A stretch of DNA of 64,000 nt from Vibrionaceae bacterium (GCA_018222805.1 JAAEZQ010000002.1:288415-352414), one strand, 5' to 3'. Shown: positions 1-64,000, counted from the stretch's first letter. Program-made: numbers and translations. The notes: generated by a model from the sequence alone, not told the origin.

Positions 1-123
1 TCCAACAAGGATTATCTCGCTCGAATTTCCATTGTCTCGCCATCGGGACAAAACCTTGACCAAGCGCTGCAGAACGCGCTCAGCAATTTCAACCTAGCTC
101 CAACTCGCGAGGTGGCAGCATGA
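1..123 (+). CDS. pvsA: 3' end of upstream siderophore-biosynthesis gene (PvsA-like), partial at window edge
   Basis: Frame 1 is open from the window edge to TGA at 121-123, overlapping the next start (ATGA). Identity is inferred only from its position upstream of the pvsB-like gene. Confidence 0.4.
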   Translation, partial: SNKDYLARISIVSPSGQNLDQALQNALSNFNLAPTREVAA

Positions 124-1952
124 ATCACAACGCGTTGTACCTAACCCAACGACTGATCGATACTTGCCTGCGCGAAGACATGTTTGGAATTTTGTCGAAC
201 GCCAACTTCAGTAACGCCACACAAACAGGGGTAGTTGCTCCCAAGGGCGAGCAAGTATGGCTGACGTTTAATAATTCTGATTTCACCCTCTACTTACCTG
301 TTGTTCCGGCGTATTACATGCAGCCCTGGTGTTACGGCCAAGTCAGCGGAGAAGCGCCACAAGGTTGGTGGGTAGAGAAAAATGGCCAAGTGGATCATCA
401 GCAGCATTACCAAGAGTGGATTGCGTTGCTGACGACGTTGGCACATGAGAGCTCTCACGAACTGTTGGCCGGATATCTACAAGAATTGGAATGCGCAGAG
501 AAACACAAACAGTTGTGTGACCAAGCGTTTCGCGACCATTCGGACCACATTTCTCAACCAATATCCAAGCTTGAATCTTGGCATCAAAAGCTGTTGCTTG
601 CCGACCAGATCGCGTCCTATCTTGACCACCCGTACTACCCAACGGCGCGTGCGAAGTTCGGTCTGAGCGATGAAGACCTTGCTAAGTACGCACCCGAGTT
701 CGCACAACGTTTTTCTCTTCATTGGATTGCGATTGAAAAGTCACAGGCGACATTAACCAGCGAGCAACCTGATTGTTGGCCAACGATGGAGCAAGTCGGG
801 CTTCCTGCTGATTTTGCACTTAGCCACGTACTGTTCCCGGCGCATCCGCTCACTCTTCGCTCTCTGGAGACGCTACCTGAAGGTATGATAGAAGCGCCGT
901 TTTCGTACCTAGAAGTCACGCCAACACTTTCCGTTCGCACGGTGGTGGTAAACGATGCGCCGAATATTCACATCAAAGTTCCGCTGATCATGCGCTCGCT
1001 GGGCACGAAAAACATCCGCTTAATCAAGCCATCGACGCTGTATGACGGCCACTGGTTTGAGCGTCTACTTAGCCATCTTGAACAAACGGACCCTGACTTA
1101 AACCGCCGCCTTTTCCATTGCAATGAACAACACGGTGGACATGTTGGCGACGATAAAACTTTTGCTTATATCGTGCGCGAGTACCCACTCACTCATTGTG
1201 AAGATAAAGCGTTAGTTCCGGTTGCAGCACTGGCAAGCCCAATGCCTGACGGACGCCTGTTCTTAGAGCATTTGGCTGAACAATACTACCAACAAGACAC
1301 GCTTGCGTGGTTCCAAGATTACGTCGACCTGTTATGCCAAGTGCACCTCACCTTGTGGCTTCGTTATGGCATTGCGTTGGAGTCCAATCAGCAAAACGCC
1401 ATCGTTGCGTTTGATCAACAGGGCAAAATGACGCTCGCGATGAAAGACAACGATGCGGCGAGAATTTGGCCAGAGCGCTTCAACTTCGTTACAGAACATG
1501 CAGCCCAAAAACATGGCGCGGGAAGCACTCCGGTACATTACGATGAACTGCTCGATCAACGTATTAAAGTCGATAACGAGTTAGCGCTTGGACAGATGTT
1601 TACCACCATCACATTGCAGCTGGATATCGCTGCGATTGTAGAAGCGATGTCGGCCAATGGTATTGCATCTTCAGCTTCGCTTTACGCCATTGTGGCCAAC
1701 AGCATTGCAGAGCAACTCAACCGATTAGAAGGCAAAGGATTAGAAACAAAACTGGCACGCGAGCTACTGCAAACAGCGCCTGATCTTTATGCCAAGTACT
1801 TGTTGAGCTCTGGCAGTTTGCTCTCAAAAGAAGCCTCCGGCGCGAGTGACATCAACAAGTTCTACGGTTTGTCGGCCCCTAACTTCTTGCTACTCACTAG
1901 CGAGGAAGCGCAGCGTGCCTACTTAGAAACCATCAAAAAAAGCCTACGTTAA
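120..1952 (+). CDS. pvsB: IucA/IucC-family NRPS-independent siderophore synthetase (vibrioferrin PvsB-like)
   Basis: 610-aa ORF with IucA/IucC-type N-terminal and FhuF-like C-terminal character. The order synthetase-MFS-synthetase-decarboxylase matches the vibrioferrin pvsABCDE operon. Confidence 0.75.
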   Translation: MNHNALYLTQRLIDTCLREDMFGILSNANFSNATQTGVVAPKGEQVWLTFNNSDFTLYLPVVPAYYMQPWCYGQVSGEAPQGWWVEKNGQVDHQQHYQEWIALLTTLAHESSHELLAGYLQELECAEKHKQLCDQAFRDHSDHISQPISKLESWHQKLLLADQIASYLDHPYYPTARAKFGLSDEDLAKYAPEFAQRFSLHWIAIEKSQATLTSEQPDCWPTMEQVGLPADFALSHVLFPAHPLTLRSLETLPEGMIEAPFSYLEVTPTLSVRTVVVNDAPNIHIKVPLIMRSLGTKNIRLIKPSTLYDGHWFERLLSHLEQTDPDLNRRLFHCNEQHGGHVGDDKTFAYIVREYPLTHCEDKALVPVAALASPMPDGRLFLEHLAEQYYQQDTLAWFQDYVDLLCQVHLTLWLRYGIALESNQQNAIVAFDQQGKMTLAMKDNDAARIWPERFNFVTEHAAQKHGAGSTPVHYDELLDQRIKVDNELALGQMFTTITLQLDIAAIVEAMSANGIASSASLYAIVANSIAEQLNRLEGKGLETKLARELLQTAPDLYAKYLLSSGSLLSKEASGASDINKFYGLSAPNFLLLTSEEAQRAYLETIKKSLR

Positions 1953-1958
1953 CCGATT

Positions 1959-3152
1959 ATGACCAAACTCATCTACAGTGTGTTGTTGTGCCACTTTATC
2001 GCCGCGTTTGCCGCATTAGGTATGCCGCTATTTCTACCCGTTGTGTTGCCAACATTGGGCGCAAGCATTGACGCGGACTGGGCAGGCGTTTTATTCATCC
2101 TACCCACTTTTTGTACCGCGTTGGCGGCGCGTTTTTGGGGCAACTTTGCCGATCGCTATGGTCGCCGCCGCTCACTCTTGCGCGCACAACTTGGCCTTGC
2201 GGCAGGGTTTGCGCTGTGTGGCTTGGCAGACAACCTCACAATGTTTGTGTTTGGTCTTATTGTTCAAGGAACCTTTGGCGGCACCATGGCCGCCTCGAAC
2301 AGCTACTTATCTAGCCAAATTAAAGAAGCCAAAACCCTCGGCAAGTCGCTTAATAAAACCCAACTTTCTGCCCGCTTGGCACTGATCGTCGCACCAATCG
2401 GATTGGGCTGGAGCTTGTCAGAAACCAACCCGCTTAACGCTTACCTTTGGTTATGCGTTTTGCCTTTAATCGCAATGGGCATAACGCTGACACTACCCGC
2501 TGACCAAAGCCGCGAAAAGCCAAACTTAGAATCACAGCAAGAGAAAACCGTTACGCAAAAAAGCGTCATGCATGCTATTCGCTGGATCTTCTTCGCTCAG
2601 TTCGGTTTTGCTTTCTCGATGGTGGTGACCTTTCCCTATTTCTCGCCGTTTGTGCAGAAATATGGAATCACCAACCACGCATGGATCGGTTTTCTGTACG
2701 CGCTGCCTCATGTCGTCTATCTGTTGCTTGCTGGCAAAATCCACGTGTTATCGGATGGGTTTAATCGCTATCAACCGATGCGTACGTTGTGGCTTGGGTT
2801 TGCATTGCTTACCGTGAGTTCTGCCTTGCATTTGTTTGCGTCCGAAACCACGCTGATTGCAGCAAGAGTTTTCTTCGGCGTCTCGATGGTGTGTTGCTAT
2901 CACGGATTGCACCAACATCTAGCGAGCAATCTGGATCGCAAACTCAGTGGCAAAGTATTTTCTCGATTTGATGCCATGTCCAAATGGGGTGGCGTGGCAG
3001 CGGGATTTTGCGCTTCTTTCATTTCTAGCTTGGGGCTACTTGAGGTTCCTTTCCTACTTTCTGCGATAGTCAGCGTGATCACCTTGATCGCACTGGTTAT
3101 CCACTCAAAATTTGGAAATCAACATGTTACAGACTCAATCCTCTCCGACTAG
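1959..3152 (+). CDS. pvsC: MFS transporter (vibrioferrin exporter PvsC-like)
   Basis: 397-aa ORF, about 12 hydrophobic segments, MFS motif FADRYGRRRSL between TM2 and TM3, embedded in the pvs operon. Confidence 0.75.
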   Translation: MTKLIYSVLLCHFIAAFAALGMPLFLPVVLPTLGASIDADWAGVLFILPTFCTALAARFWGNFADRYGRRRSLLRAQLGLAAGFALCGLADNLTMFVFGLIVQGTFGGTMAASNSYLSSQIKEAKTLGKSLNKTQLSARLALIVAPIGLGWSLSETNPLNAYLWLCVLPLIAMGITLTLPADQSREKPNLESQQEKTVTQKSVMHAIRWIFFAQFGFAFSMVVTFPYFSPFVQKYGITNHAWIGFLYALPHVVYLLLAGKIHVLSDGFNRYQPMRTLWLGFALLTVSSALHLFASETTLIAARVFFGVSMVCCYHGLHQHLASNLDRKLSGKVFSRFDAMSKWGGVAAGFCASFISSLGLLEVPFLLSAIVSVITLIALVIHSKFGNQHVTDSILSD

Positions 3153-4953
3153 TGAGTTGCGCGCGCATGATGTGCAACTCAACCGTGAAAAAGCCCAACT
3201 CAATACCATGATGGGTGTCCTCAATTGTTACTTACGCGAGTTTGCGTTGCCAAATCAGCAAGTAGAATGGCAATACAACTCGACGTCATTACCGCAGACG
3301 TTAAAAAGAAACTACTCAGCAAAACAGCTCGTTGCCGTTCATCTATCCCAACAAAATAGCGTGCTAGTTTTACCGATTCACTACGTAAGTAAACTAGGCA
3401 AAATCAAGTTGGCGGGAATGCCATGGGTAAAAATGCCTGGCTCTGCTTGGACGAAGTTGAACTCTACGCAAACCCTCACGCTTTTGCTTAACTATCTCAA
3501 GCAAGTGTTGGCGATCCCGTTTAACCATGAGCTGATCGAACAGCTTGAAAATAGCGTGCTGGTTACGGAGCAGTTTCTCAACGTCGCGCCCAAATCGCAT
3601 CACAACGAATTTATCGCCTCGGAACAATCGCTGATTTGGGGTCATACTTTCCATCCGACACCGAAAAGTCGCTCAGGCGTCACAATGGATGATCTTTTGG
3701 CGTTCTCTCCGGAAGTCGGTGCGCAAGTCCCGTTGTTCTGGTTTGAAGTGGATTCGTCCTTACTTGATGTACTGAGTTCCGACAATGAATCTGGCTCTGC
3801 GCAGCACATGCTACAACAGCTCGCACCACATCATGCAGCCTGCAATGGGAAGATACTCTACCCTTGCCATCCTTGGGAAAGCTACACCATCTTAAGCAAC
3901 CCAAGCGTGAAACGAGCGATTGAACAAGGTCAGATCACTCCACTGGGATTAGGCGGAGAAAAGATGCAACCGACGTCTTCAGTTCGTACCCTCTACCACC
4001 CTGATATGGACTGGTTTGCTAAGTTCTCCATCAACGTACGATTAACCAACTGCGTGCGCAAAAACGCTTGGTACGAACTCGATAGTGCAGTGCAACTCAC
4101 ATCGATTCTCAAGCCGATTCGAGAGAACGAACAGCTGCGCAATCCGGTGTTTAAAGTGATGACCGAACCCTACGCCACCACATTGAACCTTGAAAGTGTG
4201 GCCGAGAGAAATTGGGACGACAACACCAAAGCCCGCGAGTCGTTCGGCATTTTGTACCGCGAAAACTTCTCGCTTAGCGAAGTCGATATCTTAAAGCCAA
4301 CCCTCGCCGGCGCTCTGTTTGCCTACGACAGAAACGGCAACAGCTGCATTGCTCAACACCTGACAAACAAAGCACGTACAACGCAAAGTCACTATCACGA
4401 CATCGCGACACTGTGGTTTGAACGCTATTTGCATTGCCTGATTCCGGGCGTGTTTAATTACTACTTCAAGCACGGAGTCGCGTTTGAGCCGCATTTGCAA
4501 AACACCTTGATTGGTTTTGAGCAAGAGATGCCTTGCTGCGTTTGGATTCGTGATTTGGAAGGCACCAAATTGCTGCCAGAATTTTGGCCAGAAGAGGCCT
4601 TAACCAACCTGTCTGAACGCGCGCGACAATCAGTCTACTACAGTCGCGAACAGGGCTGGAATCGCATCGGATACTGCACCTTTATCAACAATATCAGCGA
4701 GGCGATATTCTTCATCGCAGAAGGTGACGATCAACTAGAACAAACACTGTGGAATGCGGTGCAAAGTGCGATTGTGCGCTGGCAATCAGTAAATGGAAAA
4801 CAGCCGGAACTTGAAGCGTTACTTAATGGCGGTCACTTCCCAAGCAAAAACAATTTCACCACGCGTTTGATGCAAAAAGCCGATAAAGAGTCGGGTTACA
4901 CCCAAGTAGCCGCGCCTTGGCAACAAGGTGAAAAAGGAGCGCAACATGCCTAA
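3112..4953 (+). CDS. pvsD: IucA/IucC-family siderophore synthetase (PvsD-like)
   Basis: 613-aa ORF, paralogous in architecture to pvsB. The start may be the ATG at 3124, since the ORF overlaps the pvsC end. Confidence 0.75.
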   Translation: MEINMLQTQSSPTSELRAHDVQLNREKAQLNTMMGVLNCYLREFALPNQQVEWQYNSTSLPQTLKRNYSAKQLVAVHLSQQNSVLVLPIHYVSKLGKIKLAGMPWVKMPGSAWTKLNSTQTLTLLLNYLKQVLAIPFNHELIEQLENSVLVTEQFLNVAPKSHHNEFIASEQSLIWGHTFHPTPKSRSGVTMDDLLAFSPEVGAQVPLFWFEVDSSLLDVLSSDNESGSAQHMLQQLAPHHAACNGKILYPCHPWESYTILSNPSVKRAIEQGQITPLGLGGEKMQPTSSVRTLYHPDMDWFAKFSINVRLTNCVRKNAWYELDSAVQLTSILKPIRENEQLRNPVFKVMTEPYATTLNLESVAERNWDDNTKARESFGILYRENFSLSEVDILKPTLAGALFAYDRNGNSCIAQHLTNKARTTQSHYHDIATLWFERYLHCLIPGVFNYYFKHGVAFEPHLQNTLIGFEQEMPCCVWIRDLEGTKLLPEFWPEEALTNLSERARQSVYYSREQGWNRIGYCTFINNISEAIFFIAEGDDQLEQTLWNAVQSAIVRWQSVNGKQPELEALLNGGHFPSKNNFTTRLMQKADKESGYTQVAAPWQQGEKGAQHA

Positions 4954-6148
4954 CTCACTCGTCCTACCAACACGCGTCAGCCAGCAAATTAAAACGCTCG
5001 CACAGCAGCAAGATCAACCCTTATGCGCGTACTTGTACGACCTAAACAACTTGGAAGCGCACATCAAACAACTGCGTCACGTATTGCCAGAAAATGTGGA
5101 GCTGTTTTACGCTGCGAAAGCCAACCCATCAGGGCCTATCCTCACAACACTCGCGCCCTATGTCGATGGCTTTGAAGCTGCATCCGGCGGCGAGTTGGCT
5201 CACCTCCACCAGCAACAACTCGACAAGCCATTGATCTTCGGCGGCCCGGGTAAAATGCCAAGAGAATTGCAACAAGCGATTGAGCTCGACGTCGATGCAA
5301 TTCATGTCGAAAGCCTAACCGAATTGCAACGTATTGGTGCACTAACCGAGCGACTAAACCGCCCCGCTTCGATTTTTCTACGTATGAACATTGATATCGG
5401 CGACATCACGCTAAGCAAGCTGGCGATGGGCGGAAAGCCAACCCCGTTTGGTTTGGACGAATCTGAACTGAGCAATGCCCTGATGTTGCTGCGCGATTTC
5501 CCGCAAGTGTCACTGAAAGGTTTCCATTTTCACTTGATGTCGCATCAGCTCAACGTCGAACGTCACTTGGCGTTGATGCAGCGCTACTTCCAAGTTGTGA
5601 AGACGTGGCAACAGCAGTTCGAACTCAGTGAGCTGATGATCAACTTGGGTGGCGGCATGGGCATTAACTATCAAAACCCTGAGCAACACTTTCCGTGGAT
5701 GGAGTTTTGCGACAAGTTGGAATTTCTTATCGCGAAAGAGCAAGTGCAAGACTGGACACTGCGTTTTGAGTGCGGACGGTTTATCACTGCTCCATGTGGT
5801 TACTACGTAATGGAAGTGTTAGATATTAAACAAAATCTTGGTGAAAATTTCGTAATTGCGCGCGGAGGTACTCACCATTTCCGCACACCAGCGGCGCAGA
5901 GCCATGATCATCCGTTCATCATCCTTAAGAACGAACAACACAACGAAATTTCTAACCCAATCCAGCATGCGCAAGCGACCTTTGTCGGACAGCTTTGTAC
6001 GCCAAAAGATGTGCTGGCGCGCAATCAACACGTCGAACACATCGACATTGGTGACTACGTCGTGTTTACCTTAGCGGGTGCGTATGCGTGGAACATCTCG
6101 CATCAAAACTTCTTGATGCATGAACCACCGATATTCCACTATTTCTAA
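4946..6148 (+). CDS. pvsE: PLP-dependent Orn/DAP/Arg decarboxylase-family enzyme (PvsE-like)
   Basis: Contains YAAKAN (PLP-lysine motif) and the GGGMG motif. AAGGAG at 4934-4939 sits 6 nt before the ATG at 4946. The track ORF starts earlier, at GTG 4928. Confidence 0.75.
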   Translation: MPNSLVLPTRVSQQIKTLAQQQDQPLCAYLYDLNNLEAHIKQLRHVLPENVELFYAAKANPSGPILTTLAPYVDGFEAASGGELAHLHQQQLDKPLIFGGPGKMPRELQQAIELDVDAIHVESLTELQRIGALTERLNRPASIFLRMNIDIGDITLSKLAMGGKPTPFGLDESELSNALMLLRDFPQVSLKGFHFHLMSHQLNVERHLALMQRYFQVVKTWQQQFELSELMINLGGGMGINYQNPEQHFPWMEFCDKLEFLIAKEQVQDWTLRFECGRFITAPCGYYVMEVLDIKQNLGENFVIARGGTHHFRTPAAQSHDHPFIILKNEQHNEISNPIQHAQATFVGQLCTPKDVLARNQHVEHIDIGDYVVFTLAGAYAWNISHQNFLMHEPPIFHYF

Positions 6149-6172
6149 AACGTAATACTTCGCTTCGTTTAA

Positions 6173-6194
6173 GCCCCAATAATTGGGGCTTTTT
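6173..6194 (+). terminator. Rho-independent terminator after pvsE
   Basis: GCCCCAAT/AATTGGGGC stem followed by TTTTT. Confidence 0.7.
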
Positions 6195-6253
6195 ATTTAG
6201 CCTCAAGCACAGACTCACTTACATTAGCCACTTTGCGATCTACTTTCTCTCTA

Positions 6254-6288
6254 AAAACAAAAAACCCGCATTCAAACCGGAATGCGGG
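6254..6288 (-). terminator. Rho-independent terminator after the porin gene
   Basis: CCCGCATTC ... GAATGCGGG stem with an A-run on the plus strand (T-run on minus). Confidence 0.7.
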
Positions 6289-6334
6289 TGGCTTTAAGTA
6301 AGGTAAAGCAGTGGATTAATGATAGAACTGGAAA

Positions 6335-7309
6335 TTAGAACGAGTATTTCGCTACAAACTTAAAGCCGTAACCGTCTTTCTTCTCTTCGCCTTCCTGTTC
6401 TACAGAACCTGTTTGAACGACAAAATCTGTTTTGAATGAGTCTGTTACCTCGTATCCAAGACCTAGGTATGCCGTTTGCGCTTCTACAGCCGTACCTTGT
6501 AGGTCACCGTCTACGTATTGAAGAGAACCGTAAAGTTTGAAACATTCAAATGTGTACGCTGCTGCTACAGAGTAAGTTTCACCGTCGTTTGGAGATTCAA
6601 GCTTAAGTTCAACACTGTCGCTTGCTTTCAAGCTCCCTGCGTTTTCGAAAGAAATGAATGCTGCACCAAATTTGAAATCACCCAGTTTTACGTCACCGCC
6701 TAAACCTAGAGAGTTCGCAGCATCACCATCAGAACCGTAAGCAACCGCTGCAGAGAAATCGTCTGTTTTGTAGTTTAGAGATGTTGCGTAGTTTGCCTCA
6801 TTGTCTGAATCGCTGTCTGTTTCGTAGTTTGCAGAAAACTCAAGATCGTTGATTTTTGCCTTGTAACGGATACCTTGACCGTCTACACCACCTTGCGAAA
6901 TCTTGTACAAGTTTGTCCCTTCACCTTGATGCGCTTTTTCGGCCGCACCAAAAGAGTTACCTGTATCACCGAAAGAGAAATTACCGTATTTAACATGGTC
7001 AAATTCTAATTTAATATCAGCGAATTCTGCATTGCGGTTTTCTTTTGTCACACTGTCGCCAGCATTAATTGCAAAAGAACCAATTAGTTTCGCATCTTCA
7101 TTCAATTGATGCGTACCTTTAACTTTTAGGTGTGCATCCGTAAATACGTGTGGTGCTTTCTCTTTATCATCAGCATCAACGTATACTGCGATACCTTTTG
7201 CCCAACCTGATAGTTCAACTTTATTTTCTTCTGATTTGTAAATTTCGCCAGCTGCTGCTGCACCAGTGAATAGAACAGAAATTGCAATAGCTAAAGGTTT
7301 GATGTTCAT
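6335..7309 (-). CDS. Gram-negative general porin (OmpU/OmpC-type beta-barrel)
   Basis: Signal peptide MNIKPLAIAISVLFTGAAAA, alternating beta-strand pattern, Gly/Asp/Asn-rich loops, C-terminal ...KYSF. The likely start is the ATG at 7309 rather than 7330. Confidence 0.75.
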   Translation of the reverse strand: MNIKPLAIAISVLFTGAAAAGEIYKSEENKVELSGWAKGIAVYVDADDKEKAPHVFTDAHLKVKGTHQLNEDAKLIGSFAINAGDSVTKENRNAEFADIKLEFDHVKYGNFSFGDTGNSFGAAEKAHQGEGTNLYKISQGGVDGQGIRYKAKINDLEFSANYETDSDSDNEANYATSLNYKTDDFSAAVAYGSDGDAANSLGLGGDVKLGDFKFGAAFISFENAGSLKASDSVELKLESPNDGETYSVAAAYTFECFKLYGSLQYVDGDLQGTAVEAQTAYLGLGYEVTDSFKTDFVVQTGSVEQEGEEKKDGYGFKFVAKYSF

Positions 7310-7769
7310 ATCGTACTCCATATGTTGCATATAAAGGTTAACGCAACTAATTGTATTAAAAGTATTTATAGGCTATGAGATTACATTCTTATACTGAATG
7401 TGCTTCTGGGGTAATATTATCGAAATAAATTATATTTAAAATTGAAATGTTATTTTAATTTTAATAAATAAGATCGAGATCATAATTAAACCAGTATTTG
7501 TAAAGTAACGATATGAAGTTTCATGCATTTAAAAAACAATCTAAAATAACCTTTATTGATCCAAATCAAATATGAAATCAAACATCAAAGATGTAGAAAA
7601 ACGTGATATATGAATGTGTATTAAAAACAACTAATACAGTGATGATAAAGTCATTAAATTGTAAAAAATAAAAATTAGATATGACTCGCAATTCTATTAA
7701 TAAATGTATTAGTAAATATTTTAAACATGCTATAGGAGGGATCAGATATATAAAAGCATATACTTCTGA

Positions 7770-8230
7770 TCATTGAAGATGCTTGTTTTCCGCATTTATG
7801 AAGATCATGCTACGCACATGAATGTGACTCTTACTAAACAGTAAAAGTAATCCGTGTTCTTGTCGGCGATAGTCGAAGATGTCGCTGATTTCACGACCAA
7901 CTATCAGCTCAACTAAGCGATCGTTAGTCGGTTGTGAAAGGTCACTAAATGACTGCACGTGCAGGCCATCTTTAAAGATAGTTAAGCATCACACAGATAG
8001 AAGAGCTCTTCCATACGCTGCGATACGTACATGATGATTACAGCCGCATCACGCAGTTCCGGATAACCTTGAATAGGTTTGAATTTCACACTGAGAAAAA
8101 CTACTGGTTGGCTCATCAAATGCGATAATTTGTGCGTTTCGGCTCAGTGCTTTGGCTATATTCTCAAGGATAGGTCATTAATAATGATACATAGGGACGA
8201 ATCCATTGTTTTCACGATCACAAGGATACT
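7770..8230 (-). pseudogene. Decayed fragment of a sugar-type ABC transporter ATPase (RbsA/MglA/XylG-like)
   Basis: Minus-strand translation gives ...IAKALSRNAQIIAFDEPTSS (Walker B region). After a frame shift it gives LRDAAVIIMYVSQRMEELFYLCDA followed by a stop. The 62-aa ORF 7770-7958 then continues the family-typical ...LVELIVGREI... segment. The N-terminal half is missing and several stops or frameshifts are present. Confidence 0.6.
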
Positions 8231-8483
8231 ACTTAGGAATCAGGGGACTGGCGGTTAGGAATCTCATAGAAAAATAGTGATAACGGTTTTGAGCATGCCT
8301 TCAGCCAATCTGTTTGTGTGAAAGGATGGCAATGAAGAGGCTAGGACTAATGAAATACGGTTTGATAACAGCATCCCAACCTTATAGAAAACAATCATCC
8401 ATGCATTGGAGTAAGGTTATCTTGAACACTGCACAGACACTGACTACAATGACGCACTTTCTTTACGGAATACAGGTCAAAAA

Positions 8484-8729
8484 ATGAACGACACTACTAA
8501 ACCAGCTCTACCAGATCGCCTTGCCGGCAACCCACGTAGCCCATTCTTTGTGAAAGAGTGCTTTGATCACCAAATCGGTATCCGTTTCAACGGAAAAGAG
8601 CGTACTGACGTTGAAGAATACTGCGTTAGCGAAGGCTGGGTAAAAATCGCGTCTCCAAAAGCAAAAGACCGTTTCGGTAATCCAATGCTGATCAAACTGA
8701 AAGGCGAAGTTGAAGCGTACTACGTGTAA
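8484..8729 (+). CDS. Small conserved protein (DUF3297-like)
   Basis: 81-aa ORF followed by a terminator-like hairpin. Family assignment is from memory of the RSPFFVKE...GWVK pattern. Confidence 0.5.
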   Translation: MNDTTKPALPDRLAGNPRSPFFVKECFDHQIGIRFNGKERTDVEEYCVSEGWVKIASPKAKDRFGNPMLIKLKGEVEAYYV

Positions 8730-8753
8730 GCAGTACTACTGAATCAACAATAA

Positions 8754-8778
8754 GCTCGAGCCTTGCTCGGGCTTTTTT
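8754..8778 (+). terminator. Terminator after the DUF3297-like gene
   Basis: GCTCGAG-ccttg-CTCGGGC hairpin (one mismatch) followed by TTTTTT. Confidence 0.55.
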
Positions 8779-8935
8779 GTGCTTGCTATCTCACCACGAC
8801 ACTCATCCATTCCCTTCTCTTTGGAGTACAAGTTGTCAGGAAGTCGCTATCTTTTTCAGTTTGTTGTCTAAAATCTTATAGATACAAAACCTCCAAAAAG
8901 AAACGACACAATTTGTTGGATTTAAGGAAGAGGAA

Positions 8936-9640
8936 ATGGAAAGCCCACTTGTCACTCTTAAAAGTGCGAACAAAAGCTTTGTTGATGGTAAAGAAACACA
9001 CTGCGTTTTGGAAAATGTCGACTTAACTCTGACAAACGGAGCGAGCGTGGCATTAACGGGGGCAAGTGGCAGCGGTAAAAGTACCTTGCTCAATGTCATT
9101 GCGGGTTTTGAACCTCTATCAAGTGGTGAATTATGGTTGGATGGAGAGGACACGACCGCTTGGAAAGATCCACAATGGAGCCGTTTTCGACACCAAAACC
9201 TTGGCGTTATCTTCCAACAATTCAACCTGTTAACCCCACTAAATGTTGAACAAAACATTGTCTTTCCACTAAGTTTGAACCAACTAAAATGGAACGAATG
9301 GTGTGACTATTTGGTGGAAACCTTAGGCATCAGTGCTCTACTCGACAGGCATGTCTCTACGCTTTCTGGTGGTCAGCAACAGCGTGTCGCAATAGCACGG
9401 GCCTTAGCCCACAAGCCCAAACTCTTACTCGCTGACGAACCTACCGGTAATCTCGACCAACAAGCCGGCTTAGAGGTCATGAAGCTGCTGAGTGAAATTA
9501 TCACCCAAGGTAAAACCGCAGTGATATTGGTGACTCACAGCCCTGAATGTGCCGACTTTATGCAAACTCAGTTACGCTTGAAGAATGGTCACCTTGCCCG
9601 TGTTCAGCAAAACCAAGAGCCACGCTATGAAGCAAACTAG
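8936..9640 (+). CDS. ABC transporter ATP-binding protein (LolD/MacB/YbbA-type; AttE-like)
   Basis: Walker A GASGSGKST, signature LSGGQQQRVAIARAL, Walker B LLLADEPTGNLD. Confidence 0.85.
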   Translation: MESPLVTLKSANKSFVDGKETHCVLENVDLTLTNGASVALTGASGSGKSTLLNVIAGFEPLSSGELWLDGEDTTAWKDPQWSRFRHQNLGVIFQQFNLLTPLNVEQNIVFPLSLNQLKWNEWCDYLVETLGISALLDRHVSTLSGGQQQRVAIARALAHKPKLLLADEPTGNLDQQAGLEVMKLLSEIITQGKTAVILVTHSPECADFMQTQLRLKNGHLARVQQNQEPRYEAN

Positions 9641-12116
9641 GTTTACGCACACCAAGCTCGCACTTTACTTGTTTGCCGCTCATTATCGGCAGGCGCCACT
9701 GCAAGCCGCCGCAATTCTGATTGGTATCGTGCTAGCCGTGACACTCTTTGTCGCGGTGCAGGCCATCAACCTCAATGCTAAGCACAGCTATGCTGAATCG
9801 ACCGAGCAGCTTAGCGCACAAGCACAAAACCTGATTATTCCACCAACTGGGCAGCGCTATTTATCCGAATCGCTCTACTTCTCACTAAGGCAAAAAGGAT
9901 TAAGTGCCTCACTGCCAGTGATTGAAGGCCGAGTTAGGGATACACAAGGTCGTCGGTGGTCGGTACAAGGAAGTGATCTCATTGCGGCGATCACCTCTGG
10001 AACTCGCTATTCCTCCGTTTCTAGTTACGAACAAGATATTTCCCTATTTGACAACGCACTGCCACTGCCTCGGCTATTGGCTGGCGAACCGATTGTGATG
10101 ATGAGTCAATCCCAACACCAAAGACTAGGTGCCTTGGATGTCATGACTCTGGATGACGTTAAAACCAACGTGGTTGTGCTGCCGGATGAATGGCAATTGG
10201 GAAGTCGAATGTTGATGGATATTGGCTTCGCCCAGCAATTACTCAATAAATCAGGACAACTGAGCTATATCGCTGTTTTCAGTACTGAAGGCAATGAACT
10301 CACTAAATGGCAAAGCCTAGTCGGAGAACAAGGACAATGGGTGGCCAACAGCCAAAGCACCGATCTTGGCTCGCTCACAGACAGCTTCCACCTTAATCTT
10401 ACTGCGATGAGTTTGTTGGCATTTTTAGTCGGTCTGTTTATCGCATATAACGGCGTGAAGTACAGCTTACTCAAACGTAATCGACTGTTAGTACAAATGC
10501 AGCAAGCTGGGATCGCACCGATAAACGTGTTCTCTGCACTGTTAGTTGAATTGACGATTCTGGTGATGTTTGGCGCTTCACTTGGGTTCGTCCTCGGTAT
10601 GCAATTAAGCCATTGGTTACATCCAACCGTTGCCCTGACGCTTGAGCAACTCTATGGCGCAACTCTACTCCCCGGCATCTGGCAGTGGCAATGGTGGGCT
10701 CAGGCTCTGTTGCTGACTTTAGCTACGACTTTGCTCGCTTGCTGGCAGCACTTTAAACAGCGAGTCCATCAGCCACTTTCATCTCATGGTGGTCTTTATC
10801 AAGCACCAGAAACGTCCAACCAGAATCAACTGTTCATTATCGGCATAGTGCTCACCGTGCTATCTCTGGCAGGGTTATGGCTGAGTGAGCATCATCGCTT
10901 CACCATGGCATGGCTTGGTGTGTTAGTGGTTTCAATCCCTTTGTATTTACCGAAAACGCTCAGCGTATTAGCCCATTGGGGCGAACAGCGAACCACATCT
11001 GGTTTAGTACAATATCTTTTTGCTGAACTGCGTGAGCTGATTTCTCCACTCTCCCTTGCCATGATGGCGTTGCTGCTCGCCGTGACCGCCAATATCGGTA
11101 TGAACAATTTGGTCGGCAGCTTTGAATCCACCTTAAAGCAATGGCTCGGGCAAAGGCTACATGCGGATATTTACGTAAGCCCATCACAAGGTGAAATTGC
11201 GAATGTTGAGCATGCGCTGGAACAGTTCGACAACGTCGAGAAGGTTTATAAGCAGTATTATGTCGATGATAACCTCCAGGGATTACCTATCCAGCTTGGA
11301 ACCAAAGACAAAGACACTTTAGAACAAACCATGGTGTTCAAATCTCGTGTTGCTGAGTTCTGGCCGCGCTTCTACCATGGAGAGTTGGTTGCGATCAGTG
11401 AACCAACCGCCGTAAAACTTGGTTTATCCCTTGGCAGTAAACTGAAACTCGACGCGCTGCAAGACAAGACTCTGATCGTCGGCGCCATTTTCTACGACTA
11501 CGGCGCACCCAATGGTGAAGTATTACTCGCGCCGATATTGTGGCGAGAGAGCAGTTTTACTGACTTGCCAACTAGCCTTGGAATCAAAGTCTCTGGCGAC
11601 AAAAAAACCATGTACGAGCAACTGCAACAGCAACTTAATCTGCATCCAAGTCAGCTCTACGATCAGGCACATATCAAATCGATCGCATTAGATATCTTTT
11701 CACAAACCTTTGCTATCACACGTGCACTCAATGGCGTGACCTTAATGGTGGCTGCGATTGGATTGTTCAGCGCTTGCTTTATGTTGCTTGATGCGCGCAA
11801 AGCCGCCATTGCACGCTTGTATGCACTTGGCGTGAGTCGCCGAAAGTTAATGACTATGGTGGTTGGGCAAATCGTCGCGTTGGTCAGTTTCACTCTGGTT
11901 ATCGCTTTACCACTTGGCGCGATGGTCGGCTATTTACTCACTGACATCGTCACCTTACGCGCTTTCGGCTGGAGCCTGAACTACCTATGGAATTGGAGTG
12001 ATGCACTCAGTATCTGCGCCATCACTATTTTGGTCGCGGTGATTGCTACCTTAATCCCACTATGGCGCTTGGTGAGCAAACCTGTGGTATCCAGCTTACA
12101 GAGTGAGGTACTGTGA
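9627..12116 (+). CDS. Large ABC permease with two FtsX-type domains (YbbP/AttF-AttG-like)
   Basis: About 830 aa with two blocks of 4 TM segments separated by large periplasmic regions. The ATG at 9627 overlaps the ATPase stop by 14 nt. The track ORF begins at 9585. Confidence 0.75.
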   Translation: MKQTRFTHTKLALYLFAAHYRQAPLQAAAILIGIVLAVTLFVAVQAINLNAKHSYAESTEQLSAQAQNLIIPPTGQRYLSESLYFSLRQKGLSASLPVIEGRVRDTQGRRWSVQGSDLIAAITSGTRYSSVSSYEQDISLFDNALPLPRLLAGEPIVMMSQSQHQRLGALDVMTLDDVKTNVVVLPDEWQLGSRMLMDIGFAQQLLNKSGQLSYIAVFSTEGNELTKWQSLVGEQGQWVANSQSTDLGSLTDSFHLNLTAMSLLAFLVGLFIAYNGVKYSLLKRNRLLVQMQQAGIAPINVFSALLVELTILVMFGASLGFVLGMQLSHWLHPTVALTLEQLYGATLLPGIWQWQWWAQALLLTLATTLLACWQHFKQRVHQPLSSHGGLYQAPETSNQNQLFIIGIVLTVLSLAGLWLSEHHRFTMAWLGVLVVSIPLYLPKTLSVLAHWGEQRTTSGLVQYLFAELRELISPLSLAMMALLLAVTANIGMNNLVGSFESTLKQWLGQRLHADIYVSPSQGEIANVEHALEQFDNVEKVYKQYYVDDNLQGLPIQLGTKDKDTLEQTMVFKSRVAEFWPRFYHGELVAISEPTAVKLGLSLGSKLKLDALQDKTLIVGAIFYDYGAPNGEVLLAPILWRESSFTDLPTSLGIKVSGDKKTMYEQLQQQLNLHPSQLYDQAHIKSIALDIFSQTFAITRALNGVTLMVAAIGLFSACFMLLDARKAAIARLYALGVSRRKLMTMVVGQIVALVSFTLVIALPLGAMVGYLLTDIVTLRAFGWSLNYLWNWSDALSICAITILVAVIATLIPLWRLVSKPVVSSLQSEVL

Positions 12117-13225
12117 TGAATCGAATCGTAAAACATGTCGCACTAGCTCTTGGTTGCTTATCTCTTATCGGCTGTGAAGAATCAAAGCCAAAAAATGTAG
12201 GGGCGTTATTAGGGGGAAATGAAGCACCTGTTGAGGCAGAGCCATTCACTCCCGTGGTGAAAGGCGTTGAGATCACCTTCCCTACCGATCATCAAGCGCA
12301 CCTCGATTTTCGTCATGAATGGTGGTACCTAACGGCAAACTTAACCGACGAAAGGGGCAATCCACTCGGAGTGCAATGGACACAGTTTCGTTTCGCTGCT
12401 GTACCACAGAAGCACGAACCAGCGGAAAAAAGAGCCGTATGGCAAAGCCATCAAATCTTCATGGCGCACAGCGCTATCACCACCAAAAACAAACATTACG
12501 CCGATGAAAAATGGTCACGGGATCACAGCGAGCTTGCCGGAGTGGACGCCTCACCATTTCGTGTTTATCTTGACGATTGGCAATGGAAATCGTCAACCAA
12601 TGACTTGTTTCCCGCGACATTAAAGACCAATTCCAAGCAATTTGGTTACTCACTCACACTAACCAGCAATGCACCCTATCAAAAACAAGGCGAGCAAGGA
12701 TACAGCACAAAAAGTGCCGATGCTCAGGCCGCATCGTATTACTACAGTCAGCCCTTTATTGATGTAGAGGGAGAAGTCACCATTGATGGCGAAACTCACC
12801 AAGTGTCGGGTAAAGGTTGGATCGACAGAGAGTGGAGCTCAAAGTTCTTACTCGAATCACAGCAAGGTTGGGATTGGTTTGCGCTAAGGCTGACTGATGA
12901 AACGAGCTTGGTCATATTCCAACTTCGCGATTCAAAGACTGGAAAAACCAATTACTCACATGCGAATCTGATGAACCAAGATGGTAGCGGAACCGCTATT
13001 CAACAACACGATATCCGCTTAGAGGCGACCAAACAAACGACAATTCAAGGCCGAGATTATCCGACCGAATGGCAGCTTTCGATCCCTAGCCAGCAAGTTG
13101 AACTTACAATTTCTGCACTCAATCCAAAAGCACAAATGCCGCTGTCTGTAACCTATTGGGAAGGTCCGGTGACTATTGACGGGTCTCATTCAGGGACAGG
13201 CTATATGGAGCTTACAGGTTATTGA
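12116..13225 (+). CDS. Lipoprotein with AttH / CrtC-like (hydroxyneurosporene synthase-like, lipocalin) domain
   Basis: Lipobox LSLIGC. The EWWYLTANL...GVQWTQFR motif is typical of AttH-like proteins. The start overlaps the permease stop (TGATG). Confidence 0.65.
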   Translation: MNRIVKHVALALGCLSLIGCEESKPKNVGALLGGNEAPVEAEPFTPVVKGVEITFPTDHQAHLDFRHEWWYLTANLTDERGNPLGVQWTQFRFAAVPQKHEPAEKRAVWQSHQIFMAHSAITTKNKHYADEKWSRDHSELAGVDASPFRVYLDDWQWKSSTNDLFPATLKTNSKQFGYSLTLTSNAPYQKQGEQGYSTKSADAQAASYYYSQPFIDVEGEVTIDGETHQVSGKGWIDREWSSKFLLESQQGWDWFALRLTDETSLVIFQLRDSKTGKTNYSHANLMNQDGSGTAIQQHDIRLEATKQTTIQGRDYPTEWQLSIPSQQVELTISALNPKAQMPLSVTYWEGPVTIDGSHSGTGYMELTGY

Positions 13226-13390
13226 ACATGTTAGTGTGAGCTTCACTTACCATTGTGGATTGTCTCCTGTGGTTGAACAGCAATGTCTTTATTGAAACTA
13301 ACGACTGCGACGCATTTACCCAATAACAGCCTTGAAAGCCTGCCTTGTTACGATACGCTTTGAGCAAATCAAGCAAGGAAAAATCCACCA

Positions 13391-14290
13391 ATGCGTGTCG
13401 ATTATCATAAACGACTCGTTCCTGTTATTCGTTATCTGGAACAGCACTTTAACGAACCACTCAACCTGCTAGAAGTAGCAGCGTTAGCGAACCTGTCTCC
13501 CTACCATTTTCATCGAACTTTCAAGGCCGTGCAGGGCGAGACCCTAGCCGATTTCATCCGACGCTTAAGACTAGAAGCCGCAGCAGATGACCTGTTCAAA
13601 TCCAAACAACCAGTACTCAACATAGCTTTAGAGTACAGTTTTTCTAGCTCACAAAGCTTAGCCAAAGCGTTCAAACAACATTATGGGGTGACGCCGACGG
13701 CCTTTCGCGATTGCAAAAACTACCAACAGTTTTCTGAGTTAACGCGAAACAGCAAGATTGGACACACATTGCGCAAGAATGGAAACGAAGAAATTCCCAG
13801 CGATTCATATACTGGCTCTGAATTCACAACATGGAGCATTATTATGGAAACGCAACACTTTGACCCCACCAAACTGGCGTACATTCGTGTGAATGGCCCT
13901 TACGGCGAAGGCTATGAAGATCCATCAAGTCGCCTATATCAATGGGCAGGCATGAAAGGTTTAGCGGGCAATACCTGCATCTTCATTTATCACGATAACC
14001 CAGAAATCACACCGAACGAGAAATGTCGAACTGACATCTGTTTGATGGTGCCCGAAGACACAGAAGTCCCTAGTGGCATTGAGCTGCAAGACTTTCCCGG
14101 TGGCCAATACGCGAGCATGCGTCAGCGCATCACGGAGAACAGTCAATACGCAAAAGCTTGGGATGATTTGATGAGTAAAGTGATCGAGTCTGGCATTGAA
14201 AACGATGATCGTCCTTGCTTCGAGCTTTACCATAGCTTTGACCCACAAACTCACCAAGCAGACGTCAGTTTCTGCACAGCCATCAAATAA
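13391..14290 (+). CDS. AraC-family transcriptional regulator with C-terminal GyrI-like effector domain
   Basis: N-terminal AraC HTH (LSPYHFHRTFK..., GVTPTAFR) followed by a ~150-aa GyrI/Rob-like C-terminal domain. Confidence 0.75.
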   Translation: MRVDYHKRLVPVIRYLEQHFNEPLNLLEVAALANLSPYHFHRTFKAVQGETLADFIRRLRLEAAADDLFKSKQPVLNIALEYSFSSSQSLAKAFKQHYGVTPTAFRDCKNYQQFSELTRNSKIGHTLRKNGNEEIPSDSYTGSEFTTWSIIMETQHFDPTKLAYIRVNGPYGEGYEDPSSRLYQWAGMKGLAGNTCIFIYHDNPEITPNEKCRTDICLMVPEDTEVPSGIELQDFPGGQYASMRQRITENSQYAKAWDDLMSKVIESGIENDDRPCFELYHSFDPQTHQADVSFCTAIK

Positions 14291-14292
14291 CC

Positions 14293-14321
14293 GAAAAGCC
14301 TGCGATTATGCAGGCTTTTTC
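14293..14321. terminator. Bidirectional terminator between the AraC/GyrI gene and ohr
   Basis: AAAAGCCTGC-gattat-GCAGGCTTTTT, with A-run and T-run flanks. Confidence 0.7.
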
Positions 14322-14346
14322 TATCTGATTAAGCATTCCAACTCAA

Positions 14347-14769
14347 TTAAATTGCTTCACCGTTTACCGTGACTACAACGTCGATATTACCGCGTACCGC
14401 ATTTGAGTAAGGGCAAACTTGATGCGAAGTACGAGTCAGCTCAAGCGCTTGTTCTTGAGGTAAATCCAGTTCTACTGCCAAACTCACTGTCAAAGCAAAG
14501 CCGCCGTTGCCGTTCTGGCCAATACCGACTTCTGCGGTTACTGGTGCGTGTTTCAGATTTACTTTAGCTTCACGTGCTACGTGTAAAATGGCATTAGAAA
14601 AACACGCCGAGTAACCCGCAGCAAACAGTTGCTCAGGATTGGTTGCCGCTCCGGTGCCACCCATTTCTTTCGGGTACGCTAAGTCGAGAGACAATAGACC
14701 ATCATCAGTTTTCACTTGGCCATTTCGACCAGCAAGAGCTGTTGCTTGAGTTTTGTACAGCGTTTTCAT
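14347..14769 (-). CDS. ohr: Organic hydroperoxide resistance protein (OsmC/Ohr family)
   Basis: 140 aa with the two conserved Cys (ACFSNA ... VCPYSNA). Divergent from a MarR/OhrR gene. The likely start is the ATG at 14769. Confidence 0.85.
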   Translation of the reverse strand: MKTLYKTQATALAGRNGQVKTDDGLLSLDLAYPKEMGGTGAATNPEQLFAAGYSACFSNAILHVAREAKVNLKHAPVTAEVGIGQNGNGGFALTVSLAVELDLPQEQALELTRTSHQVCPYSNAVRGNIDVVVTVNGEAI

Positions 14770-14798
14770 AAAAAGATCCTCTTTCAATTTAAGTTGTG

Positions 14799-14863
14799 TA
14801 CAATTTAATTGTAGGCAATCTTATATCGAAACAAAGATAACTTGCAACTATATTGTGCACAAT
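14799..14863. promoter_or_regulatory. ohr-ohrR divergent promoter region with two OhrR-operator-like palindromes
   Basis: TACAATTTAATTGTA (14799-14813) matches the TACAATT-AATTGTA OhrR operator type. A second palindrome, ATTGTGCACAAT, lies at 14852-14863. Confidence 0.6.
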
Positions 14864-14904
14864 TTATTTTTATAACCTCCTTAGTGAACAGATAGGCCGA
14901 GTCC

Positions 14905-15363
14905 ATGAGTCAGTGCTACAAAGAAACCCCGTTGAATGATGAAGAAAAAATCTTGCTAGAGAATCAAGTTTGCTTCCCACTCTATAGTGCCGCTAATGCC
15001 GTGATTCGTGCTTATCGCCCCTTACTGGATAAACTGGACCTTACCTACTCTCAGTATCTGGTTATGATGGTTCTGTGGGAAAAAGACGGGGCTAGTGTAA
15101 AAGAGTTAGGCTCACGCCTTCATCTGGATTCAGGCACACTGACGCCTCTGTTAAAGCGACTAGAAGTAAAAGGGTTTGTGACCCGAGGTCGAAGTGAGAT
15201 GGATGAACGTGTAAGAGTGTTGAACCTTACCGAAGCAGGCAGTGCACTCAAAGATCAGGCCAAATCAGTACCCGATGCCATCGCCTGTAAGTTCACGTTG
15301 GATTTGGAAGAGTTGGTTACGCTAAAAACGCTGTGCGAAAAAGTGCTCAATACGTTGAGTTAA
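14905..15363 (+). CDS. ohrR: MarR-family organic peroxide sensor/repressor OhrR
   Basis: 152 aa. N-terminal Cys in the context QVCFPLYSA is typical of OhrR. Winged-HTH core. Divergent from ohr. Confidence 0.8.
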   Translation: MSQCYKETPLNDEEKILLENQVCFPLYSAANAVIRAYRPLLDKLDLTYSQYLVMMVLWEKDGASVKELGSRLHLDSGTLTPLLKRLEVKGFVTRGRSEMDERVRVLNLTEAGSALKDQAKSVPDAIACKFTLDLEELVTLKTLCEKVLNTLS

Positions 15364-15487
15364 CTGCCGCGCCCTTTTTCACACTTACCTCAGTGAATGA
15401 AGCCTGCGATTGCGGGCTTTGTTGTTATCATCACCGCAGCCGTCCTTCAAAAAAACCTATCAACTTCTCGCGTCTTTAATCGGTATT

Positions 15488-15530
15488 CCCTATTAACGAA
15501 AATAGGATTTGTCTATCAATAGGATAGCTA
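15488..15530. promoter_or_regulatory. Candidate OxyR-binding region upstream of ahpC
   Basis: CTATtaacgaaaATAGgatttgtCTATcaATAGgATAGCTA contains repeated ATAG-N7-CTAT elements like the OxyR consensus, about 100 nt upstream of ahpC. Confidence 0.45.
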
Positions 15531-15621
15531 CAAGCGATTTTATTTAGCCTACGCTAGATGACAATATACTTTCCGACAGCAAAATTTGCTCATCCAAAAC
15601 AACTGAAAGGAAAGTAAAGAA

Positions 15622-16179
15622 ATGATCAACACCAAAATCAAACCATTTAGCGCAACTGCATTCAAACAAGGCGAATTCGTTGAAGTAACAGAACAGGACG
15701 TTCTAGGTAAATGGGCTGTATTCTTCTTCTACCCTGCTGACTTTACATTCGTATGTCCTACAGAGCTTGGTGACCTAGCAGACCACTACGAAGAGCTACA
15801 AAAGCGCGGTGTTGAAGTGTACTCAGTATCAACTGACACTCATTTCACTCACAAAGCATGGCACGATAGCTCTGAGACTATCGGCAAAATCAACTACTAC
15901 ATGCTTGGTGACCAAACTGGCAACATTACAAACAACTTCGGTGTAATGCGTGAAGGTCAAGGTCTTGCAGACCGCGCGACTTTCCTAATTGACCCAGAAG
16001 GTACTATCCAGGCAATGGAAATCACTGCAGAAGGCATCGGCCGTGACGCAGAAGACCTACTACGCAAAGTGAAAGCGGCTCAGTACGTAGCCGCTCACCC
16101 AGGCGAAGTTTGCCCAGCTAAATGGAAAGAAGGCGAAGAGACGCTAGCTCCTTCTCTAGACCTAGTAGGCAAAATCTAA
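15622..16179 (+). CDS. ahpC: Alkyl hydroperoxide reductase subunit C (typical 2-Cys peroxiredoxin)
   Basis: 185 aa with FTFVCPTE (peroxidatic Cys) and EVCPAKW (resolving Cys). Confidence 0.95.
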
Positions 16180-16325
16180 TCCAAGATTAGCCAACACGGT
16201 TCACTGACAGAACCATAACCCAATTAAGAGAGCATTCTAGGTCTGATACCTTGACGACCTTCAGCCTAGTTTGCTCTCTCCTCCATTGTTTTTATCCAGC
16301 ATAATCATTAAAAGGTATGTAACCC

Positions 16326-17894
16326 ATGCTAGACCAAGCTATTCAACAACAACTAAAACAATATCTAGCCAACGTAAAAGAAGATGTTCGTCTAGTGGTT
16401 AGCCTAGATGAAAGCAAAGCGTCACATGACATCCTATCGCTTGCCAACCAAATTGCAGAGCTGAGTGACTTTATCACCGTGGTTCGTGACGACTCAGCAA
16501 GTGAGCGCAAGCCGGTAATGACGGTGTCTAATCCGAGCAAGAGTACAGCACTTAGATTTGCTGGCCTGCCAATGGGACACGAGTTTACTTCGTTGGTTCT
16601 TGCGCTGCTCCACTCAGGCGGTCACCCAATCAAGCTTGAGCCAGAAGTTATCGAGCAGATCGCAACACTAGACAAAGAGCTAGAGGTAGAAGTCTTTATT
16701 TCTCTGTCGTGTCAGAACTGTCCTGACGTTGTTCAAGCCTTCAACATGATGGCGGCGATCAACCCGAAAATTAAAGCGACCATGATCGACGGTGCACTGT
16801 TCCAAGACGAAGTGAAACAGCGCGATATCATGGCAGTACCAAGTGTATTCGTTAACGGTGAGCTGTTCGGCCAAGGCCGCATGACTCTTACAGAAATTCT
16901 GAACAAAGTCGACGACAGCGCGAGCGAGAAAGTAGCAAAAGCACTAGATGAAAAAGAACCTTACGACGTTCTTGTTGTAGGTGGTGGCCCTGGTGGTAGT
17001 GCAGCCGCTCTGTACGCGGCTCGTAAAGGTATTCGCACGGGCGTTGTTGCTAAACGTTTTGGTGGTCAGGTTATGGACACCATGGCGATCGAAAACTTTG
17101 TTTCAGTTAAACGAACTGAAGGCCCTAAGATGGCTGCCGATCTTGGCGAGCACTTGAAAGAGTACGATGTAGATGTTGTGACTGAGCAACAAGCGAAGAA
17201 GTTAATGGGCGCAGCGCATACTGAAGATGGCCTCATCCACATTCAGTTAGAAAGCGGTGCAACACTAAAGAGTCAGAGTGTCATTCTGAGCCCAGGCGCA
17301 CGCTGGCGTGAAATGAACGTTCCGGGTGAACAGGAATATCGCAACAAAGGCGTGGCGTACTGCCCTCACTGTGACGGTCCGTTATTTAAAGGCAAAAAAA
17401 CCGCCGTTATCGGTGGTGGTAACTCAGGTATCGAAGCAGCGATCGACCTCGCTGGTATCGTGGAGCACGTAACGGTACTTGAATTTGCTGACGTACTGCG
17501 CGCAGACCAAGTTCTGATCAACAAAGCAAACTCGCTACCAAACATCGACATCATTACCATGGCGCAAACCACAGAAGTTGTGGGCGATGGCAAACGCGTA
17601 ACGGGTCTGAAATACAAAGACCGCAATACTGATGACATCAAAGAGCTGGAACTGTCAGGTATCTTTGTTCAGATTGGTTTGGTACCAAACACTGAGTGGC
17701 TAAAAGATTCAGAAGTGAACTTATCACCACGTGGCGAGATTGAAGTAGGCAGCCACGGTGAAACCAGCCTTGAAGGTGTGTTTGCAGCGGGTGACGCGAC
17801 AACGGTTCCTTACAAACAGATCATCATTGCGATGGGTGAAGGAGCAAAAGCAAGCTTAGGCGCGTTCGATTACCTCATCCGTAAGCAAGGTTAA
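16326..17894 (+). CDS. ahpF: Alkyl hydroperoxide reductase subunit F
   Basis: 522 aa with N-terminal CQNC thioredoxin-like motif, GGGPGG FAD motif and CPHCDG redox centre. Confidence 0.95.
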
Positions 17895-17943
17895 TCTCCA
17901 GAGCTTTTGGAATAATAAAAAACAAAAGAAGCCCAAAGATTTT

Positions 17944-17972
17944 GCCAGCAGACCTCTATCTGCTGGCATTTT
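17944..17972 (+). terminator. Terminator after ahpF
   Basis: GCCAGCAGA ... TCTGCTGGC stem followed by ATTTT. Confidence 0.65.
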
Positions 17973-18199
17973 CATTTACCATAGAAATTGTAAGTACTTA
18001 CATTAAAAATAGTCACAATCTTAACAACGCCTAAAAACATAACGTTGCCTTTGTGTTCTGTGTCTTAAAAACACGACTCATTGATAAAATATCAGTGTAA
18101 TCACCCTCAAAACAGCTCAAAACTCGACTCAAACTCAAACCGAATAAAGTCATTGCACTATACTGACCTAGACAGTCAGTAGCATATGGAAATTAATGT

Positions 18200-19771
18200 A
18201 TGAAAATCAAATCAATTGCAGCCATGATAGGGGCAGCATTGCCAGTGACGGCTCTAGCCGCAGACAAGCCAAACATAGTGGTCATTTTTGGTGATGATAT
18301 TGGTTGGCAAAATGTCAGTGCGTATGGCATGGGGACGATGGGGTACAAAACACCGAACATTGACAGCATCGCCAACGAAGGCATCATGTTTACCGATCAC
18401 TACGCCCAGCCGAGTTCTACGGCGGGTCGTGCAGCATTTATTACCGGACAGTATCCAATTCGTTCAGGTATGACAACGGTAGCGATGCCTGGTGGCGCGC
18501 TGGGAATTAAAAAAGAATCACCATCTTTAGCCGAGGTGTTAAAAGAAGTGGGTTATGCTACGGGACAATTTGGTAAAAACCATCTCGGCGACCACAACTT
18601 TTCCTTACCAACTGTTCACGGCTTCGATGAGTTTTTCGGCAATTTGTATCACTTAAATACTCAAGAAGAGCACGAGCAGCGCGATTATATAAACTTCGCA
18701 AAAGAGTATTCCGGCTCAGTTGAAGAGTATACGAAGAAATTTGGTACTCGTGGTGTTCTTCATTGCTTTGCAACAGACACAGAAGATAAGACGGTTGATC
18801 CTAGATTTGGCGTGGTCGGTAAACAAAAATGCACCGACACAGGGCCTCTAGGTAATGAGCGTATGAAAGACTTTGACCGTGCGGAAATGATCCCAGCGGC
18901 GCTCAAGTTTATCGACAAGTCCATGAAAGACGACAAGCCATTCTTTACTTGGATCAACACCAGCCGCATGCACTTGTACACGCGTTTAAATGATAAGTGG
19001 CGTTACGCTGCCGAAAAATTTACCAGTGAATATGATTTTTATGGCAGCGGGATGCTACAGCATGATGCCGACATTGGCTATTTACTGGAAGAACTTGATA
19101 AAAGAGGCGTCACAGACAATACCATCATCATCTACTCCACCGATAATGGCCCAGAGCACTCATCTTGGCCGCATGGCGGTACAACACCGTTCCGTGGAGA
19201 AAAAATGACCACCTATGAAGGTGGGGTAAGAGTACCAACCATGGTCAAATGGCCTGGCGTTATTCCTTCAGGGCAAGTATTGAGCGGTATTCAAGGTCAT
19301 CAAGATCTCTTCACTACTTTAGCTTCAGCTGCTGGGGTTAAAGATGTGCACGAAAAAATGATAAAAGAGAAAAAACAGTATATCGACGGTATTGATAACT
19401 TAGCGTACTGGAAGGGGGAGTCAGACCATTCTGCCCGTAACTCCATCTTGTACTACTTTGAAAGCCAATTATCAGCGGTACGTGTCGGACCTTGGAAATT
19501 CCACTTCGCTATTGCAGAACATTACTACGACAACCTACTCCCTCTCGCTAAGCCTAAGCTCTATAACTTACGCGCGGATCCATTTGAGAGTTATGACTCG
19601 GTAGATGCGAACGGTCACTTAGTTCAGAAAATGTCATGGATGCTTGCGCCTGTAAGTGAAATGGTACAAGAGCATGTTCAAAGCTTAGTAGAATACCCGC
19701 CGACACAAGGTGGCTCTACATTTGATATGACAGAAATGATCAAAGAAGCGATGAGCTCGACGCAGCAATAA
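18200..19771 (+). CDS. Secreted arylsulfatase-family enzyme (Ser-type, S-x-A-x-R motif)
   Basis: Signal peptide. N-terminal metal-site pattern [11 protein letters not shown]. Formylglycine-motif position reads [12 protein letters not shown]. Also GKNHLGD. Confidence 0.8.
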
Positions 19772-19790
19772 GAGATATCTTGGCAATTTT

Positions 19791-19825
19791 AAAGGGTGAA
19801 CTGAATACAGTTCGCCCTTTTTTTG
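19791..19825 (+). terminator. Terminator after the sulfatase gene
   Basis: AAAGGGTGAAC ... GTTCGCCCTTT stem followed by TTTTT. Confidence 0.65.
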
Positions 19826-19929
19826 CCAAGTAGACACGGCTGGATAATCATTTACGCCAGATAGAAACAGTTTCGCCAACCCTAAAAAGGATTGGCGAAA
19901 ACGTTTAGAACTAAAAAGTTAGTGAGGAC

Positions 19930-20940
19930 TTACAGCATAGCTTGACGGCTTGGTAAGAAGACTTCACCTAACATACAGCGAACAGAGCCACCACCAATAG
20001 ATTCTATAGTAGACACATCAAACGGCAGTAATTTACCGTGCGTCGCTAACTGGTTTCTTTGTGCAGGTGAAAACGCATCGTACGCCGATTGAGACATCGC
20101 AATCACCTTGTCACCGTTCACTGTTTCCAGTTGAAGGATGTTGCCGCAGAACTGGTTCATCTGCTCAATCGAAATTGAGATCACTTGCTTGTCTTTCGCT
20201 AGTGATTTCATTACGAAGCGACGCTCAAACTCAGGGATTACTTCATCACAAATCACACAGAACTGTTCACCTACCGCCATCATTACATTGGTATGGTAAA
20301 TAGGCGAGCCAGAAGGCAAGCGTGTTTGGAAAGAAATCACGCGATCGTAGCCAACGCGATTTGCATAGTCTTCCAGAACCAAGCGATCACAACGCTGAGA
20401 AAGCGCCGCATAAACCGTCTTGTTAAAATGATCAAAAATCATCACGCCAGTACTTTCCAGATACGCCTGATCGTTCACATATTCAGTTAAGCTGGCTCGC
20501 TGGTGCACTTCTCGACCAGCTTGAGCTAGTGCAGCTACCAAAGCGTCTGGACGAACTTCTTTCTGGCGGTTTTCACAGGCCATCGGGAATGTATATAAAG
20601 TCCCGTCACAAGTTGTACTAAACCAGTTATTTGGGAATACAGCATCAGGCGTCGCAACATCTGACAAAGGATAATCAAACTCCACCACCTGAACACCTTC
20701 TTGGCGTAAGGTTGCTACCATCGCAGAAAATTCAGCCATGGTTTTTTGAGAAACTTCTTCCTGGCAGAGTGACACCTGATTTTGAAACTCATTGTCTCTT
20801 GCGGTTTCTTCGTTAAAGCGAAATTCTTTAGGTGGCACCATCACTACGCAGTTTGCGGTATGGCGCAGAGCACTTTGTATGCTTTCTTCATTCCCATTTG
20901 CAAATTGGGGTACTGATTCGTGTAATAGCATCCGATACAT
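19930..20940 (-). CDS. Amidinotransferase/arginine-deiminase-fold hydrolase (citrulline utilisation CtlX-like)
   Basis: 336 aa with the guanidino-group-modifying enzyme fold signature and the C-terminal catalytic-Cys context GGGSVRCMLGE. Confidence 0.65.
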   Translation of the reverse strand: MYRMLLHESVPQFANGNEESIQSALRHTANCVVMVPPKEFRFNEETARDNEFQNQVSLCQEEVSQKTMAEFSAMVATLRQEGVQVVEFDYPLSDVATPDAVFPNNWFSTTCDGTLYTFPMACENRQKEVRPDALVAALAQAGREVHQRASLTEYVNDQAYLESTGVMIFDHFNKTVYAALSQRCDRLVLEDYANRVGYDRVISFQTRLPSGSPIYHTNVMMAVGEQFCVICDEVIPEFERRFVMKSLAKDKQVISISIEQMNQFCGNILQLETVNGDKVIAMSQSAYDAFSPAQRNQLATHGKLLPFDVSTIESIGGGSVRCMLGEVFLPSRQAML

Positions 20941-21642
20941 TCCTTCTCACTAGAATGAGGAGATTGTAAATACTTTGTTAAGTAAGGTTTTACTGTTTTC
21001 ACGATTATTTCATCCATTAAAAAGTAAAATTTACTGCATAACCCAAAATTTTCAGGAATACTTCTGCCCACCTTAGAGTCTAAAACTTTTGTGTTACACG
21101 GGTTACAAGTCGGAAAAAACAGTGTTATGAACTCAAATTATCGCCAATTACACAGAGTTAGCTTAAAGATATACACGATTTATCATTGAATTTGCTTTAA
21201 ATATAAGAAATAACAAACGGACAATAAAAATAAAAAACCTAAAAACATGAATACAAATTCAGGCAATAAAATGGCAAAACAAGACATTTTCAACTAAAAG
21301 CCCAAGCACTCCAAATTGAAGGTGTTACATTGCAATGGTGCCTTAAATAGCCATCGTTAAGCTTTGATTTTCGATTTATCAAGAAGTACGGATAACCATA
21401 CAGAGAGCATAGATTCTCGGATATGAAACAACACTAAGTGATAAAGAGCAAACCTATTCTGCTACTATCAATGCTCATTGCGTATCCACAGCAATGAACA
21501 CCTTACAGAGTATCTTGCTGGATCATTTATCGAGCTACGTAGCTACGTGTTGATAAACAGCTATACTCAATAGACGGCTGGTTCTACCCAGTCCACGATG
21601 CGTGGTCACGGGTAATTAAACTGACAATAAGGTAATTAGCTT

Positions 21643-21759
21643 ATGTGTAAATGTGGTTCAATGCAGATCGTACAAATAAAGCCAAGATGGACTGACAAGC
21701 TATTTGGATACTCAGAAAGATGGAAGTGCCAACTTTGTTGTAAGATCTACCGCATCTAA
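21643..21759 (+). CDS. Candidate 38-aa Cys-rich (zinc-ribbon-like) small protein
   Basis: MCKCGSMQIVQIKPRWTDKLFGYSERWKCQLCCKIYRI. CxC ... CxxCC spacing. Lies 44 nt upstream of a strong plus-strand terminator in an otherwise empty 1-kb AT-rich spacer. The SD is weak (AAGG). Confidence 0.3.
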   Translation: MCKCGSMQIVQIKPRWTDKLFGYSERWKCQLCCKIYRI

Positions 21760-21802
21760 AAATATAAAAATTACACTTAGATTTTCTAAGAAAAAGCAGT
21801 GG

Positions 21803-21832
21803 CCCGGCAATGATTGTCGGGTTTTATTTTTT
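21803..21832 (+). terminator. Orphan plus-strand rho-independent terminator
   Basis: CCCGGCAA-tga-TTGTCGGG (one G-U pair) followed by TTTTATTTTTT. No ORF of 60 aa or more lies upstream on this strand. Confidence 0.65.
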
Positions 21833-21991
21833 AGCCCAGACCACCAGCCCCGTAGAGCAATTAGTAGATCTTCAAACCTTTGCCACACCTGTAAAGCAAG
21901 TCATTCTCGCTGAGCCTAGCATCTCGAGGTTATTTGGGTATAGAATCAGGCCCACTTATTTCACTGCTAATTTCATACATTACAGGTCACT

Positions 21992-22699
21992 ATGAACAAA
22001 AGTTTGTTAACGAATGTCCTCGCAATGGTATTGATGGGTGCTGGCCATCAGCTTCAAAACAACTATCTTTGGTATGCGGGTTTGTTCGCCTTCTCAGGTG
22101 CTATCACCAACTGGCTTGCCATCCACATGCTATTTGAAAAAGTACCCGGGTTATACGGCTCTGGTGTCATCCCAGCACGATTTGAAGAGTTCAAACTCGC
22201 GATCAAAAACCTAATGATGGAGCAGTTCTTTACTGAAGCTAATATCGATAGGTTCTTGAATAAAGAGATGGCGGGTGGTGCGAGCATCAACCTTCAACCT
22301 GTTATTAATAAGGTGGATTTCAACCCTGCTTTTGATTCTTTGGTGGGAGTGATCGAAGGCTCTCAGTTTGGTGGCATGCTAGCGATGTTTGGCGGCGCAG
22401 AGGCGCTTCAGCCAATGAAACAACCCTTTGTAGAGAAGATGCAAGAATCTTTAGTTGAGCTGAGCCAAAGCGACTCTGTAAAAGAAGCACTGAAAGAACA
22501 GTTTGAATCACCAGCTATGATGGATGAAATCAAACAAAACATCGAAAGCATTATCGATCAGCGCCTCAGTGAACTGACCCCTGCATTGGTGAAAGAGATG
22601 GTGCAAAAAATGATTAAAGAGCACTTGGGCTGGCTTGTCGTTTGGGGGGGGGTCTTTGGTGGCTTAATCGGTATTCTGACTACCTTGATCAGTCGCTAA
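21992..22699 (+). CDS. DUF445-family membrane protein
   Basis: 235 aa with N- and C-terminal TM segments flanking a charged helical region, a pattern typical of DUF445/YheB-like proteins. Confidence 0.55.
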   Translation: MNKSLLTNVLAMVLMGAGHQLQNNYLWYAGLFAFSGAITNWLAIHMLFEKVPGLYGSGVIPARFEEFKLAIKNLMMEQFFTEANIDRFLNKEMAGGASINLQPVINKVDFNPAFDSLVGVIEGSQFGGMLAMFGGAEALQPMKQPFVEKMQESLVELSQSDSVKEALKEQFESPAMMDEIKQNIESIIDQRLSELTPALVKEMVQKMIKEHLGWLVVWGGVFGGLIGILTTLISR

Positions 22700-22723
22700 T
22701 ACTAATATTCCGAGCAAAATTAA

Positions 22724-22745
22724 AAAGGAGCCATATGGCTCCTTT
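22724..22745. terminator. Bidirectional terminator (DUF445 gene / lrp-family gene)
   Basis: Palindrome AAAGGAGCCATATGGCTCCTTT with A and T flanks. Confidence 0.65.
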
Positions 22746-22765
22746 ATTGTCGCGACTGAATAATA

Positions 22766-23242
22766 CTAACCCAGCAGCTCTGGGTTCACACCAAATCCGG
22801 TTTTATGTTCTTCAATCACCACTTCACTGCGTGTCTGAATCACGCCAGGTAAAGTACCAAGCTTACTCGACATAAATTCTTGATACGCTTTCATGCTTTT
22901 AACGCGAACTTTAATCATGGTATCGAAGTCACCAGAGAGCGAATAGCACTCCTCGATTTCTGGCATTAACTCAACCGCTTTGGCAAATTTCTCAAATATC
23001 GAGAAGCTGGTTTGATCAAGACGAATGTGAATGAACACTTGTACGTCCAGACCCAATTTTTCCGCATTAAGCTCTGCATGATAGCCATTGATATAGCCTT
23101 CTTTCTCTAACCTCTTAACCCGATCAGAACAAGGCGACGTCGTTAAATTTATCTGCTTTGCTAGTTCAACAACTGGAATTCGGCCTCGTGAATGAAGCAC
23201 TCTCAAAATATGCAAGTCAATCCTGTCCAATTGATAACTCAT
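22766..23242 (-). CDS. Lrp/AsnC-family transcriptional regulator
   Basis: LDRIDLHILRVLHSRGRIPVVELAKQINLTTSPCSDRVKRLEKEGYI HTH followed by a RAM domain. The likely start is the ATG at 23242. Confidence 0.85.
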   Translation of the reverse strand: MSYQLDRIDLHILRVLHSRGRIPVVELAKQINLTTSPCSDRVKRLEKEGYINGYHAELNAEKLGLDVQVFIHIRLDQTSFSIFEKFAKAVELMPEIEECYSLSGDFDTMIKVRVKSMKAYQEFMSSKLGTLPGVIQTRSEVVIEEHKTGFGVNPELLG

Positions 23243-23736
23243 CAACCACACCCTAGTCATATCATATGGAGACTCACAATAATCGTTAGTGACTCATTTG
23301 CAAACTGACAAATGAATAACGTGTGAAACCAGCTTTATTTTTGTATTGGCGACGCATAAAAAGCAGGCACAAATACCGAGTCCACCATCATTGATACCAA
23401 TCACGATAATTGACTAAAAATAGCGTAGGAAAAGACAAAATGAAAAAGCCCACAGACTGATGAGAGATAACGAGTTCACGCTCGGGAGAGCAGCACTTAT
23501 CGCGCACAACTTGACGAAGTACAAAAGAAAATAGAATTGAAACACAGGTGTTGATACAGCTTCAGAGAAAGAACAGAGAGGCAGAGACTGCGACTTATTT
23601 AAACCGTATAGACGAGCGAATAGCCCTACAACACCGTTTAACAAAGTCACAAAACTCTAGCACCTAAATGTACTCGCTTTAACTGTTCGACGATAATTCA
23701 GGGTCAGCGCACTTTAACGAAAAACCATCCACTCTA

Positions 23737-23985
23737 TTACAGAATTGCAGACGTTTGTCTTGTCGGATGTGGTAACACTTCACCGATGGCTCGGTGATTA
23801 CAACGACGGCAGTAGTACTGAGGCTCCATCTCATAGTAGTGTTCGCCCGACACAAACTTCGCCATCAACTGTGTAAAGCTCAGAACTTTGCCAGTCAGGG
23901 TTTCAACTGGCTGTGACTCACAACGCCTCATTATGACCTTATGTTGAGTCGACTTTCTACAAGCTGAGCAATAAATATCCGGCAT
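23737..23985 (-). CDS. 82-aa hypothetical zinc-ribbon protein (two CxxC pairs)
   Basis: CSAC at residues 6-9 and CRRC at residues 59-62. Stand-alone ORF between AT-rich spacers. No family recognised. Confidence 0.4.
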   Translation of the reverse strand: MPDIYCSACRKSTQHKVIMRRCESQPVETLTGKVLSFTQLMAKFVSGEHYYEMEPQYYCRRCNHRAIGEVLPHPTRQTSAIL

Positions 23986-24522
23986 TTCTTTTTTCTCCCA
24001 ATTTTTTCTGTGCTACTGACAATTGACATATTTTGTTCAAAATAATTCCACAATAAAAAATGCCCTTTCGTATTTTGTGTCCTACCTCCAAAAAACAGGG
24101 CAATGTATTTATAAAATTGAGACATTGCTCAGATGTCAATTTTTGTTGTTAATTTGTGAAAATTAATGCCAATTACTGTCAGAACATGACGAAACACACA
24201 TAACCAATTGTTGAATATAATTATTTTCAAAAGCACTCCCAAAGCTAACAGTAAAAATTCTCGCCATTAATGCTACTTTAAGTGAAAAATTTACACTGTT
24301 AACTACATATTTAGTGCTAACTTTTACTTTTCATTCAACGATATAGAGCCTTAAGTCAGCATCAGTATTGCCAGCCAGAAGCTAACAAATACTTAAGAAA
24401 AGAGAAAATCCAGTTACCGTTTGAATGGAGAGTCTTGATCACCAGTTGTACAGTTGCAGAATACAGACAAAAATAAAGCCCGCTATTAAGCGAGCTTTAT
24501 TCGTTTTATCTATTGCAAGAAA

Positions 24523-26016
24523 TTAGTCCAAATCAATCAATTTCTGCTTGTATGACTTATGTTGTTCCAGCACGTCATGCGCTGCACCACCCGTCATTTT
24601 ACTTACTACAAAGATAGCCAGTGTGGAGAAGATGATACCCGGTACTATTTCGTACACGTCGAACCAACCGCCAGACAGCTGTTTCCATACAACGATAGTG
24701 ATACCACCCATCAGAATACCAGCCAGTGCACCGTTACGGTTCATACCGCTCCAGTAAAGGCTAAGCACAACTGCAGGGCCGAATGCTGCACCGAAGCCTG
24801 CCCAAGCGTAAGAAACAAGTCCTAGTACTGAACTGTCTGGTGTCATTGCCAAGAATAGAGCCAGCAAAGAAATCACGATCACACCAACTCGACCAACCAT
24901 TACGATTTCTTCTGAAGAAGCACTTGGCTTAAACACTTGCTTGTAGAAGTCTTCTGCTAGGGCAGAGGAAGAAACAAGTAGCTGAGAGTCTGCTGTACTC
25001 ATTACCGCAGCAAGAATCGCGGCAAGCAGGATACCTGCGATAACAGGGTGGAATACCGTGTTAACCAGTAGCATGAAGATCTTTTCTCCATCTTCTAATT
25101 GCACGCCAGGGTGATCGCCAACCCAAACAAGACCAACAAGACCAACAAGCATTGCGCCCGCCATTGAAAGCGCAGTCCAACCAACAGCAATACGGCGTGC
25201 AGTCGTCAGGTCTTTATTTGAACGAGTCGCTTTAAAACGAGCTAGGATGTGAGGCTGACCGAAGTAACCCAAACCCCAAGCTGCAAGAGAGATAATTGCG
25301 ATAGCCGATAATGGCTCACCTTTCACGTCACTCCAAAGCGTAAGTAGTTCAGGGTTGATGTCATGCATATCTGATGAAAGCTGGCTGAAACCACCGTCCA
25401 TCACGGCAACAGGTACTATCATTAGTGCCGCAGCCATCAACAAACCTTGCACCAAGTCTGTCCAAGATACTGCAAGGAATCCACCGAATAATGTGTAAGA
25501 AACCACACATACTGTGCCGATGACAACCGCATAGGTGTAGTCTAGACCGAATACTGTTTCAAACAGTTTGCCCCCTGCTACCAAGCCTGAGCTGGTGTAG
25601 AAAAGGAAAAATAGAAGAATGAAAAACGCAGAGATTGTCTGGATCAGTTTTGAGTTGTCGTTGAAACGACGTGACAGGAATTCTGGCAATGTCAGCGCGT
25701 CAGTCTGGATACTGTAAGTACGCAGACGCTTTGCACTGATTAACCAGTTCGCCCATGTACCAACAAGCAGACCACCTGCTAGCCAAAATGCCTCGATACC
25801 CGCAGCATAAGCGTAACCTGGCAGGCCAAGTAGCAGCCAGCCACTCATGTCTGAAGCACCTGCAGATAACGCAGCAGGCCACGGACCTAGGCTACGGCCA
25901 CCTAGGAAGTAATCAGATGAGTTGGAAGTCCTCTTATAGGCGATAACGCCAATGGCAACCATGATTAATAAATACGCCACAAAAGTGGACGTGATCGCAA
26001 AGCTATTTTCTATCAT
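24523..26016 (-). CDS. putP: Sodium/proline symporter
   Basis: SSS-family 13-TM protein with N-terminus MIENSFAITSTFVAYLL..., next to putA. The likely start is the ATG at 26016. The track ORF extends to 26079. Confidence 0.85.
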   Translation of the reverse strand: MIENSFAITSTFVAYLLIMVAIGVIAYKRTSNSSDYFLGGRSLGPWPAALSAGASDMSGWLLLGLPGYAYAAGIEAFWLAGGLLVGTWANWLISAKRLRTYSIQTDALTLPEFLSRRFNDNSKLIQTISAFFILLFFLFYTSSGLVAGGKLFETVFGLDYTYAVVIGTVCVVSYTLFGGFLAVSWTDLVQGLLMAAALMIVPVAVMDGGFSQLSSDMHDINPELLTLWSDVKGEPLSAIAIISLAAWGLGYFGQPHILARFKATRSNKDLTTARRIAVGWTALSMAGAMLVGLVGLVWVGDHPGVQLEDGEKIFMLLVNTVFHPVIAGILLAAILAAVMSTADSQLLVSSSALAEDFYKQVFKPSASSEEIVMVGRVGVIVISLLALFLAMTPDSSVLGLVSYAWAGFGAAFGPAVVLSLYWSGMNRNGALAGILMGGITIVVWKQLSGGWFDVYEIVPGIIFSTLAIFVVSKMTGGAAHDVLEQHKSYKQKLIDLD

Positions 26017-26152
26017 TTGATAGTCCTCGTTATAATTATGTCCTTCCTTGTCTTCTTTGATATTTTGCCATCTCAGCAATACGTCAAAGTAAGAGACACC
26101 AACCTGAAACTTATCTCAGGAGAGTTATTCCAAATTGGCGTCACAAGTCAGG

Positions 26153-26860
26153 TTAGTGAGTTTCGTTCCCCAGCTCGAGTAGAGTTGCGTTACCACCCAC
26201 CGCGGTAATATTTATCGTTCGAGTACGCTCAGTAATAAAGCGTAACGACAGATGAGGATCATGAGCCAATTTCGGTGACTCTAAATCCGTTTCAGAAACT
26301 AAGCCGACGATGGCACCATCGCGCTTAGCCAGTTGAAGATTGAGCGCGTGCTCAACCTTAGAATGCCCAACATAACCCACACTACGTACATCACTCTCAA
26401 GCAACGGTGCTGAGGCGTCATACGCAACAACCTGGACTAAGTTAGATGGGAAGTTAGTCGACGATACCGCTTGTGTCACCAATTGGTTTAACTCGGTATT
26501 ATCGCTGCAAATAACAACACTGTTGCCGGCAATTAAGGCACAGGTGATCATTGCAAAGGCACTGTATAACGCGTTAGACGTATTTTCGGTGTTGTTCTCA
26601 CAAATCACCAAAGCTACGCCACGACCTGCGGCATACAGCTCGTTAGTTTCACCAGTAGGCCCTACTAACTGATGAGTGTCTGCAAGAAGTGCTGATGCAT
26701 GTTGCAAATGGTATGAAACCACTTTTGCTACAACTGCATTCTGCCCTTCAAGTGCAGATTTAAATGCCAGCACGTGCTCGCATTTGTAATCAAAATCGGT
26801 CAGATTCCACTGTTCCCACGCAGAAAATGCATCTTTAAAATATGTGATCTGATGAACCAT
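26153..26860 (-). CDS. Stand-alone homologue of the C-terminal ALDH-like domain (CTD) of long PutA proteins
   Basis: 235 aa. LVGPTGETNELY... and the terminal ERTRTINITAVGGNATLLELG resemble the last ~220 residues of E. coli-type PutA (...NTAAAGGNASLMTIG). It has its own AAGGAG SD 8 nt before the ATG and lies 11 nt after the putA stop. Confidence 0.6.
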   Translation of the reverse strand: MVHQITYFKDAFSAWEQWNLTDFDYKCEHVLAFKSALEGQNAVVAKVVSYHLQHASALLADTHQLVGPTGETNELYAAGRGVALVICENNTENTSNALYSAFAMITCALIAGNSVVICSDNTELNQLVTQAVSSTNFPSNLVQVVAYDASAPLLESDVRSVGYVGHSKVEHALNLQLAKRDGAIVGLVSETDLESPKLAHDPHLSLRFITERTRTINITAVGGNATLLELGNETH

Positions 26861-26871
26861 AATGCGACTCC

Positions 26872-29800
26872 TTATGCGTTTTCTGCTTGAGCAACTGTTC
26901 GTTGAGAAAAAGTTTGTTGAGTAAAGCGGTACAAGTAGTGAGGACCACCCGCTTTCGGGCCAGTACCAGACAAGCCTTGCCCACCGAATGGCTGAACACC
27001 AACTACGGCACCAACTTGATCTCGGTTGATGTAGCAGTTACCGACACGTACGTGCTTTTCAATCCAGCGATAAGTGGTTTCATTGCGGCTGTGGATACCC
27101 ATAGTCAGGCCAAAACCAGTTTGGTTAATCTGCTCAACAACGTTTGGCAACTCAGACGCTTTAAAGCGAACAATGTGCAGAATTGGACCAAATTGCTCTT
27201 CTTTCAGTACATCAATACCTGAGATTTCAAAGGCACTTGGTGATACAAAATCACCATGCTCACAAGCTTCATTCAACTGTAGCTCAGCAACTTTCTTTTG
27301 CGTTTTCGCCATGTGCGCAATGTGAGCCTGGAGTTTTTGTTTCGCATTTTGGTCAATAACCGGTCCAACATCGGTTTTATGTAAGTACGGCAAACCGACA
27401 TCTAACTCATTCATCGCACCCTGAATAAGGTTGATGATGCGATCTGCCACGTCTTCCTGTACGAATAGAACTCGTAGTGCTGAACAACGTTGACCAGCCG
27501 ATGCAAACGCAGATCGAATAACATCACGTACAACCTGCTCTGGCAGTGCCGTACTGTCGACGATCATGGCGTTCTGTCCGCCTGTTTCTGCAATAAACGG
27601 TACTGGCTTCGCCGTGCGCTCTGCCAATGTTACGTTGATACGCTGCGCCGTTGCTGTCGAACCCGTAAATGCCACACCAGCAATCGCATCGTGAGAAGTC
27701 AGTGCATGACCAATTTCACTACCGCGACCAGGAAGCAACTGAATAACACCAGCAGGGAAGCCAGCTTCCAGCATCAGTTCAATCGCACGAGCTGCAATTA
27801 AGCTGGTTTGCTCAGCAGGTTTCGCGACCACAGTGTTACCCGCAACAAGAGCCGCTGTTACCTGACCAAGGAAAATCGCCAGAGGGAAGTTCCATGGGCT
27901 GATACAAACAAACACTCCCAAACCTTCACGGCTCGAAATACGTTTAACGCCGTCAAAGCCTTCTAGCTCAAATGGTTGCAGGTTTTGTGCTTGTTTCGCG
28001 TAGTAACGGCAGAAATCGACTGCTTCACGAACTTCATCGATACTGTCATGAATAGTCTTACCTGCTTCTTTGTGACAAATTGCCACCAGCTCAGCTAGGT
28101 TTTCTTCCATTAAGTCAGCAAGCTTTTCTAAACACTGCGCTTTCTGCTCAATCGCTGTACCTTTCCACTCAGGGAAAGCGTTCTGCGCTGCTTGAATTGC
28201 AGAGGAAACATGATCAAGAGTAGCAAAAGCCACTTTACCTGCTTCGATACGACGATCGTATGGTGCAGTAACAATCTCTGCTGCGTTTTCCTTGATCATG
28301 CTTTCAGCGAAAGACTGACCATTGATCACAGGACCAGCAGTCCATGTATTGTTCAGGAAGCTTTCAACTTGAGTCTCAAATGGTTTAGCTTCACTTTCAA
28401 TATCAATGTTCACGCCGTAAGAGTTTTTACGCTCTGGGAAAATACCCGATGGCAATGGAATCTTGTCGTTATACAACGTCTCAAAACCAGTTAGCACATC
28501 GACAGGGTGATGCGTTAACTCGTAAATAGGACAACGAGCATCCACTAAACGGTGTACAAACGAGCTGTTCGCACCATTTTCTAACAGGCGACGAACCAGG
28601 TAAGGAAGCAAGTCTGCATGACTACCAACTGGTGCGTAAATACGTACAGGCTGACCGTATTTATCCATTACATGGTTGTAAAGTGAGTCGCCCATGCCGT
28701 GAAGGCGCTGGAACTCATAATCTTTGTGCTGCGCCATCACTGCAATTGCCGTCACAGTGTGTGCATTGTGGCTCGCAAACTGCGGGAAGATGTTGCCACG
28801 TACACCTTCACTCAATAGGAATCGAGCACAAGCTAGGTACGCAACGTCTGTCGCTTCTTTACGGGTGTAAACTGGGTAGTTGTCATAACCCGCTTGCTGC
28901 GACCATTTAATTTCACTGTCCCAGTAAGCGCCTTTAACCAGTCGTAATGGGATAAGATCGCCCTGCTCTTTCGCTAGCGCATTTATCCATACCAATACAG
29001 GAAGAGCACGCTTCGAGTACGCTTGAATAACAAGACCAAACTTGCCCCAGCCTTTCACTAGGTCGCTGCGGTACACTTTCTCAAATAGTTTTAAAGAAAG
29101 CTCAAGACGATCGGCTTCTTCTGCATCAATCGTAATCGCAACGTCTACTTCAATTGCACGTTTCAGCAGCTGCATTAACGAGTCGTACAACTCTGTCATT
29201 ACACGATCTTCGTTTGCAACTTCATAGCGTGGGTGCAGTGCAGATAGCTTAATAGAAATAGAAGGTGCAGGGCTGGTATCATTGCCGTAAGTCTCTCGAC
29301 CCACCGCTTCGATCGCCATTAGATAATCTTTAAAGTACTTATTCGCATCTGCGGTGGTCAGTGCCGCTTCACCCAACATATCGAATGAGTAAGTGAAACC
29401 TTTATCGCGCATCGGACGACCATTTTTTTGCGCTTCTTCAATTGTGCGGCCACGAACAAACTGATGACCCATGATCTTCATCGCCTGATACATGGCTTTA
29501 CGAATCACAGGTTCAGAGAATTTGTTCACCAGACGGTTTACAGCCTGACTTGGGCTCTGGCTGCCTTTTTCACCAAGACCAACCACTTTACCCGTCAGCA
29601 TAAGACCCCATGTTGACGCGTTAACGAAAACTGAGTCTGAGTTTTTCAGGTGAGATTTCCAGTCCGCAACACTGAGCTTGTCTTTGATCAACGCGTCTGC
29701 AGTCGCAGAATCAGGGATACGCATTAATGCTTCTGCAAGACACATCAACAAGATACCTTCTTGTGTATCTAAGCTGTATTCCAGCAGCAGGGCATCAATC

Positions 29801-30018
29801 ATCTGGATTGACTTCTTATCGGCACGAATCGCTTCAATAAGTTGGGTCGTTTGGATAGTGATCGCCGATTTTTCTTCCTCTGTCGGCGTCGCTAGCGGCA
29901 ATAATTGCTCTAGCCATTGAGACTCGTCCACCATATACAATGGCGAGATCAGTGACCACAACTTATCAAGCGGCTGCTCGATAAACTCCGGTGTCAACAC
30001 GTTCGTAGCTGTAAACAT
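26872..30018 (-). CDS. putA: Bifunctional proline dehydrogenase / L-glutamate-gamma-semialdehyde (P5C) dehydrogenase, without RHH domain and without CTD
   Basis: 1048 aa. PRODH barrel followed by an ALDH domain (ETGGQNA, catalytic GQRCSALR). Synteny with putP. Confidence 0.9.
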   Translation of the reverse strand: MFTATNVLTPEFIEQPLDKLWSLISPLYMVDESQWLEQLLPLATPTEEEKSAITIQTTQLIEAIRADKKSIQMIDALLLEYSLDTQEGILLMCLAEALMRIPDSATADALIKDKLSVADWKSHLKNSDSVFVNASTWGLMLTGKVVGLGEKGSQSPSQAVNRLVNKFSEPVIRKAMYQAMKIMGHQFVRGRTIEEAQKNGRPMRDKGFTYSFDMLGEAALTTADANKYFKDYLMAIEAVGRETYGNDTSPAPSISIKLSALHPRYEVANEDRVMTELYDSLMQLLKRAIEVDVAITIDAEEADRLELSLKLFEKVYRSDLVKGWGKFGLVIQAYSKRALPVLVWINALAKEQGDLIPLRLVKGAYWDSEIKWSQQAGYDNYPVYTRKEATDVAYLACARFLLSEGVRGNIFPQFASHNAHTVTAIAVMAQHKDYEFQRLHGMGDSLYNHVMDKYGQPVRIYAPVGSHADLLPYLVRRLLENGANSSFVHRLVDARCPIYELTHHPVDVLTGFETLYNDKIPLPSGIFPERKNSYGVNIDIESEAKPFETQVESFLNNTWTAGPVINGQSFAESMIKENAAEIVTAPYDRRIEAGKVAFATLDHVSSAIQAAQNAFPEWKGTAIEQKAQCLEKLADLMEENLAELVAICHKEAGKTIHDSIDEVREAVDFCRYYAKQAQNLQPFELEGFDGVKRISSREGLGVFVCISPWNFPLAIFLGQVTAALVAGNTVVAKPAEQTSLIAARAIELMLEAGFPAGVIQLLPGRGSEIGHALTSHDAIAGVAFTGSTATAQRINVTLAERTAKPVPFIAETGGQNAMIVDSTALPEQVVRDVIRSAFASAGQRCSALRVLFVQEDVADRIINLIQGAMNELDVGLPYLHKTDVGPVIDQNAKQKLQAHIAHMAKTQKKVAELQLNEACEHGDFVSPSAFEISGIDVLKEEQFGPILHIVRFKASELPNVVEQINQTGFGLTMGIHSRNETTYRWIEKHVRVGNCYINRDQVGAVVGVQPFGGQGLSGTGPKAGGPHYLYRFTQQTFSQRTVAQAENA

Positions 30019-30403
30019 GTGTGTTCCTCAATCTCACTCCTCGAAAACCGCTTCGAGGATCATCAATGGCTGGCAGTGTATTTTGAGGCCGACAAGAATA
30101 CTTGTCAAAAACTACGGCATTTTTGCTAAAAACTCGCTTTTATAACAAAACATCCACACAATCACACTCAAAAAGGTAATATTTTGTATTGGAAATTTTA
30201 ATTTTTCCGGCTTATTAACAACAAAAAACCAACGATATCAATAATATTGTTCGTAAGCTTACTGTTCAAATGGAATAACTCCGGACAGATTGCTGATTTA
30301 AAGTACAACTTGATGAAAAATGAAGGAAAAGAGATCTAAATCACACAAATAAAAAAACAAAAACCATGCTTAAAGCATGGTCTTGAGCGAGAAGTTTCTA
30401 AAT

Positions 30404-31216
30404 TTACCCAACTTGTTTCTTATATTGGGAAGGCGATAATCCCTGCAAGCGAGTAAAAGTATGTGTGAACGTACTTTGGTTAGAGAAGCCAGTAAACTCT
30501 GCAATTTGACCAAGTGATAGCTGCCCTTGATTGATTAGCTCTCGCGCCATATCAATGCGTTTACCTAAAACATACTGATGAGGCGTAATCCCCATTTGCT
30601 CCTTAAACAGGCAGTGGAACTGACTTTCACCTAAAAACACTCGACCAGCAAGCTGAGCAACACTGATCTTGTGACTTAAATGCTGCTCGATATAACGATC
30701 GATCGCTTCCAGATCAAAACGGGATTCTTTGCGGCTGGTTTCAAAAGCGGAAATATGACGCTGCATCAATGCGATTACCGTATCGTTACAAGCGCGACTT
30801 AATAACAGATCTTCAGGGTGATTACGCATTTCCTGAACCAACATCTGTATTAACTTCTGAATTTGACCATCTAACTTAAAGTACAGGTGTGAACGCTCTA
30901 GATTATTGATTTTATTCAGCATTTCAGGATCATCATCCGTTGGTTTTGGCATATTAAGCACCAAAATGTCCGATTGATTAATCACCCCTCCGAAAGCATG
31001 ATCAGAGCAGGCGGTTACCACACACCCCTGACCCGGTCCAACGAGATTTCCCTGGCCACGCACTTCAAATTCAGCTTGCCCTTTCAACCCAATAACTATC
31101 TGAGTGTAAGAATGATCATGGCACTCCATATAAGATGGAAGTGTGATCAGTTCTGCAGGACGAGGCTGCATAATCTCTTTATATAGCGGGGCTTTCGGGT
31201 TATCTGAATCAGTCAT
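30404..31216 (-). CDS. AraC-family transcriptional regulator (cupin + HTH)
   Basis: 270 aa. C-terminal AraC HTH (GITPHQY, STFTHTFTRLQGLSPSQYKK) and an N-terminal cupin-like sensor. Sits upstream of putA on the same strand. Confidence 0.75.
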   Translation of the reverse strand: MTDSDNPKAPLYKEIMQPRPAELITLPSYMECHDHSYTQIVIGLKGQAEFEVRGQGNLVGPGQGCVVTACSDHAFGGVINQSDILVLNMPKPTDDDPEMLNKINNLERSHLYFKLDGQIQKLIQMLVQEMRNHPEDLLLSRACNDTVIALMQRHISAFETSRKESRFDLEAIDRYIEQHLSHKISVAQLAGRVFLGESQFHCLFKEQMGITPHQYVLGKRIDMARELINQGQLSLGQIAEFTGFSNQSTFTHTFTRLQGLSPSQYKKQVG

Positions 31217-31336
31217 TTCACACAGTCATCTTAAGCGTAAGGCTTACAATCACGCATGATATACCTTCTCGAGTAGCTTGCAAATCTTCAACGGATTAAT
31301 CGGACAAGATCAAATCAACATGATCAACCAAAACCA

Positions 31337-31366
31337 CATGATCATCGTTCCGGAACGATGATCATG
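31337..31366. repeat. Perfect 30-bp palindrome made of two back-to-back RctB-iteron-like 12-mers
   Basis: CATGATCATCGTTCC|GGAACGATGATCATG. Each arm contains ATGATCATCGTT, identical to the ori2 iteron at 54142-54153. It carries two GATC sites. Confidence 0.7.
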
Positions 31367-31544
31367 TTAGTTTAAACTACGGTTAACGCCAAACCAATTT
31401 TGATAATAAAAACGGATAGATAGCGAACACCATTGATTACAACCTCCACTATTAGTAAAGATCCTCACTTGTGATCGAAAGCATATTCAAACTCAACCTC
31501 CAGCGTGAAAAATAAACTACGATGATTCTATTCAATCATTGCAC

Positions 31545-31572
31545 TAGAGGGATTTCCCCCCTTACTTATATT
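31545..31572 (+). promoter_or_regulatory. Candidate vqmR promoter with VqmA-box-like palindrome
   Basis: TAGAGGGATTTCCCCCCT (31545-31562) resembles the GGGGGGATTTCCCCCC-type VqmA site recalled for V. cholerae PvqmR, with a degenerate left arm. TATATT at 31567-31572 is a candidate -10. Confidence 0.5.
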
Positions 31573-31579
31573 CCTTCGA

Positions 31580-31749
31580 TTCAATACATTAGTCTAAGAG
31601 CTTGAGGGTACATCCCCCTTTAGCCCTGGGTATCTCATTGATACCTCTAACTTACTTAGCAGGCCCTCGCTAAGTAAGTTGGAACCTCTTCTACAAGTCA
31701 ACAAGATAATATCTTGTGTTGCCAGCCCGTCTTCAGGCTGGCTTTTTTT
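31580..31749 (+). ncRNA. vqmR: Candidate VqmR small RNA
   Basis: No coding potential on the plus strand. Internal 10-bp hairpin CTTACTTAGC...GCTAAGTAAG. Strong terminator GCCAGCC...GGCTGGC plus T7 (31721-31749). Lies directly upstream of vqmA behind a VqmA-box-like palindrome. The 5' end is estimated only. Confidence 0.6.
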
Positions 31750-31872
31750 ATACATGAAAACAATAGCATAAGCTGATACCATATTGACCACCTAACTGTA
31801 TCCTCGCGTCAACTATCATTCTGAGTAATCTTAATCACGCCAACTTCAACGCCAATAAGCAATAGCGAAACG

Positions 31873-31893
31873 ACGAAAGCATGATCAAGGAAA
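31873..31893 (+). repeat. 21-nt exact copy of an inc-region RctB iteron plus flank
   Basis: ACGAAAGCATGATCAAGGAAA is identical to 53696-53716. It lies between the vqmR terminator and the vqmA start. Confidence 0.75.
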
Positions 31894-31962
31894 TCTCTTT
31901 GTGTGAATAGACAAAAACCACGACGTGAGCTTATTAACCTGTAATTACTCAGGCAGAGAGTA

Positions 31963-32694
31963 GTGAGCCCTTTTGTGAATATCCCAGTCAATAGCATAGA
32001 ACAGTCGCTCCTTCGACAACTCCCCGGTTGTTGGGGATGTAAAGATAAAGATTCAGTGTTCCGTTACGTTAATCAGGAGTATGCCGAACTACTCGGTCAC
32101 ACCAGCCCCGAACATTGTATTGGTAAGACTGACTTCGACATGCCAAGTCCAACCACTGAGTGTGCGAAAGAGTTTCAACGTCAGGATCAGTATGTTCTAG
32201 AAACTGGTGAGCCGTTGAAAATCCTTGATATTCATCCTTACCCTGATGGACGCTGGCGTGCTCATATTTTCACTAAAACACCTTGGCGAGATGAACATGG
32301 AAATACTCTGGGTACCATCTTTTACGGACGAGAACTGACAGACACCGCTGTCATCGAGGTTGGTTACTGGGTTTGCCGAGCTGTCGACACTGATCCCAAT
32401 CAGCAATCTATCTTTCGTTTCTCGAATCTGAACGCCAAGCCAGTGAAATTAACCAACCGTGAGCAAGAAACGCTTTTCTTGTTACTTTACGGGAAGAAAC
32501 CACAGTTCATTTCACAAGTGATGGGAATTTCGACCAAAACGGTCGAAGGTCACGTCGCTCGCTTGCGGAACAAGTTTGAGGCGAACAGCAAAAACGAGTT
32601 GATTGATAAAGCGATGGAGGCAGGATACGGATCTCTGGTGCCGAAGACGTTACTCAAACATCAACTTTCTGTCGTTCTTAATGGTGACAGATAA
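31963..32694 (+). CDS. vqmA: PAS-LuxR-type quorum-sensing receptor/transcription factor VqmA
   Basis: 243 aa. LRQLPGCWGCKD, IHPYPDGRWRAHIFTKTPWRD, LLLYGKKPQ and PKTLLKHQLSVVL match my recollection of V. cholerae VqmA. GTG start at 31963. C-terminal LuxR HTH. Confidence 0.75.
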   Translation: MSPFVNIPVNSIEQSLLRQLPGCWGCKDKDSVFRYVNQEYAELLGHTSPEHCIGKTDFDMPSPTTECAKEFQRQDQYVLETGEPLKILDIHPYPDGRWRAHIFTKTPWRDEHGNTLGTIFYGRELTDTAVIEVGYWVCRAVDTDPNQQSIFRFSNLNAKPVKLTNREQETLFLLLYGKKPQFISQVMGISTKTVEGHVARLRNKFEANSKNELIDKAMEAGYGSLVPKTLLKHQLSVVLNGDR

Positions 32695-32709
32695 AAATCG
32701 TAGATAACA

Positions 32710-32736
32710 AAACACCGCCGACGTGGCGGTGTTTAT
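32710..32736. terminator. Bidirectional terminator between vqmA and pdxH
   Basis: ACACCGCC-gacgt-GGCGGTGT with A and T flanks. Confidence 0.7.
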
Positions 32737-32762
32737 CAATCCTGTAAACTGACGTAGATGGA

Positions 32763-33398
32763 CTATGGCGCTAAGCGATCGATGTCCCACTTACCGTCAT
32801 GTTGTGAAAATAAGAAGCGGTCATGCAGACGGTGCTCTCCACCTTGCCAAAACTCAATACTTTGAGGTTTCACTCGGAAGCCCCCCCAAAATGACGGCAC
32901 TGGAATTTCGCCTTTGGCAAACTTTTGTTTTAGCTCGAGGAACTTTCCTTCCAATACGCCACGAGCCGAAATGCGGCTACTCTGCTTACTGGCAATCGCA
33001 GCAAGTTGGCTCTCTTTTGGGCGAGACGTGAAGTATTTCATGTTCTCCATTGCAGTTAGCTTTTCTGCAACGCCAGTGATGTGAACTTGTCGTTCTAGAG
33101 GATGCCAAGGAAAGTGCAGGCTGATGTTACTGTTATGCTCAAGTTGCTGAGCCTTACGGCTTCCTAGGTTGGTGTAAAACACAAAACCATTTTTATCTAC
33201 ATTTTTCAGCAGAACAATACGTTGATATGGCATACCATTTTCATCCACCGTAGCAACTGTCATTGCGGTAGGATCAGTTAAGCCAGCCTCAACAGCTTGC
33301 TGTAGCCAAAGGTTAAATTGATCAATAGGATCCGCCTCTAAATCTTTACGACGCAGACCACCTTTAGTGTATTCACGACGAATATCAGCAAGTTCCAT
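32763..33398 (-). CDS. pdxH: Pyridoxamine 5'-phosphate oxidase
   Basis: 211 aa. [18 protein letters not shown]-terminus and the C-terminal [14 protein letters not shown] motif, both classic for PdxH. Confidence 0.92.
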
Positions 33399-33635
33399 CT
33401 TTACTCCTTCACTATTTTTTGTCGATTGTGCTCTCGATAATAAGGAAATACAAGGACATCAATGGTTATGTCTCGTAATCGCTGCGCCTCACAGCATCAT
33501 CAGATACCTTCTGATAATATATATCCTAAGTAACTTCTATAACCCCATGATTTAAAGATGCATGATTTATGCGTCTGAAACCAAATCTCTCTCGCAGCCC
33601 CAGATAGGGATAGCGTTACATCAGGTGAGCCAAAC

Positions 33636-35486
33636 GTGAACTTACTCAATCCTAAAGCACTTCGCCACTTTTTATTGCTACTGTTTGCTATCGGCATCAC
33701 AGGACTTGCTATTACTCATCACTACGCGACGAAGTATCAACATGATCAATGGCAACAAAAATTGAGAGACCAAGCTGCATTAGTATCACAAGAAGTCGAC
33801 TACGAGCTGGCAAAGTTTGAGCAAATTCCAAACCTCTTGAGTCATGATCCAAGGCTGCTCAAAGCCGTGGAGAGAGGTATAGCTTCTGATGAGCTCAATA
33901 TCTTGCTGACAAACTGGTTAAAGCAGAGTTTAGCGGACACGATTTATGTTCATGACAGCACCGGATTGGTTATTGCTTCTAGTAATTACCAACAATCGGA
34001 TTCGTTTGTCGGTTCCAGCTTCAGTTTTCGTCCCTACTTTCAAAATGCACGGAGCGGACAAACGGCTCAGTATGTTGGCCTAGGGATACGATCGAATAAA
34101 CGCGGTTATTTTTTCTCTTCACCGCTTTGGGTCGATGACAAAGTCTTGGGCGTTATCACCGTTAAAGTCAATCTGGAACAGTTGGAAAAACGACTGGCTC
34201 AAAATGGCACTGATGTTTTGATTGCAGATAAACATAATGTTGTCTTCATGAGTAACTTACCTGAATGGCGCTACAAAGCACTGTTCCCGTTGTCCTCGGA
34301 TGCTATCCATGAGCTCACTCAAACCCGGCAATATGGTGATACTCTGCCGAAGTATAACGGTGCGATTACTGCGCAAAGCAATATCTCTGACTTTTCTGAC
34401 AACCAACTTTTGTTGTCCCCTGATTATCTTGCCTATGCCACTCACCTGTTAGATAAAGGTTTTCGTGTTGTTGCCCTGATTAATCAGGATGCGGTTCTTG
34501 CTGCAGTCATACAGGCTGATGCTGTTTATCTGATCTTGTACGCGCTCATCGCTTTGATTGCACTCGCTTGGTTTCAAATGCTGGTCAACAAAACCCACCT
34601 AGCTAACCTCAATGTCAGTTTGGAAGAAAAAGTGGTACAACGAACCGTTGTGTTAAGTGAAGCAAATCAAAAGCTGCAACAAACCGTTCGCCAATATGAA
34701 CAGAGCCAACAAGAACTTAAGCAAACACAGCAAGAGCTGACCCAAGCCGCTAAACTGGCGTTATTGGGAGAGCTGTCTGCCAGCATCAATCATGAAATTA
34801 ACCAGCCTTTAGCCGCATTAAGAACTTACACCGAGAACTCACAACGTCTACTAACACTAGAACGCTACCCGATGGTCGTAGAAAACTTAGAGAAGATGCT
34901 TACTCTGAATGACACCATTGCAGAAGTCATTGCTCGGCTCAAAGTCTTTACCCGTAAAACCGACCACAACCCTCGCAGTGAAGTGTCGATATTGCATGAC
35001 GCCGTGCACAATGCCACCAGCATATTAAGCAGTAAGCTAATCAAACTGGGCGTCACGTTAAAAGTGCCCGAGATCGATAGCAGTTTGCGATTAGCGATTC
35101 ACAGTGTTGAGTTGGAGCAAGTCTTAATCAATATCTTTCACAATGCAGCACAGGCAATGGATGGTTATTGTATCGATCCGCAAATTTCCATTGCCGTTCA
35201 ATGCCATGACTCGAGCTGTGACATTCTGATTTCTGATAATGGTCCTGGCATGTCCGACGAGGCATTAGCGAAAGTCTTCGACCCATTTTTTACCACTAAA
35301 CCAGAGGGGTTGGGACTAGGTTTGACCATTTCTAAGAGGATTTTAGAGAGCTATCAGGGCTCGCTCAGTGCCTTTAATCATAGCAATACCACTTCAGCGC
35401 CGCGCGGCGGCATGACCTTTGTGGTGACTATCCCAATGACTGAGCAATACACCACACCTCAATTAATGGAAAACGATCATGCATAA
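33636..35486 (+). CDS. Sensor histidine kinase, DctB/NtrB-like with periplasmic Cache-type domain
   Basis: 616 aa. Two TM segments flank a ~270-aa periplasmic domain. H-box SASINHEINQPLAAL, plus N and G boxes (DNGPGM, GLGLGL). GTG start. Confidence 0.8.
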   Translation: MNLLNPKALRHFLLLLFAIGITGLAITHHYATKYQHDQWQQKLRDQAALVSQEVDYELAKFEQIPNLLSHDPRLLKAVERGIASDELNILLTNWLKQSLADTIYVHDSTGLVIASSNYQQSDSFVGSSFSFRPYFQNARSGQTAQYVGLGIRSNKRGYFFSSPLWVDDKVLGVITVKVNLEQLEKRLAQNGTDVLIADKHNVVFMSNLPEWRYKALFPLSSDAIHELTQTRQYGDTLPKYNGAITAQSNISDFSDNQLLLSPDYLAYATHLLDKGFRVVALINQDAVLAAVIQADAVYLILYALIALIALAWFQMLVNKTHLANLNVSLEEKVVQRTVVLSEANQKLQQTVRQYEQSQQELKQTQQELTQAAKLALLGELSASINHEINQPLAALRTYTENSQRLLTLERYPMVVENLEKMLTLNDTIAEVIARLKVFTRKTDHNPRSEVSILHDAVHNATSILSSKLIKLGVTLKVPEIDSSLRLAIHSVELEQVLINIFHNAAQAMDGYCIDPQISIAVQCHDSSCDILISDNGPGMSDEALAKVFDPFFTTKPEGLGLGLTISKRILESYQGSLSAFNHSNTTSAPRGGMTFVVTIPMTEQYTTPQLMENDHA

Positions 35487-36705
35487 CCCTGTTTTCTTCG
35501 TAGACGATGAACCTCATATTCGTGATGCAGTATCTCAAGCCTTACTTATAGAAGGTATAGAAGTGACCTGCTTGCCAAATGCAGTCGAAGCCTTACGTGT
35601 GATCAACTCAAATACTCCGGCCGTTGTCATTACTGATATCCACATGCCTGTGATGGATGGGCTGGAGTTCATGCGAACTTTGCTTAGTAAGAATAAGCAC
35701 TTTCAATTTATCGTATTGACAGGGCACGGAGATGTAAAAACCGCGGTTGAAGCGATGAAGAGTGGAGCGTACGACTTTCTGGAAAAACCATTTTCAACTG
35801 ATCAGTTAATGAAATCGCTCCATAATGCCGACGATAAACTCAATCTACTGCAAGAAAATATCTGGCTGAAGAAAGAGCTCGACATGCAAACGCACGTCGG
35901 TCCTAAAATGATTGGTCACAGTAAAGCCATGGTAAATATTCGCCGGTTACTGATTAGCGTTCCGACGAGCCAACCATTGATATTCATTGGACAAGATGGC
36001 ACAGGTCGCAGGCTCTCGACGCAATTTGCCCATGATATACACGCAACAGCCGACAGCGAATTAATCGCCGCCTCAGGAGAAGACTTACAAGAGCTCTCTA
36101 TAGAAGCATTAGATAAAACCATTCACCATCTAACCGAAGGGAAAAGTCACTGCAGCTTATATCTGCATAGTGCGGAGAGCCTCTCTTTGGAACAATGGCA
36201 GAGCCTATTTGACCACTCAAAGCTAGAACGTGTATTCGGTGCTGCGACCCACGTGGATCAAGAATTAAGAACCATAGCGACACTGATTCACCTACCAACA
36301 CTGGATGAGCGAAAAGAAGATATTGGCCCACTGTACAAGCACTTCGTGCGCCATGCAGCCAGTCGTTACCAACTGCAACCACCGCATATCAGTCTTGATG
36401 AGGTTAAATACATTACGGAATTATCCTGGCCAGAAAACATCAAACAACTGCGCCGATTTGCAGAATTACGCGCACTGAAACCTGATACCTTTCGTATAGA
36501 AGATTGGAATAGCGACAAAAGTATCGAAATTCAGAGTATGACGCAACGCACAGAACACTTTGAATATTGTCTATTAATTGATGCATTGCAACGGCACAGA
36601 GGCAGACTTAAAGAGGTTCAACTAGAATTACAAGTATCACGCAAGACCTTGTACGACAAACTAAAAAAACATCAGTTGGATAAAGCACAATTCAAGACTC
36701 TATAG
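35479..36705 (+). CDS. Response regulator with degenerate sigma54-activator (AAA+) core and Fis-type HTH
   Basis: Receiver domain (DDEP...ITDIHMPVMDG). The Walker A position reads GQDGTGRR, the Walker B position reads LYLHS, and no GAFTGA is present. LPTLDERKEDIGPLYKHF is retained. C-terminal HTH VSRKTLYDKLKK. Overlaps the kinase stop. Confidence 0.7.
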   Translation: MHNPVFFVDDEPHIRDAVSQALLIEGIEVTCLPNAVEALRVINSNTPAVVITDIHMPVMDGLEFMRTLLSKNKHFQFIVLTGHGDVKTAVEAMKSGAYDFLEKPFSTDQLMKSLHNADDKLNLLQENIWLKKELDMQTHVGPKMIGHSKAMVNIRRLLISVPTSQPLIFIGQDGTGRRLSTQFAHDIHATADSELIAASGEDLQELSIEALDKTIHHLTEGKSHCSLYLHSAESLSLEQWQSLFDHSKLERVFGAATHVDQELRTIATLIHLPTLDERKEDIGPLYKHFVRHAASRYQLQPPHISLDEVKYITELSWPENIKQLRRFAELRALKPDTFRIEDWNSDKSIEIQSMTQRTEHFEYCLLIDALQRHRGRLKEVQLELQVSRKTLYDKLKKHQLDKAQFKTL

Positions 36706-36866
36706 CGACGGAAATCACGTCCAGAGCGCTATGGAAGAACGTTAGGAGAGTAACGGGGGAGATGCTCCCTTCACATCGGTTGATTCACGAAGACACAAGA
36801 ATAACCGCATAAGAGTAAACAGTCATAAGATCAAAAATATAATGAGCCAGGTGATCAGGGAATGTG

Positions 36867-38258
36867 ATGGGCCAAAATAATTACAGCAAACTCAGCACTG
36901 ATGAATTGGATTTTGTCGACGATAAAACCGCAGCTTTGCTTCTCAATACCCCCAATAGCGCGCGTTTAATGCTTTGGATGATGGTACTTTTTTTTGTTAC
37001 TGCCATTGGATGGGCCTCTTGGGCGAAAATCGATAAAGTCACCGTTGGTCAAGGTAAGGTCATTCCTTCCTCACAAATTCAGGTGGTCCAAAACCTGGAG
37101 GGCGGATTGGTCAAAGAAATTTTAGTGAAAGAAGGTCAGCTGGTCGAAAAAGGCCAGCAGCTACTGTTAATCGACGATACCCGCTTTCGCTCCGATTTTC
37201 GCGAACGAGAACAGCAAGTCGCGAACTTAACTGCCTCGGTGCTGCAACTTTCAGCCTCGATAAACAGTGTGGAAGTGAATCGAGATTTCGATACGGAGAA
37301 CTGGCGACAAAATGTCGTACTGGATTACGGCAAACTCACCTTTCCCCCCTTATTAGAAGAAAAACAACTACAACTGGCACAGCGTCAAAAAGCGGAATAC
37401 CGCGAAAACTTAGATAATCTGCGCAACCAGCTTTCCGTTATCGATCAACAAGTCCAACAAAAGCAACAAGATCTTGTCGAAATCGAAGCTAGAGTACGAA
37501 ACTTGCGTCAAAGCTATCAATATGTCCGTAAAGAGCTCGATATCACCAAACCCTTAGCAGACGAAGGGGTGGTGCCACGTATTGAACTGTTGAAACTACA
37601 ACGTCAGGTCAATGATACGCGTCGTGAAATGACGTCTAGCGAGCTGAAAATTCCGGTGCTCAAATCCGCGTTGAGAGAAGCTATGCTCAAGCGCATTGAT
37701 GTCGCATTACAGTTCCGCTCAGAACAACAAGAGAAACTCAATAATGCGCAAGACCAACTTTCAGAACTTGTTGAATCAGCGGTTGGTCTGGAAGACCGAG
37801 TCAATCGCACCGTCGTCAACTCGCCGGTTACTGGCAAAATAAAAACATTGAACATTAATACTGTCGGCGGCGTTATTCAGCCAGGAATGGATATCGTCGA
37901 GATTGTTCCAACCGAAGATACGTTATTGGTTGAAGCCAAAATAGCCCCGAAAGACATCGCATTTCTGCGCCCGGACTTACATGCCATAGTGAAGTTTACC
38001 GCTTATGACTTTACCAAGTACGGTGGCTTGGAAGGTGAGCTCGAGCATATCAGTGCGGACACCACTCAAGATGACGAAGGCAATAGCTTTTATATCGTCC
38101 GTATACGCACAGACAAAACCAACTTTGGTCAGGATGCCGATTTACCGATTATTCCCGGAATGACGGCATCTGTCGATATTATTACCGGGAAGAGAACAGT
38201 ATTGGAATACTTGCTTGAACCTATTTTGAAAGCCAAAACCAATGCATTAAAGGAGTAG
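36867..38258 (+). CDS. lapC: Type I secretion membrane-fusion protein (HlyD/LapC-like)
   Basis: About 463 aa. N-terminal TM segment, long coiled-coil, and a C-terminal HlyD family signature (GMTASVDIITGKRTVLEYLL). Confidence 0.8.
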   Translation: MGQNNYSKLSTDELDFVDDKTAALLLNTPNSARLMLWMMVLFFVTAIGWASWAKIDKVTVGQGKVIPSSQIQVVQNLEGGLVKEILVKEGQLVEKGQQLLLIDDTRFRSDFREREQQVANLTASVLQLSASINSVEVNRDFDTENWRQNVVLDYGKLTFPPLLEEKQLQLAQRQKAEYRENLDNLRNQLSVIDQQVQQKQQDLVEIEARVRNLRQSYQYVRKELDITKPLADEGVVPRIELLKLQRQVNDTRREMTSSELKIPVLKSALREAMLKRIDVALQFRSEQQEKLNNAQDQLSELVESAVGLEDRVNRTVVNSPVTGKIKTLNINTVGGVIQPGMDIVEIVPTEDTLLVEAKIAPKDIAFLRPDLHAIVKFTAYDFTKYGGLEGELEHISADTTQDDEGNSFYIVRIRTDKTNFGQDADLPIIPGMTASVDIITGKRTVLEYLLEPILKAKTNALKE

Positions 38259-38384
38259 ACGACACTGGGCACTCTAAGTTCACACTAAATTCATAACGGC
38301 AGAGTTTGTAAGTTGTTAAATAAAAAGTAATTATTTCTCACAGACGAACTCATTATAAGAGTACACTTGTGATGTAAATCTAAT

Positions 38385-39068
38385 ATGCAACCCTTTTCTA
38401 TATGTAAAGTCACATTACTATTTAGCTTAAGCTGTCTTTCGCTCCAAATTGGCGCGTTAAACAAAGAAGAGCAGCGATGGGTCGATAAGGTCACGGCAGT
38501 TTACGGCCAACGAGCAGGAGCGCGTGTCAGTACATGGAGAAATACACTAACCCAACTAAGTCATATGGATACTCGTGATAAACTCGACGGTGTGAACCGC
38601 TTTTTTAATCAGCTGTATTTCGTTGACGATAAAAAGCTTTGGGGCAAAACGGACTACTGGGCAACGCCTCTCGAATTCTTAGGCAGTAATGCTGGAGACT
38701 GTGAAGATTTCACCATTGCGAAGTATTTCTCATTACTCGAGCTTGGTGTACCTGACTCGAAGATGCGTTTGGTATACGTTAAAGCCATTGAACTGAATCA
38801 ATTTCATATGGTGTTAGCCTATTACCCGACTGCTAGTTCAGAGCCGCTCATTCTCGACAACCTTAATGCAGAAATTGTCAGAGCCTCTAAGCGCCGCGAC
38901 TTGCTACCGATTTACAGTTTTAATGGTACAAACCTGTGGTTAATAAAATCTTCTGCTGGTAATGGAGAACTGGCAGGAAAAGCCTCTCGTTTGAGCCTTT
39001 GGAATGACTTACGCTCACGCGAACGTAAGTTGCAGTTAAAAAAACCTAAAATTAAATATGACGAGTGA
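38385..39068 (+). CDS. lapG: Periplasmic transglutaminase-like cysteine protease (BTLCP, LapG-like)
   Basis: Signal peptide. Catalytic Cys context GDCEDFTIAKY and downstream His/Asp. Adjacent to a LapD-like gene. Confidence 0.75.
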   Translation: MQPFSICKVTLLFSLSCLSLQIGALNKEEQRWVDKVTAVYGQRAGARVSTWRNTLTQLSHMDTRDKLDGVNRFFNQLYFVDDKKLWGKTDYWATPLEFLGSNAGDCEDFTIAKYFSLLELGVPDSKMRLVYVKAIELNQFHMVLAYYPTASSEPLILDNLNAEIVRASKRRDLLPIYSFNGTNLWLIKSSAGNGELAGKASRLSLWNDLRSRERKLQLKKPKIKYDE

Positions 39069-40987
39069 AAAACATGACCCTATATAAGAAGCTAGTAGTG
39101 GGAATGGTTACGGTCTTTGTACTCTTAATGACATCAGTATTCGTAATCGAATTCAATACTACTCGAACCAGCCTGGAACAACAGCAGCGTTCAGAGGTCA
39201 ACAACACCATCAATACCGTGGGATTGGCATTAGCGCCCTATTTAAAAGATAAAGATAAGGTTGCCGTTGAGTCGGTAATCAATGCACTGTTTGATGGCAG
39301 CACCTATTCGGTTGTTCGTCTGACATCGCTTGACTCTGACTATCAGATCGTACGCTCTTATCCAATCAAACCGAGCTCAGTGCCACAATGGTTTATCAAC
39401 TTAAATCTCTTTAAAGCAATTCACGACAAACGTGTAGTTACCAGTGGCTGGATGCAGCTTGCCGAAGTGGAAATTATCAGCCATCCCGGTGCTGCCTATG
39501 AACAGCTCTGGAAAGGATTCATTGGCCTATTATCTGCGTTTGGTCTTCTTTTTCTGGCGGGCTTAATCGCTATCTCATACATTTTGCGACGTTCACTCAG
39601 ACCATTAGCGGCAATCGTACAGAAAATGCATGACATCGCGAATAACCAGTTTGGTGAACCGCTTACGCGTCCTAAAACCAAAGACCTAATTGCTGTAGTT
39701 GATGGTATCAATACCATGTCGGCTCAAATTGAGTTGTCATTTAAAGAGCAGGCGAAAGAAGCGCAACGTTTACGCGCTCAGGCTTACTTGGATCCAGTAT
39801 CCAAATTGGGTAATCGATCGTTCTATATGAATCAAATTGATCAATGGCTGGCGGAAGAAACGCAAGGGGGTATCGCGCTACTCCATGCAGAATATATTGG
39901 AGACATTTACGAGACTAAAGATTACCAACGTGCTGATGCTCACGTGAAAGAACTTTCTCAACGCCTGAAAAATACCATCGATGTAGCCGGGGCTACGATT
40001 GCCCGCTTATCCAGTGACGAATTCGGTCTTCTTTTCCCGCATATGGATGAGAGTGAACTACGCATTATGGCTGACAGTATCGTTAACTGTGTGAATGGGT
40101 TAAATACCGACCCGACAGGTCTTGCTAAACCGAAAGTGGCACTGGGCGTAGCCCACAGTAAAGAGCACAAAACCCACTCTGAAATTCTGTCAATGGTCGA
40201 TAATGCCCTGTCCAAAGCGAAAGCTCAGCCAGATAAACCTTACGGATTTATCGGCAGCGATTCCCCATCCAACCTGATGGGTAAACAGCAATGGAAAGCA
40301 TTGGTTGAAGAGGCAATTCACAGTGACTGGATACACTTCCGCTTTCAGGCAGCTAAAAATACCTGGGGAAAAGTATTCCATAATGAAGTATTTTCTAGTA
40401 TTGAAAAAGATGGCGAAACGTTCCGTGCGAACCAATACTTATTCGCGCTAGAACAGCTAGAAGCGACCAACATTTTCGATCAATACGTGATCGAGTCTAT
40501 GATCAACCAGCTAGAAAGTGGAAAACTGAGCGATCCCGTCGCAATAAACATCGCTCAGAGTAGTTTATCTCAACCTTCTTTTATTCGTTGGACAACGAGC
40601 ATGCTCGAGAAACACCCTGGGGTAGCGTCTAAGCTACACTTTGAGATTCCAGAAGAGTGCTTTATCGAACATCCTCACCACACCGCTCTGTTGTGTAATG
40701 CCATTCGCCAAGCGGGGGCGATATTTGGTGTGGATAACTACGGTCGTAATTTCCAGTCGCTGGAGTACATTCAAGAGTTCCGCCCAAATTACGTGAAGCT
40801 CGATTATCTGTTCACTCATAACTTACACGACGAAAAACAGAAATTTACGCTGACTTCGATCTCTCGTACGGCGCACAACTTGGGGATTACAACCATTGCA
40901 TCGCGTATAGAGACTCAAATCCAGTTGGATTTCCTTGCTGAGCACTTTGTCGAGGTATTCCAAGGATTCATTGTCGACAAAGAATAA
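39065..40987 (+). CDS. lapD: Inner-membrane c-di-GMP receptor with HAMP and degenerate GGDEF and EAL domains (LapD-like)
   Basis: 640 aa. 2 TM segments with a periplasmic domain, then HAMP. The GGDEF position reads SSDEF. An EAL-like domain follows. The start overlaps the lapG stop (GTGA). Confidence 0.7.
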   Translation: MKNMTLYKKLVVGMVTVFVLLMTSVFVIEFNTTRTSLEQQQRSEVNNTINTVGLALAPYLKDKDKVAVESVINALFDGSTYSVVRLTSLDSDYQIVRSYPIKPSSVPQWFINLNLFKAIHDKRVVTSGWMQLAEVEIISHPGAAYEQLWKGFIGLLSAFGLLFLAGLIAISYILRRSLRPLAAIVQKMHDIANNQFGEPLTRPKTKDLIAVVDGINTMSAQIELSFKEQAKEAQRLRAQAYLDPVSKLGNRSFYMNQIDQWLAEETQGGIALLHAEYIGDIYETKDYQRADAHVKELSQRLKNTIDVAGATIARLSSDEFGLLFPHMDESELRIMADSIVNCVNGLNTDPTGLAKPKVALGVAHSKEHKTHSEILSMVDNALSKAKAQPDKPYGFIGSDSPSNLMGKQQWKALVEEAIHSDWIHFRFQAAKNTWGKVFHNEVFSSIEKDGETFRANQYLFALEQLEATNIFDQYVIESMINQLESGKLSDPVAINIAQSSLSQPSFIRWTTSMLEKHPGVASKLHFEIPEECFIEHPHHTALLCNAIRQAGAIFGVDNYGRNFQSLEYIQEFRPNYVKLDYLFTHNLHDEKQKFTLTSISRTAHNLGITTIASRIETQIQLDFLAEHFVEVFQGFIVDKE

Positions 40988-41002
40988 AAAGGTTCAACCA
41001 CG

Positions 41003-43117
41003 ATGAAAGACCCTTTGCTGAATTCGCTCATCTACGTTAGCCGTTACTATGGATTAGCTAACTCACCGGAAGCACTTATTAACGGGCTGCCACTCTCGGA
41101 TGGCAAGCTCACCCCGTTTCTGCTTCCCAGAGCAGCAGAGAGAGCCGGTTTGGTCGCCAAAGAAAACCGTGGAGAGCTGGAGAGTATCTCCAGCTTAATA
41201 CTGCCAGCAATATTAGTTCTTAAAGGTGGTGATTCTTGTGTTCTAAATAGCTTCAATCCGGAAACACAAGAAGCGGAAATCACCACCTTAGAAAGTGGAA
41301 TGGTCCCCATCTCTATTTCATTACCAGACTTAATGCAACAATATGCTGGACGCTACTTTTTAGTCAAAAAGCAGTTTCGTTTTGATGAGCGCTCGCCAGA
41401 GGTACTCAAAACTAATCAAGGTCACTGGTTTTGGTCGACATTATGGCAATCGAAACGCATTTACCGAGATGTATTTATTGCCTCCCTACTGATCAATATT
41501 TTCGCTATCGCCGCACCAATGTTTACCCGTCTGGTGTATGACAAAGTCATTCCCAACCTTGCCTTTGAAACTCTATGGGTACTGGCAAGTGGTGTATTTG
41601 TTGTCTTCTTGTTCGATTTCATACTCAAAACACTACGGAACTATTTCATTGATGTCGCTGGTAAAAAATCCGACATTTTGATTTCCTCTAAACTGTTTAG
41701 CAAAGTGATGGGGATCCGATTGGAGTCCAAACCGCCTTCAGTTGGTGCCTTTGCCCGTCATTTACAAGAATTTGAGTCGATTCGTGAGTTCTTCACTTCG
41801 GCAACCGTCAGCGCCCTCATCGACTTACCATTTGCGTTACTGTTTCTGATTATTATTTGGCTGATGACAGGTAACCTTGTGTTCGTGCCTCTGGTCGGTG
41901 TCATTATTTTGGTTATTCACTCGTTGTTAATTCAAAAGCCGTTAAGACGTTCGATAGAAGAAGGATCGCGCCTCGCCTCGCAAAAATACGCCAATTTAAT
42001 TGAAAGTCTCTCGGGTATAGAAACAGTAAAAATGCTCTGTGCACAAAGCCAGTTCCAGTACCGATGGGAAGAAGCCGTCGCACACATGGCAAACTGGAAT
42101 ATCAAAAGCCGACGTATCACGGACAGCATCCAAAACTCAGCGAGTTTTGTGCAGCAAAGTAGTAATGTCGGAATGGTGATTCTCGGTGTTTATCTAATTG
42201 CAGAAGGTGAGTTAACGATGGGTGGCTTGATCGCAGCGACAATGCTAAGTGGACGCGCCATCAGCCCTATGATTCAGCTATCTTTACTATCGACACGCTA
42301 CAATCAAGCGAAGTCGTCGATGACCATCATAAATCAGGTAATGGAAATGCCAGATGAACAAGAAGAAGGAAAGCGTTACATTCATCGTCCTATTGTTCAG
42401 GGTAAAATTGAACTCGAGCGAGTCACCTTCTACTACCCTAATTCGCCTGTCGCATCGATTCGTGATTTAAGCCTAACCATCAATCCCGGAGAAAAAGTGG
42501 CAATTATCGGGCGCATAGGCTCAGGTAAGACAACGTTAGAACGTCTTATTATGGGGCTGTATCAGCCTACAGAGGGGCATGTGCGCATTGATGATACGGA
42601 CATTGCTCAGCTTCATCACGTCGATATACGTCGTAATATAGGCTGTGTACCACAAGACCCAACCCTATTCTTTGGTTCGATACGCGACAACATTACGCTT
42701 GGCCGTCCTCTAACCGATGATCGCGATGTCATGGATGCCGCTAATCGTGCCGGAGTAACTGCATTCACTCAATCTGATCCTGCGGGACTGGAACGTCAGG
42801 TAGGTGAAGGTGGTGCGATGCTCTCAGGCGGGCAACGTCAGGCTGTCACCATCGCCCGTGCACTATTAGGCCACCCTCCGGTTCTGCTGATGGATGAACC
42901 GACCAGTGCTATGGATAACCGCTCTGAAATGCACATAAAGCATCAGTTATCGCAGTTAAAAGCCAATGAGACGTTGGTTTTCATCACTCATAAGACCGCG
43001 ATGCTCGATATTGTTGATCGTATTATCGTTATGGAAAAAGGCAGCATCATCGCGGATGGACCAAAAGCGCAGGTGCTGAGTGATTTGAAAAAAGGTAAAG
43101 TTCGTGCCGTAGGCTAG
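41003..43117 (+). CDS. lapB: Type I secretion ABC transporter with N-terminal C39-like domain (HlyB/LapB-like)
   Basis: 704 aa. C39-like N-terminus, 6 TM segments, Walker A GRIGSGKTT, signature LSGGQRQAV, Walker B LLMDEPTS. Confidence 0.85.
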   Translation: MKDPLLNSLIYVSRYYGLANSPEALINGLPLSDGKLTPFLLPRAAERAGLVAKENRGELESISSLILPAILVLKGGDSCVLNSFNPETQEAEITTLESGMVPISISLPDLMQQYAGRYFLVKKQFRFDERSPEVLKTNQGHWFWSTLWQSKRIYRDVFIASLLINIFAIAAPMFTRLVYDKVIPNLAFETLWVLASGVFVVFLFDFILKTLRNYFIDVAGKKSDILISSKLFSKVMGIRLESKPPSVGAFARHLQEFESIREFFTSATVSALIDLPFALLFLIIIWLMTGNLVFVPLVGVIILVIHSLLIQKPLRRSIEEGSRLASQKYANLIESLSGIETVKMLCAQSQFQYRWEEAVAHMANWNIKSRRITDSIQNSASFVQQSSNVGMVILGVYLIAEGELTMGGLIAATMLSGRAISPMIQLSLLSTRYNQAKSSMTIINQVMEMPDEQEEGKRYIHRPIVQGKIELERVTFYYPNSPVASIRDLSLTINPGEKVAIIGRIGSGKTTLERLIMGLYQPTEGHVRIDDTDIAQLHHVDIRRNIGCVPQDPTLFFGSIRDNITLGRPLTDDRDVMDAANRAGVTAFTQSDPAGLERQVGEGGAMLSGGQRQAVTIARALLGHPPVLLMDEPTSAMDNRSEMHIKHQLSQLKANETLVFITHKTAMLDIVDRIIVMEKGSIIADGPKAQVLSDLKKGKVRAVG

Positions 43118-43172
43118 TTCGAAAGCCAATTTCCTAACATAGCTCCTTAAACAGAGGTTTGCGGAGCTTGCT

Positions 43173-43274
43173 TTATCTGAACCCGAAATAGTTAACCTCT
43201 TCAAAGAACACCCAAACAAGCACTAAGCCAACAATCACAACCAACATCATAATCGCTTTTTCATCTTCTTCCAT
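43173..43274 (-). CDS. Possible 33-aa single-TM small protein
   Basis: MEEDEKAIMMLVVIVGLVLVWVFFEEVNYFGFR, followed by the AGCTCC...GGAGCT hairpin. No SD or family support. Confidence 0.2.
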   Translation of the reverse strand: MEEDEKAIMMLVVIVGLVLVWVFFEEVNYFGFR

Positions 43275-43553
43275 ATACGCAATCTTATTCCCGATCCATT
43301 GGATTATTCAGCCGTTAACGTAGGCTTAATCGACACAAATGATTTGCTCTGATTACTCTTAGGTTAGCAGTAGAAAAGCGTTATTTCTGGGTATCATGGC
43401 GCGCTTCCTCGGTTCAATTTTGGATATGAGAGACACATCAAATCGCATCCTCGACATGAAACAAGTTTGAATTAATTAAGACAAAAGTTTGTGATTACTT
43501 AAAGTAAAAAATCAGCTATAACAGCCGTTTGTTAGTATTATCGAGTTGAAGAT

Positions 43554-44144
43554 ATGAATGATTGGATCCAATTAGATCAAGTGAGCCAGTATTTCAACGA
43601 GGGCTCTCTAGGATATAAAGTGTTAATGGGCATCATTGTCCTAATTGCTTACCGGATACTGAAAAGAGTAGCCAACCGAGCCATCATAAACCTAGCCTCA
43701 TCTAAGGGGGTAAAAAAGGCGCGCTTAAGCTTCATTCAACGCTGCTTTAACGTAGCACTGCTGTTTCTGACCGCTTCCGTTTTTGCGATTGTCACTGGTA
43801 TTGGTTACGGTGATGTATCACTGTTTTTGTCGTCTATTTTCGCAGTTCTGGGTGTCGCGTTTATCGCCCAATGGTCGATCTTGAGTAATATCACCGCAAG
43901 CTTTTTGATCTTCTTCGTATTCCCATATCGTGTCGGCGATCGGATTAAAGTTGTCGATAAAGATGAAGACATCAGTGGAGAGATTCAAGAAATCAGCATG
44001 TTTCACGTGTTAATCAAACACGACAGCGGCCACCTTATCACTTACCCAAACAACCAGATATTGCAGAAAGCGGTATTAAAGCTCGCAAAAGCCAAACCAG
44101 TGGCCAATAAAACGACGTCTCGAATTTACACTCGAAGAAAGTAA
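43554..44144 (+). CDS. Small mechanosensitive channel family protein (MscS-like)
   Basis: 196 aa. 3 TM segments followed by the MscS beta-domain motif PYRVGDRIKV...GEIQEISMFHVLIK. Confidence 0.7.
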   Translation: MNDWIQLDQVSQYFNEGSLGYKVLMGIIVLIAYRILKRVANRAIINLASSKGVKKARLSFIQRCFNVALLFLTASVFAIVTGIGYGDVSLFLSSIFAVLGVAFIAQWSILSNITASFLIFFVFPYRVGDRIKVVDKDEDISGEIQEISMFHVLIKHDSGHLITYPNNQILQKAVLKLAKAKPVANKTTSRIYTRRK

Positions 44145-44269
44145 TCACGCTCTTAGCGCCCAGACGTGTCTGAGTGAATCGCTATAGAAATAAGACATCG
44201 GATAGTAAAGCTTCGACGAGACACTGTAGAAAATAAAGCCCCGAGAGTTCGCTCTACGGGGCTTTAATA

Positions 44270-45889
44270 TTACTGCTTAATATAGAGGTCTTTCGAGTAA
44301 ATGCGGCCCTCTACGTTGTTTTTAGCAAAGCCACCAACGTTAGGGCGCACTAACCTCGCCTGCATGTAATAGTAAATTGGGGCGATGGGTACATCTGCCG
44401 CGATCAGTTTTTCTGCTTCATCGTAATACGCCAGACGTTTTTTGTCGTCAGTGGTAGCTAGTGCATTATTCATTACCTGATCATATTCTTTACTATTGTA
44501 ACGCGCAAAATTCCCTGAGGAATCTGACCTTAACAGGCTCAAGAATGTCGACGCTTCATTGTAATCACCACACCAAGACGCACGCATTACATCAAAATCA
44601 CCTTGCTTACGCGCCACTAAATAAGATTTCCACTCCTGATTTTCTAACTCAACCTTCGCATCCAAGTTTTCACTGAGCATCGAGGCGATGGCAACGGCAA
44701 TGGCTTTATTTGACTCACTCGTATTGTAAAGAAGTTTAAAATCGAGGGGCTTATCTTTTCCATAACCTGCCTCTTCTAATAATTGGCGAGCTTTTTCGTC
44801 ACGTTGTTGCTGTGTCCATTGGCTGTACTTTGGTTGAGTCGCATCAAAACCAGCCGTATATTGGTGAGCAAAAGTGTACGCCGGTAGATTACCAACCTGA
44901 GTGACTCCGTTAGTAATGACATCTCGCATGATCGAATAGGACACCGCTTGGCGGACTCTGACATCATCAAATGGTGGGCGCGTCGTATTGAATGCGTAGT
45001 AATACGTACACAGTAATGGCACCACCGTATACGCATCCTGATACTCTTGTTCAAGCTTCTGTGCCATATGAGTAGGTACATCAGAAGTGATGTCCACCTC
45101 CCCAACCACATAGCGATTAATCGAGGCATTTTGATTTTCGAACGGGATGTAAGTTACGCTGGTGAGATGAGTATCATCCGCGGCCCAATAATTAGGGTTT
45201 TTCTTCAATTCGATGCGTTCATTGACTACCCATTTATCGAGGACAAATGCGCCGTTACCGACAAACTGTTTTGGATCGCTCCACGGCTTGTCCCCCTGTT
45301 CCACCGTCGCTTTGTGTACAGGCATCATTGACGTATGACCTGTCATTGCCACAAAGTATGGGACTTTACTTTCTAGTTCGAAACGAAGTGTATATTTATC
45401 TAACGCATCAACACCCAACTGTTCAACTGGCAATTTACCTTCGGCAACATCCACAATATTCTTAATGTTTGTCATCTCAAGATACCAAACATTAGGTGAC
45501 GCCAATTTCGGATCCACTGCACGTCTTAAGGCGTAAACGAAATCTTCAGCCGTCACCGGATCACCGTTTGACCATTTTGCGTCTTTACGTAGATGGAAGA
45601 CAAACGTTTGGTTATCTTCCGTTTCCCACGACTGAGCAACCCCAGGGACAATATTGCCATTACGATCTTGAATTACCAGACCTTCAAATAAGTCTCGCAA
45701 TATGTGCATTTCAGGCATACCCTCGGCTTTTGCCGGATCGAGAGTGGCCGCTTCTGCATCATTTGCTCGTACTAAAACTTGCTCAGCAGCAAGTTTAACG
45801 TCTTCAGGTATCGCAAACGCAGATGTCGTTACGACAGGGGTTAAAAGAGAGGAAATAAGTAATGTCATCAAGTGTTTTTTAATATCCAT
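44270..45889 (-). CDS. Periplasmic peptide-binding protein, SBP family 5 (OppA/MppA-like)
   Basis: 539 aa with signal peptide. Family-5 SBP pattern (WSNGDPVTAEDFVYALRR). Divergent from mpaA, as expected for murein-peptide uptake. Confidence 0.8.
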   Translation of the reverse strand: MDIKKHLMTLLISSLLTPVVTTSAFAIPEDVKLAAEQVLVRANDAEAATLDPAKAEGMPEMHILRDLFEGLVIQDRNGNIVPGVAQSWETEDNQTFVFHLRKDAKWSNGDPVTAEDFVYALRRAVDPKLASPNVWYLEMTNIKNIVDVAEGKLPVEQLGVDALDKYTLRFELESKVPYFVAMTGHTSMMPVHKATVEQGDKPWSDPKQFVGNGAFVLDKWVVNERIELKKNPNYWAADDTHLTSVTYIPFENQNASINRYVVGEVDITSDVPTHMAQKLEQEYQDAYTVVPLLCTYYYAFNTTRPPFDDVRVRQAVSYSIMRDVITNGVTQVGNLPAYTFAHQYTAGFDATQPKYSQWTQQQRDEKARQLLEEAGYGKDKPLDFKLLYNTSESNKAIAVAIASMLSENLDAKVELENQEWKSYLVARKQGDFDVMRASWCGDYNEASTFLSLLRSDSSGNFARYNSKEYDQVMNNALATTDDKKRLAYYDEAEKLIAADVPIAPIYYYMQARLVRPNVGGFAKNNVEGRIYSKDLYIKQ

Positions 45890-46019
45890 ATCTTTTTTAG
45901 TTCTCCTAACTCGTCTTTTGAAGCCAACGCCACAATTAACAATACAACCATTGACGAAATTTAACTGTTCGGTTTATCTAAGTAATTAAAAATAATATTA
46001 CTTCATCTGGTAGGAGAAT

Positions 46020-46733
46020 ATGGTGAGTCTAATTCCAAGAACGGAAAGAGCTGCATTTTTAATTAAGCCCAGAACCTACGGAAAGTCCGTCTTAGGTGCG
46101 CCTTTGTTTTACTTCCCTGCTCAGGTAGAAAGCAACTCACGTGGTTTGATTTTAGCGGGAACGCACGGAGATGAGACGGCTTCTATTACAGGTTTATCAT
46201 GCGCACTAAGATGTTTGCCAGAAAACTGCTTACATCATGATGTCGTGTTATCCATGAATCCTGATGGTAACCAGCTTGGTACCAGAGCCAACGCCAATCA
46301 AGTAGATCTCAATCGTGCCTTTCCAACCCATAACTGGACTGAACATGGTACAGTTTACCGTTGGAGCTCTCATACACCAGTACGCGACGTAAATGTGAAA
46401 ACGGGTAACGCGAGTCAACGAGAACCAGAGGTCGCCGCGCTGATTAATCTCATCGAAGAAAGACAGCCAAAGTTTGTGGTCTCCTTCCATGAACCGCTGG
46501 CCTTTGTAGATGATCCACAATTTTCTGACTTAGCAAAATGGCTCAGTAACCAGTTCGACCTCCCATTGGTCGAAGATGTGGATTACGAAACTCCAGGTTC
46601 ATTTGGCACTTGGTGTCGTGAACGTGAACTACCTTGTATCACCCTGGAGTTACCTGCGGTTTCCTCAGATTTGACTATAGAGCAATACCTTCCGGCGATT
46701 ATCGCATTACTTCAGTATGAGGCAGCCTATTAG
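46020..46733 (+). CDS. mpaA: Murein peptide amidase A (M14 zinc carboxypeptidase family)
   Basis: 237 aa. AGTHGDE zinc motif and N-terminal similarity to E. coli MpaA (RTERAAF...YGKSVLGAPLFYFP). Confidence 0.75.
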   Translation: MVSLIPRTERAAFLIKPRTYGKSVLGAPLFYFPAQVESNSRGLILAGTHGDETASITGLSCALRCLPENCLHHDVVLSMNPDGNQLGTRANANQVDLNRAFPTHNWTEHGTVYRWSSHTPVRDVNVKTGNASQREPEVAALINLIEERQPKFVVSFHEPLAFVDDPQFSDLAKWLSNQFDLPLVEDVDYETPGSFGTWCRERELPCITLELPAVSSDLTIEQYLPAIIALLQYEAAY

Positions 46734-46794
46734 CGTTATACCACTAAGTCTGGCATTTCATTATCTGCTTTGAAAAAGAAAGAGATAGGTATGC

Positions 46795-46809
46795 AATTTA
46801 CAGTGTAAA
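46795..46809. promoter_or_regulatory. parS2-type centromere site 1
   Basis: ATTTACAGTGTAAAA. Matches the NTTTACANTGTAAAN consensus of V. cholerae parS2. Confidence 0.75.
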
Positions 46810-46988
46810 ACGTTTTTGTTGGAGGCGTGAAATGGCGCTTGTAAAGATATTTTCCGCCGCGAAAGGTATAGGCAGCGCAATTAGTAAAAGCCATGTTTTA
46901 TGCTCATTAAGAACACGATAAAATCAGAACACAATACTTAAGAGAGAAAGTTAAATTGACAATAAGATGATATCTAAGCAGTAATACA

Positions 46989-48650
46989 TTATTGTTCGAG
47001 ATTCGCGGACACCTTGACTTCGTATTGATTAAATCGAAACGCACATCCGCCGTGGGTGTGTTTAGTCGTCACTTTCTCTGTATTAAACTGAACGGTTACT
47101 CGTGAAAAAACGTGCTCTTTCGCTACGACAGTGTTTTCTTTTAGGGCGAGTTCAAACGCAACCTCAGTCTGTTCCAGCTTCGATTTTAATTCTTCCAATA
47201 GACTATTATTTTGTATTTTTTGCTTTTTTATTTCTGTCAGATCTGAGTCACTACGCTCTGCTTTTGGTCGCTTTTTAAATTCTAACTCTTTGCGGATGAC
47301 GTCCATAGTACCAAGTTGCGCACTTTTATATTGTTCTTTCAAATTGCCAATACGATCCTTATACAAAGAATAATCAGTGAAGGCTTCGACCTTCGTCGCT
47401 GTATCACCTTCCACTCCCAATTGTAAACACAACACACTTCCAGCTACCTTGGCATGACCACCGCTCAATGTACCGTTTTTGCCACTGGCATCCAGTACAG
47501 CCAGGTTCCTGCCACAAATGATGTCGTTATGCATGCAATGGACTGCGAGTTCGATATCTTTACCCGCAGTTAGATCACAATACTGTGCGTAATTGGCTCG
47601 TATAGACCCTTTAGTTTTAACACGACAACTTTTAGATTGGCCATCACTTACCGTATGTCCAATAATCCCTTTACCGATCAGAATGTCATCGTACGCTTGC
47701 ACATCAGCAGACTCAATAAAGCCACCAACAGTGATCGAGCCTGTAGCCTGAACAATCATGCCTGGCTCGATGTTACCACCAATAATCACATTTCCTTTAA
47801 ATTTAACGTGACCAGTGTTAACGCCTATATTATTGAGGCATAGCGCGTTGTCGACTTCAATCGTATTGTTCTTAATTAATGGCGTACCAGAAGTTGAAGC
47901 AATGAGTAAATTTGGATCACTTTTACTAACTTCGGTGCCTTTACCTGTTTTGAGCGCGGTATCTTTGCCCGCTTGTGGAGGAATGACTCGGCCTTGGACA
48001 GTATAGCCTGGTGTACCTCTAGTGGCTGGCGTACGGCGCATGACTTCGTCACCAATATTGACAGAGATTGTTTCGCCGAGATTTCTCAAGTCAATTTTAT
48101 CACCGCTCGACTGACCTTGTTTTGGCTTGAGTATACGTTTGGTAATGTCTTTAACAAGAGGAGTAAAGATGGCATCATTCCCTTTAATTGGCGGTTTACC
48201 AACAGCAACAGGTTGTGTGAACTTTGCACCAGGCTTAAGTTGAGTGCTCACCAGCATAACTTTCTTTAGCGCGAGTTTGTTGATGCCTTTGGTCACCTTT
48301 GCTCTTGCGAGAGCGCGAACAATCTCTTCCCCTCGTAATCCTCTTCCGCCATAAGCACCAGCAACGGTAATGCTTGCAAGCATATCATTATTAGACAGCT
48401 CAACTTGAATGTGCGCATTTTTCTTCTGTGCGATCACTATGCCTTTGTACGCCTTAGCATCTCGATCTCTCACGCCGTCAATAAATCGGCTTACCTCACC
48501 ATCCTCTACATATAATGAGTCTGCATTCATCAATGTTAATTGTGCGGGTAATTCTTCTCTATTGAGTTCACTTACAAGATCCACTTCTCGCGAAAGGCGG
48601 GCGATTATCCGTGTTTTATCTTCAGACCACTCCAGACAAAGATTCCACAT
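46989..48650 (-). CDS. DUF342 / FapA (flagellar assembly protein A)-family protein
   Basis: 553 aa. Central beta-helix-like repeats (GNVIIGGNIEPG..., GSITVGGFIESA..., ILIGKGIIG) and a C-terminal coiled coil, typical of DUF342. Confidence 0.65.
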   Translation of the reverse strand: MWNLCLEWSEDKTRIIARLSREVDLVSELNREELPAQLTLMNADSLYVEDGEVSRFIDGVRDRDAKAYKGIVIAQKKNAHIQVELSNNDMLASITVAGAYGGRGLRGEEIVRALARAKVTKGINKLALKKVMLVSTQLKPGAKFTQPVAVGKPPIKGNDAIFTPLVKDITKRILKPKQGQSSGDKIDLRNLGETISVNIGDEVMRRTPATRGTPGYTVQGRVIPPQAGKDTALKTGKGTEVSKSDPNLLIASTSGTPLIKNNTIEVDNALCLNNIGVNTGHVKFKGNVIIGGNIEPGMIVQATGSITVGGFIESADVQAYDDILIGKGIIGHTVSDGQSKSCRVKTKGSIRANYAQYCDLTAGKDIELAVHCMHNDIICGRNLAVLDASGKNGTLSGGHAKVAGSVLCLQLGVEGDTATKVEAFTDYSLYKDRIGNLKEQYKSAQLGTMDVIRKELEFKKRPKAERSDSDLTEIKKQKIQNNSLLEELKSKLEQTEVAFELALKENTVVAKEHVFSRVTVQFNTEKVTTKHTHGGCAFRFNQYEVKVSANLEQ

Positions 48651-48838
48651 AGCGATACCATTTTGCTGTACATCAACGCCTCCAGTCTAACTAAAAATAT
48701 TTTCTCCACAAACTGCACTGTTTTAATAATCAGGGTTATGTCACTAACAGTGAGAATTATATCAATTCCAACAACTCGATGAATCGTCTCATTAAATAAC
48801 AAATGCTATTCTAGAAACCAACAAATATAAAAGCGGAG

Positions 48839-48853
48839 ATTTACAGTGTAAAC
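48839..48853. promoter_or_regulatory. parS2-type site 2, embedded in a longer GCGGAG...CTCCGC palindrome
   Basis: ATTTACAGTGTAAAC flanked by GCGGAG / CTCCGC arms (48834-48860). Confidence 0.75.
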
Positions 48854-48874
48854 CTCCGCTTTCTACACATTCTA

Positions 48875-48889
48875 ATTTACAGTGTAAAT
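48875..48889. promoter_or_regulatory. parS2-type site 3
   Basis: ATTTACAGTGTAAAT, a perfect 7-1-7 palindrome. Confidence 0.8.
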
Positions 48890-48903
48890 CTAATCAGCAT
48901 CCG

Positions 48904-48918
48904 TTTTACAGTGTAAAT
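48904..48918. promoter_or_regulatory. parS2-type site 4, abutting the tmcA stop codon
   Basis: TTTTACAGTGTAAAT. The last base overlaps the TAA stop (48918-48920) of tmcA. Confidence 0.75.
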
Positions 48919-50927
48919 TATTTCAAAAGCAGCTGAACTTCCCGCCGAATCTCTTGTTCAATTTGCTTACGTCCTGTCAGTTTAAACTGTATCGCACAGC
49001 TCTCCCAATCATGGTTTAGAAATAGCTTACAGATCATTAAATCAGAAACTGACGCTAAGCCATTTCCCAATAACCACTGCTTTAGCCACACAAAGACAGA
49101 TTCGTAGTTACCTCCGCCTTGGGCGTAATTCTGAATAAGCGTAAGTTGGCTAAGTTGAAGAGCTGCAACCATAAGAGGGGCATTCAATAAACGTCTATAT
49201 ATAGCGGGCTCTAACTTCGAGTAAATTAGATTGGCACTCATCGATATAAACTCAAGCAAAAGCGTTTCCGCTTCATCAATCCATTTCTGTGGATTATTCG
49301 CTAACTGTCTGACCATCAATAAAGAGTAACACCCACTAGCGGCATCACGCATCGTGCCGAGGCGAATCGGTTGATAACCGACACGGTTCCAAAAGCGCAA
49401 CAGCTCTTCAGTCAAACCAAAGCTGGTAGAGAGATAAGTAACATTAGAGGGTAGAGATCGCTCAAGCTGGAAAAGCATTTGCTTCCCGATACCTTTATTC
49501 TGTAACTCGGGATGAACCGCTATACGCATGATACGAAGCGTTGAAAGACGCCCCACTTCCGGCATGCCAAGTTGATTTATAATCGTTACTGGCGTTAAGT
49601 GACCTGGCGGGCGACGTCTCCCGCGTTGAATATCAGAAACAATCGTATCATCCAAGTTCCCCTCTTCGACCGTCATGATGACACCAACGATTTTATTTTC
49701 GCTTGTTGCAACATAAATAGAACTGAAGTCATCTTGAAGTAAGTGAAGCAAATCATTTGGTGAGGTTTGATAGTGTGCGTTCACTAGGAGAGCAAAACAC
49801 TCCCTCAGTAAACTCGGATTAGAAACCAGTTCATGCTTTGCAATTTTTTCAAGCAACGGCCTCTTTGTTGCCACTAATGAAGGGTCGCTCAGTTCAGCAT
49901 CCAACACAAAAGCCTCATAAAGCCACGACTCCAGAAAGTCACTTTCACTCCAGCGGATCGGCTGCTGAAGGTGACATGTTTTCATCCCAGATCTTTGCTT
50001 TTTTAACCAGTCAACAAACTTAAGCGTGAACCCGCGACCACAACCTTCATAACCATGAATGGTGCTAGAAAATACGAGACGATGGTAATTTTCTGTTATC
50101 TGCTGCAGCATGGGAACCGGTATTGCTGCCGCTTCATCAACAAGTAGCAAATCACATTCAGGCAGTGACGTAAGTAACTCGTCCGGCGCGATAAACTGTA
50201 TGCTCCCCAGCCCTGCTTCAAATCGGTCTTTTTTGACACGTTGGCCACTCTGCATCACTCGTTGTGCATGAAGGAAAACAGGTTCTACTGCTTTAATAGA
50301 GGGTGCCGTCACCAACACATGCAACGGTTTATTCTGTAATAAGTTGGCACACGCGATACCAAGGGCACTGCTTTTTCCTCGGCCACGGTCTGCGGTTAAA
50401 ACCAAAGGTCGTTTTCGATGACCAGTTACAACTTTTTCAATTGCGGCAACAGCCTGTTCTTGTTGTGCGTATTGGGATATTTTACTGACGAGTTCAAAAC
50501 TTGGTAACTCAGGCAATCCTTGATGTTGATCTAAGATGAATAATTTCTGCCACTGAGTCGCCATCCATTGTTGGGCGTAGTTTGACGGCTTAACGTTACT
50601 GATAGCAACTATAAGAATACCGCCACCGACCAATGAACCTAACGCCGCAGTAAAGCTATTCGCATCGAAATTTTTGCTCGCATCATAGACCAGTACGTCA
50701 CATTCTCTTCCTAGTAACATATGGCCTTGTTTTGCAGATACACAATACGCGTCTCCCAACGACCATTCACCTACACAAAACCAACGTAGTTCTTGATGAG
50801 TTTGATGGAACGAATCAATTAGTTCTTTTTGCCAGTTGCCATCGCCTTGAATAGCTACGCCTATCCGTTGGAAAGATTGGGATGCCTTTTGTTGAAGTAA
50901 AGCGAGAAACTCATTTTGTGTGTGCAT
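48918..50927 (-). CDS. tmcA: tRNA(Met) cytidine acetyltransferase
   Basis: 669 aa. Helicase-like domain with Walker A ADRGRGKSSALG, followed by a GNAT domain (RIAVHPELQNKGIGKQ), the TmcA architecture. Confidence 0.8.
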   Translation of the reverse strand: MHTQNEFLALLQQKASQSFQRIGVAIQGDGNWQKELIDSFHQTHQELRWFCVGEWSLGDAYCVSAKQGHMLLGRECDVLVYDASKNFDANSFTAALGSLVGGGILIVAISNVKPSNYAQQWMATQWQKLFILDQHQGLPELPSFELVSKISQYAQQEQAVAAIEKVVTGHRKRPLVLTADRGRGKSSALGIACANLLQNKPLHVLVTAPSIKAVEPVFLHAQRVMQSGQRVKKDRFEAGLGSIQFIAPDELLTSLPECDLLLVDEAAAIPVPMLQQITENYHRLVFSSTIHGYEGCGRGFTLKFVDWLKKQRSGMKTCHLQQPIRWSESDFLESWLYEAFVLDAELSDPSLVATKRPLLEKIAKHELVSNPSLLRECFALLVNAHYQTSPNDLLHLLQDDFSSIYVATSENKIVGVIMTVEEGNLDDTIVSDIQRGRRRPPGHLTPVTIINQLGMPEVGRLSTLRIMRIAVHPELQNKGIGKQMLFQLERSLPSNVTYLSTSFGLTEELLRFWNRVGYQPIRLGTMRDAASGCYSLLMVRQLANNPQKWIDEAETLLLEFISMSANLIYSKLEPAIYRRLLNAPLMVAALQLSQLTLIQNYAQGGGNYESVFVWLKQWLLGNGLASVSDLMICKLFLNHDWESCAIQFKLTGRKQIEQEIRREVQLLLK

Positions 50928-51008
50928 ACTGTGTACCCAAGGTTAAACCAACGACATATTATCACAACTTAAACTGGCTACTCATCGGTAGCAAAAAACA
51001 ACAGACAT

Positions 51009-51030
51009 AAAAAAACCGCCCGAAGGCGGT
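51009..51030 (-). terminator. Terminator after parB2
   Basis: ACCGCC-cgaa-GGCGGT with an A7 run on plus (T-run on minus). Confidence 0.75.
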
Positions 51031-51047
51031 TAATGTTCAGACTGGCA

Positions 51048-52022
51048 CTATTGCAGTTTGCTGTGGACAAAAGCAAGAATTTCTTCCATCAAACTGTCAT
51101 CCACTTTTTTTAGGTTAAGTGCCAGATTACTGCCTTTACGGCTGTAACTCGCACGACCTTTAATCAAATCGACTTTGTCTACCTTCGTCGAAGTTTTAGC
51201 TGGTGATAATGCCGTAATCCAACTTTCTAGGCTTTCCGTGACTTCTTTAGTCAAACGGGCAACACCTTGTGCCGTGCTACGCTGCCACAAGTATCCCTCG
51301 GTCGTACGACATTTATCTAATAATCCTTGCTGCTGTTCTGGCGTTAAATTCGTGAACTGCTTGTGCAATTTAACAATAGTAGGGCGCCCAAGATCCCCTA
51401 CATTTGGATACGCTTGTAGCAATTCTAGCGGTAGCGATGCCGCTTTTAGTGCTCCACTCACTAGAGCTTCACTACACTGAAACATTTTTGCTAATGCTTT
51501 TTGGTCTTCAGCTTCACCACTGTCGAGCTTAGCCTGCATCTCCTTCCCTTTTTCATAAAGTGACAGAGGCTTATGAGCATTTGCGACATCAGATAAGAAC
51601 TTAGCATGATTAGAGTTAATGTTATCGCCAACATAAACCAGAAAATCCTGTTCAGCCAAGATACAAGACTTACGACGACGACTACCGTCTAAAACTTCAA
51701 TCTTACCCTCTTGAGTACGACGGCCAACCGCTGGATATTGCTGACCACGCTCTTTTAACGTAACCAATACATCAGATAAAGCGTGCTCATTCAAGAAAGA
51801 CTGCTCACGTGCGTTATCAACAAAAACAGTCGTTTCTGATTCAACCTTTTCGGCAGGTATACGAACCAATTCGAATTGAACGGTATTCTCTCCCGCTACG
51901 GCTAACTCAATCGTTTGTGTTTTATCTCTTGCAGCCGTTTGTGCTTCCTGAGGAGTTGCCACACGACGTTTATTAGTTTTGCCAAATAATTTTGCGTTTA
52001 ATTCAGACGTTTTCAAAGCCAT
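51048..52022 (-). CDS. parB: Chromosome II partitioning protein ParB2
   Basis: 324 aa. ParB-box LDGSRRR, plasmid-type (P1/F-like) ParB organisation, downstream of parA2 next to ori2. Confidence 0.85.
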   Translation of the reverse strand: MALKTSELNAKLFGKTNKRRVATPQEAQTAARDKTQTIELAVAGENTVQFELVRIPAEKVESETTVFVDNAREQSFLNEHALSDVLVTLKERGQQYPAVGRRTQEGKIEVLDGSRRRKSCILAEQDFLVYVGDNINSNHAKFLSDVANAHKPLSLYEKGKEMQAKLDSGEAEDQKALAKMFQCSEALVSGALKAASLPLELLQAYPNVGDLGRPTIVKLHKQFTNLTPEQQQGLLDKCRTTEGYLWQRSTAQGVARLTKEVTESLESWITALSPAKTSTKVDKVDLIKGRASYSRKGSNLALNLKKVDDSLMEEILAFVHSKLQ

Positions 52023-52029
52023 TTACTTA

Positions 52030-53247
52030 TTACCCCTGATTCAATGACGGCCAATTAGAGTGCAATACACGCTCAAGTTCAAGTGAGCTCTTGTGAACAG
52101 CATCTTGAGCGGTTGCGAGCGTTTTCTTACCACCTTCAAAATCACTCACGGTGAGATCAAATACCGTACTGTACGTGTCAGCACAGGTTTCAAACGCTCG
52201 ACTACGCGGAATGGTAGCCATCATAACTTGGTCACCGAGAAGATAGTTCATTTCAGTTAAGACAGAAACTTGCTTCTTGTTGTCATCCTCAAACATGGTT
52301 GGCATCAAGCGTACAAACTCAAGACCATTCCAATCCTCAGGGAACATTTCATATACCGTCGGTAAATGCTGGAAGAAGTTTACCGTCGAAGCCCAATCAA
52401 GACGTTTAGCTGCGCATGGAATCAATAATGCGTTAGAAGCGTACATTGCATTCCAAACCAGTGGGTCCACGTGTGGGCCGGTATCGATCATGATGATATC
52501 GAAATCGTCTGAAATTTTGTCAATAAGCTGCTCTTTTAACAAACGAACGATATCGAGAGATGGGTCTTCAGATAGCGTTTGCCATGCTTCAGCGTTAAAC
52601 ATTGCGTCTTCTGGAAACGCTGAAATCGACTTTAAGTTCGGATATTGCGTTGGAAGCAACACATTCTTACGCAAGAATTCACTATCAATGTCTACGCCTT
52701 CAGGCACGTTACCTAACATAATATCAACTGCAGAATAGATATTATCGTGTTCGGCGACACTGATTTGTGGGTTTAGGAATAGACGCAGTGAGCCTTGTGG
52801 GTCTAAATCAATCAAACAAATGCGGTAGCGTTTATCTAAGTTAAGCGCTAAACAAGCGGCTAAATGCACAGCCGACATCGATTTACCTGTACCACCCTTT
52901 TGGTTTTGTACGTTGATAATCCACGGCTTATTATCATTATTTTTTTTGCGCTCATGGAACTTAGGCACCTCAGCAGCATCCATAAGCATATGCGCTTCTT
53001 CTAACGTAATGGAATAATGATTGGCATTATTCTTAGTAAATTGATGGCCCGCGGCTTCCATTTTACCAATCGCGTCATCGAGCTTTCGGCGAGTCAAACC
53101 AGAACGGGTTTCCATCATTGCCTTAGACATTGGAGGGAAGTAGTTGTCACTTCGCTCTTCCAAAACAATCTCAATACGGTCAGCTTGAACCTGCTGTGTT
53201 AGTTCCGCTAACTCATGAAGGTTGTCAATCGTTTTTTCTCTTTTCAT
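52030..53247 (-). CDS. parA: Chromosome II partitioning ATPase ParA2 (type Ia, with N-terminal HTH extension)
   Basis: Deviant Walker A NQKGGTGKS. About 405 aa from the ATG at 53247. The track ORF extends to 53307. Confidence 0.85.
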   Translation of the reverse strand: MKREKTIDNLHELAELTQQVQADRIEIVLEERSDNYFPPMSKAMMETRSGLTRRKLDDAIGKMEAAGHQFTKNNANHYSITLEEAHMLMDAAEVPKFHERKKNNDNKPWIINVQNQKGGTGKSMSAVHLAACLALNLDKRYRICLIDLDPQGSLRLFLNPQISVAEHDNIYSAVDIMLGNVPEGVDIDSEFLRKNVLLPTQYPNLKSISAFPEDAMFNAEAWQTLSEDPSLDIVRLLKEQLIDKISDDFDIIMIDTGPHVDPLVWNAMYASNALLIPCAAKRLDWASTVNFFQHLPTVYEMFPEDWNGLEFVRLMPTMFEDDNKKQVSVLTEMNYLLGDQVMMATIPRSRAFETCADTYSTVFDLTVSDFEGGKKTLATAQDAVHKSSLELERVLHSNWPSLNQG

Positions 53248-53465
53248 GCCAAATTCCGTTGGAAGGATATCTGACTGCAATTGTACAGCACTAAACACCA
53301 AAAACAACTAAAAGGTGAACAAACATTTTGAATAACAATCACATATAAAAACAATAAAATCGACTATTTTATGAATTACGCCAAAAAACATATAGAAATA
53401 TAATCAAACAACTTCGAGTAAAACATTTGCTAACTCTATAAATTTAAAGTGTTACCGTGTCACTC

Positions 53466-53480
53466 ATTTACAATGTAAAT
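53466..53480. promoter_or_regulatory. parS2-type site 5 (inside the rctA-equivalent region)
   Basis: ATTTACAATGTAAAT. Confidence 0.8.
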
Positions 53481-53594
53481 TAAATTTTATACGGAACGAT
53501 TATATTGGCCAGCTAAATTACGGATTATGTAAAATCAATACTCCCATACCTCAAAATAGATAAACTCAAGAAAGTATCTTCCACGGATAATGAC

Positions 53595-54051
53595 TTGATC
53601 ATGCATCCGAAGCAATAAATGTAGATATTGAATAAACAACCCGGAAAAATGATCAAGGTACTATCTTGATCATTTTTCCGAGACATAACCAAAAAACGAA
53701 AGCATGATCAAGGAAAAGTAGGGCAGAGCTTGAGTAAACAGACGTTCTGGTAAGCGATCAAACTAACGGAAAAATGATCAAGTGAACAAGTTTCTCGGAA
53801 GCATGCTTTTTATCCGCTACTTTACGGCTGAATGCAGACACACTGGGGCATTCAGAGAAAAAGGCTCAGAACGATGAAATGAAAACCATGAATTTGACAA
53901 GTTCTACTATCATGATCATGCTTCCTAAATTTTGGTAAGATACAGTTTTTACAGGGCTAAGATTGAATTCTGATGATATTTTCAACACATGAATGATTTA
54001 TCACCAAAATTAGACTTCAATCGGACATTGTTATTATGCTTGATCATCGAT
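53595..54051. repeat. inc-region RctB iteron-like 12-mers (dispersed, both orientations)
   Basis: TTGATCATGCAT 53595-53606; ATGATCAAGGAA 53704-53715; ATGATCAAGTGA 53774-53785; ATGATCATGCTT 53912-53923; TTGATCATCGAT 54040-54051. Confidence 0.7.
53642..53680. repeat. 39-bp inverted repeat of two convergent iteron-like arms (candidate 39-mer-class RctB site)
   Basis: CGGAAAAATGATCAAG-gtactat-CTTGATCATTTTTCCG. The left arm recurs at 53767-53782. Equivalence to V. cholerae 39-mers is uncertain, because I recall those lacking GATC. Confidence 0.5.
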
Positions 54052-54118
54052 CCGGAACTAAATACTTAATAAAATCCACTTTAGTTACACCTTAGTCGAT
54101 CAATCAATCAATCATTTC

Positions 54119-54127
54119 TGTGGATAA
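54119..54127 (-). promoter_or_regulatory. DnaA box (perfect TTATCCACA on the minus strand)
   Basis: TGTGGATAA lies 14 nt before the first of the six phased iterons. Confidence 0.8.
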
Positions 54128-54141
54128 CCTGTACAAACATC

Positions 54142-54267
54142 ATGATCATCGTTTCAAGAACATTTTGATCATCTTTTCATAAACTTAATGATCATGCTTG
54201 CGGGTGAATATGATCATGTTTTCAGGTTTTTGTTGATCATCGTTTCAGGAGTATTATGATCATAGTT
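54142..54267 (+). repeat. Six phased RctB 12-mer iterons of ori2-min
   Basis: Starts at 54142, 54165, 54188, 54210, 54233 and 54256, with spacing 23, 23, 22, 23, 23 bp. Sequences: ATGATCATCGTT, TTGATCATCTTT, ATGATCATGCTT, ATGATCATGTTT, TTGATCATCGTT, ATGATCATAGTT. All share one orientation. Confidence 0.9.
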
Positions 54268-54474
54268 CCGAAATTCATGAAAATAATAGTCTTATATAAC
54301 AAAAGCTTAGAAACAAATCGAAAGCCAGATCATTAGATCATATAATCAATTAAGATCATAATAATCAAAAAGATCAGTTATTTAAAAAACAAGATTTTTT
54401 CTTTATTTATGATCTGTTTTTCTTTATTCTTCGGAACCATAGCACAACTACGGCTAGTGTGATCTGGATCTAAA
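54268..54474. promoter_or_regulatory. AT-rich, GATC-dense tract (candidate unwinding element) plus rctB promoter/leader
   Basis: Seven further GATC sites at 54328, 54336, 54354, 54372, 54411, 54461 and 54467. Long A/T runs. Directly upstream of the rctB ATG. Confidence 0.65.
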
Positions 54475-56445
54475 ATGACGGCTGATGAAAAAATTCTGAT
54501 TAAAGCACCGAGAAGCCACAAAGATGGACATCTTTTTGAAGTGCACGAATCTTCTGCAGATTGGGTAGAACAATACCAACACTTCAAAGGAGTGACCAAA
54601 AGCATCTTAGAATTGCTTAATCTTATCTCCTTGAGAGGTTTCAGCAGCAAAGATGGGCTTGTATCAACCACTGAAATTGTTGAAGCCACAGATGGTCAAT
54701 TGACTCGTGCGGCACTTCAACAACGCTTGAGAGCAGCAGTGAACATTGGTTTATTTACTCAAACTCCGGTTCGTTTTGAAGAAGGACTCGCCGGAAAAAC
54801 CATGTTACATAAATTTGTTAACCCCAATAAGCTGATTTCCGTTTTGGGTGCAACAAGCTTAGTTACTGAAAAAGTTCGTCAAAATGAAAAGCAAAAACGT
54901 TCAAAAGCATTAGCCCAAACACAAGTAAACAAACGACTGTTGACGGAACATGGCTTAAATACACCACCGACGATGAAGGATGAAGCAGATCAATTTGTCG
55001 TTTCTCCAACTAATTGGGCAGGGATCATCGATCAGGCACTTGCGCCTCCTCGTACCCGTAAAAGTTATCAGAAGTCCATGGTGTCAATTTCTGGTACCAA
55101 AGCGGTCATTGAGACACGATCATCCAAAAATATCATGACCGTGGATGATCTGATGACATTGTTTGCTCTGTTCACATTAACCGTGCAATATCATGATCAT
55201 CATAAAGATCAGTATCAACTCGACGCAGCCCACGTACCGAACAAAACGCCGTTATACATTACCGATATTTTGTCGCTAAGAGGCAAAAAAGACAGCGGTC
55301 CAGCACGTGACTCTATTCGTGACAGCATTGATCGTATTGAGTTTACCGATTTCCAATTGCATGAATTAACCGGCCGTTGGTTGAGTGAAAATATGCCGGA
55401 AGGTTTCAAAAGTGATCGATTCCGATTTCTTGCTCGAACGATTACCGCATCGGAAGAAGCGCCGGTTGAGGGCAGTGACGGTGAAATTCGGATCAAACCC
55501 AATTTGTATATATTAGTTTGGGAGCCATCGTTTTATGAAGAGTTGCTCACTCGTGATTACTTCTTCCTCTTTCCACCGGAGATTCTGAAACAGCATACTT
55601 TAGTGTTCCAGTTGTATTCGTTTTTCCGTAGTCGTATGGTTCGTCGCCACACAGATTGCATGTTGCTTAGTGAACTGAACCAGAAGTTAGCGCGCAACAT
55701 AGAATGGCGACGATTTTCCATGGATCTTATTCGCGAGTTGAAACGATTATCTGACGGTAAAGGAACGGACGATCTGTTTGTTGTGAATTTGTGGGGTTAT
55801 CACCTAACGATCGAAATGATGATCGAGAATGACAAAGTGATGGATTACCAGATCGATATAAAATGTGATGTGGAAGAAGTCTTGCGTTACTCACGTGCGC
55901 GAACAACGAACGCTGGAAAGCGTAACATGGCACCTACGCTGCCAAACCCACTTCGCAATGAGATGGTAACCCGACAACAGCTTGAAGAGCTCTCAGGCAT
56001 CATTGACGGCGAATTTGAGCCTATCCAGCGCAAAGCACCATCCCCAAGAGGGAATTTAGGCCGTCGCGTGAAGCAAAGAAAACATCTTGTTGAGATCAAT
56101 GCTGATGAGATAACCATTACTCTATCTAAATATACCTCACCAGAGGCTCTGGAACGCAGTATAACGGCTTTATCAGCAATGACAGGGCACTCGTATGCCT
56201 CAATTAAAGAAGAGTGCTCAGAGTACATTGAGAAGCTTGATTGGCTGAGGGTAGGAGATGAGCCAGTGCCATATGAGACATTAAGCAAAACCGTTGAGCT
56301 GTTCAACACGCAAAATGACCTCAAGCATCTTACCATTGAACGCTTGATTGCTGGCTTAGCTGTTCGTCGTAAGGTCTGTAGACAAATCTACGATGGTCAT
56401 ATAGATGAGATGGTATACCGAGCACTTGATGAGATGGCCATTTAA
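54475..56445 (+). CDS. rctB: Chromosome II replication initiator RctB
   Basis: 656 aa, next to ori2 iterons and divergent from parA2B2. Size and position match V. cholerae RctB (about 658 aa). Confidence 0.9.
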   Translation: MTADEKILIKAPRSHKDGHLFEVHESSADWVEQYQHFKGVTKSILELLNLISLRGFSSKDGLVSTTEIVEATDGQLTRAALQQRLRAAVNIGLFTQTPVRFEEGLAGKTMLHKFVNPNKLISVLGATSLVTEKVRQNEKQKRSKALAQTQVNKRLLTEHGLNTPPTMKDEADQFVVSPTNWAGIIDQALAPPRTRKSYQKSMVSISGTKAVIETRSSKNIMTVDDLMTLFALFTLTVQYHDHHKDQYQLDAAHVPNKTPLYITDILSLRGKKDSGPARDSIRDSIDRIEFTDFQLHELTGRWLSENMPEGFKSDRFRFLARTITASEEAPVEGSDGEIRIKPNLYILVWEPSFYEELLTRDYFFLFPPEILKQHTLVFQLYSFFRSRMVRRHTDCMLLSELNQKLARNIEWRRFSMDLIRELKRLSDGKGTDDLFVVNLWGYHLTIEMMIENDKVMDYQIDIKCDVEEVLRYSRARTTNAGKRNMAPTLPNPLRNEMVTRQQLEELSGIIDGEFEPIQRKAPSPRGNLGRRVKQRKHLVEINADEITITLSKYTSPEALERSITALSAMTGHSYASIKEECSEYIEKLDWLRVGDEPVPYETLSKTVELFNTQNDLKHLTIERLIAGLAVRRKVCRQIYDGHIDEMVYRALDEMAI

Positions 56446-56662
56446 TATCACTCAGTGTTATGCGCTAAGGCCGATGCGAGTGACGAATTGATGTTAAATG
56501 TAAGTATATTTTTCGATGATAGAAAGCAGACCTAACTCTAACAAAATGATGACATTACATCTCAGAGTCGAGACTAATATTGAACTCGAATAGACAACCT
56601 TTTGTCCTTTCTGATGATTATTAGACAGGCTCATATTGTTACATTCATTCTGAATAGATTTC

Positions 56663-56695
56663 GCGAGTTTCTGCTTATGAAACTCGCTTTTTTTT
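56663..56695 (+). terminator. Rho-independent terminator about 220 nt downstream of the rctB stop
   Basis: GCGAGTTTC-tgcttat-GAAACTCGC followed by T8. Confidence 0.7.
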
Positions 56696-56715
56696 GTCCA
56701 AAACTCTGGTAAACC

Positions 56716-56762
56716 GTGGATCATTTTTCCTAACTAATGAGGTAAACCTTGATCATGCTTCC
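56716..56762 (-). repeat. Two iteron-like sites downstream of rctB
   Basis: Minus-strand GGAAAAATGATCCAC (56716-56730) shares 12 nt with the 39-bp element arm. Minus-strand GGAAGCATGATCAAG (56748-56762) matches inc iteron 53700-53714 at 14 of 15 positions. Confidence 0.55.
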
Positions 56763-57201
56763 TAGTTTCATTCCAATTTAAAGATCGCATCAAAGCCACA
56801 TGTGACTCGATCAAGTTATGGGCTTGTTGTTGCCACTCACTTTGATCGCACTGCTGATTACAAAACTCTAAAGCGAGCACTGTGAGGTTCTGCAAACGTT
56901 TCAAACACCAGTCTTTAATCAGAATATCGGTTGATACCTGACACGCGGCTTGTTCCAGTTTTGCACTTGTGTAGAGCAAGGTTTGATAGGCTTTTTGATG
57001 GTCATGATACCTGGCGTGTTGGAACACTCGTAAACAACCGTCTAGCCAGCAAGCAATCGCTTTGCTTTGCGACTCGCTCAGTTCTGGCCCAAATACGTCA
57101 CTTGGAGCTTGATATAAGATCGATTCCAACTTTTCAACTTGATCATGCTTCCGATATTCATACCACATCGAGATCTGATCTTGCCAGGTACTCAATTCCA
57201 T
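56734..57201 (-). CDS. Hypothetical 155-aa helical protein, translationally coupled to the ABC ATPase gene upstream
   Basis: Its start ATG overlaps the preceding TAA (TAATG). No family recognised. It contains two RKHDQ pentapeptides encoded by iteron-like DNA. Confidence 0.5.
   Translation of the reverse strand: MELSTWQDQISMWYEYRKHDQVEKLESILYQAPSDVFGPELSESQSKAIACWLDGCLRVFQHARYHDHQKAYQTLLYTSAKLEQAACQVSTDILIKDWCLKRLQNLTVLALEFCNQQCDQSEWQQQAHNLIESHVALMRSLNWNETRKHDQGLPH
57139..57153 (-). repeat. Iteron-like site inside the 155-aa ORF
   Basis: CTTGATCATGCTTCC is an identical 15-mer to 56748-56762. Confidence 0.55.
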
Positions 57202-58133
57202 TATGCTGCCTCAGTCCATTGTTTTACAAAGTGATTTGGCCCTATTTGAGAAAATTCGTCGACAATGATACTGCTCCGACTACGAATCTCATCGGCTCCT
57301 GCCGAATAGTTTGGTTCATTTTTCACTAAGTTACCAAAAGGAAGGTCTGGGTCGGGGACAGCAGATATCAACAGTTTAGTGTAAGGATGCTGCGGGTTCT
57401 TGAGAATTGAGTGGGTATCACCCCATTCAACGATTTGCCCTTTGTACATGACTGCCGTTTCTTCCGCGATGTAGTGTGCGGTGGCAAGATCATGAGTAAT
57501 GTACAAAAAGCCAATTCCAAGCTCTTGCTTCATCCGTTGCATTAAATTCAGTACGCCCAAGCGAATGGATACATCAAGCATCGATGTCGGCTCATCCGCG
57601 AGAATTATTTGTGATCCAACGGCGAGAGCACGCGCTAAATTAACCCGCTGGCGCTGGCCACCACTCAGCTCGTGTGGAAACTTGTTTAATGTCTCTTCTG
57701 GCAACTCCACCAGCTTCAATAGCTCTAGCAAGCGGGCTGAAATGCCATGATCGCTTTTAACCTGCTTATGAATCTTTATAGGGCGCGTGAGGTGATGGCG
57801 AATATTCTGTGTTGGATTGAGTGAGCCGAATGGATCTTGAAAGACCATTTGTACTTTACTGCGATACTCTTGGATATCAGATCGAGACGTGATCTCATTT
57901 ATGTTGGTACCATTGTAAAGGATCTTGCCTTCTGTTGCCGGATAGACTTTAGTGATCAAACGCGCACAAGTACTTTTACCGCACCCTGATTCACCGACCA
58001 AAGCCAGTGTTTTCCCTGCATACAGATCAAAGCTAACGCCTTGGAGCGCACGAAAGGTTTCCTCTTTCGCTAAACCACCACCGACTTTGAACTCTTTAAC
58101 CACGTTTTTCATTTGGATGATAGGTTGGTTCAT
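57201..58133 (-). CDS. Peptide/nickel-type ABC transporter ATP-binding protein (DppF/OppF-like)
   Basis: Walker A GESGCGKST, signature LSGGQRQRV, and a C-terminal oligopeptide-ATPase extension with QHPYTK. Confidence 0.85.
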   Translation of the reverse strand: MNQPIIQMKNVVKEFKVGGGLAKEETFRALQGVSFDLYAGKTLALVGESGCGKSTCARLITKVYPATEGKILYNGTNINEITSRSDIQEYRSKVQMVFQDPFGSLNPTQNIRHHLTRPIKIHKQVKSDHGISARLLELLKLVELPEETLNKFPHELSGGQRQRVNLARALAVGSQIILADEPTSMLDVSIRLGVLNLMQRMKQELGIGFLYITHDLATAHYIAEETAVMYKGQIVEWGDTHSILKNPQHPYTKLLISAVPDPDLPFGNLVKNEPNYSAGADEIRSRSSIIVDEFSQIGPNHFVKQWTEAA

Positions 58134-58135
58134 GA

Positions 58136-58984
58136 TTAGGCTCCTTGTGTCTCAGGTTGCTTGTGGACGTCGTGAATGTTTGGGAAAGAAGCCCATAGCT
58201 TTTGCGTATACGGATGTTGAGGGTGATTGCGAATTTGGTATGCTTGATTGACTTCGACAATTTCTCCGTGGCGCATGATGGCTATTCTGTCGCACAATTG
58301 GCTCATCAGCGCCAAGTCATGCGTGATGAAGAGTACCGAAAACCCAAACTCATCTCTAAGCTGATAGATTTGCTGTAAAATTTCTCTCTGTACAACGACA
58401 TCTAAAGCCGTTGTTGGTTCGTCCATAATGATAAGTTTTGGATTGAGAGACAGAGCGATGGCTATCACCAAACGCTGACGCATCCCACCAGAAAATTGAT
58501 GTGGGTATTCGCTTAACCGCTCTCGAGGGATATTGACCAAGTCCATCAATTTCTCTGCTCGATCCTTCGCTTGAGCATTGGTTAAGCCTTGGTGATAACA
58601 CAATACATCGGCAAATTGCTCTTGAATCGTTAAGACAGGGTTGAGTGAGTTCATCGCGCTTTGAAAAACCATCGCGATTTCACTCCATCGTAGAGCCGTC
58701 AGCTCAGAATCCGAGAGGCTAAGGATATCTTTTCCCTCAAACAGTATTTTGCCGCCAGAAATGAACGCTGGCGGCTTATGGAGACGATTTATCGAGAACG
58801 CGATCGTGCTTTTCCCGCACCCTGACTCGCCTGCAAGACCAAATACCTCCCCTTTGCCGATATCAAAACTGACGGATTTCACTGCTTTAAAATCACCATT
58901 ATCAGTGATGTAATCGACACACAAATCTCTGATCTGGATGACCGGATCATTGTGGTATGCATGATTTAAGTTAATACCACTCAT
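58136..58984 (-). CDS. Peptide/nickel-type ABC transporter ATP-binding protein (DppD/OppD-like)
   Basis: Walker A GESGCGKST, signature FSGGMRQRL, C-terminal QHPYTQ. Confidence 0.85.
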   Translation of the reverse strand: MSGINLNHAYHNDPVIQIRDLCVDYITDNGDFKAVKSVSFDIGKGEVFGLAGESGCGKSTIAFSINRLHKPPAFISGGKILFEGKDILSLSDSELTALRWSEIAMVFQSAMNSLNPVLTIQEQFADVLCYHQGLTNAQAKDRAEKLMDLVNIPRERLSEYPHQFSGGMRQRLVIAIALSLNPKLIIMDEPTTALDVVVQREILQQIYQLRDEFGFSVLFITHDLALMSQLCDRIAIMRHGEIVEVNQAYQIRNHPQHPYTQKLWASFPNIHDVHKQPETQGA

Positions 58985-59007
58985 ATAAATACCTTACCAA
59001 TCTAAAA

Positions 59008-59026
59008 GATAATTATTATCATTACC
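59008..59026. promoter_or_regulatory. Fur-box-like sequence upstream of the ABC ATPase operon
   Basis: GATAATTATTATCATTACC matches GATAATGATAATCATTATC at 16 of 19 positions, 24 nt upstream of the start codon at 58984. Confidence 0.55.
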
Positions 59027-59346
59027 ATGATGGGAAGGTTTTTAGAAAGTGACAAACGGAGAATCAGTGAAGTGACTCGAAAGTTAAGTGAAACAAATAG
59101 TGGTTTATGGTGTAGGTTATAAACGTCAAAGAGGACAAAAATGAGAGCTGGATCAGCACACTTTTCTTAGGGGTAATCATTCAAATTTAATCTTAATTCA
59201 TTCCTTTGGCAAAACTTAAATGATGAATCTGTTAATGAGTTCGTGAAAGGTAGGGAGGGTTCACATTTCCCTATAGTTTTTCTTACCACACCTAATGGGG
59301 TTTGCTATAGATTACTCATCGAAAACATGGTGTGTTCGGAGGAAAT

Positions 59347-59544
59347 ATGTCCATTAATTCTATCGACCATGAAGAAATGAGTAACATCGCTCACAAGTGG
59401 GAACTACCTGAAGAGGAGTCCGTTGTGCAGCCTGACAAAACCGTGAAATCGGCAGAAGCCAGAAGACGCATTGAGGCACTTCGTGAAATCCGTGAAAGCG
59501 GTTTGACGATGGAAGAAGCCAGAGAACTGGGTTTGATTCACTGA
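59347..59544 (+). CDS. Small charged conserved-looking hypothetical protein (65 aa)
   Basis: GGAGGA SD before the ATG at 59347. Helical ARRRIEALREIRE segment. Family uncertain. Confidence 0.45.
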   Translation: MSINSIDHEEMSNIAHKWELPEEESVVQPDKTVKSAEARRRIEALREIRESGLTMEEARELGLIH

Positions 59545-59719
59545 TTCATCTTTGTCACCAACAAACAATGTAAAGGGTAGCATTCAGCTACCCTTTTTAA
59601 TTTTTGCACCAGCACATCAACGTTTATTGTTTTATCTATAGTTAACCCGCCTTTCTACAGAAGTATTCGCCGGACAACCACGTAATCAAAGCGTGCTGTC
59701 CCTTTAGTAAGCGAGGTCT

Positions 59720-59734
59720 GTTTACACTGTAAAT
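59720..59734. promoter_or_regulatory. parS2-type site 6
   Basis: GTTTACACTGTAAAT. Confidence 0.75.
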
Positions 59735-59813
59735 GGAGCTTGCAAAAAATGGCCTTATCGGGATGTGTTGTAAGGGATATTTATTCGCAGCCGAACGCGT
59801 TGAAATTTGATGC

Positions 59814-59843
59814 GATACTGACAGATACTGACAGATACTGACA
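59814..59843. repeat. 10-bp tandem repeat x3
   Basis: GATACTGACA repeated three times exactly. Confidence 0.9.
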
Positions 59844-59946
59844 CCAGTAGTTTGAAATTGATCAAGTTAAGTTCGTTTCTATTCTCCAATTGCGAGTCGG
59901 TATGCTATAGTGCGCGGCTAGTATTTAAAGTACCTTGAGGCTGTGA

Positions 59947-60156
59947 ATGTCGTTTAATCTATCCCTATTGCCGCCTGATGAAAAAAACAAAATCGAACTG
60001 GATAAGCAAGCGTCGTTTTTGGTTTGGAAACTCAGAGAGGCCAAATCTGGTCCTGAAGTGATAGAAGAGCAACTATCTAAGATTAACGATGCTGATGAAA
60101 AAGCGTTTTTCCAGCAATCGGTTGAAAAGTACAAGCGAGTAATGGGTGTCGCGTAA
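59947..60156 (+). CDS. Small hypothetical protein (69 aa)
   Basis: GAGG SD. Helical, charged. Family not confidently recognised (possibly DUF3283-like). Confidence 0.45.
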   Translation: MSFNLSLLPPDEKNKIELDKQASFLVWKLREAKSGPEVIEEQLSKINDADEKAFFQQSVEKYKRVMGVA

Positions 60157-60293
60157 CGCGAATCGTGGCTCTGGTGTGAATCAATGCGGCGAATGAGATA
60201 ACTTCCCCATTCCTCTGCAAAGCGAAAATTGAAAAGGTTTCGCTTTTTGCTAAAATCCTTCGCATTAAATTTGAATTTAGAGAGAACATCCCG

Positions 60294-61010
60294 ATGGGAA
60301 GAAGTTTTGAAGTGCGCAAAGCCTCAATGGCGAAAACAGCGGGCGCAAAAATTAAAGTTTATTCCAAATACGGTAAAGAAATTTACATGTGCGCGAAAAA
60401 TGGCGGTGCAGATCCAGACATGAACTTGTCTCTTAAGCACCTGATCGCGAAAGCGAAAAAAGACCAAGTTCCTGCACACGTTATCGACAAAGCGATTGAT
60501 AAAGCGAGTGGCGGTGGCGGTGAAGATTACCAACCAGCGCGTTACGAAGGCTTTGGCCCAGGCGGCACAAGTGTCATCGTGGATTGTCTAACAGATAACG
60601 GCAACCGTACTTTCCAAGATGTTCGCCAGTGTTTTGTAAAAACAGGCGCGAAAATTGGTGTTGAAGGTTCTGTATCTCACATGTTCGATCACCAAGCGGT
60701 ATTCCAGTTCAAAGGCGATGATGACGAAATCATTCTAGAAACGCTAATGATGGATGACGTTGATGTGACTGACGTTGAACTTGAAGATGGTGTGATCACG
60801 GTATTTGCACCTCACACTGAGTTCTTCAAAACAAAAACTGCACTAAACAATGCATTCCCAGATCTGACTCTTGATGTGGAAGAGATCACTTTCGTTCCTC
60901 AAACTCACACTCCGATCGCGGGTGAAGATGCTGAGAAATTCCAGAAGTTCCTAGACCTTCTTGATGACTGTGACGACGTTCAGCAGGTTTACCATAACGC
61001 TGAGCTGTAA
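60294..61010 (+). CDS. yebC: YebC/PmpR-family DNA-binding transcriptional regulator
   Basis: 238 aa. [16 protein letters not shown]-terminus and family-typical YEGFGPGG and NVQ-like motifs. Confidence 0.85.
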
Positions 61011-61032
61011 TTCGTTCGCGAATTCGATTGAA

Positions 61033-61058
61033 AAGGCTTCCTTCGGGAAGCCTTTTTT
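61033..61058 (+). terminator. Terminator after yebC
   Basis: AAGGCTTCC-ttcg-GGAAGCCTT followed by TTTT. Confidence 0.75.
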
Positions 61059-61243
61059 GATCGCGCCGTAAGTGAATCTTCAATCTTGCTTCAATCTTGC
61101 AGATTGGGAGAGCAATACAACCATTCATCCGTGCTAGCCCCCATTCACTCCGCAAAAAGACCGTTGGTCGCATCTCTCAGCAGGGGAGGGCACCTTTTCT
61201 TAATCTGAAACCATCTAATTACTTTTGATCAAGGACAGTTACC

Positions 61244-61912
61244 ATGATGGTTTTCAATTCGCACTTCGCTTCGAGATTCAAATTATTCAGTACTCTGCTT
61301 ACCGTTCTCGTGCTAAGCAGTAGTTTCGCATTTGCCAACCCAACGGATTCATTACTCCACCGATTTAACCAAGCTGAACAGGGCGATCCAGGCATGGTAG
61401 ATAGTGTTCATGACGAGTTATCAGCTCTGCTTGAGCAGCAAGGAGCAACGCCTTTGACCTTGGTATACCTCGGTTGCACCCAAAATCTGCAAGGTCGGGA
61501 TGCGTTTATGCCTTGGAATAAGATGAAGTTCGCTGAGCGAGGCCTCGCGACGATACAAAAAGGTTTGGATTTGATGGCTAGCCAGCCGATACCGGTTCAA
61601 GAGCAGCAACGACTGCAAGGCTTACCGGAATACCAGTTAGCGACCGCGATGGCTGCGACAACTTATACTGCACTTCCTGATATGTTCAATCACTTTGAGC
61701 GAGGCTATGAGCTGTACCTTGCTTTACTCAACGATCCAAGCTTCCAGCAACAGCCTTTTTCCTATACCGCATGGGTTTACCGTTACGGCATTGAGGCCGC
61801 TTTACGCGCCGACGATCAGACACAAGCCAAAGCTTGGTTGGCTGAGATGGAGCGCATAGATTATGACAATCCTGAAACGCAAAACGCTAAGTCTCTGATC
61901 GCGAAACATTAA
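61244..61912 (+). CDS. Secreted hypothetical protein (helical, possibly TPR-like)
   Basis: Signal peptide ...SSSFAFA-NP. First gene of the cluster with the following ABC genes. Confidence 0.5.
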   Translation: MMVFNSHFASRFKLFSTLLTVLVLSSSFAFANPTDSLLHRFNQAEQGDPGMVDSVHDELSALLEQQGATPLTLVYLGCTQNLQGRDAFMPWNKMKFAERGLATIQKGLDLMASQPIPVQEQQRLQGLPEYQLATAMAATTYTALPDMFNHFERGYELYLALLNDPSFQQQPFSYTAWVYRYGIEAALRADDQTQAKAWLAEMERIDYDNPETQNAKSLIAKH

Positions 61913-61921
61913 GGAGCCATT

Positions 61922-62620
61922 ATGATTACTTTCAATCAACTCAGTCGTGATTATGTCTTAGGGAACCAGATGGTTCATGCGCTGAGAAACGTGTCAGGGG
62001 AAGTGTTTGCCGGAGAGATGGTCGCGCTGTGTGGTCCTTCTGGTTCGGGCAAAAGCACGCTCCTTAATATTCTTGGCATTCTGGATACGCATTATCACGG
62101 GCAAGTGACCTTTAAAGGAAGCCCGTACCCAACCGGACAAATGGAAGCCGCTAAAATGCGCCGTCAAAAGCTCGGTTTTGTATTCCAGAAATTCAACTTA
62201 GTGCCAGTGATGACGGCCATAGAGAATGTAGCCTATCCGTTGCATCTCAACGGTTTTTCCAAAGCCGAACAAACTAGGCTAGCGAGCGAAATGCTTGAAC
62301 TCGTGGGGCTTGGGGAGTTCATTCACCATATGCCAGATAACTTGTCGGGAGGTCAGCAGCAACGAGTCGCGATTGCGCGTGCTCTGGTCCACAAACCGGC
62401 ATTGGTGATTGCAGATGAACCAACCGCCAGTCTGGACAGCCAAAGTGCCAATAAGGCTATCGACATCATGAAAGAACTAGGACACGAAAGGGGCACCACA
62501 TTCATTATTGCGACTCACGATCTGCGAATGGCTTCACGCTGTGATTGTACCATTGAGCTGGTCGACGGAAACATTACTCACACGCCTCATGGTGCTGAGG
62601 AGGTTTTATGGGCAAGTTAA
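61922..62620 (+). CDS. ABC transporter ATP-binding protein (LolD/MacB-type)
   Basis: Walker A GPSGSGKST, signature LSGGQQQRVAIARAL, Walker B VIADEPTASLD. Confidence 0.85.
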   Translation: MITFNQLSRDYVLGNQMVHALRNVSGEVFAGEMVALCGPSGSGKSTLLNILGILDTHYHGQVTFKGSPYPTGQMEAAKMRRQKLGFVFQKFNLVPVMTAIENVAYPLHLNGFSKAEQTRLASEMLELVGLGEFIHHMPDNLSGGQQQRVAIARALVHKPALVIADEPTASLDSQSANKAIDIMKELGHERGTTFIIATHDLRMASRCDCTIELVDGNITHTPHGAEEVLWAS

Positions 62621-63876
62621 TCCCAGCTTCGGTTCGCCTTGCGTGGTTAAACCTACAACGTAACCGTCGCCGCAGCCTGCTTTCAATACTTATTATCGCG
62701 ATTGCTGTATTTGCCCTGACCAGTGCAGGCGGTTTTGGCCTTTACACCTATGACAGTTTGAAAGAGTCCACCGCGCGCGATACCGGGCATTTAACCCTAA
62801 CAACGCCTGGATACTTCACGAAAGAGGAGGAGATGCCTCTCAGCAATGGTCTACGCCATGCTGATGATATTACCAAGCAACTGATCGGCATTAATGACGT
62901 ACGAGGGGTGCAGCCGCGCGTGGAGTTCAGCGGATTGATTTCCAATGGTACCAAGTCAACCATATTTATGGGCATCGGAGTGAATGACCGAGAGTTCGAT
63001 ATGAAAGGGCCATTTCTGGATGTGCGAGAAGGACAGACGCTGTCCAATATCCACGCTTCACGTTATGACCCTACAGAACCGGAAGTTATGTTAGGTGCGG
63101 ATCTCGCCAGCAATCTGAACGTAAGTGTAGGTGACTGGATCACATTACTGGCTACGACTACGGATGGGGCTCTCAATGCTTATGACTTTAAGATCCGTGG
63201 CATCTATTCAACGGGCGTTCCAGAGCTAGATAAACGTCAGTTGTATGTACACATTCATAGTGCGCAGGCTTTGCTTGGTTCAGACAAAGTCAGCGCGTTA
63301 TCGGTTTTCTTATTCGATACCAACCTGACGGCCAAAGTCGAAGGACAAGTGGCGATGATGCTTGCAAATCAAAATCAGTATTTCGGTAACCAGGAAGTTG
63401 AAATTACACCATGGCAAGAACGCGCGTTCTTCTATCTCAAAGTTAAGGATTTGTACGATCGTATCTTCGGCATCATGGGGACGGTAATGGCGCTGGTGGT
63501 GTTTGTCGCCCTGTTTAATACCATGACCATGTCCGTCACTGAGCGCACGCGTGAGATTGGTACTTTATCTGCGCTGGGTAGTTATCCACATGAAATCATA
63601 GCCGGTTTCTTAAGAGAGGCGGGGCTGCTTGCCGTGCTAGGAAGCCTACTTGGCGGGCTATTAACTGCCATTGTAGCGGTCTTTTTGATGGTAGTTGAAG
63701 TACAGATGCCACCACCTCCGGGACGTACCGAGGGATATCCGCTCAACATTTACTTCTCTTGGGAGTTAGTTGCACTAGCTGGATTCGCCGTTCTAATGAT
63801 CTGTTTGGTTGCGGCGTTTTTCTCGGCGCGCAAAGGGGTGAACAAACCCATTACTGAGGCACTGATTTATGTTTAA
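62608..63876 (+). CDS. FtsX/LolE-type ABC permease
   Basis: 422 aa. TM1, a large periplasmic domain, then 3 C-terminal TM segments. Overlaps the ATPase stop. Confidence 0.8.
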   Translation: MGKLIPASVRLAWLNLQRNRRRSLLSILIIAIAVFALTSAGGFGLYTYDSLKESTARDTGHLTLTTPGYFTKEEEMPLSNGLRHADDITKQLIGINDVRGVQPRVEFSGLISNGTKSTIFMGIGVNDREFDMKGPFLDVREGQTLSNIHASRYDPTEPEVMLGADLASNLNVSVGDWITLLATTTDGALNAYDFKIRGIYSTGVPELDKRQLYVHIHSAQALLGSDKVSALSVFLFDTNLTAKVEGQVAMMLANQNQYFGNQEVEITPWQERAFFYLKVKDLYDRIFGIMGTVMALVVFVALFNTMTMSVTERTREIGTLSALGSYPHEIIAGFLREAGLLAVLGSLLGGLLTAIVAVFLMVVEVQMPPPPGRTEGYPLNIYFSWELVALAGFAVLMICLVAAFFSARKGVNKPITEALIYV

Positions 63877-64000
63877 TTTCACACGAATAATGCCATTGGC
63901 ACTTTTAGCATTCTGCGGTGCCGTCTCTGCGAATGTTCCAACTTTGGATACACAGCAAGTGGCGCAATTAATGGAAAAAGCCGACAGTTACCGCTTGCAG
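63869..64000 (+). CDS. 5' part of an outer-membrane lipoprotein-sorting (LolA-like) protein, truncated by the window end
   Basis: ATG at 63869 overlaps the permease stop. Signal peptide MFNFTRIMPLALLAFCGAVSA. Family call is from context and the N-terminal pattern only. Confidence 0.4.
   Translation, partial: MFNFTRIMPLALLAFCGAVSANVPTLDTQQVAQLMEKADSYRLQ

Follow-up and report, generated by a model that had tools for sequence, protein, structure and literature searches.

The iteron cluster around the AraC-family regulator gene of this Harveyi-clade Vibrio is very probably, by orthology to V. cholerae, its copy of the external RctB locus, which should act as an origin-proximal RctB sink and as an inhibitor of ori2. 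The cluster is made up of two iterons within putA, one within the AraC-family gene, an inverted pair, one iteron between vqmR and vqmA, and one 39-mer-type site. A first-pass annotation of this DNA had proposed a remote locus for RctB binding, titration or handcuffing, and that proposal is well supported, since the sites match the genome's own iterons and have V. cholerae orthologs to which RctB binds and which depress ori2 replication (PMC3937223, PMC11711613). The locus is not new: it is already published as a 'datA-like' external RctB locus, and because it has been mapped and tested in V. cholerae the finding is a rediscovery.

The window, i.e. the whole stretch of 64,000 nucleotides that was analysed, is a piece of Vibrio chromosome 2 with rctB located at 54475-56445. 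The product of rctB was identified by comparison with the PDB entries 5UBF, 5UBE and 8RV3 (E = 3e-205 to 2e-61); NCBIfam left RctB without a match and the AraC-family regulator without a specific name. Among species representatives, Vibrio sp. EA2 (95%) and J1-1 (93%) are the closest, and both belong to the Harveyi clade. The distance of the locus to the ori2-min iterons, in the same window and on the same replicon, is 22.8 kb, and the palindrome discussed below is found in the divergent spacer with the AraC-family gene (minus strand) on one side and vqmR on the other (Table 1).

Table 1. Putative RctB sites, neighbouring genes and ori2 elements in the window.
Feature	Position	Strand	Remarks
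Iteron within putA	28202-28217	-	Ortholog of V. cholerae chrII-5; 16.5 bits
Iteron within putA	28292-28307	+	Ortholog of V. cholerae chrII-6
AraC-family regulator gene	30404-31216	-	
Iteron-like site within AraC-family regulator gene	30990-31005	-	CTGATCATGCTTTCGG
Perfect 30-bp palindrome	31337-31366	.	CATGATCATCGTTCCGGAACGATGATCATG; two tail-to-tail inverted iterons
Left-arm iteron	31338-31353	+	ATGATCATCGTTCCGG
Right-arm iteron	31350-31365	-	Ortholog of V. cholerae chrII-9 (PMC3937223 Table S1)
Putative 39-mer-type RctB site	31351-31389	+	CGGAACGATGATCATGTTAGTTTAAACTACGGTTAACGC; right-arm iteron nested within; ortholog of V. cholerae chrII-10
VqmA box of vqmR	31547-31563		
vqmR sRNA gene	31602-31752	+	Rfam RF02834, 106.7 bits
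Single iteron between vqmR terminator and vqmA	31873-31888	-	TTGATCATGCTTTCGT (minus-strand reading)
vqmA ORF	31963-32694		
Reference ori2 region	53492-54460	+	13 iterons, two 39-mers and a 29-mer, then rctB
ori2 39-mers	53492-53530 and 53796-53834		
ori2 iterons	53595-54271		n=13
ori2 29-mer	54432-54460		

Iteron matrices of 16 and 21 columns were built from the 13 ori2 iterons, which themselves score 20.1-23.1 and 21.3-27.2 bits, respectively, and the window was scanned with them. Outside ori2 the 16-column matrix gives 7 matches of at least 18 bits, and 300 Markov-1 simulations give a mean of 0.09 per window and a maximum of 2. The excess of matches outside ori2 is far beyond chance. Five of the seven matches are located at 28.3-31.9 kb, namely 28292(+), 30990(-), 31338(+), 31350(-) and 31873(-), and the remaining two just 3' of rctB. 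The latter, at 56749-56764 (+; TTGATCATGCTTCCTA, 20.8 bits) and 57139-57154 (+; TTGATCATGCTTCCGA, 23.8 bits), are both strong iteron matches, lie 0.3-0.7 kb 3' of the rctB stop within a minus-strand ORF (56734-57201), and may be further RctB sites on the other flank of the origin region. A string GGAAAG...ATACGG at 58183-58218 (+), which overlaps predicted ORFs, has the 36-nt span of the 39-mers, probably by chance.

The perfect palindrome of 30 bp at 31337-31366 was found again as annotated. The central CCGG is common to its two iterons, whose TGATCA hexamers have a spacing of 20 bp. With the 21-column matrix the score of each arm is 25.8 bits and with the 16-column matrix 23.1 bits, which is within the range of the true ori2 iterons. 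The similarities to ori2 reported for the arms were also reproduced: ATGATCATCGTT (31338-31349), which the other arm carries as its reverse complement, agrees with 54142-54153 at 12/12 positions and with 54233-54244 at 11/12, and 31341-31356 agrees with 54043-54058 at 15/16. A tail-to-tail fused pair is indeed absent from the window's own ori2, where the pair in the inc region (53641/53666) is head-to-head. By their match to the matrix, both the left arm and the vqmR-vqmA iteron (22.3 bits, 16-column matrix) are putative RctB sites. The coordinates annotated earlier hold, except that two are one base out; ATGATCAACCAA, for example, is located at 31320-31331 and not at 31319-31330. The two stretches described as weaker relatives of the iterons do not stand up in the comparison, the one at 31476-31490 being kept in no relative, and the one at 31320 having CGATCA, TGGTCA or nothing in place of TGATCA in 6 of the 12 relatives aligned. 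A GATC-containing AAGATCAAA (31306-31314), some 25 bp left of the palindrome, is kept across the Harveyi clade.

The right arm had been read as an RctB iteron, which it is, but a 39-mer-type site that overlaps it was overlooked. Positions 31351-31389 have the layout of a 39-mer: over about 39 bp they run from an initial CGGAA to a (T/C)TACGG near the 3' end at the fixed spacing, here CGGAAC...CTACGG with the right arm as its 5' end. From GGAA to five bases past TACGG the site measures 36 nt, the same as both ori2 39-mers (53492, 53796), to which it is identical at 25/38 and 20/38 positions, while those two are identical to each other at 23/38; compared to chrII-10 of V. cholerae the identity is 28/38. 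The CTACGG variant is also present in the 29-mer of this genome. By spacing, identity and orthology, 31351-31389 is a putative 39-mer-type RctB site, and in V. cholerae the site of this type is the dominant, methylation-independent determinant of RctB binding.

The V. cholerae sites are well described. The ChIP-chip data of Baek & Chattoraj 2014 (PMC3937223) contain RctB peaks on chrII outside ori2, where chrII-5 and chrII-6 are active iteron sites at 1024865-1024973, chrII-9/chrII-10 is an iteron nested in a 39-mer at 1027995-1028033 (CGGAACAATGATCAAGTGCACATAAATTACGGTCAATG), and chrII-11 is an active iteron at 1030750. All of chrII-5, -6, -9, -10 and -11 bind RctB in EMSA and lower the copy number of poriII. 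Binding of RctB to chrII-10 persists without methylation, and its inhibition is not relieved by extra RctB; a dependence of binding on methylation has been demonstrated for the V. cholerae sites chrII-5, -6 and -9 alone (PMC3937223). In V. cholerae oriII/terII falls when chrII-10 is present in extra copies and rises slightly, with no growth defect, when chrII-10 alone is deleted (PMC3937223). An iteron and a 39-mer on one fragment have been published as a more potent inhibitor. In the ChIP-seq of Niault et al. 2025 (PMC11711613, Supplementary Data 1) there is an iteron peak in CDS VCA1073 (putA) and a '39m' peak of 8.6x between VCA1074 and VCA1075, the strongest on Chr2 outside ori2, which persists without Dam (7.2x in a dam deletion) but not with RctB-L651P (1.5x). 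A 2018 review (PMC6090056) calls the locus comparable to E. coli datA, an analogy found also in Baek & Chattoraj 2014.

The iteron matches at the locus of V. cholerae ATCC 14035 (L028) are located at 1169(-), 1262(+), 4301(-) and 7062(+), and their spacings reproduce the published coordinates of chrII-5, -6, -9 and -11. At 4301, at the place equivalent to that of the composite site, there is TCGGAACAATGATCAAGTGCACATAAATTACGGTCAATG, the last 38 bases of which are identical to the published chrII-10. In the window, too, the sites lie within putA and just upstream of the adjacent AraC-family gene, on the ori2 replicon and tens of kb from the origin. The composite site shares with chrII-9/-10 this place, on the origin-proximal side of Chr2 and just upstream of the AraC-family gene that adjoins putA, the pattern CGGAAC-N-ATGATCA ... 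(T/C)TACGG over 39 bp, and a continuous series of intermediates across 76 Vibrionaceae loci. It differs by the second, inverted iteron that is fused to it and makes up the perfect 30-bp palindrome, and by its distance to ori2, 22.8 kb compared to about 40-44 kb in V. cholerae (PMC3937223); the V. cholerae sequence at the position of the left arm is unrelated, with a score of -9.8 bits.

The putA iteron pair shares its gene offset and orientations with the V. cholerae pair, and the 28292 site is located 1726 nt from the putA start, the same offset as in L028. The third-codon positions of the 28202 site are invariant with 2.0 bits in 11 sequences, i.e. the window and ten relatives, against 1.0 in the flanking codons, and the synonymous positions of the 28292 site carry 1.86 bits within the site against 1.0 outside. 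The 30990 site scores about 18 bits in most Harveyi and Splendidus loci, and its synonymous positions have 1.37 bits within against 0.66 outside (46 sequences). No equivalent of it was found in V. cholerae, and hence it is without a published counterpart. The TGATCA hexamer, including the Dam site GATC, is complete in all six sites (28202-, 28292+, 30990-, 31338+, 31350- and 31873-), and the arms and the 31873 site also have the flank pattern TGATCAT-NN-TT-Y-C of the genome's ori2 iterons.

The 21-nt ACGAAAGCATGATCAAGGAAA that the first-pass annotation had found both in ori2 (53696-53716) and between VqmR and the vqmA ORF (31873-31893) is identical at both places, as was claimed. Its core GAAAGCATGATCAAGG (31876-31891) is invariant in 11 aligned intergenic regions of the Harveyi clade (L001, L002, L004-L012) and missing in L013, and an iteron between vqmR and vqmA was found in L001-L012 and not outside the Harveyi clade. 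The 31873 site and chrII-11 have the extended sequence CCTTGATCATGCTTTCG in common, but chrII-11 is on the opposite strand and within a 605-aa ORF about 0.7 kb upstream of vqmR, while the site of the window is located between vqmR and vqmA. Strand and location rule out the 31873 site as a positional ortholog of chrII-11, and as place and strand differ the two are to be regarded as analogous. About 3.8 kb of extra genes (ORFs of 379 and 605 aa) separate the AraC-family gene from the vqmR side in L028 (4191-7744), and such genes are likewise present in L018, L019, L044, L048, L061, L071, L072 and L080; in the Harveyi clade only about 0.4 kb are found between the AraC-family gene and the vqmR side.

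Conservation was followed in 80 Vibrionaceae loci around vqmA, each about 16 kb and 1.28 Mb in total, and 22 VqmA homologs were aligned. The composite motif GGAA-NN-[AG]TGATCA-N13-16-TACGG, searched on both strands of the 1.28 Mb, is located at most 450 bp upstream of the AraC-family gene in 76/76 loci holding that gene, in Vibrio as well as Photobacterium, and there are no occurrences elsewhere in these loci on either strand. Iteron matches of at least 18 bits number 329 in the 487 kb of the putA-to-vqmA intervals, compared to 1 in 614 kb downstream of vqmA. In an alignment of the intergenic DNA from the AraC-family gene to vqmA (the window and 12 relatives, L001, L002 and L004-L013) the main conserved islands are the double iteron with the 39-mer, the VqmA box with vqmR, a post-terminator block, and the 16-nt iteron core, so that the RctB-type sites are invariant islands amid diverged intergenic DNA; short patches near the start of the AraC-family gene are likewise conserved. 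The frozen synonymous sites in the coding iterons together with these intergenic islands indicate that the DNA motifs themselves are under selection, and the motifs of the cluster are under purifying selection. In three Photobacterium loci (L047 5791-6208, L060 4675-5031 and L066 6974-7434) a series of 3-5 direct iterons, spaced mostly 41-48 bp apart, comes about 190-250 bp after the composite site, an array much larger than that of any Vibrio locus.

These data bear on the idea that the sites are chance matches, or functionless remnants of an ancient ori2/inc duplication. The exact identity over 21 nt between 31873-31893 and 53696-53716 is what such a duplication might leave behind, but the motifs alone are shared with ori2 and the surrounding sequence is not, seven matches stand against 0.09 expected, the motifs are kept across Vibrio and Photobacterium where the flanks have diverged, and synonymous sites are frozen in the coding-region copies. 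A relic or chance origin is contradicted already by the conservation data and is extremely unlikely.

A different dimeric transcription factor, such as a regulator of the divergent AraC-family gene, could also use the palindrome as its operator, with the likeness to iterons being incidental. In favour of an operator, the 15+15 inverted repeat is perfect, the region is a divergent promoter region, and the repeat precedes a candidate -35 of the AraC-family gene by about 55 bp. The left arm, however, is present in 31/76 loci, those of the Harveyi clade, L013, L041 and the Splendidus clade, and was not found in the Cholerae, Anguillarum and Coralliilyticus groups or in Photobacterium among the 76 loci compared. 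Even among the loci that have it, only the window, L001 and L005 show a palindrome free of mismatches, the other Harveyi species having one mismatch. The right arm and (T/C)TACGG at the fixed 39-mer spacing are always kept, and since the 45/76 loci without a left arm retain the right arm and the TACGG element, the palindrome is not the conserved unit. In addition, the match of the arms to the iterons of this genome extends over 16 positions and the V. cholerae ortholog binds purified RctB (PMC3937223), all of which makes an unrelated operator very unlikely. That the palindrome should be an intrinsic terminator on the minus strand, or a cruciform-forming structural element, is scarcely credible. 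The terminator scan does flag a 14-bp stem at 31367-31336 followed by GGTTTTGGTT, but there is no minus-strand gene ending upstream, the stem is AT-rich with 5/14 pairs GC, the T tract is poor and broken, and no hairpin can form in the 45/76 loci that have no left arm and still keep the right half and the 39-mer tail. An intrinsic terminator was rejected on these comparative grounds.

The first-pass annotation had further suggested a coupling of replication control to quorum sensing, in which RctB bound to the vqmR-vqmA iteron or to the palindrome would modulate transcription of vqmA or vqmR in a manner dependent on the cell cycle or on methylation. Sites said to bracket vqmR-vqmA in fact flank vqmR alone, as follows from the positions of vqmR (31602-31752) and the vqmA ORF (31963-32694). 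The palindrome is located about 180 bp upstream of the promoter box of vqmR. Consistent with a coupling, the 16-nt core at 31876-31891 is invariant in the 11 aligned relatives of the Harveyi clade amid a diverged spacer, the iteron has a near-constant distance downstream of a conserved block (31752-31782) that might be the vqmA promoter, and RctB is able to repress its own promoter via the 29-mer (PMC6090056). Against it, the vqmR-vqmA iteron is absent outside the Harveyi clade, the nearest V. cholerae iteron being in an ORF about 0.7 kb upstream of vqmR; the composite site is about 3-4 kb from vqmR in most clades and tracks the AraC-family gene and putA side instead; and the iteron is anywhere from 89 to 279 bp away from the start of vqmA. 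At the only two foreign promoters with published tests RctB gives minimal or no regulation (PMC11711613, section 6), and it was concluded by the authors that RctB seems to regulate its own transcription only (PMC11711613). With the composite site anchored to putA and the AraC-family gene, and the vqmR-vqmA iteron limited to the Harveyi clade, the coupling is unsupported and must be considered decidedly unlikely. The block itself, AATGAAAACAATrGCATAAGCTGATA (31752-31782), directly follows the vqmR terminator, is kept across the Harveyi clade and may be the vqmA promoter, with the iteron about 90-110 bp downstream.

As an external RctB locus, the region would be expected to work as follows. The Dam-methylated iterons would bind and titrate RctB, and the 39-mer part would bind RctB without methylation and inhibit ori2, whether by titrating RctB or by pairing with the origin iterons through an RctB bridge (handcuffing). 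Because the locus is only 22.8 kb from ori2 it should be copied soon after firing, so that the sink for RctB would be doubled and re-initiation hindered, a role like that of datA. The second, inverted iteron would be an extra RctB site on the same DNA face, 20 bp away, and should make the composite a stronger inhibitor, which agrees with the published potency of fragments that combine an iteron with a 39-mer.

Deletion of chrII-10 alone in V. cholerae had no growth phenotype and shifted the marker ratio only slightly (PMC3937223), so that the importance of the locus to the cell is uncertain. On the conservation of the locus only Baek & Chattoraj 2014 and reviews repeating that paper were found in the literature. 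As far as that literature was searched, the universal composite site in 76/76 Vibrionaceae loci, the selection on synonymous sites within the putA iterons, and the clade-specific architectures (the palindromic double iteron and the Photobacterium iteron arrays) go beyond what is in print, and they indicate that the locus matters more than the mild deletion phenotype in V. cholerae suggests. A bolder reading is that the external locus is not a redundant sink but an ancient, family-wide core of Chr2 control, fixed by putA and the AraC-family gene before the split of Vibrio and Photobacterium and later elaborated by lineage, with the inverted pair and 39-mer in Harveyi and Splendidus, 3-5 direct iterons in Photobacterium, and in Harveyi an iteron in the vqmA leader that would make vqmA sensitive to RctB occupancy or to methylation after the fork has passed; we regard this as unlikely. 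The residual value of the finding lies in the family-wide conservation and the clade-specific elaborations of what is a modest architectural variant of a characterised locus, and the clade variants are natural material on how combinations of iterons and 39-mers tune ori2.

Besides the V. cholerae sites, two known systems come close to the external RctB locus described here. The first, crtS, is an RctB site on Chr1 that triggers ori2 and enhances initiation, and has no similarity to iterons or 39-mers. Like crtS, the present locus would be a remote RctB-binding site that modulates ori2, but it is on Chr2, the same replicon as rctB and ori2, it consists of iterons and a 39-mer, and its V. cholerae ortholog inhibits initiation; replicon and motifs set it apart from crtS as that site is described. 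With E. coli datA the locus shares the character of an origin-proximal cluster of initiator sites that is duplicated early and is negative on initiation. The initiator is DnaA in E. coli and RctB, a plasmid-type iteron binder, here. Unlike for datA, we know of no nucleotide-hydrolysis mechanism for the RctB locus, and part of its action may instead be handcuffing via the 39-mer.
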